Origin: Epiperipatus broadwayi
Taxonomy: Eukaryota > Animalia > Onychophora
Assembly (NCBI GenBank): GCA_028023455.1
Contig: JAQFVV010000003.1
Span: 23,746,001-23,810,000, forward strand
Direction: 5' to 3'
DNA length: 64,000 nt
Part shown: positions 1 to 64,000 of the stretch, piece by piece
Layout of the letters: each line of letters opens with the position of its first letter
Position numbering within the stretch: position 1 is the first letter of the stretch
Translations under genes and position numbers: made by a program
The notes under the pieces: model-generated
Database searches by the model: none
The model's input: the letters and a program-made list of their open reading frames with translations, nothing else
Told to the model about the DNA's origin: nothing

Positions 1-944
1 GGATCCAATTCTCTAACTAATTATAACTAAATACTTGTTTACTAACCATTGTTTATGATGTCAAAAAATTTAAAAATTCATCCAGCCTGGATGTGTGACT
101 TCCTGGATAGGGCAACCAAATGTATTTGCCACTACCTAATGAAATTTTTAAATAGTAAGTGGCTAATACTAATTATGTTGCCTGATCAGATTATTTTTTC
201 CCTAGATATAAGTTGTTTTTTTATAAGAAATGTTTAATAATAATTTTATTAAACACTTTTATTGAAGTTAAAAAAATCAGTTTGTTTCTTTGTTTGTTTA
301 TTAATTAAAATTTGAACTTTTTAAAGTTAGAATTAAATTTTAAAATTGATATTTAATATATTTAAATTCAATAGAACTGCTTGAAATCTGGTAAATAACT
401 TAAGTAATACCAGCCTAATCCATATGGGAATCTCATCTTCTTAGTAGATCACATAGTTTCTTAGATATAAAACAGCTAATGGAGAAATATTAAAAATATT
501 CAATAATTTCACTTATCACAATTAAAAATTATTTTTAGAACTTTCATTTATTTTAAATAAGACTCACAAGAGGGTGATATAAAGATTTTTTACCTTTCAA
601 TTTAATAACATTTTTATAACATTTTAAAATCGATATTTAATATATTTATGTTCAATATAACTTGTTGAAATTTTGTACATTTGTTTAAAATGTCTGTAAA
701 ACTTATAAGACTCATTATTTTTTAAAATAGGGCTTAGTTTCTTAGATAGAAAGAGTGGGGTGTGTGTGTGTGTGTTAAATAATGCTGACTATCAATTTTA
801 TTTATTACAATTGCAAGCTTCATTTAAGTGATAAGAAAGTTATTTATAATAGTTTTTGTTTAAAACATTTTTTTAAAAATAAAAATAAAAACTCAAAATG
901 TAAAATACTTTTCACTTAAAAGAATATTTTATAATTTTAGTTAC

Positions 945-1640
945 TTATATACAACATATATTATTAGAAGGGATTTGGACAGAGTTTCAAGCTTCCTTCA
1001 CTTATCTACTCCATCTTATATAATTGATGATCGCATGCATGTGAAAAAAGATAAATGATCTCCAATATACATATTGCATCTGAACCAGGATCCAGATTAT
1101 CATTTTTGCACATATATACAATCAGTGGTCAGTTTATATTAAGATAACAAATCTTTAAACTTTAATAGACAGCTTTCAATCTTCTTCACTTGCCAATTCT
1201 TCAGCCATTCATATTATTGAAAATCTGATGATGGAATACTCAAAGCCCTTGTTGATGCCAATATTGTCATGTTCATGTTGGCTTAAAGTAAGTATGAGTA
1301 TGACAATAGGCTTTGAGCATTCTATCATCAGATTTTCAATAATTTAGATGGCTGAAGAATTGGAGAATGGAGAAAATTGAAAACTGTCCATTAAAGTTTG
1401 AAGATTTGTTATCTTAATATAAACTAAGCACTGATTGTATATATGTGTGGTATATGATGATCTGGACCAACTGATGAGTGTTGGTTCAGCATGCAATATG
1501 TATATTGGAGATCATTTATCTTTTTCACATGTATGTGTTCATGTCTATTGGTTATATAAGATGGAGTAGATAGATGAAGGAAGCTTGAAAGTAATCCACT
1601 ATAATTACATCTAAAGTTTAGTATATACATTATACTTGTA
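945..1640. mobile_element. Family A small element, head-to-head inverted pair (hammerhead plus tRNA-like segment)
   Basis: About 945-1290 is the reverse complement of about 1295-1630 (e.g. TTCAAGCTTCCTTC at 986 vs GAAGGAAGCTTGAA at 1576). Homologous single copies lie at 28634-28885 and 48620-48880. Confidence 0.85.
1457..1515 (+). ncRNA. Type-I hammerhead ribozyme motif (family A), GAAA mutated to GCAA
   Basis: Stem I ATGATCT..CCAA / TTGG-AGATCAT; CTGATGA at 1471-1477; stem II GTGTTG/CAGCAT; GCAA at 1493-1496; near-palindromic stem III ATATGTAT. Confidence 0.8.
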
Positions 1641-2869
1641 TTGAAACATATATTATGTATACATATTAAATAAGATATATACATATTACAGAAATATCCA
1701 GTGATTTATATATACACTATATGTGTGAAATTGATTTTAAAATTATATGTATTAAATGTTCATTTTACAATATAGTTTTGGTAAGCATTCTTTTTTTTTT
1801 TAAAATTCCAGTCGAAGTAAAAATATTAAACACTTTTCACTTCAAAGAATATTTCATATGTATTTACTAAACATGATATATACATAAGAGGTATACATTT
1901 TAACTTATAGCAGAAATATCTATGGATGCATATATCAACTATCAGTGTCAAATCAATTTAAACTAAAATATAGTTTTACATTTTTATTTACTGTCAATAC
2001 TAAAAACTTAAAGATAATAGAAATAATTTTTTTTTAAAAAAAAAATTAAATACTTGCACTAAAAAAAAAATAATTCTTACTTCAACCACGTGTGGGGTTT
2101 TTAGGTTTAACTTGAAATAAAAGCATGATCAATAAAAGCATTTAATATAAAGTTTTTTTTATCTCTATTATAAAACTTTTCAAGATAGTAAAGAGGATAT
2201 TTATATTTCCCCTGAACTTCTTGACATTTTTCCTTCCTGTATTATTAGTTGTTTAAAATCTTTTCTGTAATCATTTTAATAATTTTAAAAAAAAAGCCTT
2301 TATAATAAATAAATACAAAATTTATTTTTTAAATGAAATGTGTCTGCTTATATCTTTTTTGCTGAATGATAGTTAAAAGTAATTTTATGTCAAAACCAAA
2401 AGAAAGAATTTTTTAAATTGCAGATTGATGATGAAATTTCTAATCCAAAAGATATTAGAATTTCTCTACTTTATAAACCAGCAAATAGACAGGAAATGGT
2501 GATCTCACATACAGTAGTCTCCTTTATATATAGATTCACTATTCACGAATTTACTAATCTGCAGATTAAAAAAAAATGAATTTATAAATTTTATTCCCAT
2601 ACTTAGTTATATGAATGGCATCATTCATTATTCATTTTGAACATTCTATGAGTCAAATAGTTGCTATCTTTCTCTTTGGATTTATTACCCCTCCAATCTC
2701 TCTCACAACTACATTCATTATTCCTTTTTTTTCTATTAATTATTTTTATTGATGTTTAATTTGTGTATATTAAAAATGAAATATGTGTGTATATATATGT
2801 TAATCAGCTTCAGTCTACAAACGAATCAATTATGTATTGGTAGGTGCAATGTCAACATTTTACAATCAG

Positions 2870-4950
2870 ATGTATAATGAAAGGATTGAATGACCTTATA
2901 CAAACAACAGAATAATTTTTAGCATAAAAAAAAGACAAAACAAAACAAAACCCAACTTTTGAAGACCTAAGAAACATATTTATAGAGGATATTGATTCAA
3001 AAATCTTAGCTCGAATACTACTTAAAAAATTGAATAACTTGGTTAAAGACAAAATATCATCAGCACATCATGTTGTCAAGGGTAAAAGAGCCATAAATGC
3101 AGCTCTAAAATACAAGAAGCAATAAAGTATGCAAAGGAATTTAAGCTAATGCAGTACTTTGCAATTCAAATTGATTTTAAATCAGCATTTGACCTAGTTA
3201 ACTGGTCATATCTCATAAAAGCTCTGAACAATTTGATTAAAGAAGACAAATACCTAGAGAATGCTATAATGAATTCCATAAGAAATAATAGAATCTCCTA
3301 TTAAAATTATATGTGCAGATCTGAATTCTTCTTCCCAGAGAAAGGTATTCCTCAAGGTTCTCCATTGGCAGTGCTCTTATTTGCAATTTATGTAGACGCC
3401 ATGATTAAAGAAATAGACATTGGTTAATGGGATCTATCTATCACATTTGGATGTCACAATAGGAATCACAGCATTTACTGATATTATAATAATAGTAGAA
3501 AATAGTTATAATATTAATGCAGTGACGAATGCCCTAAAAAAAGTTTCAAGAAGTAACAAGTTCAGTAGTTCAATCTAACAAATCAGCAGCTTGGCAATTG
3601 GCAATGGGTAAAAGAATGTCATCCAAATTTATAACTTAGCTGAAGTCATTTCTTGGATTGCCATTATATATGTCAAAGGTATGTATGAATGGTCACTTAA
3701 ATCAGCTAATTATAAAAAAAAAAATTGTAGAGAGGATTAATAACTTCACATCATTCAAGTTTTATGAAGTGATGAGAACTCAATTGTTCAATGCAATTGC
3801 AACGGAGGCCCTTAGTTATTATGGTCCATGGGTAAAACTATATAATAAAACAATTCATAGTATAAAACAGATGGCTAAAAAATTCATCTGGGGGAAGAAA
3901 TCTAGACTACTATCAATGGCAATATTACAGTTACCTATTAATGAGGGAGGGCTTAACTTAGTTGATTCAAAAGTATATGTAAATTTTATTATTGTGTAAG
4001 AACATATTTCAATGTTATGAAGGATCAATGCTTCACTCCATCAACTGGTGATATAAAAATATATAGTGAAATAGGGGCAGAGAGAATATCTTATTTGGCA
4101 GATATGTTTATTGCATATAAGGACATACAAGATGAGCTAGATGTGCAAAACTTGGAAGGTATTAGATATAAGAAGGGGAGTAAAACCTGAAAATTCATGG
4201 ATAAACTGCTCAACAAAAGGGGTCATAGGTAAATTCCATTCAATTTATAAACCACAGCCATATATGAAATTCATATTCAAGTTGATCAATGAAGTTTTAC
4301 TGACTACAATATACATTAATAAAAGATTGGGAATGAGTTTAGATGAAACTTGTTCATTTTGTAAAAATAAACATGAAACATTTAAACATTTACTTGAAGA
4401 ATGCAGTGCTTTTGGGAGGCTAAGATACAGAGTTTTCCACACCCCAATGATAAATCTTAAAATGTTACTGAAGCAAAATGTAATAAAATTCAAACCACAT
4501 AATGCAATGGTGGTTGAAGAAACTTGACAATGATTGGGACAACTATTTTGGTACGTGTTTGAAATACTGGCTTAAGAAGGTTATAGAAACAGTATGGGGA
4601 GGAATTTCTATGACCACTTGTAAAATGTAGGAGCAAAAATAAACATATAAATAGAGAATGAGATAGTAAAAGTATTTAAAGTGGTAAAATAAAGAATTTC
4701 TCAAGAGAGAATAAAGATTCCATGTTTAAACTAGGAGTATGATTTGAATGGTATAACTCTAGGATTTAATAAGGAAATTTATATTAACTTTATAACAATG
4801 AGAGACTTATAGACTCACATTGTAGTGTTTTTGGGAAAAGTTCAGTAAATTTATGGTAATGGATAAAATGAATCAAAACTAATTTGTAGATATTTTCTGT
4901 ACATATTTAGAGGTTTGCTTAATAAAGTTTATTACTCAAAAAAAATAAAT
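2870..4950 (+). mobile_element. 5'-truncated, frameshifted L1/Tx1-clade non-LTR retrotransposon (RT plus C-terminal zinc knuckle)
   Basis: Translated motifs DSKILARIL, IDFKSAFDLVNWSYL (~3170), GIPQGSPLAVLLF (~3345), GGLNL (ORF 3658-3999) and CSFCKNKHETFKHLLEEC (ORF 4141-4527). AATAAA and an A-rich tail at 4921-4950. Confidence 0.9.
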
Positions 4951-5720
4951 AGAGAATGCTATTATCTATGGTTTTAAGAATTCATGAAAAGGCTTACAAA
5001 TCAAACTTAAAACTATTATGTATGCATATTAAGTAATTGACAAAAAACATATAGATCTTGAAGATTGCCTTATGTGGTAGTAAAGTAACAGACTCAAGAG
5101 CTAGATTGATTTTAATATAAATAAAACAAAACCTTACATTTGATTACTTGAATAGAACTATGGGCTCCATCTACCACTTGACTGTGTGAACATCACATAG
5201 CCTTTTTAGCAATTAATTATCGAAAGATGGGGAAGAGGTGAGAGAACTTGCAGAAAATTCTGCATTAGGTTTTAAAAAATAAAGTAAAGGAATTTTAAGA
5301 AATGTTATGTGCTGATAATGAATAATGTGTCTTAAAATCCTACAAAGTAATCTTAATATCATACAAAAACTTGTAGGGTTTCAGGTAATAGATATATTAA
5401 TTCAAAGTAGATTTTTGTGTTATATATCCCAGTATTTTTTTTGTAAAAATGAGACTTATTTTGAAGAAAGAATAAAAAGATATTAGTAAAGTGAATAAAA
5501 CTATTGATAAAAAAAATAACAACAATAAACTATTATAAACAGAAAAAGAAGTAGGATATTAAACTTTGTAATTATATGTTGGATTATTTCCATCATCTAA
5601 TATTAATTTAAATGTTTTTAGAAAAATGCAAACCATATTTAAATGTTTCCAAATATATTCATCTGTTAATAAAAGCACAATGTTTTAAGTGGTATTATTT
5701 AACTCTCTTCTTTAGATATA

Positions 5721-5826
5721 GTTGGCCTGACCAGTGTTAGTTCTAGCAAGGAAATTAACTCTGGGACCTATATATTCGGGAATATCGAGTTTAAGACAAT
5801 ACATCAATCAATTAGATTATTCTGTC
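5721..5826 (-). mobile_element. Family B tRNA-derived head, decayed copy
   Basis: The reverse complement aligns with 9000-9102 (GACAGAATA...CACTGGTCAGGCC). Confidence 0.7.
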
Positions 5827-6314
5827 AAAGGATCAAGTAAAAATTGAAAATAATTTTAATTTTGTTTTTATAAAAGCTGCCTTAAGGGAGGAATAAAAGT
5901 GGTGACATAACTATGAAGATGTTTAATAAAATATTGCAAAGAAGAAGATCGGAGAAAATATACAAATCTTAATGATAAGCTGTGTCAAGAGATATAAAAA
6001 GATGAATTTGTTGCAAAATAAATAAATAAATAGTAATATGTTCAAAATTTTATTTCGTGAATTATTTTAGAGAATTCATTACCTTGAGAATGTATCAAAA
6101 CTAGGCAATCTTTGAGAATATATTCAAATCTCAAGCAGACTTAGGATATTTCTTTCAGATGGCTGACTCATTGCTAATCTAACTAGCTATTGGGCTGACA
6201 AATGGATATTTAAAATTCTTATAGCTAGAAAGTAAATATTTAAAATCTGAGTTTATTATATAAATGTTGATGTACTGATTGTAAATATAAATAAAAATTG
6301 ATTGTTATATGATT

Positions 6315-6660
6315 CAAACTGCAGAGAAAAATCACACTACTATTACTACTGGGAAATGTTATATAGTTACTACTAATGGGAAAGATTGCACTCTTACTAT
6401 TTATGAGAAAGATCATACTTTTTTGCCGTTAGGAAAGTTCATATTCCCATTCTCTGGGAAAGGTCATATTTCAATTATTACTGGAAAAGATTATACTTCT
6501 ACTATTTGTGGGAAAAATCATACTCTTATTATTGTTGAGAAATATCAAATTTTTACTACTTCTGGAAAGGTTATATTTCTACTATTGCTGCAACAATATT
6601 ATACTCTTACTACTGCTCAAAAACGTTATAAGAAAGACCATACTCCTATTACTGCAGGAT
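6315..6660 (+). repeat. Degenerate ~27-nt minisatellite that keeps ORF 6309-6671 open
   Basis: Recurrent GGAAAGATCATACTCTTACTACT-like units, giving ~9-aa GKDHTLTT-like repeats. Confidence 0.6.
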
Positions 6661-8459
6661 TTAGTTTATAAACAGTTTTTATATCTGATCCTTTAATATT
6701 TATTTTTTTGTATAAAGAGGAATTTTATCTCATAATATATATATTGTGTGTCATCTACAGGTTAAATGTTTTTTTAATATCTTCTTTATTACAACTTGAA
6801 CATACAGTGAGAATAAATTGAGCTGAAAAACCAAATGTTTTATTATGTTAACCTATGCTTTGCACTAACTTTTTTTTTTGAGAGTATCATTTCAAGAAGA
6901 TTGGACTTTTATTTCTTATAATTGTCTTGGTGTATGTCTAATACAGACTAAAATGTATGCACCATTTTTATGAGCACTTTTTTGTTGGTATTGTTTTCTA
7001 TCTTTCAATTGGCTAAGGTATTTTTAATGTTTTTTGATTATGAATACAAAACTTCATGAGATAGAAAATAAATGTCTTCAATTACAATTGCAGTCAATCT
7101 GAAACTGAGAAATAATATTCATACAATAAAATCACTTATAAACTGTCATTATATTGATAATTTTGGTTTATTGGACTTATATTTTATTTGTTCTTTTTAG
7201 CATTTAATTACATATAAAGTATTTTGAAATTGACATTTTTTAAGACAATTGCAATAAAGTCAATTCTACTTTATCCATATTTTGTAATTTATGATTCATT
7301 AATGTTTTAGCAAATTAAATTTACATCTGATAATTACAGGTCTGTGCTATGAGAAATAATAATAACAGACCCTTTCTATTGGCTAATTTTATGTAAATAC
7401 TTTTCTCTTATTTTAGCATGATTTTTCCAGAATTGATTGGTATATTCATCATTTCGTCATACTCAACTATTTTTTGAAGTAAAAATTCTTGCCTTAGAAA
7501 AAAGCAATGAGATGTGTAGTACTATCAATGATAGAATCATATGATTTTTTCATATGTTTATTTATTTATTCATTCCCAAAAGCAATTATCTTCTCTCTAG
7601 TAAAGAGTCATCTAGTGAAAGTTTGATTAAACAATGGACATCAAATGATATTCATTGATTACTCAGGCTTACAATAGATGGCTCTAGAGTAGGTTAATGC
7701 TAACTGCTCTATTGAAAGTATCAAGCTAGATATTTTTGAGTTTCTTTTATTATGCATTTCATGAGTTGTACTTATAATTTTTTTTTCACTTCTTGATTCT
7801 TTATGCAGTGACTTATGTATTCAAATCATTTAATACACTTTATTGACTTTTTATAATGCAGTAATTTTGAATATTGTAGCTCTGATGAAGACCGCTGATT
7901 ACTTGAAATGATAAAAAAATATTATCAAGGAATAAATAAAATTATTGCATTGTAAAAAGTGAATAAAAAAAGTGTATTATAAGACTTGTACTTTCTATAA
8001 ATTTTTTTTTTGTTTTTGAATTGCACTTTAAATTCAATATTTACAGAAAAATACCTCATTTTTTTAAAATAAGCTAGTTCTAGTGAATATTAATTGTGCT
8101 GGCAGTCTGAAAATATGGCTTACCACTAGCTACAGTTATGTCTGCATGCTTTACTTGTTTATGAATTTATATTTTTTAGGTAATTATAATTGTTTCGATA
8201 AGTATAAAATATTTTAAAATAAGCTTTTTTTCTTTCATATTACTGCCTTTTAGATTTAATATAATTGAACTCTTTGTGGCACTTAAATGTTTTTTTGACA
8301 TTGTATGTTTTTGTGAGTAAAAAAAGAGAGAAGTGATATACTTGCAATATTTCAATTATTTAATATAATCTTTAGAAATGACTAATTAAATTTGCTCTTT
8401 AAAAAAAGGAGAAATCAGGAAAAGCTTCATAGATAAGTATAAGAAAATTCTGTTATCTT

Positions 8460-8660
8460 TGGCAAAATAGATCACTTGGTTAGAGTATTATCTTAAAATT
8501 CAATATTCATGACTCTGAAGTTCAGGTTCAATTTTCATGATACTATTATTACTAGTCAGGCCAGAGAGGAGAAAAATACCATGCACAAAGTATAATATAC
8601 TAACCTGTGTACTATTACGAATAGTTGAATGTATTAGAAAAATTTAAATTTTTCTAAAGA
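8460..8660 (+). mobile_element. Family B tRNA-derived element, decayed copy
   Basis: TTGGTTAGAGTATT (A-box-like), GGTTCAATT (B-box-like), CTAGTCAGGCCAG and a tail similar to 9000-9250. Confidence 0.65.
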
Positions 8661-8847
8661 CATTCAATATTTAATTTAAGATGATGAAAATATAGTCACT
8701 TTTCATCACAAATCTTCAGATAAACAATTGTGATATTTGTTTAACAGCAGGGGCCTGGTTTCTAACTTGCCTTTATTATTAAGTACTACTGTATATTATA
8801 AAATATATGAAAGCATTAAAATGCTATCTATTGAGTTTTTTTGTAAA

Positions 8848-9299
8848 ATAGTATGTTAGATGTGATAATATGTTGAACTATTTCAATCATCTATTAGTAA
8901 ATGTTGAATGTATAGAAAATTTTTAAACTTTATTTAAACTTTTAAAATACAAACAAGTTGTTAGTAATAACTTACAAATAAACAACACAGGTTAGTAATG
9001 ACAGAATAGCTCAGTTGGTTAGAGCATTTGCCCCAAATTCGTTATTGAGAATCTACAAGTGCGAGTTTGATTCCTATGCTAGTACTGTCACTGGTCAGGC
9101 CAGCAATTCCTGAAGAACAGTGGAGAATAATACTACTCAAAATGTGACATTATTAATCCATGTTGTCTATTTGTATGTTATTACTAATAAGTAGTTTGTA
9201 TTTGAAAAGTTTGGATAAAGTTTAAACATTTTTTATACATTCAACATTTTCTGATAGATAATAGAAATAGTTCAACATACTATCACATCTAATATGCCA
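8848..9299 (+). mobile_element. Family B: inverted 3' tail, then tRNA-derived head, decayed hammerhead and tail
   Basis: 8853-8990 is inverted relative to 9160-9295. A-box TAGCTCAGTTGG at 9007-9018, B-box-like GAGTTTGATTCC at 9063-9074, CTGAAGA at 9110-9116, AGTGG/CTACT stem, then CAAAATGTGAC. Confidence 0.75.
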
Positions 9300-12249
9300 T
9301 CATCACAAACCTTCAGGCAAAAAATAACGCTAGTTGGTATCCAATGATCAATTTCTGAATTATAAACTGTGGCTATAGTTTTAAAGTAACTAAGAGATTC
9401 AGTGATGCTTTCTGTTGATTATCTAATATTTTTATTTCACTTAGTGATAAATGTGAATTTTTTAAATCTTCATGTAGTAACTTTTTATAAGATTAAAATT
9501 CAACATTTAAAGAAAATGTTTCCCAATTCCTTTTTGCAAGTTAGTTTTGATGAATATTGATTATACCAGCTTTGGCATAACACTAAATATACATTTTTAG
9601 ATGTATTTTGTAAGATTTTATTTTTTATTATGACTGATTATTAAAAAAAACTAAAGTAATTTTAGTATTATTAAACTGTTTGTAATGATAGTTCCAAAAT
9701 TTTTTGTTAGTTGAAATCAAATAGAATTCTTTAATATATATATATTATAATCAAAGAATATTACAAAAAAAAAAAAAAAAGGTTTTTTGTTTCTACAAAG
9801 AAGTTTTTTGAGATTATTTATTGATGGTAAAAGTTTGCTGAATTGGATTAAATTCTTTTGCTTTTAATGCATCCATTACAGTAGACTTTTTTTTTTTGAT
9901 AATTAAGAATTGAGAATGCTGACTTTTTAAGTAATCAAAAAAGTTAATTAAGTAAGTGAAGTGCATAGGCATATACATATATATTTATTTATTTTCAGTA
10001 TATCCAGGTATTGTGAAACAAATCATGGGAATGTATATAGACTTCTGGTTCTTAAGAGACATTTTGTTTTTTATATATAAAAAAAGTATTAAAAGTATAT
10101 GTTTTAAATATATGAAATTGTCTTTTTTTGAAATTTTGCATAGGTATCCAAAAATTCTAGTTACAGGATTGAGTGCATTAGTCTTTTATATTTCTGATTG
10201 ATATGAGCAAAAAAATATGATATATAATTTATTATGTTTATGCTGTATTTATATTTTAACACAAAAGTTTGTTTCCAAATATTTTGCATGTGTAACTAAG
10301 CAATTAATTATTTCAATCAATACTTTGCCATTGCTATATGTTGTAAAAATATTTATTTCATAGTCATTTTTGCAATATTTAAAACATTTAAGAAGATGAC
10401 TTTAATAAATGTAAACATAAATGTTTCACTGGGATGTTATTATTTTTCACACTCAAACTGTTGATTTACTCAAATATGTTTTTTTCCCAATAATATGTAT
10501 CATAAATACCATAAGAAAACAAAAATGGAAAATTTTTTTTTGTTTTGCTTATATCATTTTATTATCTTAAATATATATATTTGATAATGAATTGGCATTT
10601 TAAAATAAATTGTCACAATTGGAAGTAATCAAGACTGACTGACATTTCAGAGAAACAGTGTACAATTTTTTTGTTAACTTTAAGAGAAAAAAAACAATAA
10701 CTTTCTTTGCCTCTGGATTGCAATTCCTGTGATAAAAAATATTAATAATAACAACTTGAATACTTCAATAAACAGAAATGTTAGCAGGTATCAACACCAT
10801 GTACCATGGCTTGAAATTGCCCATATGCAGAGATAACAACCAGATAGATTCCCATTGTAGAACAGATAAACCTTACTTTTATGATCTGTCCTAAAGTATA
10901 TTATTCCAGTATTATCTGGGAAAGTTAAATTACTGTATTTTCTTTTTTTTTAAAATAGAATTTACAATAAAATGTTTATTTTTAAAATTGTAGTTTGATC
11001 AGTATCATTTTTATAGTGGCCAAACTAAAACACAAATTGCCAAGATTTTTTTTACTAATAATTAGAACAATTTATGGAATTTAAATTAAGAAATTAGTTA
11101 TATCCCTGTTATATAATATATTATGGTTGTGTTTTAATTTTATGATATTTAGTAAAGATATGTTAAAATTTTCTGATGTCAGGAAAAAAGGTAAAAGCCA
11201 AGATGTTGATATGAATCTTTGTGTCTATAATAACCTTTCTTATAGTGTTCAAGTAAGCATATAAATTTTTATATGTGACTATTTTTCCAAATAAAAATAT
11301 GGTACTCTTCAATCAAAATTAAATCATGCTGCTTTATGACTTTTGAGATTAAAGAAGAAAGAGGATGAAAAACTGAAGAATGTTTGACATATATTGCTAT
11401 TTATTTACATTACAGTTTTGCTCCATTGAGAAAAGGCAAAATTTTTGGACAAAGAGGAAAATGTAAAAAAAAAATTTGAAAGAAACTTGCTCACATGAGA
11501 ATGGAAAATAATTTATAAGTCAACCTAGGATGATAATTCATGTTTGAAAACCACTCACTGGTCTTACTCTTATGAAAAAATGGAGAAATAAGAAAGATCA
11601 ATGTATGAAATTTCTATTGATTATTGCCTTTGACAGAATAGTTTAATTTGTTAAAGAAATTAAAGAATTATTTTAAATTCAGAATTCATGAATCTAAAGA
11701 TTTCTTGTTTAATTCCTATGCTAATGCTGTTTTATCGTCAGCAACACCTAAAGATGAGAGTATACCATTCTAAATGTTGTGTTATATACACTAACGTATC
11801 TGGTATTATTAACAGTTCAGTGTATTAAAAAAGTTTTTCTAAAACAATTAATACTGGATGATGGAAATAGTCTAACATATAATTACATTTTATTAGAGTT
11901 TTATGCACTCTTCTTACTTTTTTTATTATTATATCTCTGATCATTTTTATTTTCTTAAAAACATTTTTTTTTCTCTTCAACTAAACAATGATTCAGTTGT
12001 GTACAATAATAAAAACAATGGACTCCCAGTTGAAAGTTTCTGAATCAATATCCAGTAAAGAAAGTCAAAAAAATGACCTAAATTCAATTAGTTGAATAGA
12101 GCTGTCATGTTAAATCTATTATTTTGGTATTTGAACATGACATGATCTCTTATGCAGTGAACTATAGAGTAATTAAAAAATAACTCAAACATCTTGCGAT
12201 TTTCCTAGTGACAAATTATTTAAATATTGTTTTAGTATATGGTTTATTA

Positions 12250-12973
12250 AATAAGCATTTATTTTATATAGCATATGTTTACAATTGTATACATTCAAAT
12301 ATCAGCCTTTTAAGCTAATTGTGCATACGCTTTGAGAGTGTCAATAATAAATGAATACTTTCTCACCAATACAAGATATAGTATTTATGCAGGAATAAAA
12401 GGAATCCTCTTATTCCTATGACTCAAATGCTTATATATGAGCAAATCTGAAGTACTGGCAAGTAAAGCGTAAGGATGGGACTGTCACTTTAAATTACTAT
12501 ATACGATGTCTGAATGAATGACGTGGGTGAAATTGTCTAGAATTTACTAAATGTCACTCCAACTGAAACTTAATCATATGTAAATAAGCATTTATTTTAT
12601 TTATTTATTTATTTATTAGCTTAAAAGGCTGATATTTCAATGTATACAATTGTAAACATATGCTATATAAAATAAATGCTTATTTACATATGATTAAGTT
12701 TCAGTTGGAGTGACGTTTAGTAAATTCTAGACAATTTCACCCACGTCATTCATTCAGACATTGTATATAGTAATTTAAAGTGATGGTCTCATCCTCATGC
12801 TTTACTTGCCAGTACTTCAGATTTGCTCATATATAAGCATTTGAGTCATAGGAATAAGAGGATTCCTTTTATTCCTGCATAAATACTATATCTTGTATTG
12901 GTGAGAAAGTATTCATTTATTATTAACACTCGCAAAGCATATGCACAATTAGCTTAAAAGGCAGATATTTGAA
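12250..12973. mobile_element. TATA-hairpin family element 1: 333-bp unit, head-to-head arms each slightly longer than one unit, 14-bp TSD
   Basis: TATATGGTTTATTA at 12236-12249 and 12974-12987. Arms 12250-12600 and 12618-12973 are reverse complements with circular permutation. AATAAGCATTTA recurs at 12250 and 12583. Confidence 0.9.
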
Positions 12974-13218
12974 TATATGGTTTATTATAAAAAAAACAAC
13001 AATCAAACTATTATACACCATCATTAAAATGGAATAAATCAATGGAAATAATATCATATATGAAGAAAATATTGAAAACATTAATTGTAATGTTAATGCA
13101 TTTTCAATTGTTTCCAGCAAGAATACTCAACACTGAAAATGCATAAAGTTATATTTAATGTTTTCAGTATTTTTTTTCCTGTTCGAATAGTATTAATATT
13201 AAATGGCCATTTAAAGAA

Positions 13219-15005
13219 CAGACAACCCTCCTATAACATGGTATATAGGTTTTCTTAGAAAATGCCATGTTGTGTGAAATCATGTTATATGAGACCCAAG
13301 ACTAATAAAAAAAGGTGGTTAGGTTCCAAAAACTAAAACAAATATTTTTTAAAAATTTATAGAAACTTAATTTTTATTAAAAATATTAACATATGTGTGT
13401 ATAACATAAAATAAAAAGAAACAAACTATATCTATTTTTGTTTTAATAACCTTAATTTAATAATTTTCTTCCTCATCTTTGCCTGGCACAAGCAAACATA
13501 AACATTTTTTTTATACTTGAATGATATCATCTTTACCCATTGAATCATTATCATCATTCACCTCTTCTACCTTGTTTAAAAAATCTGTAATTTAGTTGGT
13601 TTACTGGTCTTTACATGATTGTTCTAGATTTCCTGGTATGAATAGGCAATTTTACAGCTTCCTTTTGAATTTTCAGCTTCTTTCAGCAGATGGAGCTGCA
13701 TTCAAGAAAAAGAATTCTAGATTTTTATCTAAGTTTAGGGATTACCATAATTTTTTTAATGTTAATTTATGAATTTCTGTTCTTCTCAGAATCAACTTTA
13801 TTTACAACTTCTAATGCCATTTTCAGTAAAACCACTTTGCCAATTTCTTCTTCCATCAATAAATCTTGAACATCCTGAATAGATATATTCTCAAAACCAT
13901 CATTTCTGATCAATTTAGCAAGTTCTAATATGCCACCAATTTCATTTTCTGGTGATTCAAGCCCATTTTCTATTTTAACTGATGCTGGTCAAATATTTTT
14001 TCAACATGCATTTAACTTTGATGTTTTTCATTCTTTCAATGATATGGGTATGATTTTGAGATAGCACTTAATTGAAAATTGCTTCCAAGCTTTTATTACA
14101 CGATCTCTTCTAAAGTTCTTTGTAATAATCTTCTGATGTAGTAAGTTTTAAAGGTATAAATAATACCTTGATACAATAGCTGGAGTAATGCAGTAGTATT
14201 TGATGATAGAAACACTACTTGGAAGTTGGCATGACTCAAATCTTGTGAGTGACTTGTAACATTATCTAATAGTAACAATACCTTTTTCTTATTTAAATAA
14301 TTTTCAACCTCCAGCACAAAAAACTTTAATTTTAAAAAGCATTCTCTAAATAAATCTCTGGTTACCCAAGTGCATGGGAATTTGAAGATTTATGAACAAA
14401 CAAGGGTTTTGTCATAAAATCTCCTGATGCATTACTACACAAAAGTAAGGTGCAGTTTTTTTTCTTTCAATATAAAGATTCTATTAGGCATTTCCCCCCC
14501 ACTAAATCCCAGTTTCATTCAGATATTAAAAAGTTATTGTGGTGTGTATCCTTGTTTTCTATACTTTTTTGAATTTTTTATGGATATGTCCTGGTAGCTT
14601 TATGATCAGTCTATGCAGATTATCTTGAATTAACACTTTTTGAATTTTTCAAATCAATCTTTACTTGCCACAAAATCTGGGCTGATAGAAGAAGAGCTTT
14701 TTGTTTAATGATATTGCCATCAATGGAATTCTTTTTTGGCAGATATCATCAATCCAAATGCTGAGTGCCTTTTCCATTTTCTCAATTAGTGGCAGACTGG
14801 GATGAGCTGCATTTTGCAGATATCAAAGATTCTACAGCAACAACACTTCTTATTTTTTTTTCATTTTTCTTAATGATTCAGACTGTTGCTTTATATAAAT
14901 TTAGTTTTTGTAATGTGTGATGCTTTTTCTCCTTTTATAAGATGATCCATCTAGAAAATACCCTTTCTTGTAAACATTGTTTTTTTAATTTTTGTTAGAC
15001 ATAGT
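13219..15005 (-). mobile_element. Decayed pogo/Tigger DNA transposon (CENP-B-like DDE transposase)
   Basis: ORF 14096-14317 LLLLDNVTSH...VVFLSSNTTALLQLLYQGIIYTFK and WVTRDLF near 14360. TIR-like CAGACAACCCTCCTATAACATGG at 13219, with an imperfect inverted partner at 16334-16355, so the element may extend that far. Confidence 0.9.
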
Positions 15006-16959
15006 TTGGGATTGAAATTTCTCAAAAATTAGTCTTCAAAATAAAAAGTTATTCTTTAACATCCAAATAAGCTTAAAATAAATTCCTTCCAAAACTACAA
15101 ACATTAGAATTTCTTATATTTTTTTTATTCATATACTGAACACTTGAAACAAAATAGACAATGATGTGTTCTTAACTCAGAGAGAAAGAGTCTGTAAAAT
15201 TAAATTTGGATATTCTCCCAATTGTAAGTATTCAATGGTGTGATGCTATAAGTTGGATATTCCCCCAATTGTATTTTATTTACATATATTGTGCACTCAT
15301 AATGTGTAACTTAGATTTCTATGTACAATATATATTGTAGTAATGGGATTTGAGTTTAAATCTGATTAATTAATAATACGCTGATGTGTTGCAGTGAAAC
15401 TTTTTATGTAATAATTTGTAGGCTTGGTTTCAACTCTAAACATTTATTTTATTTAACTAATGGAAAAATCCACTAATACAGGCTATTCTTAATGTAAGGA
15501 CATACAATAAAACAAATGACACATATATAATGTTAACAATATATTAATAAAAGTATATAAATACTTTTATGTGATAGCAATAGTGAAATAAAGTACATAC
15601 TGATAAATTTATTTGCTGAAATTTTATTTACTGCATGCAGATTCAAAATAATCTTTAAACATCAATAAATAGAACATTAAACTATTGTTAAAATATATGT
15701 GCATTTATATGTTGGTATGATTAAACAATATTAAATTATATGTATATAAAAGAAAATATTATTTTAATATATTTAATTTATTTAAAACAAGTATTCAAAT
15801 ATTGATTATTGTTTGTAAAATAGATGAAGGAGAAGGAGTGTCAACTTTATTTAGATATAATTTGAATATATTTTGTATTCTAATTTGTAGATTTATGTTT
15901 TATTATTTTAAAATACATTGTATAAAAATATATTTTGTTAAATCTTGTGAAAAGCTTTTTAATAGCAAGGAACATCAGATCATTGGAAAAAAACTTTCAT
16001 AAAGTGAACGAATGAATGAATTTGACTTCGAATAAGGAATTACTATGGAAATGGATGTAATTAAAGATTACGTAATAAAATATCCTGAAACAATATCCAA
16101 GAGATGGCATACTAAATAATCTTAAAGAACATTGATTTATTTGCATGCTCTCCTTATAGATATATATGGTTTACTGATACAATACTTATGTTAAATAATA
16201 CAAGTACAGTAGTGTCCCACAAGATTTTCCATAAATTTCTAATCATGTTAGAGTGAATGTTGTAGATGGCATGTTATATGAGGATTTCCACAATTTATCT
16301 TATCACTTTATGGAAAAATTGTGTTGTAAGATGCCATGTTGTAGGAGATTGCTTACTTTAAATTTATAATATTTTACAGAAACTTGTTAGTAATACTAGT
16401 TATGAAAAAATGAGTATTGTGTAACTAATGCTATTTTATGACTGTAACTTTTTTAATATGCTTTCCAGATGTCTTTTCTCAGCAGTTTTAGCAAAAAAAA
16501 AAGTATGTAATTCAGAAGAGAAAATGACAATCTAGAAATAAATCATTGCATTTATTTTTAGAAGAGTTCCATGAAGTAAAGGTGGCTATAATCTCTTGCA
16601 TTTGTGGTTCAAATCAGGGCCGGGTGAACCATGGAAATCTTTTCATGCGTCAAGCAGCTTATAATTTTACTTTTAGGAGTGTTTTTTATTCTACTCCAGA
16701 ATTATCTAATGTAGCATTGAATAATCAGTGAACACTAGATGGTTGTGCTGCTATATTCTCATTTCCTCACATTGATTTCTAGATAGTAGCTTTTGATAAT
16801 GAAACATTGGATTCAAAATTTGACTAATATATCTATATATTTATAATGTGGAAGAATTAAAGATAACTTATAACTGAAATTTACAGATGGTCCCTGAATA
16901 GGATGAAAAGAATTGTTTTTAAAATTATATGTTAAAAGTGGCTTTTTTAAAAAATAGTC

Positions 16960-17200
16960 CATGGTCAGTAATTGGATATTTTGCTATTATTTTTTAAAAT
17001 ATAAAGGTCCCAAGTCAATCTAAATTGGTCAGATAAGGATTGATATGCCAACTAAAAAGCCACAACAATATGACTATAATATGATATAGCTCTACCACTG
17101 ATGAGGAATATGTCATTCTGCTATGGTTATGTCATTATTTAACTTTTTATTTTTAAATCTCTGTCTTAAATATTTAATAAACTGTTAAATATGTAACTAA
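16960..17200 (+). mobile_element. tRNA-like head followed by a hammerhead remnant lacking GAAA
   Basis: AAGGTCCCAAGTCAATC (B-box-like, ~17003). Stem I ATGATATA..ACCA / TGGT-TATGTCAT, CTGATGA at 17098-17104, stem II GGAAT/ATTCT. AATAAA downstream. Confidence 0.55.
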
Positions 17201-17274
17201 TATTTTATTCTACAATTGGATACCACAGAGTATTTCAATTATCATAATATATATATTATTAAAAAGCAATCGGT

Positions 17275-17350
17275 ATTTAGACAATCACATTATCAACAAC
17301 AATCAACAATCTCAAACTGATGTCAAGGCAACCTCCTTTTAACAATGAAG
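17275..17350. repeat. Dispersed ~80-bp repeat, second copy at ~37103-37180
   Basis: TTAGACAAT...AACAATCAACAAT.TCAAACTG.TGTCAAGGCAACCTC.TTTAACAAT is present at both loci. Confidence 0.75.
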
Positions 17351-18369
17351 GTGGAATATATATATATTAAAGCAGTACTAAAATCTGTAAACACAGTTGT
17401 TTAGAGTTATTTTAATTAATAATGATTTTGGATTTTCAAATATTTCCTTACTTGATTTAATATGAGAATAGAATAGATGACCCAAGAACTGCTGTTTGGG
17501 TTTATCACATAATGTTTGAATGGAATTATAAACCATGTAATTACTTAATTTCAAATATTGTCATTCATTAGCAGATATGATTAACTGTAATGCTGTTACT
17601 ATGTATAGTTGAACAATACTATCCTATTTATCGCTGGAATGCTTTTTATAACATTATTCCAACTCATATTGAAACACAAACTTTTGTTTCACCATTGGTA
17701 TAGATGTTACACTTTTGCTTCATTATTTAATGCAAAAGTAAATTCACACTTAGATATAGCTTTTATACGATGGGTGTTTCCGTTTTTTTGTTTATCTAAC
17801 TTCTATATATATATATGTTCAAGTCTCTAAGTAATCAAAAATATATATTTTAAACTATTCTTGACTGTGAATGTCTGTTATCAATATATTCTACTTAATA
17901 GAATAATAATAGTAGAAATTATATTTATTACAAATATCATCTAACAAGATCAACTCAAATTTAAGGAAGATTCCATCTGATAAGGTCAAGTAGCGGTCAT
18001 TTTACATGACATTAAGGTTATATATTTTAAAAACAGATTTTTGTTTAAAAGGGAAAAGTCACAAAATTACACTATAATTCATTGATCTGAAAAAAAAAAA
18101 CCCATATGTAACTGATAGTTTGATTTTCTTTTAAATGTTTATATTATGGTTTTTTTTACACACAATGTATTTATATATATACATAGTTAGAGCCTTGCAA
18201 TATAGTGATAGTACACATATCAGTATTTCCCATGACTTAATTCAAATCAATATCAGATAAAGCTTGGGATTTTTTTTAGTCAGGTAGTCATCCCAAACAT
18301 ACTTCAGTTACCCACTGAATATTGGTCAGTAAATGGATATTTAATAATTATTAGTGATGGAAAATCTCC

Positions 18370-18960
18370 CAAACATTTCTTCCTTGATAAGTGGCAAGTA
18401 TTGTGAGTAATATCATCTGCACTTCTAAGTTTATGAGTGGCCCTTGGAAAGGTCCTATTATTTAAAAGCTATTTTATATCTCCTCCCTCTTTTCTCTGCA
18501 CACTCTATATATTACTTTGTTGTAGATTTATTTTTATGGAAAAATTGATAGAAATTTTTTGCTTTGCCACAATATTTTCTAGTCATTTTACAATATTATC
18601 TTAAGTCTGAAGCTATTGCAGTACTTAAATCTTGCTTTCTGAATATTTGTATGTTTGTAAATATAATGTCTAAAATGTCTGTGTAGACCATATAATTTAC
18701 ATCACATTACATCAAACAAAGCTAGAATAAAACATAGAGTATGAGAAATCTGTTCTCAAAGCAATCTAAATAGTCAATAAATTTATTGAGATTGCTGATA
18801 TTATACATTTTATACATAAACATAGGTGGGTGGTTAGGAATATTTTAATACATATATTTACAGCATGGGCTAAATAATAATTTTATCAACTAAAAATTCT
18901 TTTTATTGTCAGGTAAATCTTCATTAATTTTGTCCTTAATTATAAAGAAATTCATAACAG
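18370..18960 (-). mobile_element. Highly decayed LINE RT fragment
   Basis: Minus-strand remnants NFGNYSV (cf. NYRPISL), DLSTA (cf. DLSKAFD), FQG and SADDIT across frameshifts. Confidence 0.4.
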
Positions 18961-18999
18961 AGTAATTTCCAAAATTGAGAATCTGCTATAAGAAATTAA

Positions 19000-19378
19000 T
19001 TGGGCTATCATATCTTTAATGAGTCTCTATATCAGTAATGAACCTATAGATGGGAATATGTTTGTAGAAGTAAAGACAAAAACAGATAAAGACTGGGCCT
19101 GGGTGGATATGGTGAAAGCTTTTAAAAAGGGCCCTTTGGCAGTGTTAGATTGGCAACTTATGTTAAGTTTGTCATGTGGTTGGCACGAAATAAGGTAACT
19201 TTTGAAAAGGGTATTGATTACAATATTGAGGTATTATACTTCAAGTTGTTAAATGATGCCAAGGACCATGACAAGAGGACATGCCAGCCATGGCTAACCG
19301 ATCAGATTTTGGAACCAGATCAAACTAGGGCCATGCCTTGCCTAGTGTAGTGCTTACCTTACATAATAAATAAATCGA
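19000..19378 (+). mobile_element. L1/Tx1-type 3' fragment
   Basis: ORF 19150-19350 contains MWLARNKVTFE (W..RN...F motif) and is followed by AATAAATAAA. Confidence 0.6.
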
Positions 19379-19566
19379 TATATTAGTAATTAGAAATTAT
19401 AACAGCCCAAAGAGCACTAACATATCACGATGATAAATCCTAGGAAATGAAGGTAGTTAAGCCTGAACAAATTAATAAAAGATTGGGAATAGATAGAAGG
19501 GAAAGTGACTGCTCTACAAGTGGTATGCCATGCAAACCAAGAAATAAGCATATATACCTATAAAGC

Positions 19567-19700
19567 CATTTATAACAGAACTGGGAGAGCTTTAATGGTG
19601 AAATAGACTTGTACAATTGGACAATCCAAACACCTTCTCATTTATAACAGCACTGGGAATGCTCAAATGGTGAAATAGACTTGTACAATTAGACAATCCA
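19567..19700. repeat. 72-bp tandem duplication (about 2 copies)
   Basis: CATTTATAACAG..CTGGGA...AATGGTGAAATAGACTTGTACAATT starts at 19567 and 19639. Confidence 0.85.
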
Positions 19701-20716
19701 AGGACAATATTCCCACTGCAACTGAAGCGGTTGCCTTGTTTCTTTCAAGTTATGGCCCCAAATAATAATGAGACACGAATAGAAGTGTTCTGAAAGTGTA
19801 ACATTGCTGTTAATATAACAACATTTTTGTCTCCAAATAACTAATGGAGAAATGGACATGTATAATTGGACAGTTTTGTGAACAATAATTTCAGCATAAG
19901 AAGTTGGGTTTATGTGTGTAAGTCTGGAAGGGCAGGTGAATTTTGTGTCGCTGCACTTCTGGAACTATTAATATCCCATTCACCTATCCATACATTTATA
20001 CTTGAATGTTCAAAATCATATGCATTGAATCAAGTGTATGGGTGCGGATGCGCTTGACATGCACCAACACTCCCTAAATTTCTTTGTAATGATTCTTGTT
20101 GATTGCATTGTAAAACTTATGCCTTTTGAATCATCTTGAGGCACAAATAAAGGCATTTGAAAGTAAAAACAAGCATAAATAATCCAGACATTGTCTAAAA
20201 TGTATATATATATATATGTATATTTTAAAAGTGAAAAGGTGAATTGTAAATGTTAGCATTTAAAAGTAAAATAAAAAAAACTTTTCAATATAATGGTAAA
20301 TTTTAAATAATTTTAAAGTTAAGTTGATAGTAATGATTTAAATTGTCACATATCATTTTTAACCGTCAATTCATTGCAGGATTTAAGATCTCTCCAAATG
20401 AAAACTAGTTTCTTCACTTCATAGTTTCTCTTCTCCTTGTCACTCCAGGAATCTTTTTTTTTTTTTATCTATCTCATGTGATCCTTTTTTAGTCTAGATA
20501 TTTAAAATTTGTTCAGATTCAGTTTAAGACTAACTGCCATCCATCTATTGCCATTTATTTTAGCAATATATCCAGGTTAGTTCTATTTCAGCCTTTTAAT
20601 TTTTTTATTGGTGTCAATAATCATTGTTTTCTACTTTTGATCCCCCTTGACGCATATAAACAAAGCTGATTTTAAAAAAAAATTCTTTTATATATTACAA
20701 TAATACAAAATAAATA

Positions 20717-21946
20717 CACCTGGGTCTCATTTTATGTGGTAGATAGGTTTCTCAAAAAACACACATAAAAGAAATTGCACAAAAATAGACTTAACTTACC
20801 TTGAAAAATGGGGGATACGTTCCAGTAATTTTTAGAAATCGTATAAAAGCAAAGCAACAAGGAAAAATTACTTTGAAATTTGCATTAAAAAAATAAAGAA
20901 ATAAAGTATGACTAATAAAAAATTTGAAATATTTGAAAAAAATTAATACAAAACAAACTTTTTTTTTATTAACTACAGTATTTAATTTTACATTTTTTCA
21001 TACATATTTTAATCATTACCACTATTTGACAATATGCATTCATTTGTGAACTAGTAAGAAATCAGATTCATAATGTGTACAACTAGTGCCACTTTCAGTC
21101 TTGTAAGTGGAAAAATATGGGTGATTTATTCTGTAAATTAAGTAAGGAAAAAATAGAAAATATTAGGCATCTGTTAATTGAATGTAAATGCTTGAAAACA
21201 GAAAGGGCACATATAATGAAGTTATGGAAGAATAAATATGAAAAAAGTGATTATACAGAAAGTAGATTATTGGTTTTTATGCTGGGTTTGGGAAAAGATA
21301 AGGGGATTTTAGCTATAAAGGTCATAGAGTTGACAAAGATTATGTTGTAGAGTTGGGATGGAGCAGATTATGAGAAAGCTTATGGTGGGGAATGAAAAAT
21401 AAAGTGGCTAACAGGTTTCTCTGGGCATAATTATTGAGAGATTCTTGACTCCGTTTAAGGAGAAGGTACAGTACATCACATCACATGTTAATGGTTTTCT
21501 GTTTCTATATTAAAAAAATGAGATCGCAATCAAAATAAAAAGATTATACATTATTATTAGAAAGATTATTTTCAGTTGAAAAAAATCAATAAAGTCTTTG
21601 TTATTTAAATATGTTTTAAAAGTTTAAAATTTTTGAATATTTATTGCGTTATTTTTATACGTAAGTATAATACATTATTATTATTATTTACTCATTAGTA
21701 TAAGTAGGTTATTTGCATAGAAACTAAGATTCTAAATACAGCTTCAGGCCATATTCATGTTAGCTGCTAATATAATGTTATATTTTTGAAAAAAAAAAAG
21801 TATTTCAAGTCAAAATAAGTTATTAATAATTTAAATTTCTTGATATCTAATAAATATAGTGAAATATGAAAGATATTAAGAAGAAATATGAATCGCATAA
21901 TTTCAAAATCGCATTAAAATAATCCATATAAAACGAGACCCAGGTG
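20717..21946. mobile_element. Non-autonomous pogo/Tigger-like element with 23-bp TIRs and TA TSD
   Basis: TA|CACCTGGGTCTCATTTTATGTGG at 20717 and CCATATAAAACGAGACCCAGGTG|TA ending at 21946. Tigger-like GGGGATACGTTCCAG at ~20811. Confidence 0.85.
21090..21515 (+). mobile_element. L1/Tx1 3' fragment nested in the Tigger-like element
   Basis: ORF 21117-21350 FCKLSKEKIENIRHLLIECKCL resembles the zf-RVT knuckle; A-rich end near 21510. Confidence 0.65.
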
Positions 21947-21957
21947 TATGTATTAAA

Positions 21958-22001
21958 TGGCTGAACACTTTCAAGGGACACAGCCCTCATAGTCATAGCC
22001 A
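21958..22001 (-). ncRNA. Minimal type-I hammerhead with A3-U8 core (inverted partner)
   Basis: Minus strand reads TGGCT-ATGACTA-T-GAGGG ctgtgt CCCTT-GAAA-GTGT-TC-AGCCA. Confidence 0.7.
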
Positions 22002-22145
22002 TATTATAACTAATGAAAGTGGTTCATTGCAATGCAAATGACATTATGTATTCCATTTCTTGGATATATTGTATCACGTGTCTTTTCTGTTGTTATTATT
22101 TGCATAAATTTGCATTGCAATTGGCCACTTTCATTAGTTACAATA

Positions 22146-22189
22146 TGGCTATGACTATAAGGGCTATATTCCTTGAAAGTGCTCAGCCA
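22146..22189 (+). ncRNA. Minimal type-I hammerhead with A3-U8 core (ATGACTA)
   Basis: TGGCT-ATGACTA-T-AAGGG ctatat TCCTT-GAAA-GTGC-TC-AGCCA; predicted cleavage after 22184. Confidence 0.75.
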
Positions 22190-22399
22190 CACTTATATGT
22201 ATTTATTTTGTATTATTGTAATATATGAATTAAAATTTGTGTGTGTATGCATTGTTAGCACAAATCATTTATATAGTACTATTTAACTGCAAAATTTAAA
22301 CATCTTGCTTATATCTCTATATACTTTTTTTGTGTGGTCTGTAAAAGCCATATTGCTCATTTGTTAAATAATCAAGAGGAGACTGATGTTTAAGAATTA

Positions 22400-23250
22400 A
22401 TAAAGTACATTTATTAAAAACATTCTCTTTCAAACACATAGGTCTGCTTCCTTTTAATGTTAACTTTTTTTATGTATCAAAAGCATTTTATCCATGTTTA
22501 ATTCTATGATTAACTTCATTCATTATGTTTCTGTCTGTATTAATAATCTAACTGAAATGTTTATAATAATTACTTTTTTTCAATTCATTATTATCAATTT
22601 TTTAATTCTTATGTGAAAAACTATTCAATTTTATTTTAAAGCTTTTTATCATTTGTCTTTCGTCTTAGATTCTTACTTTTGTCTGATAATTCTTAAAACA
22701 TTTCATGAACCATCTTATCTGCAAAATATAAAGAAGGTTCATTATTTTTGTTTGCATAGCTTTGTATTTTAATCCATAAAATATCCCCACCCCCTAAAGC
22801 TGCTGTAAAAAGTTTTAAAAATATGGAAAGACACTGGCCCTGGAAACTTTTTGTTAATTTTCTTAGCATCGTCATATAATCTACTCATTGGCATTGCATT
22901 TTGATGAAAATTTTTGCTCAAAATATTAATCATCATATTCCAGATATAATGGCAACCATATTAATTAATCTTTTTATAAACTTTCTTAATATTTAGATAT
23001 TTACTGTAGTAAAATAATTCTTTTAAATCTACCTTGTTATTTTGGTTGGGTTGGATCTAAAATTCTTAAGAATTATAAAAATTTGGTAAACATGCTCTAT
23101 AGAACTGATAAAAGAACTTTAACTTTCTTAAATATCAATATTTGGGAATTTCTTTCAATCAACTGATATTTTTTTCATTTTGAACTTAATAATTACATCA
23201 TTGTCTAGAGCTTTTTATTTTTCATAGACTTAATTGTATGTTTCAGTTTA
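22400..23250 (-). mobile_element. Very decayed LINE (L1-like) RT-region fragment
   Basis: IKSMKNK-KALDNDV (cf. SMKNNKAPGPDG) near 23200 and a GGG..I motif in ORF 22693-22875. Confidence 0.3.
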
Positions 23251-25309
23251 TCATTTAAAATACTTAGTGATTGATTGATATATATATATAACTTTGCCAA
23301 CAATTTATAAATATAAATTATAGTTTTTAAAAATTTAAAATAGCAATTTTATAAATTACTGCATTGTACAATGGAGTCATGATATATCTGCAATATTTTA
23401 AGCTTTTCTCACAGATATCAAGTATTAGATTATAGTAAAATATATACAGTTTATTGAATTGCAAATGCACAATACTTTTCAACATATATATATATTACAG
23501 ATGCTTTTTTATATGTTTAGAATGCATACATAACTTAAAATTATAGTATAAACAAAATTAAACATTAATAATAATGTAGTTATTAATAAATTGAAGGAGT
23601 TTATTTATATATGTGCTTACTCAATCACATTCATTCAAAAAAATAGAAATAAAAAAGTTTACTGTACTATATCTGTATTCTTTTTAAATAAAATGAATCA
23701 TGAAATTTCAACTTTCATTGTAAATTAAATATGCTTTGGGTGATATATATATTTTAATAACTTCTTTTTCGTATAAAAATGCAATAGCAATCTTGTTATA
23801 AGATATTACACCCTTTCTAATTGTTTAATGTTTTTAAGTTCATATCAACTTTATAAATGTTCTTAAATTTTTTTTTTAGAAAATATTTTTATTACACAAA
23901 ATACTGTAAATCAGATTCTGAAAAAATAATAAAATGAAGCTTTCAACATTGATTATGGCACTCTTGGTCAATAAAAATGGTAACTATTATATTTATTAAA
24001 TATATGTATTTTAATGTTTTGGTTTTTTTTTTTTACATATAATCAGTGCTCTAAGACAGAAAATGACTACTGCCATATCATAAAATTTATTAAATCTATG
24101 AATTTTAATGTTTTATTTGTGTATGCTTACAATATAGTACTGAATTGTAGTTAAATCACAAAGAAAATTTGGTTAAATAAATTCATGTATGGTATATCTA
24201 ACATTAATAAAAATGGCTGCCACTACATAGAGATTCATAAAATCTAATAAGTTTGTAAATTTCAATGTTTTTATTATTTGTTTATTTACATTTTTTTTTT
24301 TTTTTGGATAGCATGTAATTCAAGTAATATAGCATATACAGTTTATAGCGCAGCTTCACTATTTCATTAGTCAGTTGTAATTTCTTTCCTCATCCATTTT
24401 ATGTTGATCATTAATCTTTGAATAGATTAAAAAAAGGATAGAGAAAGTTGCTTCCTTAAAAGCATTAGTAAATAAAACTTAATTACAAACTTATTAATTC
24501 CATGCCATTCACAAATTTGAGTTTTTATAAAATGTATTGTTTTCAAATTGTAATGTTGATGAAGACTTTTAAGAAATCTTTGAATAGCAAATAAAGTTAA
24601 CAAATGAATGCACGATCAGATAAGACAAGAATTATAATTGGCAAATACTCAGATTAAAATTGGTATATTTTGATAATAATTTGGGATGATCATTTTTCTT
24701 TAAAAAGTATATAATGCATGGAGAGATTAACTGTAAAAAAAAGAAACGAGTAGCAATAAGATAAGTGGACTTCATCATGGACAATAAGGAATGTACTTTT
24801 CAGCAGCTTAAAAAATCAAATAGGTAAAAAAAAATTATTCATATGATTAACAGAAAGGGTTATGTGAGAGTTTACAAGGAAGTTTACTAAACAAAAAAAA
24901 TATAGGATTTTAGATTTGTTCAGACAAGATAACTATTTTAATCACTTAAATGCCATTAGATAAGATTCTTGATTCTTTAAATAATTACAAAGTACCTTTA
25001 TGCTTAATCTCTGACATTTTAACACAATGACCCACAGTTTTAGTTGCACAAGCTAAAAAGTTCTTGGATTAATTCTTAATGGAGTAGTGGGAAAAAAAAT
25101 CATTTAGGTCAGTTAAATAGAACTGTTATATACAACATTCTATTTGGATGTTCAAATTTTATAGGATCATATAAATAATTAATATATGATTAAAACACAC
25201 ACAAAAAATCATGATTTCAGCTTACTCGATATTTTGCAGGAGTAAACTATTTATATAACACCAATTTTTCAACTTCATGTAAATTTTAGTAATCAATAGA
25301 TGCTATATA

Positions 25310-25745
25310 ATAGTGCTTATTAAATCACTATCCAGATGTAACCTTCTCATGTCACAGACTAGTGCCTTGCTTATGATCTTTATTAGTGAGGAGATTTGGA
25401 TTTGCATGGGGGGGGGGATAACTGCTCCTTTCATCCAGCAGCATTTCCTCTTTTTTATGTAACTATGAAGCTACCAGTTTGAAATCCACTACTTAATGCT
25501 TTGAAGCCAAGCCAATTTTTTGTACAGCTTTTGCTATTTGATACATGTAATTATGTATGCATGCTGGCTTGGATTCAAAAGTGTATGCTATTTTTGAATT
25601 TCAGGTTAGTAGCTTGATAATAAAAGAAAATAAAACATGGTTGCTGGATGGGAGGGCATTAGATCTAAAAGATCTGATTTCAGTAGATTCATATCCAAAA
25701 ATCCTCACTCATAAAGGTTATAAGCTTATAAGGTATGGTAAGAAT
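25310..25745. mobile_element. Family C decayed head-to-head pair
   Basis: 25386-25515 is inverted relative to 25565-25710. tRNA-Phe-like TGGGAGGGCATTAGATCTAAAAGATCT at ~25648. The minus strand carries CTAATAA-AGATCATAAGC-AAGGCACTAGTC, homologous to the 31759 hammerhead. Confidence 0.65.
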
Positions 25746-26374
25746 AAAGAATTCAATTAACACTGTATAGGGATTAAATAAACATTACCATCTACTATCT
25801 GTAAATTATTCAAACTTATAATATGTAGAAGGAGTAGAGTAATATAAATAGAGTAAGGTATGATTATTTATACCATTTTTTATTTTTAAGATCATGTAAT
25901 GACTTTTCCATCTTATTCAGTTTGCTGTAACCCACATTATAATTTTTATAACTCGTTTGTATCTAAGAACATTCAATATATTCGTACTTCCCATTCATAT
26001 TTCACCTTCACCCACCCCATATTTATTCTAAACAAAAACCTTTTATATTAAATTTGTATCTAATTTTAATTGTAAATTTTTAGCAATTTGTTATTCTTCG
26101 CTACATTTTATTTTAATTAGATTTAATTTATAGGGTAAAGGGTAAAACAACTTTTTTAGAGCAAAAGCTCCTCCAATAATATCTAACAGAGATCCTGAAG
26201 GAAACTATAGTTTTTATCTGACTTGCCAATTTTGTGCATCTTGGTCCTTGATTTAACTTTCTGGCAAAAAATATTTAGATACTCATTTATTGATAAATAT
26301 TGAGTTATCTGAATTGCACATGAACTGGTTATCTAAAAAGAAAATCCTAAACTTGTTAAAAAAAAAATACATTT

Positions 26375-26450
26375 ATTTGGACGGATTCGAATCAGTATCG
26401 TAAGTATGTTAGACGATGCGCTAAAATCCTTTCAATTTAATTCGTATATT
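26375..26450 (-). mobile_element. tRNA-like (SINE head) sequence
   Basis: Minus strand reads GG..TTAGCGCATCGTCT...TGATTCGAATCC (A/B-box-like); no full cloverleaf. Confidence 0.4.
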
Positions 26451-28633
26451 CAACAATTTGCATTTATTATGCGCAATATAAATAGGTGCTTATTAGACTA
26501 AGCAAAAGTTTGTTTTAGTTAATTGGTATTTTTTAAATTCAGCTTTTTATCATATGGCGCAATTATAAATCAGCATGTTTGCTTCTTGTAAACAAAAGAC
26601 GTAATTAGTCCAATTTTTAATAAAGTCTTATGGTAAACATAGTTGAGAATTATTTTTTGAGCTGTTTTTTATGTTGATGACTCTTAAAGTAGGTTTTTTT
26701 TATTTTTTATCATTAAAGTGTATTTCAATTCATCGAATGGAGTTTGACGGGCGAAATATTGTTCTGGCGAAACTGACATATATTTAACAGCTGCTATTTT
26801 AGATATCTAAAATTATCTTTTGTGAACACATCATTATAACCAACTTAAGATTTGCAAGTTCTTTTTTTTTAACTCCACATTTCCTGCTCATGTTCCTTTA
26901 ACAATAATATGGGGGTGGTGGTGAGGAAAGGAAACCACTTGTTTTATTATGAGAGATTTATTTTAAATGTTTTTCTTTTTTTAGAAAAAAAAAATCCAAT
27001 AGTTTTAACTATTTTTAGTTCATAATTTGCATTCAAATAGCTGGGTAATAATAATAAAATCTATTTTAACAGTAATAAATGCCTTATTTTAACAATTTAA
27101 TAAATTCTTAGTAGGCAGATATGGGGAAAGATAAAACCAAGAGAATATAATCCATAATGTAGCGCATTTATGATCCTAGGTCAATCGTTAGGATCATCAA
27201 GTATTCAGCTCGTCGTAGAGTAACCCTTTGATGATTATTTAGCTCAATGATAGATTAGTTTAATGACTGAGTAAATAGTTTCTAAGGAGTTGCTGAATAA
27301 TATAGGAAAGTGGTCCTCCGTTGAACAATTGACTCAGTGAAGATCCTAGTTTATGTTTGTGCTACAATAACTATAAAAATTAGGCTAGTAATAGCTGACT
27401 TGTAGAAAAAAAACCCTGTTGGGTACATATTTAAAAGGCTTGAAACTAAACAATCATTGTACTGCTATAAAGATTAAATGTGGGTGGGCTCTATTCCCAT
27501 ATGTTATCTTGCTACCAATTGTGAAGGGAGCATCATATTCAAATTAATCAGTTTTTTTTTTTTATGATTAGCATTCCTATTAAATCTGGGAGTTTTATTT
27601 AACATTTAATAACGGCTAGTTAATCAATTTGTTGGCCAATAATTAAGTAGCAAAATACGTTAAAAATGAAATTAGATTCTCTGCAAAAATAAATAAATAA
27701 TAATAAGCCTGCGTTTTAGCTGAAAACAGTTCTCAAAGTTCATCCACCCCAGATTTACGTTCATTCACCACAGATTTAAATGCAGAGCATCTTTACATCT
27801 TTCAAAAATAATCATAAATGAACCATTAGCCCTATTTTTCAACTAGCATTAAATACTGTTTTCCATGATTGATTTTGTGTATTTTTAATGAATATAAGAA
27901 TTAAAAATAAAGGAAATCATGGAAGTGCTTAACCATATTATAATCATACTGTTTACTTTTACAATCAGTGTATTACCAAATATTTGATCGACCTTGATTA
28001 ATTTGATCTGGGTTAGATGCTAGTTGTATTTTCTAAGGGTCAGGCGCCTAAATAAAAAGTTCTAGGTTTGCTTGCAACTAAAAATTTTCAAGATCCACTT
28101 GGTTCACACTCGAAATTTTAAGGCATGGACATGAAAGACTGGTGCACTTACCATAATGCTGTTGATCTTTAATAAATCTGTGCATTAAAAGAAAAGAGTG
28201 CATATAGACTTAATGAATAAAAACTATAGACTATAGTCATAAAAAGTCTTTGTATTTAATTGAGAATGTAATAAATATATAGATTAATCATAGCTTTTAG
28301 ACACATTTTGTTCAAAAAACGTCATTTTATACCACTCCTAATCATCTGGCAAAAGATGGCAAGGCCAACAGATTTCAGAGCTTGAACAGTTAAAGATAAC
28401 TGCTAATAATTCAAAGTATACGCAATGTTCTTCCTATTGGAAAAATAAAACCAAAAAAACAGAAAAAGCTTATTTGATATTTTAATTACTTCTGCTTAAA
28501 TGACTTACTGGGATAGAATGTAAAATCTATTGCTGATTTTAAAATTCAGACTAAATGTAAATTTAACCACATTATTTTATAAAATTATTTAATTAAAGGG
28601 TATTTGGACCCAGACTTAAAGTGGTAGATTTTC

Positions 28634-28885
28634 TATCTTAATATAAACCAAGCATTGATTACATATATGTGCGGAAGATGATGATCCAGACCAACTGATG
28701 AGTGCTGCTTCAGCATGAAATATGTATGAGATCATTTGTGTTTTTCACATGTATGTGGTCATGTGATCAATTACATTGGATAAAGTGGGTGACTGTAAGG
28801 AGCTTGAAAATCTGGGTTCAAATCTCCTTGAATTAAAGTTATGTTAAGTATATACATTATACTTGTATTTCAATATTATTTAAGT
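28634..28885 (+). mobile_element. Family A copy: hammerhead (28681-28735) followed by a tRNA-like segment (28757-28827)
   Basis: CTGATGA at 28695, GTGCTG/CAGCAT, GAAA at 28717, 4-nt deletion in stem I 3'. TGGATAAAGTG and GGTTCAAATC (28815-28824). Confidence 0.85.
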
Positions 28886-30617
28886 TAAATACAAATTATT
28901 TGTGAGGCTAATGCAATATATACTTATGGAATAGCAGACTGAAAAAAAAAAGTTTAAAATGACATAATGAAAATAAAGGAAGTATCCTTTCTTTATATTT
29001 ATTATACATACAAAAATGTCAGAAACTTCTGAATAATCAAAAATAGTACAGAAGTAAGTAATTTATATTTGATAATTAATAGAATATAAGGTCAAACACA
29101 TTAAAATAGAGTATGTAAAATCTGCTTAATATAAGAAAAATTCAAATCTATTTTGATTTATGGTTAGTGATACTGAGGACTTGACATTATTTATGGAGTT
29201 CAGTTGAAACTGTTCCTGTGTGCCTTATATTGTAGTTTACAATTTGGAATTTGGTTATTATATGTAATATTTTATATTTTATTTGCACCAACAACTCTTA
29301 TTAATAAAACTAAACAATAAATTTGTAATATTTTCTTAGTCACTCAGATGTTTAATTACAAATGATTGTTAATTACTTTTTATTTATTTTATCAAAGCAG
29401 TTGTTCCTGGCATGGTCAGTAATGTTTTAATCCAAAGGTGGATAAATTATTGCCTGTGTGCAGCATATAGTTTGCAATGATGATTTTTGCAGACTGCATA
29501 CATTTTTTTAAAAAACTATTCCAAAAATGTTAAAATTTGTTCAATAATGTTTTTCTAAAATTGCACATTAACAACTTGTTTTGAACATTTGCTATAACGA
29601 CTTTCATTATATCTCATAAACAACTCATTTTACCAAAGAAAATACTTCAAATGAAACTTTTTAGGTTGGTAATTCTATATAATTTTTGTTGACTAAAGTT
29701 TTTTTTATAAAAATGCATGTCTAATGAGTTATCATGAACAACATTTCCATTGATTATTCAGTTTATTTCAAAAGAAATGAATTTTATGAAAAATTGTTTC
29801 AGGCAAAAATGTCTTAAATTTTGAATCTGAACAATTTTTGTCAAATTTTTTCATATGTTACATTAGTTTTTGAATTATCAATAAACCAAGAATTGAATTC
29901 CATCAAACCAGAAGTTCCCATAAATAAGTATTGTTGTTCATTAATAGGTATCTAAATTAGTCCACAAAGACAGTGGCATCAGTATTCTAAAGTTTTATTT
30001 TATTCTCAATACTTCATCTTAAACTGCTGAACACAGATTTTAAAAGCTTTAGTTTATAAAAATTTGTTGAAAATAGAAATTCAGTTTCCAGCATGGCTCA
30101 ATACCTTGTGTATTGGAAAGTAAAAAAAAAACTTAAATAAAAAATCCATTGTTAGAAAAGTTTACCTAAAACTATTATAAAATTGGGATAAATGATCAAC
30201 AACCTTTTGCAAATTCTAAATTTTAACATATTCAAAACTTGTAATTTCAGAGAAGCAATTTATTTTTACAAATTTGAAAAAGGAAGTTTCTTCAATCCTA
30301 TCATTTTTAATTTCTCAAGCCCACTGAAATATTTTTTATCATGATTTCACTTGTGGCCAGTCATAGTAAAAAATAAATAAATTATAATTTAACCATTTTG
30401 TAATTTTAGAAATCATTTTAAAGGCATACTGAATAATTATGTTTGCCTGAAGATTTGTTGATAATGGAATTTTAGTTGTACTTAAATGTTGAACTATTTC
30501 CATTATCTAACATTAAATATTAAATATCTTTAGAATTTTTTTTATTTTAAATTTTATATCAATTTTCCAATTACATTCAATTGTTAATAATAACACACAT
30601 GTTAGTATATGCACAAT

Positions 30618-30703
30618 GATACTAGCATAGAAATAGGATCTGGATATTTAGATCATTGAATATTGAATTTTAAAGTAATGCTCTAACCAACTAAGCCATT
30701 CTT
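30618..30703 (-). mobile_element. Family B tRNA-derived head
   Basis: Minus strand reads AGAATGGCTTAGTTGGTTAGAGCATT...CTATGCTAGTA, matching 9002-9083. Confidence 0.7.
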
Positions 30704-31323
30704 TGTGTAATTTAGTACAGTGATAGATTGATAGACTCAGAAGCTAAAGATTTTTGAAGCAAAACTTAAGCTGGTACTTCTGCTATTCAAATGTTGCATA
30801 AGCTCCTAAGCAATTGATTATTTGTTTTCAATATTCAATTAACAAGATAATATAAATAAAAACAATATTTTGCACATATATTTTGTTAGAATATTAGATG
30901 GTTTTAAATCAGTTCAATTTAAAATAATTATAGAATATTTAATATATATATTATTAAACAAAGTAAAATAAATATAAAAGTGTTATCTTAAAAATTCAAT
31001 GTTGAAATCGTGTTTTGTTTAACTTTTAATGTATTTCAGATTTATCATAACATTTATGTTTAAAATATATCACATAACAAAATATATTTATGATGGAAAC
31101 AAATAGCTGAAATCAAAGAAAACATTTTATCCATGCTCCTACTCTTTTTCTGATGTCAGAAAAAAGGAAACAGTTTACAATTTCTGTAGTTCTATGAATA
31201 AAGAACTTGACTTATCTAAATGATAGTTTTTAAAATAATTTAAGTCTGTAAATTATTATATATATTATACATTCTGTTATGTTGTTGTTTTGTGTGTGTA
31301 TTTATATAAACAAATAACATTAA

Positions 31324-31910
31324 GCCAATAAACATCACATGACCACCATCTCTTATGCTTGTGTGTAACTGTTGTTAAAACAGGCAAAACTCACTATATA
31401 TATTGCCACAAATATCAAGCTAGAGTAGTCAATGGATGCCAGAAGGCTTGTGCATAAAATCCCCATCTAGTGCCTACTCATCCTATATCCCCAGACTAGT
31501 TTCTGGTTTATGATCCTGCCTAATAGGATAGTGGTGGCTATGGTTATTAAAGAACCAAAGACACCGAAATGTATCGGTACTGAACTGGGTTCAGACCTAT
31601 ATGAATATATAAGCTAATGGGCTTGGATTGAAAACATTAAGGTGTTTTCAGTTTAAGACTCATAGTTTTGTAGTTAAATGGAGATAAAAGGTGGTTGCTG
31701 GTGGGTTGCATTAGATCTTAAGATTTAGGTGCAGTGCTCTCAGATCCAAGGCTCTTCACTGATGAAGGCCATAAGCCAGAAACTAGTCTGGTGATATTGG
31801 ATGAGTAGGCACTAGATGGGGATTTTATGCACAAGCCTTCTGGCATAACATTGACTACTTTAGCTTGTTGTGTGTGGCAATATATATATATAGTGAGTTT
31901 TGCCTGTTTT
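31324..31910. mobile_element. Family C: inverted tail arm plus tRNA-like head fused to a hammerhead; up to 15-bp TSD
   Basis: 31372-31512 is inverted relative to 31770-31915. AACAAATAACATTAA at 31309-31323 and 31911-31925. The left arm is ~48-53 nt longer. Confidence 0.9.
31744..31802 (+). ncRNA. Minimal type-I hammerhead (family C)
   Basis: ATCCAA..TCTTCA-CTGATGA(31759)-A-GGC cataa GCC-A-GAAA-CTAG-TC-TGGTGA..TTGGAT; palindromic stem III ACTAGT; predicted cleavage after 31788. Confidence 0.8.
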
Positions 31911-33684
31911 AACAAATAACATTAAAGAAAAATTTTAAATACAAAAAAAAAAAACTTTTTAAAATGTTTGTTATCTCTTCAGTATGAAAGTATAGATATG
32001 TTAATTAATACATATATCTTAATATATATCACTCACTTGACATATAATGATCTGTAAATTATATCATCCCAAAATTTACCTATGCAAGAATTATAGCCAG
32101 TTGTTTGACAACATGTGAAAGATATATTTGATCAGATGAAGAAACTTTTCTATGTATTATTGACTATTGTCTCTTTTTCAAAAATATAAAGTCAATTTTA
32201 ATTTTTTCAAATAACCCATTAAATTAAATTTTGACATTAAGTTTTTGGATTGATGATAGGAAGAAAATATGAACTGCTTTATCACTATTAAGTTTTATAA
32301 GGCTATTGAAAATATATGGTAATTTTTTAGAACAAACACATCCATATGATATGACATATTGGAATATTGTTGGAAACAATATTATAAAACTTTCAGATAT
32401 TTTCCAAATAAAGTAAAATTTGTAGTATAGCCTTCAGAATTGATTAACCTATAGGTACTATAATAACTTAAGTGAAATGTTAATTCACAATGAATAATTA
32501 TTTGTTAGAAACTCATATAATATTACAATTATTACTAATTAATGAGTGATACCAAGATAAATAATAATTAATTAATAAAATACTTCAATGACTTTTGTCT
32601 ATTAAATGTAACATGTTATGTTTTAGTGTGAACTTTGTACTGTATTTTTTTGTCATTATATATAAATTTATTATATATAAGAAATAAACTCATTTTTAAA
32701 GTAACATATTATTTTTTATATGGATATGTAGATTTTGTTTTGTTTTTTAATTGTAATTTCTGCACAAGTATTGAAAACTTTATTTGTGTATTGATATGAC
32801 TGCATAGTCAAGCTAAAAGTAACAATATATTGAAACAGATATACTGTTCCCTGTGTATACATATTCAAAAGACCCCCCCCCCATTTAAAAAAGACTAGCA
32901 TGATTTGATCAAATTAAAAAAGAAATAAAGCAAAAAGTTTATAGTTAATAGAAAATCATTATTGATTTTATAGTTTCAAATTATGATGTAAATAAAAGCT
33001 GGCAGTTATTAAAAAAGATTATATTTTTAATTTTTGGAATGATGTTTTTAAATAAAGTGTTATATCAGCTTGAGGCAGTCTTAATCAATTGAAAAACATG
33101 GCTTAATCTTTATGCTTTCTTATCTATCCCACTAAAAAAGTAGATTATCCAATCATTATGAAGAGAAAGGCAATTGGGCTTAAATGAGAGCAGTATGCAA
33201 GTCAGGTACAGTGAAAAAGGCTGTTTAATCAGTCCAAGAAGCAGAATATAAATAGTAAAGTTGGAAGTTCAAAGGCAGATTAGATTGGATTTTTAAAGTG
33301 TATGTTTAAAAGGGATTTTTTTCGAAAGATTTTTTGAAAAAGATAGTAAGAAAAGTGAAGAATTAAAAAGTTGAAATTCTTATTTAAGTGTTACTCAACT
33401 CTGACTTTCATCTTCTTGGAATATAACCTTTACAACCACTGTTAATAATGGAAAAAGAAATCATTATTCAGGAAATTATAACCATGGAAGGATAAACTAA
33501 CAGCTTTTTCTCTCCATTCTAAGCCAAGATTTTCAGGGATAGACATCATAGAAAGAAGATAATGCCATTCAGCTGAAATGCGATGCCCCTTTTGAAAGCA
33601 GTTACATCATGGATATGAAGAAACAAACTGGATAAATAAAGGTAATGATTTTATGAAAATATTCTAAATTATATGTGTTTTTAA

Positions 33685-34130
33685 AAGACAAACAAAATGT
33701 CTTTATTATAATTAATAAAAAAAGAATTATTAATAAAAATAGCTGTGTAAAAATACGTTCTGTTAATAATAAATTGTAAATGATAAATATTAAAAATATC
33801 TATAATCAAAAGGCATTTTTAATAAGGATTGACTTCTCATCTACAGATACATTTGAATTAAAATAAAGTAAAAATGAATACTTATAATGATTTTATATAT
33901 ATATTTTTTAATATTTATATGTGTTTATAAAGGATAAAACAAAACATCTTTCTTAAAAAGAAAAAGAAAATTATGAACAAATTTAGCTATGGAAATACGT
34001 TTTATTAAAGATAAATTATAACTACTAAAATACCTATAATCAAAATGCATTTTTAATAAGGATTGACTTCTCATCTACAGATACATTTGAATTAAAATAA
34101 ACTAAAAAATGAATATTTATAATGATTGAT
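33685..34130. repeat. 234-bp tandem duplication with a 55-bp identical core
   Basis: 33813-33867 is identical to 34047-34101; the flanks are clearly diverged. Confidence 0.85.
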
Positions 34131-34384
34131 ATTATTGATTTACAAATAAATATACCCAGAAGAGTCAGAAATACTGAGCTATTACAGATAACTCTAACTG
34201 GCTAATAAATAAATGCAGCTGCTGATCAACTTATATGAAGAAATATACATCTGTGGCAGACCAAACAACAAGATTTATGATAGATTCACTAACTTAAAAT
34301 GAACTGGAACTTTGAATTATAGGTAAAATATAAACTGTTAAAGAACTTGCATTCTTTAACTCATATTGCCTTATTATTGGATAC

Positions 34385-34515
34385 ATACCAAGTTACACAA
34401 TGGACTGTAAATAAAAATATTTATAATTGTCCAAATTCAGTTACACAACGGAATGTAAATGAAGTATTTGTAGTTGTGCAAATTCAGATACACAATGGAC
34501 AATAAATAAAATGTT
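34385..34515. repeat. ~48-bp tandem repeat, about 3 copies
   Basis: AG(T/A)TACACAA(T/C)GGA..TAAAT..A.TATTT.TA.TTGT.CAAATTC recurs at ~34391, 34439 and 34486. Confidence 0.7.
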
Positions 34516-35589
34516 CATTGAATTAACTATATGAGGAATTAAGTGGAACTCTGAATTAAATGGAATGCTATCAATTGTCTTCATTACTCTCTCTGTTGTC
34601 TCAATATGTCACACTCCTCTCTGTTCAATAACTAAACGATTACAGATATAAACTGTTAAAGAACTGTTGAGAGAAGGACTTTATTATACTCTCAACAGAT
34701 TACATTTTCTTTTTTTTAAAAGTCATATGGAAATCTTTTGCTTGATGGACCTTTATTTAAATTTGTTATTAAATAAAACTATTGTTATTTAAAATTAATC
34801 TTAGTTATCCAGTTGTTCAATTCTATTTTTGTTTTTATTGCATCACTCATCATTCATTGCACTTGTTCATGAGAATCTCATGCCTACTGAGCTATGTCTA
34901 GCATAACTAGACCCAGGTAAGTCAGGTTGTAGTGAGATGGAACTCTAGTGGTGCCATTTGGAAAACCAAACATATAAATGTGTAGATGCTTCCAGACTCT
35001 ATGGTGCTACATCCTCTGATGAGCAGGAAATATTGTTGTGGGGGGGGGGTAGCATTTGCATTGGGTAATGCCAGTTGATGGTTCCTTCCTGCAACATGCT
35101 CATCAGGAAATTGTTACAACTGAAGTAATAAAACGGTTGTATGGTGGTCCGGTTACAATATATTATACTTTACTTTTATTGCTAATATGGGCTTACTTGT
35201 ATACAAATATATATTTATATATTTTCTTTCTATAACCATCTGTATACACACATACCCAAGTATATTACAAAAATATTAAGTACAAGGCACAGCTATAAAT
35301 ACACAGTTACTCCTATATATAAAAAAAATATTATGAAGATATAATCTGTATTATGTAATTTTTTAATTCATATTTAAATGTATAATTATTAGTTAAGTGT
35401 GCAGATATTTTTTTATATACAGTGGAGCCTTGATATTAACTATTTTACTCCAATTGTATATTGTACATTTGTTTGATAAGTTTTGATTATGACAGAATAT
35501 ATATTGCTTACTGAATTACACTTGTACAGTATTTTCAACATGCACATATAACTTCCATGTGTATAATATACATATAGTAATTAAAACTA

Positions 35590-36105
35590 TAATATTTGCA
35601 AATAAATCAAGTTATATATCATGTGACTTAATTTAATAAGCTTGTATTACAAATGTTATATAATGAGCATTCTAATAGTTTTTAACAAGCTTTTCAGAAT
35701 AACCCTATCCTCAGACCAGTTTCATGCTTCTGGAATTCCTCAGTAAAGCACTAGGATATTCAAGCATTAGATTTAAAATACCAGGTCAAGGCCAGAACTT
35801 TATCTAGTGATTAACTATTAAGTAGAAAATCTGAAACTTTCAGATATCCATATATCTTCAAATCCAGCTATCTAATTTAAATAGCCGTTTGGGATTGAGC
35901 TAAGTTTAGATATACCATATATTAATAGCTTTAGCAATATAAAATCACCAAAGACTTAAGAGCAAAACAATAATTGCAAAGAAATCTAATCTTATATCAC
36001 ATGACTTAATTTAATAAGCTTGTATTACTGGGGCTATATAATGAGCAGGTCAATAGCTCTTAACAAGCTTTTCAGAATATCCATATCCCCTGACCAGCTA
36101 TTTGC
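35590..36105 (-). mobile_element. Family C-like tandem element, 378-bp period, with a hammerhead at 35702-35757
   Basis: 35612-35728 repeats at 35991-36105. Minus strand reads ATCCTA..CTTTA-CTGAGGA-ATTCCAGAAGCAT-GAAA-CTGG-TC-TGAGGA-TAGGGT. Confidence 0.8.
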
Positions 36106-37401
36106 ATTTACTCAAAAAATAACAAATACAAATTTACTGTACCATATCTTTTTTTTTTTAAAATAAAATAAGTAGAATAAGACCAAAATTTCATCACAAT
36201 TAAATACACTCTAGATATTCTTTTTTTAAATAACTTTTTAGCAGTTTCTTTTACACCAAATTATGGCTTTCAAAATGTTTTGATGTTTTTAAGTCCATAT
36301 TGACTAGAATTTATCCTTATTTGCTATTACCCATTTCAATTATTATTTGAAGTTTAAACTAATGATTTACAATTCTTTTTTTTTTTTTATCACTTAATAA
36401 GATAATTTATGAAATTTCATAAAACTTAAGTTTATGTTTAGAAAACATTTTATTACATGAAGTACTTACTGTACACATCAAAGCTAAGAATAAAATATGC
36501 ATGCTTTTAATGTAAGCCAAAAAAAAAAACAACATTAATAAAAGAAATGGCATACATTACTCCAAAAAGCAATTATTTAACTTATGGACATAAAATAGGT
36601 TGTCAAAAAATGCTAAACTTTTACACTGCATAAAGATTGCAATAGAAAAAAATATATGAAACCAACTATATTAAATGTAATAAAGAAAAATTATGAATAT
36701 ATATAAAATCCATGCAATTAATCAATAATTGATCATTTAAATATGGATGAAAAGTTTACACAATATGTCTACATATATGTAAATCTTCACAATATTTTGT
36801 ATATATATATATATGGATACTTGCATATACATGGCTATGCATTATAATAAATATATTCATAATGTTTATGAAAATGTATGTATATGTTCCATTTATATGC
36901 ATATAAATATTGGTGGAGAGTATATATGTGTAAATTTGAATTTAAATAAATATTAATAGTAGCTAATAAAATAAATAATAATAAAAAACTATAACAATAA
37001 TTTCAGTTTGTCAATATAGATATAGCAATGCATAAATCATAATCATGTTTCATTTACTGTTCAATATATATATATATTGTAATCATTAAAACCAGTTAAC
37101 ACTTAGACAATTTCAATATCAATAACAATCAACAATTTCAAACTGTTGTCAAGGCAACCTCTTTTAACAATACAGATAGAATTCCACCTTTATTAATGGT
37201 TCATTATATTTATATAGACACTAAAGATTGCAACTTGACTTCAGAGATTGAAATTATTGATAGAAAAAAGTTTAAATAAACCTCTTTAAAAAGGTAAATA
37301 TAACATGTTCTGAATGCAGACCAATAAATAGTCAATTATAATATTACAAACTACAATTATAATTTTCAAATTGCATCCAAAGTATTACTTAAATAATAAG
37401 T

Positions 37402-38084
37402 AGTAATTAATTTATTGAGCGCACAAAAAGCATATGTAAATACTTTAAACAGGCTATAACCTGTATTCAATGCACTTTAAAATTTGTAATAATCAAGCAT
37501 ATTTTGCTGATAGAGAGAACCTTCCAAACAATGAACAAGATGCTTCAGATTTGCCTATATAAGTGGACATTTAGGTTAAAGATAAGACAGCCACTCTTAT
37601 CTTTATAAAACTCGCTATCTTGTGTCTTGGTTTGGAAGGTTCCTTCTATAGGCAAAATATGCTTGATTATTACGAATTTTAAAGCACATTGAATACAGGT
37701 TATAGCCTGTTTAAAGTATTTACATATGCTTTCTGTGTGCTTAGTAAATTAATTACTACTCTTTAATAGTTTATAGAATTTCCAACATTAAGATCATAAT
37801 ATTAACTCGCTGTATATCGCAAGATTTCATGTAAGTTAATTTGTAAAGGATATAGTGGACTTAAACAGTGGAGAAAAACAACTACTTCATGCTTCCAAAT
37901 CAAGATGCTTCAGATTCGCCTATATAAGTGGACATTTAGGTTAAAGATAAGACAGCTGCTCTTATCTTTATAAAAGTCACTATTTTGTGTCGTAGTTTGG
38001 AAGGTTTCCTCTATCGGCAAAATACGCTTGATTACTATGAATTTTAAAGCACATTGAATACAGGTTATAGCCTGTTTAAAGTAT
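37402..38084. mobile_element. TATA-hairpin family element 3: short inverted arm plus 1.5 copies of a 365-bp unit, 13-bp TSD
   Basis: TTAAATAATAAGT at 37389-37401 and 38085-38097. CAAGATGCTTCAG at 37536 and 37901. 37402-37530 is inverted relative to 37630-37757. Confidence 0.9.
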
Positions 38085-41051
38085 TTAAATAATAAGTGTA
38101 TATACACATATATGAAAGTTATAATTAAAAAAATCTTGATGTCTTCATGTATAATGCTTGATTATATATCTAATATATATTAACATTTACATACATTCAC
38201 ACAGAAAAAAGAATAACAAAACGAAACATTTTGTATTAGAGTAATATATTTCTTGTGAATAATCTACATAGATGTTTTTTTTAAATTAATAAAATACTAA
38301 ATTTTTTCAAACTAAATTAGACAACGTATGCACAAGCAATATTTATAGATTACAATTGTTTTAAGCTTATATATACCATTAAGAGAAATTAAAAATCAAC
38401 TGAAAATAATATTTGATAAAAGTTATTTTATGAAAAAAATCTAGTTATTCTTAAAGAAATGAAAAATGAGTTACGAGCTTAACATCAATAAGGGTAAGGT
38501 ATTTCCTCCAACCTAGGTGAAGGCCAAGATTGCATTACAATTGTAAATTTTTGTTGTTTTTACAATCAGTGAGTCAACATTCATTTCACTGATTAATCTT
38601 GACTTTCATAGTAACCTGAAAAATTTTCTACACTAAATTAACCTAGAAACATGTTGGGACATAGCAGGTAAATGTGCTAACCATTGTATCACAAAATCTT
38701 TTATAAAGAAACTGGTCAAATGCTTTATTAAATATAATGTGTGCTATTGATGAAACATGGCATTTTATCAGGTCTTTTAAAAAATAAATTTATTGGTATA
38801 AATATAACAAAAGAAACAGTACTAACACTTTACATATAGAACTTTACTAATAGAAATATATTTTATTTCAAATTTTCAAAAATGACTATCAGTTTTGATT
38901 GCCCAACAGTCTTCTTCAGAACTCTAATATACACAATATATATATATAAGTATTTTAGAACAACAAAATTAGATGTGAATTATAAAAAATGTATAGGATT
39001 CAGTGAATTATAATGCATCTTTCAATAAAAAAAAAAGGCAAAATAATTGATTACAATTTGAAATATATTGATTGCTAAATAGAAAAATGTATACATACAT
39101 TTATATGCAACCGCTTGGAAATAAATTAAACATTAAACATACACTATTGGTCATTTACTTGCACTTATCAATAACACATGTCTGAATTTTGGTTTCTTTT
39201 CATATGATTACAGATATAGATTGCTAATATATTTATATACATTCATAATAAAAAATTAATATTGGACAGTTTTTTTCCTCACTTCATTAATCATTTAAAG
39301 TGTAATGATTGTTTATTTTCATTTTTTTACATGGAATTGTTTTGTATATAATTTATTAAAACTCACTGTTTATTTATACATGGTATGAGGATTTTAAGTA
39401 TATCTTAAAATAAAATTATATTTGAAAAAAGAGAGATGAAGTTGAGTTATTCCATGTGTTTAGATATAATTAATCTTTAACTGAAGTCTAATTAATATTT
39501 ATATCTGGGCTAGATATAATCATTAGTTTAATAAATGATTAATAATAATCATTAATTAATTCATCTGAAGTGGTGCTAGGGTCAAAGTTTTTGAGAGCAG
39601 AAACCATTTTAAAATAAAAATGTAATATGTATGTGTAATATGTGGTTATTCTACTGTATTCTTGTGAAGATAAAATGAACTTTAAGTTTGAAGCTTTCAA
39701 CCAATATAGTATCTATCCATCTGTTTCCTCACTTGTCCTGAGAGGATATTGTTAGAATGATGGATTAAAGGCTAAGTGTTTTTAAATTGAAACTCAAGTT
39801 ATTATTTCTGGTGTGCAAGCAACTTGTGACTTTCTGGGTAATTAATTGTTCCATTATTTTATTTCTCATTACATGATTTGTATCTGTCACATCCCACATG
39901 CTTTCCAGAAGCAGATTATTTCAGTCTATTTCATTGATGCCATGTGTTTATATGCTTGTATAATCAGTAAATGTTAGATTCTAATATTTATAAGTTTAAC
40001 CTTCATTGCTAGTCCATCTACATTCACAGTATAATTTCTGGTTTATAATCTTGTTAGGGAGGAACTTCAATCTGGATCTAATGCATCTGAATTCAATGAC
40101 TATGAAGTGAGATATCATTCAAACTAATAATAAATAAGTCATGGAAATTAATAAAAATAATCTCAACTTTATTTTCCTTAACAAATAAACAAAATACTTT
40201 ATAGAAAAAATTGTACAATGTTGAGCCTTAATTTTAATTATAGATAAGTAAATATTTCTTCATTATGATCAAATGCTCTGTATTGTAGTTCTAGGAAATA
40301 AAAATTGTATGATCAATAGAAAGAACTAATCTCTATTCTAGTGCATTTTCTGTTAAGCTTGAGAAATCAGTGATTACTAGAAGGTAATATATTTAAATTC
40401 CCTGATTAGTTTCCAGTTTTTGTATTTATCAATAAGGTTTGGGATTCAAAACTAGAAGTAATTCATTTACATATTTAGCAATCACCTTTAATTATATTTT
40501 ACTGTTCAAGATAAAAGCTTGAAATACAAAACAATCTTAAGGCTTTGAAACCAAGTCAACATGTTTGAACAGTTGTATAAATTTGATTCCAAATGAGTAA
40601 TTATATATTTTAATATCTCATTTATTAATATTAATTAACTGTAAGATCCTTTTCTCCATCTAAGAATATTAATTTCAACAACAGCTGGTTGTCATATCCT
40701 CAAAATCTTAGGATATTTTGAATTTTAGTTTTTAGCTAATAAAGTGAAATGAAGTTTAAGATAGCATCTAGATACTTTATTTTCAGTTTTGAATATCAAA
40801 CCTCATTGATAAAAATAAAAGCCAGAAAAGATCTGGGGATAGTGTTTTCAATGTGCTCTTATCTGGTAATCACTGATTATTCAATTTTACTATGGATGGC
40901 ATCAGAATAAAGAGCTGCTTTTATATTATCATATGTTTTGTAAGTTAAGGAATTGAATGATTTACTGTTATTATATCACAGCAAATGAAACTATACCCTG
41001 GAAAACAATTTTGATTTAGTTATTCACAAATCATTTCTGTGCTACCTTGTG

Positions 41052-41200
41052 TGGTTTGGTGTAGTTAATAGAGTGTCTAGCTTGAAATTGGAAGGTCCCA
41101 GGATTGATTCTGGGACTAACAGGTCTGGCACTGGGACTTCTTATGAACTCCTGAGCAATAAAACCATGTGACTTTTTCATTTATATCTGTGCTGCACAAA
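41052..41200 (+). mobile_element. tRNA-derived SINE (family E); related pieces at ~44160-44260 and ~46575-46680
   Basis: TGGTGTAGTT (A-box-like) and GGTCCCAGGATTGATTCTGGG (B-box-like). CTCCTGAGCAATAAAAC is shared with 44235; TTCTTATGA(A/G)CT is shared with 46655. Confidence 0.6.
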
Positions 41201-41351
41201 TTCCAATAACAAAAAATAAACACATTAAAAACTTTTTCAATAATGGTATTTAAATGATGAATAAAATCAGATTTATTTAGCAAACCATTGGTAATTTTGT
41301 TATTAACTGATCGCTTATGTGTGACAAGACATGATTACTATAACATTTAAT

Positions 41352-41540
41352 ATATATTAAGGCTACAATCTTAAGACAATGCGCCTAAATGCGATAGTCG
41401 GGACCTCTACAAATCTTAACACGAGATTAACGGTTTGAAGATTTGTAGAGGTCCCTACTGTCGCATTTAGGCCCATAGTCTTAAAGTTATAGCCTTAATA
41501 TATCTTACTTACGTAATGATGCGCTTTATAAATTATTAAT
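41352..41540. mobile_element. TATA-hairpin family element 4 (short, 3' end only): inverted pair, 37-nt tail, 13-bp TSD
   Basis: TATAACATTTAAT at 41339-41351 and 41541-41553. Homologous to the 3' part of the 62393-63313 unit (AAGA..TGTAGAGGTCCCTAC...GCCTTA...TGCG.TTT.ATAAA). Confidence 0.85.
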
Positions 41541-42290
41541 TATAACATTTAATTTAATCCAAGACATATTTGGTTAAACATCAATAAAAAACATTTAATA
41601 ATACATTCATCGTTATTCCCTTAAGAATTAAGAGACTGTCTGTAGATAATCATCCATCCTCCCTTTTTGAAATCAAGAAATATAAATATTTTTTGTACTT
41701 CCACTATTATTCTTATATCTATTATTAGTTCAAATAAGAATTAGTTTGTTTTAGAAGCAATTTTTTATTTATTTCTCTTTTTCTCTCTTATTATAAAAAA
41801 AATTCCATAACTATTCTTATATTCTACAATATTTCACCTGCACATAAACAAAACATTATTTCATATACCGTATACCCTAAATTATTTAATGCTTTATTAA
41901 TTGAATGACTATAACATAACTCAACTACTGTCAGAATTTACTTTTGTAATCACTCATTGTTCATATTTTTTAGTTTACTGTCCTCTCTTTTTCTGAAGTT
42001 CCTGTCTGCTACACTTTGGAGATTTTTTCTTTAAAGGGGCGGGGGGGGGGGGGACTGCAAATAAACCCAATTAAAAAATTTATAATAAATATTTTTTTTT
42101 TTTTTTTACCTATTTTTAGGTTTTGTTCTTTCCACTTCTAATTAAACATAATTATGATTAATTAAACCAGCTTGTTCATTTCGTATCAAAATTCTATAAA
42201 ATCAGATTTCTGTATCCAGCATAAACAAACAAACAAACAAACAAAAAAAAAACTACAAACAGTAAAATAAAAACAGAGACACTACCTCAC

Positions 42291-42326
42291 CCATTGTCCC
42301 AAAATCTGTTTCTTCAACTATGTCAT
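42291..42326 (-). CDS. Candidate 36-nt internal exon of an unidentified gene
   Basis: Minus strand: CTTTATTTATTTATTTTTTAG | ATGACATAGTTGAAGAAACAGATTTTGGGACAATGG | GTGAGG, open as (D)DIVEETDFGTMG. No linked exons established. Confidence 0.3.
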
Positions 42327-44607
42327 CTAAAAAATAAATAAATAAAGAAACTAAAAAACAAAAATATTAAAATTTGTAAATTATTTAGAAAAATTGTAAA
42401 TTTTATTTTTATATATTCATTATTTTCCATTGTGGGCTTGCAATAACTCTTCCTTATTTTTGTTACTCTTACTTACATTCATTTTAGCGTGGCAATCTAA
42501 ATTATATTAAGTTTCTTCACTTTCTATTAAATTTTTAAAAGGCTTTAAGTCTTTTTTGATAAATTATCTTCCCCAGAGTGGTCCTTTTGTGTTAAATTTG
42601 CCAGTCATGATATTATGCGAATGGCATTTGAATATCTTTATATCCACATTTATTTTGCACTTTTGTGGTAAATATTATATATTTTAGTTTTCACTGTTAC
42701 TAATGGATGAGTTATCAGTTCAAAGAGTAAATTGCAGAAGCTTGTAGTGAAAAAAATAGCTGATTAGTTGAAAGGTTTTTGGTTCCAAAACTTTTCTTTG
42801 TAGATGAATTTGTTGTGTTTGCTATTCTGTCAGCAGAACAATGTAGTATACTTAAATGTCATATTAACTAATAAATACAATTAAAACAATTCTTAATAAA
42901 TGCAAGATTTCACTAGCATTAGGAATAACATTCAGTTCTCTTTATTCTTCTCCAGATTTACCTATTGTAATCCTGAATAATTAATGTCACTAGATCTTCG
43001 ATATGTAATAATGACACTGATGGTTAGAACTACACTAAAACTTATTACATTGCACTCTTTTTTATACTATTCAAACTAATGATCTGAGATTCAATCAGCC
43101 TAAGATTTTGAACCCTAGCTAAATTATTTGATAGCTCTATAGATTTGACCATAGACTAACATCTATATATATATATTAGTTACTTCTGTGTGTATGCAGG
43201 TTTAAACATTATTGCCTCTTTGGCAGAGAGTTGTATAAAATAAACCAATAGCACATAATTTTACCAATTTAATTTCAAAACCTACCATAGATCAATTAGA
43301 AGTATTATTTCCTCCTCCCCTAAATCAATCTATTGATAAGCAGGTATAAGTAATAATGGAAATATCTACACTATACTAGTTTTGATTATCGATCTTCATC
43401 AATATAAAGCACTGGATTGCACCCATACAACCAGCAGCTAGCAATTTTTACTTCCCCTTTTCGCTTAAGCCAATATCTGAGATCTACTTCTAACGAAAGT
43501 GGTGAAAATATTCTGTGAAAGTATTGTGATAATCGTTTCGTATATAACTTCACCGTCAATCTAGATAAAATGAATGAATTAAAAGCCTTGCTATCAAACC
43601 ATGCAATAAATTTAATAGCTATACAAAGAACTAAATAATCATAACAAAAAATCATTAGGATAAGTCATGCTTGACTCGTAGAATCACATGAGGTCTGTAT
43701 TTGTCACACTTCTAGTAATACAATCTTCTTTATAAATTTAGGATCAAAAAATGCATTTTATTTTATATATATATATAATAACTGAATATATGCCTTTTAA
43801 ACTCTTCTATAAAAAAGTCCAAGATAATAAATCTATTATCTTCAAATTAGATCAGATTTCTAAAACAGTGGCTAATATTACTCGTTTTTTATCTATCTAA
43901 TTTTATCTGTATATAATTAGAAATTTGTTTATCTTAACTACTACCTATCTATATATATAGACACACTTACGATATATAAATACACATGCACAAAGAGCTA
44001 GCTTATATATACACACCTTCATAAAATATATGCAGACTCATATGATCTATTTATGTAACGTATGTACACACATATCCTAAGAATTTTTATTTTTATAATG
44101 CTATTCTAAATATCACAGCACAATGTAGTCTAATCTTGAATGCAAGACTAAATTGTATTAACTGCATGGTTTATCAGACTTTGGCACTTAAGGCCCTCAG
44201 ATCAATTCCACTTCTTCCACTCACAGACTCAAACTCCTGAGCAATAAAACTATTTGATCATTATTTACTTACTTCAGACAATTGTACTTTACAACTATCT
44301 TTTTTAAAAAGAACATCCAAATAATTAATCTAAGATTTTTATTTTACTCAGGTATGTGTATTCAATTAGACTTACCTTATATATATATATATTACATAAC
44401 CACATTTTTCTTCTTATTGTAGAAGAGTAAAAATAGAAATGAATCAACAAAATTTTAAATAGAAATAGAAATTTGGTATACTATTTTCATATCAGTGTTT
44501 AAATCATATAATAAAACTTCAAGTTGTTTTGGTATATTAATCTATCTATCCTTGAGATAATGGCTATAATATATCTTATTTTTTACTTATTTGGGCATGC
44601 TATAAAT

Positions 44608-45265
44608 CAGGGATGAGAAACTTTTTCTGCCAAGGGCCATTTGGATATTTATAATATCATTCATAGGCCATATAAAATTATCAACACTTAAATATTAGCC
44701 TACAATATTTGATTAAAAACTTAATTAATTCATTTCCCTTTTAAACAAGGGCCATAATTTTTTTGTGAATTAAAAATAAAGTAACAGCAGAATTATTAAT
44801 GACTATTTCAATTCACCTTGAAACTATCTCCTTGATATACTTATATTTTTAATTTTCTTTTTATGTTCTCTACAACAGCTTACAAGACCATCTTTTATAA
44901 GCTCCTCTTCAAAAAATAGTTTTGAATTTTTTTAAAAAAATAACTTGCTTGCACAGAATTTTCTGATTTGGTTGTATTTTTTATAAAACATGGCAGCTAC
45001 TTGATAAAGCTTCTTTTCAAGTTTTTTATTTTAATATTTCACACAATAGTTTTGTGGTAGTCAAAATGTTTTGATAAAGTTTTATTTAATGATGTGTTCC
45101 TTATTAACTGAAATACTTTCCAGACATATCAAGCACATTGATATACTATTTCTTTATATATATTGGTCCATTTCTTTTAAAATGCATGATTCAATTTGTC
45201 TTATTTTAGTCTGTGTAGCCATCCTAATAAAAAAAATTAAATGCAAAATAATAATAAAGTAAAAT
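44608..45265 (-). mobile_element. Internally deleted hAT transposon of the SPIN/OC1 (Charlie/Buster-related) type
   Basis: Terminus CAGGGATGAGAAACTTTTTCTGCCAAGGGCCATTTGGATATTTATAA at 44608. Minus-strand transposase N-terminal remnants CLICLESISVNKE (~45097-45137) and EEELIKDGL. Confidence 0.75.
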
Positions 45266-46926
45266 TCAAGTTTTATTTTTCCTAGTTATACATTCATCAG
45301 TGAAAATCATTATAAAAACAAACAAAATGTTCTCAGCATTGTTGATTAAATCAAATTCAGATAGACTATTGTATCTCTGATAGAGTGTGAAGTAGTTGAA
45401 AAAATAAATATTTATTTTACTAAACCTTTAATTCAATATTTGCCCTACATGTATATTTAAGTAGAAGTTTTATATAGGAACATTTTAATATTCACATAAA
45501 TGTTTTGAACACTTATACAGAAAATCTAATCTATATATTTTAAATTTAGTTTTTATTTCCTTAGCATACTTTTAATATATAACACATTATAATCATAGTA
45601 CTTTCATCTCATTATTGTTCAGAATCTGTATGAATACTTGATAAATATTTTAATATTTAAAATCATTTAAATTTATTTGTTTAATATTCAAAGATATTTA
45701 AATCCCTTCAAAAAGCCCATTTCTTTGTATGGGGGATGCTTGTGTCTTTTATTTATAGACTCTGAACAATAAAGAAGTGAATGATATGATATATTGTATA
45801 TCGAAAGTATGCTAAGGATGAATAAAAGCTAAATTTTAAAAAAGTATAGACTACTGTTTTTTGTATAAATGTCAAGAACATTTGTATAATTACTCACAAA
45901 AGAGAAAAAAATCTTTGCTATTGAGGACCATTTTATATACATTTTCGAAAATATCTGGTACTAGACAGAACTTTCAAGGGTTAGATATGACATATGACCA
46001 AAGGTTCCCCATCCTTGATATAAATCAAAAGATTTTTAAAAAACAACAACAATACAATTAGATAAGTTGGACTTTTGTAGTTTAGAATTAATAGATCTTG
46101 AATGCAGATCATTTTATAATTATAAAAGAAGAGAATTTTTAATCTAGAAGACATATCATGTGAACATTATTCAAAAAACATTTGTAATGAAAAGGACAAA
46201 ATTTTAGACATTACTTATATTTCTATACTCCCCTCTCTCAAAATCTTATTTTTGATTTTACTGAAATTTAATATCAGTGGATAGAAGAGGAAAACAGATG
46301 ATAAAGAATGGAAACATTTTAAAGGACTTTTAAGAAGTATGTTATTAGAAAATATGTAATGAATAAAAGAAATGAAAAAATAAATAAATAAATGGACAAA
46401 TGTTTATAAGAGTGAATTTTTGTACAATACCAAAGATAAAAAGTCCTAAAGAAGGCCCAAATATTAATGTTGATTATATGCTTATATGGGTTAAAATGAA
46501 TATTTTCATAGTAAAAGTAATTATTACTATTTTAAAATTTATTTGGTTGTGTGTTTGTTAGCATACCTCATTATTTAGCATAGTAGTAGGATAAAGCACC
46601 CTGGAGCTCAGAGTTTTATGAATCATAGCTTCTGATCACTTTCAATGCATGAATTTCTTATGAGCTTCTTAGTAATAAATTATTCAGTTATTAATACTAT
46701 TTGTTGCTGTTAGTATTATTTCATTCAAGTTTCAAAGAATCTTATCTATCATCACTTGTGAAGCATAACAAAATGGTTGTTACCAGAGATGCTGTTAATT
46801 AAAAATATACTTCAGCAAGACCTGTCACACTATTCAGCTGTTGATTATTTTATTGAATAAAAAATTTTAGAAGTTAAATTTAGAAAAGAATATTGGTGGA
46901 TTTTTATTTGCATGATTTTTCCTGAT

Positions 46927-46958
<32 letters not shown>

Positions 46959-48619
46959 AAGCTTATAGATCTAAAATCAAATTAATTATTTATTATCACC
47001 TCTTTTAGACTAACTCTAAAATTTTCTACTGGATGAAATATCATCATTCAAATTAGATGGCAAATGATCTGCAGTCTATATTCTGTTACTAACATTTTTA
47101 GAAGTAGATCATAGCAGGTGAAATTCTGCTAAAATATAGGTGCTGTAGTATTAACATGCAATCACACATACATATGAACACATACATATTAACATAATTT
47201 ATATATAAAAAATAAAACAAGTTTAAATAGTCAGATAATGGAACATTGAGAAGGAAATCAGTATTGACCAGGATTCCATTTTCCACATGTATGATTTTGA
47301 ATAGTTTTATTTTCTTTTTTAGTCTTAGCCATGAATAGCTGGATATTTGTTTACTGAACAATGTTAAATGATTGGCTAAGTTGGATGTGAGCTAGCTACC
47401 TTAAAAAATATTCCAAGCCTATTGAGAAAGAAAATTTTAATCAGCACAGATTCAAGTTCAGGTCACAATTTATAAATCCATACAGATAAGTAATCATGTG
47501 ACTAAAGTTGCATGCACATATATTTTTGTATTGGTAGGTGTTAGTGATATGGAGGAATTGAAATAAGAAAGATATTGATAAAACCCCAAAAATTGTAAAA
47601 CACATTACAATGTAATTGTTGCTCTCTCTCTCTCCAACAAGGTGTTAAAATTGCATAGAAAGCAATTTCTATCTTGCCTGATATGATGAAACATGGGTGT
47701 GGAGATTTAAGGTTATTATTATTATCTCTAATTCACTTGGAAAGTGAAGGTTGTTTGTGGAATGAATTTGAAAGTGGTCTGAGTTTCTGCATTAGTGAAT
47801 GAATTGAGATGATAGAGGCATTGATAAACCAAAAAATTGAATATATATTAATGCTGAATTATAGACCATGTTCTTTGATTTGTGCTTCTTCCATTTTTCA
47901 GATGAGGCAATGAGTCAGTTTTAGAGATATGATTTTGTAACACTTGTGCTGCATATTCTAAAGATAATAATTAAATGAGATCAAGATTTAGTTTCTACAA
48001 TTTTTCAGTACTGATAAATCCATAGTTTTTTAATTTCTATAAACCACTATCTGACATTTTGTAAACTGAACACTTAAAAAATCACTGCATAATTTTGATT
48101 GAGGTTCAATTTAGAACTGAATAATAAAGTGAATTATTACTTTTAAAGCAAGACCTCTTAAAAAACAGGAAAGAATAAGAATTGTTTATTTTATGTGATT
48201 CCAGATTTTTTTAGAACTACCTTCATATGCATACAAATATATAACACAAATGTATATTTTGAAATTGTCTTACTAAAAAACAAAGTTATCTTATTCTGGA
48301 GAGAAATACCATTTGTATGGCTGCAATTTATATTGGCTTCACAATACCTAATAATAATATAATAAATATATATTGTTGTTTTTGTGAGCCTAGATGGAAT
48401 TCATAATAAATCTTAGAAGAGTATCTGGAAATATATATAAATAAAAGACTTATATGGATATTTGAGCCAAAGTTTCATGGCATACTAATGTATTTTTTAT
48501 TATATATTTTGTTAAATAAAGTTAATTTTATTTTCAAAATAAAACCTTCTACTGTTTGCTTCTAAATTTTATTAATTAAAATAATTGTGATTATTGAGAT
48601 TTAATAATGCAAACTTGAA

Positions 48620-48880
48620 TTTATGTAAGATTGGTTATCTTAATATATATCTGAGCACTTATTGCATATATGTGTACGAGATGGTAATCTGGACCAACAG
48701 ATGATTGCTAGTTTAGCATGAAATATATATATTGGTGATTATTTATCTTTTCGACAAATGTGTTCAAGTGTATCAGTAATATGAGATAAAGTGATGAGCA
48801 GTAGGTAGTGTGAAAGTCTGCGTTCATATACCCTATATATTACATATATTGATACAGGCATATAATAAGCCTGTATTTCA
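48620..48880 (+). mobile_element. Family A copy: hammerhead (48685-48741, CAGATGA) plus tRNA-like segment
   Basis: TAATC..CCAA-CAGATGA-TTGCTA gtt TAGCAT-GAAA-TATATAT-A-TTGG-TGATTA, then GATAAAGTG...CGTTCATATACC. Confidence 0.8.
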
Positions 48881-48897
48881 GTTATTAGTGTAAAAAT

Positions 48898-49420
48898 TAT
48901 GAGCCCCCCCCCCCATCCTTGAATTTTGTAATAAAAAATTGTATATTTATTTTTAGGTGTTACAAATTTAATCTACTTTAAAGTATTGTCCATCTAATCC
49001 TGAAACTTTTGCAAAGTGATGCCCGTTAATGCTTCCGTTGGTTTTTCTCCACCTCTTCCAAGTTTGCAATATGTTTTATTTTGAGGCATTTTTTTCATTC
49101 CAGGAAATAAAAGAAATCATATGGAGTGAGGTTGAGTGAATATAATGAATGGACAAACTGGATAATGCTGTTTTTGTTTAAAAATTGTTTTACCCTCAAA
49201 GCTTTGTAATCTGGCATGTTGTGCTGAAGCTACAACTATCCACTTTCCCACAAATAACATATTAATCAAATGCTTCAGAACTTGTAGATAAAATGTCAGA
49301 CCATTATAAACAAATTCTGAATGAACAATGCAATTTGCATAAAAAAAAACCTTCAGCATCATCTTGACATTGGACTACACTCATTGTACTTTTTGAGATA
49401 TGGTGAATTTGACTCTACTA
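48898..49420 (-). mobile_element. Decayed mariner transposon, 3' half
   Basis: ORF 49117-49362 KVFFYANCIVHSEFVYNGLTFYLQVLKHL resembles mariner VHHEFV...FYLEVL. MKKCLK..IANLEEV follows. TIR-like GAATTTTGTAATAAAAAA at ~48921. Confidence 0.75.
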
Positions 49421-50414
49421 TTAAATTACCCATAAACTTGTGCTTTCCCCAGATCAACTTGTTTGTAAGCTGTTTCAAACATTACAATTGTTTCTCTTAG
49501 TATTATCCCTTATAGAAAACAGAGTTTTATGTTCTAATTTTTTAGTCATAAGAAAAATCAATGAGTGAGCAAGACACATTTAACAAAACAATTTACTACA
49601 TGGGACTGCAGACTGTCACAAAAGGATCCCAACAAGACATATATAGCAACAAAAGCATGTACTACAATAGGGCTACCCACTGGAGAACAATTGAGGGTTT
49701 TTTGGGTGTCTCCCCATGTATTACAAATGAGTGTATTCTAATACATTCTAATAGCATATTAGGCAGCTAAGATATAATATGCCATATAAACACCAAATTT
49801 TGAATTGTTAAATTGACAATACAGGGCTCATACATCACCTTTGCCAAACCTCAACATCATTAAACAAAAATCAAAGTAGACTTGAATCTTATTTATATTT
49901 AAAAGATTTTATTTTAAAAACTATCATCAGCCTAGACAAAAAAAAAAAAAAAAGAAACAGATTGGAATATTAAGCATACTCATGAAATATTCATTAAGAG
50001 ATGCTTGAATAAGTCATATTAAGGAGGAGGCAAATAATGACAGGCATGATCTCTAGCTAAAATACAGCATTGATTAGTTATCTTAGCTCTTATTGTGCAA
50101 ATAACATTTGTATTAATGTTAATGGGGAGTCATCCAAATTGTTAACAGAATACATGCTAAACAATTCCACTCAATATTTTTTTCGTAATATCATCAGACA
50201 TTATGATGAAATTGGCCATTTCATATTTTGTACATTTTCACAAAGAGCACAATTTCACCTTACGCCTAAACTCTTTACAAAGACATATTAATAAATTGTT
50301 ATAAACTGCAATGTAACATTGTTTTTTTCCATAACTTAGTCACTGGAATAATTATTAAAGATACTTTTGAGAAGCAAGTACTTATTAATTTATTGTACAT
50401 ATAAGATATTGTCA

Positions 50415-52430
50415 TTTTCAACCACTATTGATCTACTGCAGGATGAAGCTCTCTCCAAATTCAATCCATCTTCCCTGATTTCTAGTCTCTTCTCCACATC
50501 ACCCCAAAACACTTCCTTATTTCATCTACCTACCTCACATGTGGTCTTTTCTTAGGTCTTTCACAATCTTTTGAATCCAGTTTAAAATGTCAACTGTCCA
50601 TCTATTATCCACTCTTCTTGGAATATGTTCAGACCAATTTCACTTTAGTACCATAATTCTTCTAATGATATCAGTAGCACATGTTTGTTCTCTCACCCAC
50701 ATATTTTCATTTTTAATGTCTTCTTGTTACACTCAATATTTCCTGACACTTTATTTATTAAATGGTCTGAAGTCTGTGTATTATGCTATTGTTAAGTGTC
50801 TAAGTCTGAGATGCATAAGTAAGAACTGGTAACACATTTATTGAAAATCTTTCTTTACAAAACATAGGCATATTTTGGTTTAATATTGTTATTTCTACCA
50901 AAAAGACTCCAAGTATAATTTCTATGATTAATTTCATCCATTATGTTCATATCTGTAGTAATAATCTGACCAAAATATTTGTAGTTGTTAATTTCTTTCA
51001 ACTTATAATTATCAATGTTTATTTTCTTATTTTGAAAAAATCCACTGAACATTACTTAGTCTTTTTAACATTTACATTTACTCCTACTTTCTTACCTCCA
51101 TCTGATAACTCTTGCAATATTTCCTGAAGCTCTAAAGCATTATTTGCAAAAACAACTACATCAACTGCAAAATCTAGATGATTTAAATAATCTCTGTTCA
51201 TTTTTAATCCTTTAGCTTTCCAATTTAATCCACAAAATACTTCTTGCAGCACTGCTATAAAAAGTTTTGGAGATATCGAGTCATTCTGTCTTATACCTTT
51301 TCAATATTAATCTTCCTAATATCATTAAGTAATCTAATTGTTGTTGTTGCATTTTTATAAATATTCTTCAGAATATGACAATATTCTGGATCTATACCTT
51401 GATGACCCAATGCTTTAATCACTAAAGAAATGCTTATAGAATCTAATGCTTTTTCATAATCTACAAATTCAAAGCATAAAGGCTTTTCTGTAACTTCTTT
51501 TAATATTTGGATATGATCAACTATACCAAAGCCACTTTTAAATCCAGCTTGGTTTGCTGTACATGAATTGTAATTATTTTGATAAAATTTTTGTATAGAA
51601 CTGGTAAAAAAACTTGATAGGACTGCAATTTCTAACATCTTTATTACTTTTTTAAAAATATTATTACTGCATTCTTCCAATCAACTGATACTTTTTTATC
51701 ATTAAAACATTTGGTATATAACTTTGCCAATTCTTTTTTATTTCTTCACCTGCTTCTGTTAAGATATTGATTATAATTTCATCATTACCTGGAGCTTTTC
51801 TTTATTTATAAATTTAATTTTATGTCTCACTTCATTTAAAATCCTGGGTAATTCAGATGTAGTTGTAGGAGATTTTTTTTGTTTTTTATTAAAATATAAT
51901 TTTTGAAAATAACATTTCTATTCATTTCATGATGTTATCTATCGTTTTAGTAATAGTGCCATCTTTTTTTCTTATTGCAGAAATGTTTCCTACCAATACA
52001 AAAATGTTGTTTTACATTTTTGAGGTTTTTATTTTCTTCTATAGCTTTTCTTGCTAGTTCATAATTATACTTTCTTATATCATTATCAACTCTTTTTCAC
52101 ACTATTTTACAAAATTTGAGATATTCAATCCTTTTTAATGCATCATTCTTTTCTTCATAAATTATCTTGTCTTAGTAGAAATTTACTGGACAATTGGGGT
52201 TTTTTTTGTACCAGCTATCTTTGTTACAATTTTTAAAAATGTATCAGTTATCTTTCTATTGCTTTAATTCACATCTGTATCATGTTCAAAATCTATTAAT
52301 TTTTGAAAATGATTTGCAAGTTCTAATTTAAATTCATTGGAATATTTCTAAAGATTATGAATATCAACTGTGAATATTGTCTATTTTAATAATTTTTGTC
52401 TCTCTAGTTTTACCTTATATATATCTCACT
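50415..52430 (-). mobile_element. Decayed RTE-clade LINE (RT domain and C-terminus)
   Basis: ORFs 51291-51680 (QAGFKSGF, FVDYEKALDSI), 51052-51252 (LNHLDFAVDVVVFA, cf. LRFADD; VNVKKTK) and 50855-51052 (YKYFGQII). GESFILQ terminus at ~50435. Confidence 0.92.
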
Positions 52431-53339
52431 AATCGATGATTAATTCCTATGTTGAATTTATTAAAAATATTACCATGTTGAAATACATATTTTCTATTAG
52501 TCAAAATATAAACCAATTCTGTTGTATCTTTATTTGGATGATTCCACGTTCATTTCTGTTTAACATTTTTCTCAAAAAAAGAATTCACAATATAATTTTT
52601 TTTCTTTTTCTGCAAACTCCACAAGTCTATGACTTTTCTAATTTCTATTACCATAATCAAATTTGTCTACAGCACTTTCATCTTTCAATTGTTTACCAAT
52701 TCTAGCATTAAAGTTTCCCATAATAATTTTAAAATGTTATTTTGTCTGAACGACTTTTAAAATTATAAATTAATAACTTAGAGTTAAGACAAACAAGTAA
52801 ATAATTCACTTGAGTCAAATGTGTAAAAGAAAGATGATTTGATATATATTTTTGAAGAAATTATTTAGTAATTCCTTAAAAAAAAAAGACATTAAAAGAA
52901 TATATACTTTCAATATTGAATTAATTAGAAGATAACATTATTGTAACAAGTTGAAATAGATAGAAGCCAGTGTGTGTGTATACGTGCACACTCATATATG
53001 TAAAATTTTAATATTTTTTTGATTAAATGTCAATTCTTTTTTTTTAATATTAATTGTATATTATAAATCGCACGTTTGTGTGCACATATATGTAAATCAA
53101 TGTAACAATTTAAATGTTGAATAGTAATTATTTAAATCTCAATGTGATTATTTGAAATTTTGTATTGTAATCAAAATCAGAAAGCTTATATGTGTGTAAT
53201 TTTATTTTTATAAGACCTTAAATTCATTTTTTATTGTTATTATTAATAAACTTATTTAATTGTTAAAAATTGTTTCCATCATCTCTTGGTCACATACAGT
53301 AATAGAGCTTGTGTTCTCTGAGCTAGATTCATGCACCGG

Positions 53340-53650
53340 ATGAATTTATGAAAGGGGGTGTATATTTGGTGCTTTTGAGGCATCCAGAGATGGTCAATCA
53401 TCATCCTTGTTGGTACAAAAGTGATTACTCTTTAAAGCCCATGCTCTATCTTTAATTTTAATTTAGTTTTATTAGAAGTTAAGTTTATAGTTGACCAGTA
53501 CAAATGGCCTGAACATTGATGATGATTAGCATGTTTTAATGTCCCAGCATTATTGTTTGATTCTTATGTATTCTGATGGATGAGCACTTAAGTGGTGCAT
53601 CTAAGTTATGTTTAAATAATTGCCCAAGCTGGCAAAGGCTCAATAGTTAA
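53340..53650 (-). mobile_element. Decayed Penelope-like GIY-YIG endonuclease C-terminus
   Basis: Minus strand translates to TLKHANHHQCSGHLYWSTINL...RAWALKSNHFCTNKDDD, resembling the PLE pattern H..GH..DW...E.W.I...NKDDG. Confidence 0.45.
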
Positions 53651-56522
53651 CCTGGTCTACAGAAGACCCATTTCCAATCCAGTCATGAGGTTGACTGTTG
53701 ATTTATATTTTTTATTGTTCAAATCCAGCCACCAGATGGACTGTTGATTTTATTATATATTGTTTAATTGATTGATCATTCAGGATGAATGGTTATTTTA
53801 TTATAATTACTTTTATTTATAATGCTGGTTGATATATGATTGATGTATAGTTTTTTTAGTTGCTCTTCTGAGTTAACAGGCTAATCTCTCAATTATCTCA
53901 GAGATCTCTTGATCTCATGCTCCCCTTAAATATTTTATACTTATATATACTTTGTAAATTATTGATATTTCATTTTAAATTTACTTGGGGTTGTTGATTT
54001 TCCCCATCATCCAGTTCAGCCCTTCTTTATATATATCTACCACCTCCATCCCGTTACAATATATATATAGTTTTTCCCCAATATATTTCAATTTTTTTTA
54101 TGTAGTCTATCTTAGCTAGAAGATAAAATATAAGAATGGAAAAACATGCTAAAATATAAGAATGGAAAAACATGTTTTCACATTACCCTTCAACTGGCAA
54201 ACATGCCGAGTCCTGTATTTTTCTTCATTGTTTCTTTAGGAGGAACTGTTAGTGAAGCTTGTATAGTCAATATGTAAAGCCCGTTTTACTTGCCTTACCT
54301 TAAATATATGTTACAAGCATCCTTCTTCCCCATTTTTCTCTTCTATATCAATAAACTTCTGTGTTTGTTTTTGTTTAATCCTGTAACTTATCTATACACT
54401 GCTTGGAATGATTGTTGGTTAAAAAGGTGACCAGCAGTAATGTGGACAATAATCGTTATTATAATAATGTATCTTAGAACGGTATGAAAAACAAAGCAGA
54501 TGATAGGTTCTCTGTATACAATATTATTCATATGATTGCCGAGAATCGATATTAACATTGTATTTAATAATAATGACAAAAATATATAATATATTTATTT
54601 GAAAATTTAAATATAGACAGTTAGTTGAACAAATAACTGTTTTGTTGAAAAATATTTACAAAAAGAATTTATTAACAAGTGGAAACCAAATTGAATTAAG
54701 TATCTTGTTTATTTTACAGTGAAAAAAAATTAAAGAGAAATGTTTATAATTAGAGCTCAACTGAAAATTTCTGGATCAGCAATATTTACTAAATAGAGTG
54801 CCTATTAAAACTCTTTCAGCAATGAATCTCTCTCTCTTTTTTTTTTTTTAAAAAAAATATATATATATATTCTCTTTACAGGCTTACTTTGCAAATAAAA
54901 TTTTAAATAACCAAGCCAAACGACGTTGTTGTTTTTTTTAATTAAAAAAACAACATCATCATAGACACGTAATTCTAAAAACGACCGTTGCAACACTTAA
55001 ATGGCTGTATAGGAAGGAACTCAGAATTCATACTAAAAAAATTAAAATTGTTTTAACGATTAAAGTTTTACCATTTTTGCATGTATTGGCTTTGTGAAAG
55101 AAAAAAAAATCTTCAAATTTCTACAATTTTATGACTCTTTAAACTTATTCATTTATTAAATAGCCTTTTCTGTAAATGGTCAGGTATCTAATTATTATTC
55201 TTATAATCTGAGATTTGAATTCAAATGCTTTGAACTTTGGAAATTTTTTCAATATGCAATCATTCTTATAACCTGAAGTTTGAATATAGATCCAGTGAAG
55301 TTTGGAAATTTTTTCCAAATATAGTTTCCTCTATAAATAGTGAGTGTATCTCCCTGCCATTCTTATAATTTGGGATTTGATTTGAGGTACAAATAAATAT
55401 TAAATTTTTTTTCAGATTATAAAAGTTAGGATTTTTTTTAGGTACCATTCAACTATGCATTTGGGATTATCAGATGAGAGTATTGGCAAGCCAATTAAAA
55501 AACAATGAATATGATTGTAAGGTGATGAAACCTTTATCACTGATAGGGAAGACACCATATTCTTATGGGTACTGAATTGATAGTGTATATTTAACTTAAG
55601 GTCCTCATGGAATGATGATTAATGTATTTGTCTTTCATGCCCATAACCTGAGGCAAAGTGAATTTTTAGAATTTTTTTCATGTCACATATCTCAAAATAA
55701 GGTCTAACTGACTATCTAATTGTTGGTAAAGGATATATAGCTATTATCTGGTATGCAGAAGTTCTAATGTCAATGGACTAAATATGGCATAGAATATTTT
55801 TGTAATATGAGAGCTGTTTTCATGACTGGGGTGGAAGATATTGTACATGTAGCATAGTTCACTTTTATCATTTCTGCATGAGAATAAAGATGTTTTGTTT
55901 TTACTTGTATATCTAAATTTTGTTAGTTTATCTTTAATATCAAGGCTCCATTCTTTTTTTTTTATGGGCAATTCTATCCTCAAATTTTTGACATTATTAT
56001 TTTTTCTCACAAAGTATTCAAAAAATATTTACTCTTAACTTTTTCTATAGGTATAACTCCATTTTCCATTAGCTTTGTTCTTTAATTTATGAGTTCCTTT
56101 TTGTATCTTTTAATATTATACTCAGTTTATCATTGTTCTTCTAAAATTATTTAAGTTCAAGCTTTTACTGAATATATTCTCATGTTAAACAGCTAGACTT
56201 TAACTGTGCTCACAAAATTTTTGAAATAAGCTTTCATTGAAATTTGTTGATTTCATGCAATTTCATGCAATAATAAAGTAGCAGATTTTAGAGCTCAAGA
56301 TCCATGGCTTGTGGACCATATCACTTCCCATGCCAAATTTTTTTAAGTATTTCAATTACTTTATTGAAACATGATTATTTTATTTCTAATGCAATTTCTG
56401 CTCCATTTGAATTATTTTTTTAAAAAAAAAAACGTTTTACAAAAAAATATTTTTCAGCTTTTTAATTTACAGAGTAAATAAAATTTATAATTAAGTTTAC
56501 AAGATTTTTGTTGCCTTAATAA

Positions 56523-56900
<378 letters not shown>

Positions 56901-57569
56901 TATTTATATCAACAGCATAGCTATCTAAAATTGTAGCAGTTTTATTTTTCAAATTAATTCCAATTCTTTTCAAGTTGAATTTTTTTCTATCATATTTATT
57001 ATTTGGTATTCATTCAAGAGAGATAGCTAGTCTCTTTTTTTTGTTCTTATTATTTTCCAGTCCATTTTCACATAAGCTCTTTAATATTTTAACTTATATT
57101 TTATTGGATTTAAGTAGTCTTTCTGTGTAAACATGGACTCATGATCAGTTTCAATAATCCATGGATTGAAAAAGTTGTAAATAAAAAATAAAAAATTCAA
57201 AAATTTGGATTCATAAATTTCAGGTGTGCATTCACTTGTATAAATGCAATCACAAATAATCTACCATCAGCCATTTGCTCAAGTTACAAATCAAGTTATT
57301 TATGTGAATACACTTTCTCTTTCTCACTTTATTATTGAACTATCTTTTCCATAACTGTTTCATTCCATTATTATTATTGTTATTCATAAGGAGGATGAGG
57401 AGGAAGAAGAAGATGCTATAATGATAGTGAATGTAACAAATGCTCTTCTGCATTTTAGTCCAATAAATCTTAAATTCTAAGATTTGAATATTGTATAAAT
57501 AATTTTAAAATAAAATCTGCTGAAACTGTTTGAAATTATATTTTCCAGCAATGGCTCCTTTCATCATCA

Positions 57570-57990
57570 TGTAAAATCAATAATAAATAAATCCCTCAAG
57601 GTAGTGGGAACTATTTACAGATATGTTAATGCTTTTGTATACTCCATTAAATACGAACTTTTTCCATCTTTGTTTTTTCCTATGTTAGAATTTGGATCAG
57701 TTTTATGGAATCCATATTCAAAAAGAGACACAAGTAGAATACAATTACTTTTAAAAAAAAGTTTCTAAGTTTTGTGAACTGAAAAATTGACTGTAATATA
57801 TCTGTTTTAGAAAGGAGAAAAGCTAGGATATGAAATTTTTATGCAAAGTCATTACTGAAAAAAAAATTATTATAATATGATTCAAAACTGCATTTGAATT
57901 ATTGTCAATATAAAACTCATGCCCATAATTATATCTTCACGAAACTTGAAATGATACATTAAAATTTCTCCCCTTTTTTCATCTACCTAA
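57570..57990 (+). mobile_element. CR1/Jockey-type LINE 3' fragment
   Basis: PMLEFGSVLWNPYSKRDTSRIQ (cf. LEYAS.VW.PY) and LERRK motifs. Confidence 0.65.
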
Positions 57991-58289
57991 TACCTACAAT
58001 TCAGATTTTATTAGTGAAAATATTTTTCCAACTTAATATTAATAAAAATTTTAAAGGTTTTTAAAAAATATGTATAATGTATGATTAGTGATTTTTTTTT
58101 ATTACTTCCCTGAAAGATATAGTAAATATCTTTTTTTATTTTTATGTGCAATCTGCAATTGGCATTTGGCTGCAGATGTGTGCATTAAATAAAGAATTGA
58201 ATAATAATAATAATAGTAGTAATAATAAAAATGAGAAGAAGAAGGAGGAGGAGGACGAAGAAGAAGAAACAATAGAATCTGCTGCTGCT

Positions 58290-59900
58290 TCTTTGGAGAG
58301 GAATTGGTAATCCAGGTGGCATTTTCTTTAAACTTGTTTTGTAAGGTATTCTTCATTATGAGGCCATGTAAAATGGGGATCCTAAAAAAAGAAGTTGCCT
58401 TTCCCTGGGTTATTTGAGTGTATGGTTTGTTGGTGTATATAAATCATGCTGCTGTTTTATTCATGTTAAATCTAAGTGTATACATGGCAGTCAGTATATT
58501 GATTGATGATGTTTTGCAATATGATGAGGTGCTTACGAGATGGCAGGAAAACAATGGTATCATCCATGTATGCTATGCATGGGATGTATTGGTGAGTATG
58601 TATAATTTGGATACCTGAAAATGTCTGTTGTATATGTATAGGGGATTTATGTAGAAAATGAAAGGCAGTACACTAGTGAGTCTTGGGAGATGGATTGTGT
58701 AGGAGTGAATAATAATGAACTTTTGCCATTAAGAGTGATATGTCTCTCTGCTTTGCAATAAGTTGGTAATTAAGTAAAGCAAATTACTTGGAATGGTAGT
58801 GTTAGCTAGCATATCAATCAAAATGGGAATAGATACAAAGTCAAATTCAGATTCTATATTTAGCTGAACTGCAATCGGAGCATATTTTTTTAGTCTTCAA
58901 CTTAGTTCAAGACTGCTTTAAACATCAGAGCAGCCTGTATGGCAGAAGAGTCTTTGTTTTCAAACTGCATATTGAAAATTAGAAAAGGTAGGTGTCACTC
59001 ATAGATTATTCTTTACAACTTTTTCCAATTCAGTGGGCCCATGGAAATTTGGTGAAAGTTGATAAGAGCAGAGGTTAAGCCTGGTTTTTTGGTAAATGGT
59101 ACAAGTGAGATTGGATATAGACCTTTGATGTCATATATCCTTTGGGATAGATAATTTGCAGCACACAGAGGTATAATCAGTAAAGTGCCTAAGATGAGCA
59201 AAAACAAAAGAAAGGATTCCATTGGAACTGGGTCACATGAGTTATTTATAGTGGCAATCTTGTCAGCAAATTGTGTGGTTTGGATTTGGGAATTGTTATC
59301 ACATGACTCAAATAAGTCTGAAGGTGGTGTGAATACATTGTGAATGTGGAACTTCTGGTTGAAATATTGATATACAGGATTAATCATGTTATAGCTTGCA
59401 CACATATTAACATATACTTGGAATGCCATAGGTTAAAATTCACTTATTTAATATATTCATAATGACTAAGATTACATATTATTCACCTAAATAAATCTGC
59501 CATCTCCTCCCTCTGCAATAAGCTACTATAGGACAGGAGAACAGTTTCAATCTCAGCTAAGAGACTTAGTTGCCCACCCATTAATAATGGTCTGGGCCTC
59601 CACAGCACCCAAGTATTCTACATCCCAAAAGCCATAAATTCAATTGCATCAATTGTTCAAAAGTTCCCATCACTACGATCACTGTTACAAATAATCCCTA
59701 TTGTTAGACCTCTCTCTAAATCAGCTTCATTTCTCATCACACTTTACCAATCAATCCAATTAGCATTTAATTAATCAACATTCTCCATGACTAATAAATG
59801 CACATACGGCAAACATATGATATACTATATCTGAAGCCAACAAAAGATTATCTTTCTCCCATGCTTGGTATCAATAACCTTCAGCTACCCACTCCTTCAA
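58290..59900 (-). mobile_element. Decayed L2/CR1-type LINE ORF2
   Basis: ORF 59013-59429 (FADKIATI; YPISLVPFTK), AYMDDT catalytic motif at ~58557-58573, LRFNMNKT, DPHFTWPH. Confidence 0.75.
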
Positions 59901-60294
59901 AAGACAATGCCTAAATTTTTTGATTTTCTACTTTGTCTTAACCTACATGCATTCCCAACATTGCATTTTCTTTGGTATTGCCAGCTATATAAAAATATAA
60001 ATTCATTCTGCATCTTAGATCATACGACAAAGGAAACTCAAAAACACCACTTTCAGCAGTGTCAACCCTCAAACAAATCAGGACTATTATGCTAAATACA
60101 TACAGACAACCAGTTGCATCTATATAACAGATAATTCAATCCTATCAGAAGATACACCCTCCCACAGCATGTGCAATAGCTTTCACCCTTTATACCTACT
60201 GGTGCACTCACTGCATCTCCACTATTGGCAACAATACCAGAAAACACCCAGCTAAATTTATCAGTAGGACAACAATATTGCACCCCCAGATATT

Positions 60295-60355
60295 TTTGCT
60301 GCCATCTGGCCACTACTAAAACAATAATTTGCTGCCATCTGGCCACTACTAAAAC
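60295..60355. repeat. 33-bp tandem duplication
   Basis: TTTGCTGCCATCTGGCCACTACTAAAAC at 60295 and 60328. Confidence 0.9.
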
Positions 60356-60900
60356 CATCCAATCTATAATAGGTCATAATCCAACAATAACCACATTGAA
60401 TAGCATTCAATGGCACCATCCATTACTCTTAATAAAACTCAACTAATTGCCTTCAACACCACCTGACTACATAATATACTCCCCCATTTATTGTAATCTA
60501 CCAGCTGACACCATATGTAATTCTACTCTGAATTGACTTTGTTCTTTGTACAGCATCCATAGTTTTATTTTATGCTACATGAATTATAAGTTACCTCCCT
60601 AGTATACTACAATATTAATAATTAAAAGAACAATAATCAAGATTAATTTAATGTCTGCAAATAACTTTCAATATGATACCAGATTTTATAACCTTGGTTA
60701 TATCTATCTATTTATGAAACTGAATTTTATATTGAACTGTTTTTTTAAGACTTGTAATGATTAAACTTGATATCCATCCCTCCAGAACTTCCTACTCAAA
60801 TTTCCCTTTCTGCTTGGAGTGAGACATGTCATCAACCCCTGCCTTTCCTTACACAGGAACACTATCTTCAACCTTCAAGAGTGAATCAAAAACTATTGGA

Positions 60901-60988
60901 CCTAACTCGCTCTCTCAAAACCAGAAATATCAAACTAGCCCCACCTAACTCGCTCTCTCAAAACCAGAGATACCAAACTAGATCCACC
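60901..60988. repeat. 43-bp tandem duplication
   Basis: CCTAACTCGCTCTCTCAAAACCAGA at 60901 and 60944. Confidence 0.9.
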
Positions 60989-61714
60989 TCTGCTTTTCAC
61001 AGACACTTGGGCAATCTTCCAACTCCCATCCTCTCAGCCTGTCACAGGACTCAACCTTTAAAATGTTTATGACCCTTGTGGTTGCTCACTCAACAAAGAT
61101 GTGCATCTTGGACTTCCAACAGAGACTCTTCTTGGCCTGGACTATACACCCTTTCCACTTCCCATTCCCACTTTATATGTATCTTTTCTCTCTCACCATG
61201 TTGCTCCTGAATTTTCATTTTACCATGTTATTACTCCTTTAACATTTCCTAACTGTATTTGTATCTGGTTTTTTTGATTAATAAACTTTCATCACTGAGA
61301 AAAAAAAACTTGATACTCTGTATGAAAACTAGTAGCAGCATTTGTAAAAAAAAAAAATACCATGAAACTTGATTGCTGTAACGTTTGAAATTAATCCATA
61401 TAAAAACCTGTACAACATGATTGCACGTGAAACCCTTACAATCAGTGTTATGTAATAATGCTATTAATAAAGATTATTGTTGAATCATCATCATAATAAT
61501 AGTAATTATTATTATTTTACATTTCTTCTCCTGTTCATAAACACAGAGAATTAATATCTCCCAATTTATGGCCTCATGATGCATGTCATTGCTGACTTTC
61601 TCTTTACTCCTCACCTTTTTTGCCTTTTTATTTGATTTGCTTTATTTTCATTATTTTCTTGATTAATATGGCCTGTCTGTGTTGTTTCCTGATTAATATG
61701 ACCTGTCTGTGTTG

Positions 61715-63530
61715 TTTTTATATAAATATTAGAGGGATGCAAACCAAATGTGCTAAAATTAAAGAATTCTTGGGAATGGAACACTTTAATATTATATTTC
61801 TTATAAAAACTTAGTTAAGTCAACAATTTTGTGATTGTTATTTCCTTAATAATAGATTTAATATTTTAAGAACAGACAGATCTATGGAAAATGTTACTTG
61901 AGGAGGTGGTGTTCTTATTGCTATTCATAATTATAATTTTTATAAAGATCTTCAGTTCTTCTTTTTGTGAATCTACATGGTGTGAAATTACAATTTTAAA
62001 TTTATCTTAGAAAATATATATCTTAAACCAATTTTCTCACTTTTATAATTTAAATATCTTTTGACCTCATTTGAAGATTTTTTGATTGGCTATAATAATA
62101 TTATTATTACTGCTTAATTTAAACATTCCAGATTTATTTCAGAATAGAATTACTACACACTTAATTTGTCTCCTATAGCTTTTAGATGTTAAGGTTTTGT
62201 AAATTTTTTGGGCTTAAGCAATATAACCCATTTGTTAATTCTTCTCAACACACTTTAGACTATGTTCTATGTAATTCATTAGCAGGCAGTAATTTTCATT
62301 TTATTTCTGTTACTTTTTCTATTGTTGATCACCATCCATCTATTGAGTTTTATATTAAGATATGTCATTCAAAAGTTATTTATTCTAATATTAATATTTA
62401 CTAAGGCTGTAGGAATAAGCGTCTGAAAAATTCAAAGGTAGGGACCTCTACAGGTCTTAGCCACAAGCTTACGCTAGGAAGAAAAGAGGGAAACCCCTCT
62501 TTACTTCAACTTACTTTTATATATGAATAGGTGAAGCTGAAGTGGTTAGATCTAAGAGTGTGAAGCTATTCAATACTTCACTAATTAAGTCCACAATTCT
62601 TATCATACATTAATACTCACAAAATCTTACAATTTACAATGAGTCAATGGAAAGATTTTATAGTAAGAAATCTATTACGATAATTTAAAGTTGTAATTAT
62701 AAATTTTATTAAACGCACATTATTATATTATGTAATATTTACTAAGTCTGTAACCTTTAGGAATAAGCATCTGAAAAATTCGAAGGTAGGGACCTCTACA
62801 GGTCTTAGCCACAAGCTTATGCTAGGAAGAAAAGAGGGAAACCCCTCTTTACTTCAACCTACTTTTATACTTTAAACTTTGAATTTTTCAGACGCTTATT
62901 CCTAAAGGTTACAGCCTTAGTAAATATTACTTAATATAATAATGTGCATTTAATAAAATTTATAATTAGAACTATAAATTATCGTAATAGATTTCTTACT
63001 ATAAGATCTTTCCATTGACTCATTGTAAATTGTAAGATTTCATGAGTATTAATGTATAATAAGAATTGTGGACTTAATTAGTGAAGTATTAAATAGCTTC
63101 ACACTCTTAGATCTAACCACTTCAGCTTCACCTATTCATATATAAAAGTAGGTTGAAGTAAAGAGGGGTTTCCCTCTTTTCTTCCTAGCGTAAGCTTGTG
63201 GCTAAGACCTGTAGAGGTCCATACCTTCAAATTTTTCAGACGCTTATTCCTAAAGGTTACCGCCTTAGTAAATATTACTTAATATAATAATGTGCGTTTA
63301 ATAAAATTTATAATTATTCTAATATTTTAAAAGAGATTATAGGAAAGATAATTATGTTGATTTTTGCAATAAATTTTCTAAATTGGAATTCATTGTATTC
63401 CTATAATGATGTGAATCATTGCTTAGATTATTTGTTTCAGATTTTTAATAGTTTTATTGATTTATATATTCCCAGTAAATTCTCTTTCCATAAGGCCCCA
63501 ATCCTAGGTTTCATACCCTTTCATTAAGAT
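61715..63530 (+). mobile_element. CR1/Jockey-type LINE endonuclease region, interrupted by the 62393-63313 insertion
   Basis: YINIRGMQTK, NIIFLIKT*L (cf. DII.LTETWL), RTDRS..GGGVLIAI, TLDYVLCN and VDHHP; the sequence resumes after the TSD at 63314. Confidence 0.85.
62393..63313. mobile_element. TATA-hairpin family element 2: 348-bp unit, ~1.35 units inverted plus ~1.25 units direct, 37-nt tail, 13-bp TSD
   Basis: TTATTCTAATATT at 62380-62392 and 63314-63326. GGGACCTCTACAG at 62441 and 62789. CAGACGC at 62889 and 63237. Confidence 0.92.
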
Positions 63531-63559
63531 TATTAAAAGGAAATTTTAACATCACAGAC

Positions 63560-64000
63560 TCTATTTTAAAACACAGAATATCTCTTTTTATTTAATAATA
63601 TGCTAATGCATTGAAGGTGAAACTATTCCACACAACAATTTATTTAGGCTGAGCACTTTCAGAGTTTCATTACTCCATAATCATAGCCTTGTAGATTGTC
63701 AACGTAATTGTATGTAAATATATGCAAAAATATTTTTTTATATTATCCATTTTCTGGAAATGGCAAAGCAAATGTCTTTTCTATTTATAAAGTTGGTGTC
63801 ACTGGTAATAAAACAAGCTTCCTTGATCTTTGTCTTGATGTCATTCCTCTCTGTACATAATATATCAGTTTTGGAGGGATAAACATATTGATAAGCTCTC
63901 GCTGGTCTTTTTATAATAATTTTATTAATTTCAGAAGATTGTCTAAACATATTTTACAAAAGAGATTTACAAAATTATATTAAAAAACTGAATTTAATAT
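63560..64000 (-). mobile_element. 3' end of a Penelope-like retroelement: GIY-YIG C-terminus, then a variant hammerhead (63647-63688)
   Basis: ORF 63738-63950 ILCTERNDIKTKIKEACFI..NFINRK..ISRKW matches the PLE pattern IL..E...R.IKEA..I...INR...LS..W. Downstream GGCT-ATGATTA-T-GGAGT aatgaa ACTCT-GAAA-GTGC-TC-AGCC, then AATAAA. Confidence 0.75.

Follow-up and report, generated by a model that had tools for sequence, protein, structure and literature searches.

A 348-bp repeat family of Epiperipatus broadwayi with Penelope-like insertion anatomy but no open reading frame or detectable hammerhead

The stretch of Epiperipatus broadwayi DNA analyzed here (64,000 nt in total, referred to as the window) contains, at 62393–63313, a 921-bp insert composed of two head-to-head arms of a 348-bp unit. 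With a probability of roughly 0.8, we interpret this insert as a single integration of a non-autonomous 348-nt retroelement, devoid of both an open reading frame (ORF) and a hammerhead ribozyme, that was mobilized in trans by a Penelope-like element (PLE). The 348-bp family belongs to the known class of non-autonomous PLE-dependent elements; its anatomy resembles that of a retrozyme, but it is not a retrozyme.

The features of the insert and its relatives are listed in Table 1. A repeat search detected two inverted pairs, 62407–62785 with 62877–63255 (379 nt) and 62694–62869 with 63141–63316 (176 nt), each 96% complementary, as well as direct repeats with a spacing of 348 inside each arm. The likeness is 94–96% between the arms and 96% between units within an arm, and the left arm carries a 7-nt deletion relative to the other copies. 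This directly observed anatomy bears out an earlier note on the same DNA, which had described a 13-bp target-site duplication (TSD), two arms longer than one unit that start at different phases, and a right (direct) arm that ends 37 nt past the left (inverted) one. The inner ends of the two arms indeed differ. The comparison with Penelope-type insertions made in that note also holds, as the TSD, the head-to-head arms, each with its own 3′ end, and the 37-nt tail on one arm conform to this geometry.

Table 1. Positions of the insert features and of related insertions within the window
Feature	Position	Strand	Description
TSD, copy 1	62380–62392		TTATTCTAATATT; exact 13-mer, repeated as copy 2
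Left arm	62393–62869	−	About 1.4 units; RNA sense on the minus strand; no tail
Filler at the head-to-head junction	62870–62876		7 nt, unlike both arms (four-copy alignment)
Right arm	62877–63313	+	1.26 units; RNA sense on the plus strand; unit boundary at 62968/62969
3′ module	63187–63313	+	About 130 nt; common to 41352–41540 and 37402–38084 (alignment, nhmmer)
Most conserved core	63210–63224	+	TGTAGAGGTCCCTAC; five matches in the window against 0.02 expected
Tail, right arm only	63277–63313	+	37 nt between the two 3′ end points
TSD, copy 2	63314–63326		TTATTCTAATATT; exact 13-mer
Second insertion, 365-bp-unit family	37402–38084	+	133-nt inverted left arm and 1.5-unit right arm
TSDs of the second insertion	37389–37401 and 38085–38097		TTAAATAATAAGT; exact, 13 bp
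Third insertion, distant subfamily	41352–41540	+	189 bp; two short inverted arms consisting of the 3′ module alone
TSDs of the third insertion	41339–41351 and 41541–41553		TATAACATTTAAT; exact, 13 bp
Hammerhead-bearing inverted insertion, another family	31324–31910		Same geometry; left arm with a tail of about 47 nt

Nearly all differences among the four partial units of the insert are confined to a single copy and lie mostly at CpG, and the only site of difference shared between them is also a CpG. This pattern indicates that the units were essentially identical when inserted. Such identity would fit equally well with the transcript of a young, homogeneous array and with rolling-circle copying of a circle. 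Among copies of the 348-bp repeat and its relatives, differences are mostly CpG-to-TpG or CpG-to-CpA, a decay which suggests that the repeat is, or formerly was, methylated in the germ line.

The unit has no apparent coding capacity, in agreement with the earlier note. Its longest stop-free stretch spans 63 codons, and the 48-aa peptide at 63135–63278, the sole unit peptide searched, has no homologue in a protein-database search. As a 348-bp repeat without an ORF for a PLE reverse transcriptase or a GIY-YIG domain, the element is non-autonomous; no PLE ORF is present within the 64,000-nt window either. Pattern scans of metagenomes for the core and for the 3′ end returned 0 matches. When the unit was examined as a possible tRNA-derived SINE, ARAGORN found no tRNA-like head. 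T runs of 4–5 occur inside the unit on both strands, and the only B-box-like match is a weak TTCGAA. The latter is part of a weak tRNA-promoter-like pair at 63186–63235 (+), in which TAGC...GTGG is followed 40 nt downstream by TTCGAA and directly thereafter by TTTTT. This pair is probably a non-working Pol III unit.

BLAST and nhmmer searches of the 64,000-nt window with the 348-bp unit identified two related insertions, one from a family with a 365-bp unit and one from a distant subfamily. The former bears a 38-nt tail on its left arm only, and the latter a 38-nt tail on its right arm only. The insertion anatomy therefore recurs threefold: each of the three insertions is flanked by an exact 13-bp TSD, has its arms joined head to head so that both 3′ ends face outward, and carries a tail on one arm only, of 37, 38, and 38 nt, respectively. 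Across the three insertions, the outer ends map to a common pair of homologous phases, and the inner (5′) ends of the six arms differ. Target-primed reverse transcription yields fixed 3′ ends and variable 5′ ends. The fixed outer ends and variable inner ends thus identify the outer ends as the 3′ ends of the cDNAs, and the RNA sense accordingly reads outward. The hammerhead-bearing insertion of another family serves as an orientation control, in which the ribozyme, a canonical minimal type I hammerhead (CUGAUGA-AGGCCAUAAGCCA-GAAACUAGUC) at about 31759 on the plus strand, resides on the strand with 3′ ends outward. Arms of 1.26, 1.4, and 1.5 units, along with the tandem-junction contigs described below, reveal a partially tandem, pseudo-LTR-like organization. 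The three targets are AT-rich unique sequence or a LINE relic, and none is a (TA)n microsatellite. At the head-to-head junction of the insertion at 37402–38084, a TTCCAAA microhomology is observed.

The empty site of the 921-bp insert can be reconstructed from its surroundings. The flanks join in one reading frame across it (...KVIYSN/ILKE...), and two diverged paralogues in the window align without gaps straight across the insertion junction. The flanks contain LINE endonuclease-like motifs, and a protein atlas provided a lead to an Exo_endo_phos_2/endonuclease-RT cluster, while Pfam searches of the flank pieces gave no match. The flank can thus reasonably be read as a LINE relic. Of the earlier proposal that the insert interrupts a CR1 relic, the interruption of a LINE-like flank that reads through the empty site is upheld, but the CR1 label is a putative assignment. 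Elsewhere in the window, a 128-aa ORF at 4141–4527 (+) contains a zf-RVT domain (E 3.7e-6) and represents a relic of the C-terminal region of a LINE reverse transcriptase. A (TCTG)n microsatellite of about 75 copies with 98% matches occupies 56525–56822.

The family is very high-copy and usually tandem. In one DNA run, 5,324 contig pieces display at least 85% identity to the 348-bp unit, 543 of them at least 99%. The summed depth reaches 10^5–10^6 over most of the unit, as compared with about 10^2–10^4 on the repeated LINE flank, a ratio in the hundreds. The tandem junction (63316 to 62970) is spanned by contigs of the DNA run and by contigs of X7, one of the runs labelled 'RNA?', and sequence words of the family are present in public runs of four organisms. 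In two 'RNA?' runs, the repeat is present with a unit-to-flank depth ratio close to that of the DNA run. Since the ratios agree, these runs may be genome skims or carry DNA, and their depth was rejected as proof of transcription. No pile-ups of molecule starts or ends were reported in the public runs.

The 3′ module is the part of the unit shared by all three insertions. In the public runs, it is also joined to other 5′ bodies, with loose ends at 63186, 63187, and 63203, and this sharing accounts for a depth peak at 63185–63220 in three runs. Among the variants listed for these runs, none with a share of at least 10% lies at 63203–63220 or in the last 55 nt. The invariance of the last 55 nt among these variants is as expected for a cis-acting recognition region and may reflect one. 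The core hairpin GACCU-GUAG-AGGUC is replaced by GAUUU-GUAG-AGGUC in the relative at 41438, in which the resulting G-U pairs are kept in the outward orientation only. RNAalifold found no consensus structure in an eight-sequence alignment. Each of the three families allows a hairpin immediately before the putative start site 1 and a long-range helix that pairs a segment upstream of this site with the central part of the tail. In the 348-bp family, however, the register is shifted, and the apparent compensatory changes are CpG transitions. Because of this shift, and because CpG decay confounds the covariation, these pairings were not counted as evidence. The 3′ module gives no more than a hint of structural covariation.

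The anatomy closely matches that reported for PLEs, whose insertions are 5′-truncated and frequently show a partial tandem arrangement, in many cases with an inverted 5′-truncated copy in front (Craig et al. 2021, PMC8557442). They carry a tail of 30–40 bp at one end only (PMC8557442). Among them, Naiad and Chlamys lack hammerheads and show the same insertion anatomy, and non-autonomous derivatives have been described for Chlamys (PMC8557442). A biochemical framework is provided by the Poseidon element PAc: at AT-rich (ATT) sites, its protein cleaves the two strands of the target and extends them both (Frangieh et al. 2024, PMC11167929). PAc initiates reverse transcription from two adjacent sites internal to an unprocessed multi-copy RNA, and its tail is the sequence between these two start sites (PMC11167929). 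Hammerhead cleavage is dispensable for insertion by PAc in vitro (PMC11167929).

Following the PAc/Poseidon model, we infer the enzyme, its template, and the transcription of that template as follows. A PLE protein would bind the conserved 3′ module of a multi-unit RNA, which may have arisen by read-through transcription across a tandem array or, with less certainty, have been circular. The protein would then make two cuts 13 bp apart, one in each strand of an AT-rich target, and each 3′-OH would prime reverse transcription at one of two adjacent internal starts separated by 37 nt. The use of two start sites at this distance would place a tail on one arm only, and the outer end of the left arm would correspond to the upstream start. 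Each cDNA would run past one unit, and the two cDNAs would finally be joined head to head with 7 nt of filler. By analogy with PAc, every feature of the three insertions, including arms longer than one unit, would follow from this scheme. The earlier suggestion that a multimeric or circular small RNA was copied by a PLE reverse transcriptase is thereby supported in part: a template longer than one unit and the Penelope geometry argue for it, while the enzyme and the circle are its more conjectural elements.

The ribozyme search addressed whether such an RNA might be processed. Rfam scans (Rfam 15), applied to the region at E≤10 and to the whole window, yielded no ribozyme; they returned only matches to miRNA models, artefacts that arise from the inverted repeat. 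With these settings, the canonical minimal hammerhead at about 31759 also goes undetected, even at E≤10 (cmscan). As this clear hammerhead escaped detection, the negative result from Rfam is weak, and custom scans were therefore written. These scans, which admitted common population variants from the public reads, were applied to both strands of the three families and detected neither a CUGANGA nor an AUGANUA core that is succeeded by GAAA and could form a plausible helix II. As controls, they recovered the canonical hammerhead at 31759 and listed an A3:U8 motif at about 22146, the latter with 0 helix-II base pairs. The near-cores CUGAAAA and AUGAAUA were rejected, since they occur on the antisense strand only and without helices, and AUGAAUA is not kept in the 365-bp family. 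The absence of a hammerhead core from either strand, as stated in the earlier note, thus stands. Separately, a hammerhead-like motif at 28695–28735 (+) comprises CUGAUGA, a 6-bp helix II (GUGCUG/CAGCAU), GAAA, and a possible 7-bp helix I (GAUGAUC/GAUCAUU), and is absent from the Rfam results.

The strongest competing explanation posits that monomers are processed by an unrecognised self-cleaving motif or a host nuclease, circularised, and copied in rolling-circle fashion by the PLE enzyme. Arms longer than one unit and units identical at insertion fit a rolling circle, and the 15-nt core is strongly conserved between diverged families. The window also harbours a hammerhead example at 31759. 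Furthermore, the whole 348-nt unit is predicted to fold more stably than its shuffled counterparts, whichever strand is considered (z −3.6 and −4.2), but the 3′ module alone has no unusual stability by the same comparison. The lack of any known ribozyme also weighs against this explanation, as do inner 5′ ends without a common phase and the lack of reported pile-ups of molecule ends. Moreover, internal initiation on an unprocessed multi-copy RNA accounts for all the observations. Considered together, these points render such processing unlikely. With six inner ends at different phases, no end pile-ups, and an internal mode of initiation that needs no defined RNA 3′ end, no RNA processing is required. 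The unrecognised processing mechanism invoked in the earlier note is accordingly superfluous, as internal starts of reverse transcription on unprocessed multi-copy RNA suffice (PMC11167929). In its strict form, the family would be a genuine counterpart of retrozymes, whose unit-length or circular RNA would be generated without a hammerhead, through a self-cleaving motif not yet described or through a site for a dedicated host nuclease, located within or close to the invariant core at 63187–63224; we regard this version as very unlikely.

Insertion by a LINE, with the unit acting as a SINE-like partner of CR1 or another LINE and inverted by twin priming, is highly improbable. LINE relics are common in the window, and twin priming does give inversions. 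However, it inverts the more 5′ segment of one RNA, whereas both arms of the insert cover the same 3′ region. The insert also lacks a poly(A) or LINE-type 3′ repeat, and a tail of 30–40 nt is specific to PLEs. Least credible of all is a rearrangement of a satellite repeat at the DNA level, by foldback or palindrome formation and without an RNA intermediate. In its favour, the very abundant family is tandemly arranged and the locus forms a near-perfect inverted repeat; against it stand the 37–38-nt asymmetry and the shared pair of outer phases in three insertions, each with an exact 13-bp TSD, and the uninterrupted empty site in the paralogues.

Mobilization in trans by a PLE, as favoured here, places the 348-bp family among several known systems. 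Like the animal non-LTR retrozymes (Cervera & de la Peña 2020, PMC7229834; Li et al. 2026 preprint, 10.64898/2026.07.22.740005), the family consists of ORF-less, AT-rich tandem units within the range of 170–400 nt, and it shares with them a high copy number, presumed PLE dependence, and TSDs of more than 4 bp. In contrast, those retrozymes possess a type I hammerhead in every unit, and the 348-bp family has none on either strand. Chlamys derivatives such as MRC1 and the Naiad and Chlamys PLEs likewise lack a canonical hammerhead and form pseudo-LTR or head-to-tail multicopy insertions and inverted copies with a 30–40-bp tail (PMC8557442). The non-autonomous copies have only the 3′ end in common with their partner (PMC8557442). 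As a point of difference, the non-autonomous derivatives were reported for Chlamys of green algae (PMC8557442). The (TA)n microsatellites favoured by Naiads also contrast with the three targets here, which are AT-rich without being microsatellites. The resemblance to PAc extends to two end points, here 37 nt apart and equivalent to the PAc tail between its two start sites, the use of both strands, AT-rich targets containing ATT, a multi-copy RNA, and independence from hammerhead cleavage; PAc is autonomous and from a vertebrate, whereas the present unit is 348 nt and non-coding, with a putative enzyme acting in trans. The short non-autonomous Penelope elements annotated in Heliconius butterflies (PMC6685494) are similarly short and non-coding, and are given there as a repeat-annotation category only.

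Hammerhead-less families of this kind escape retrozyme searches that begin from the ribozyme, and they will probably be mistaken for satellites or foldbacks during assembly and annotation. The compact 3′ module, of about 130 nt, is a candidate for the smallest cis element that PLE recognition and internal initiation require. The multi-unit inverted insertions without a hammerhead, found in a genome that also contains sister families with hammerheads, agree with the dispensability of hammerhead cleavage in vitro. The 348-bp family would thus represent a natural and very abundant case in which the PLE machinery moves a short non-coding RNA without a hammerhead.
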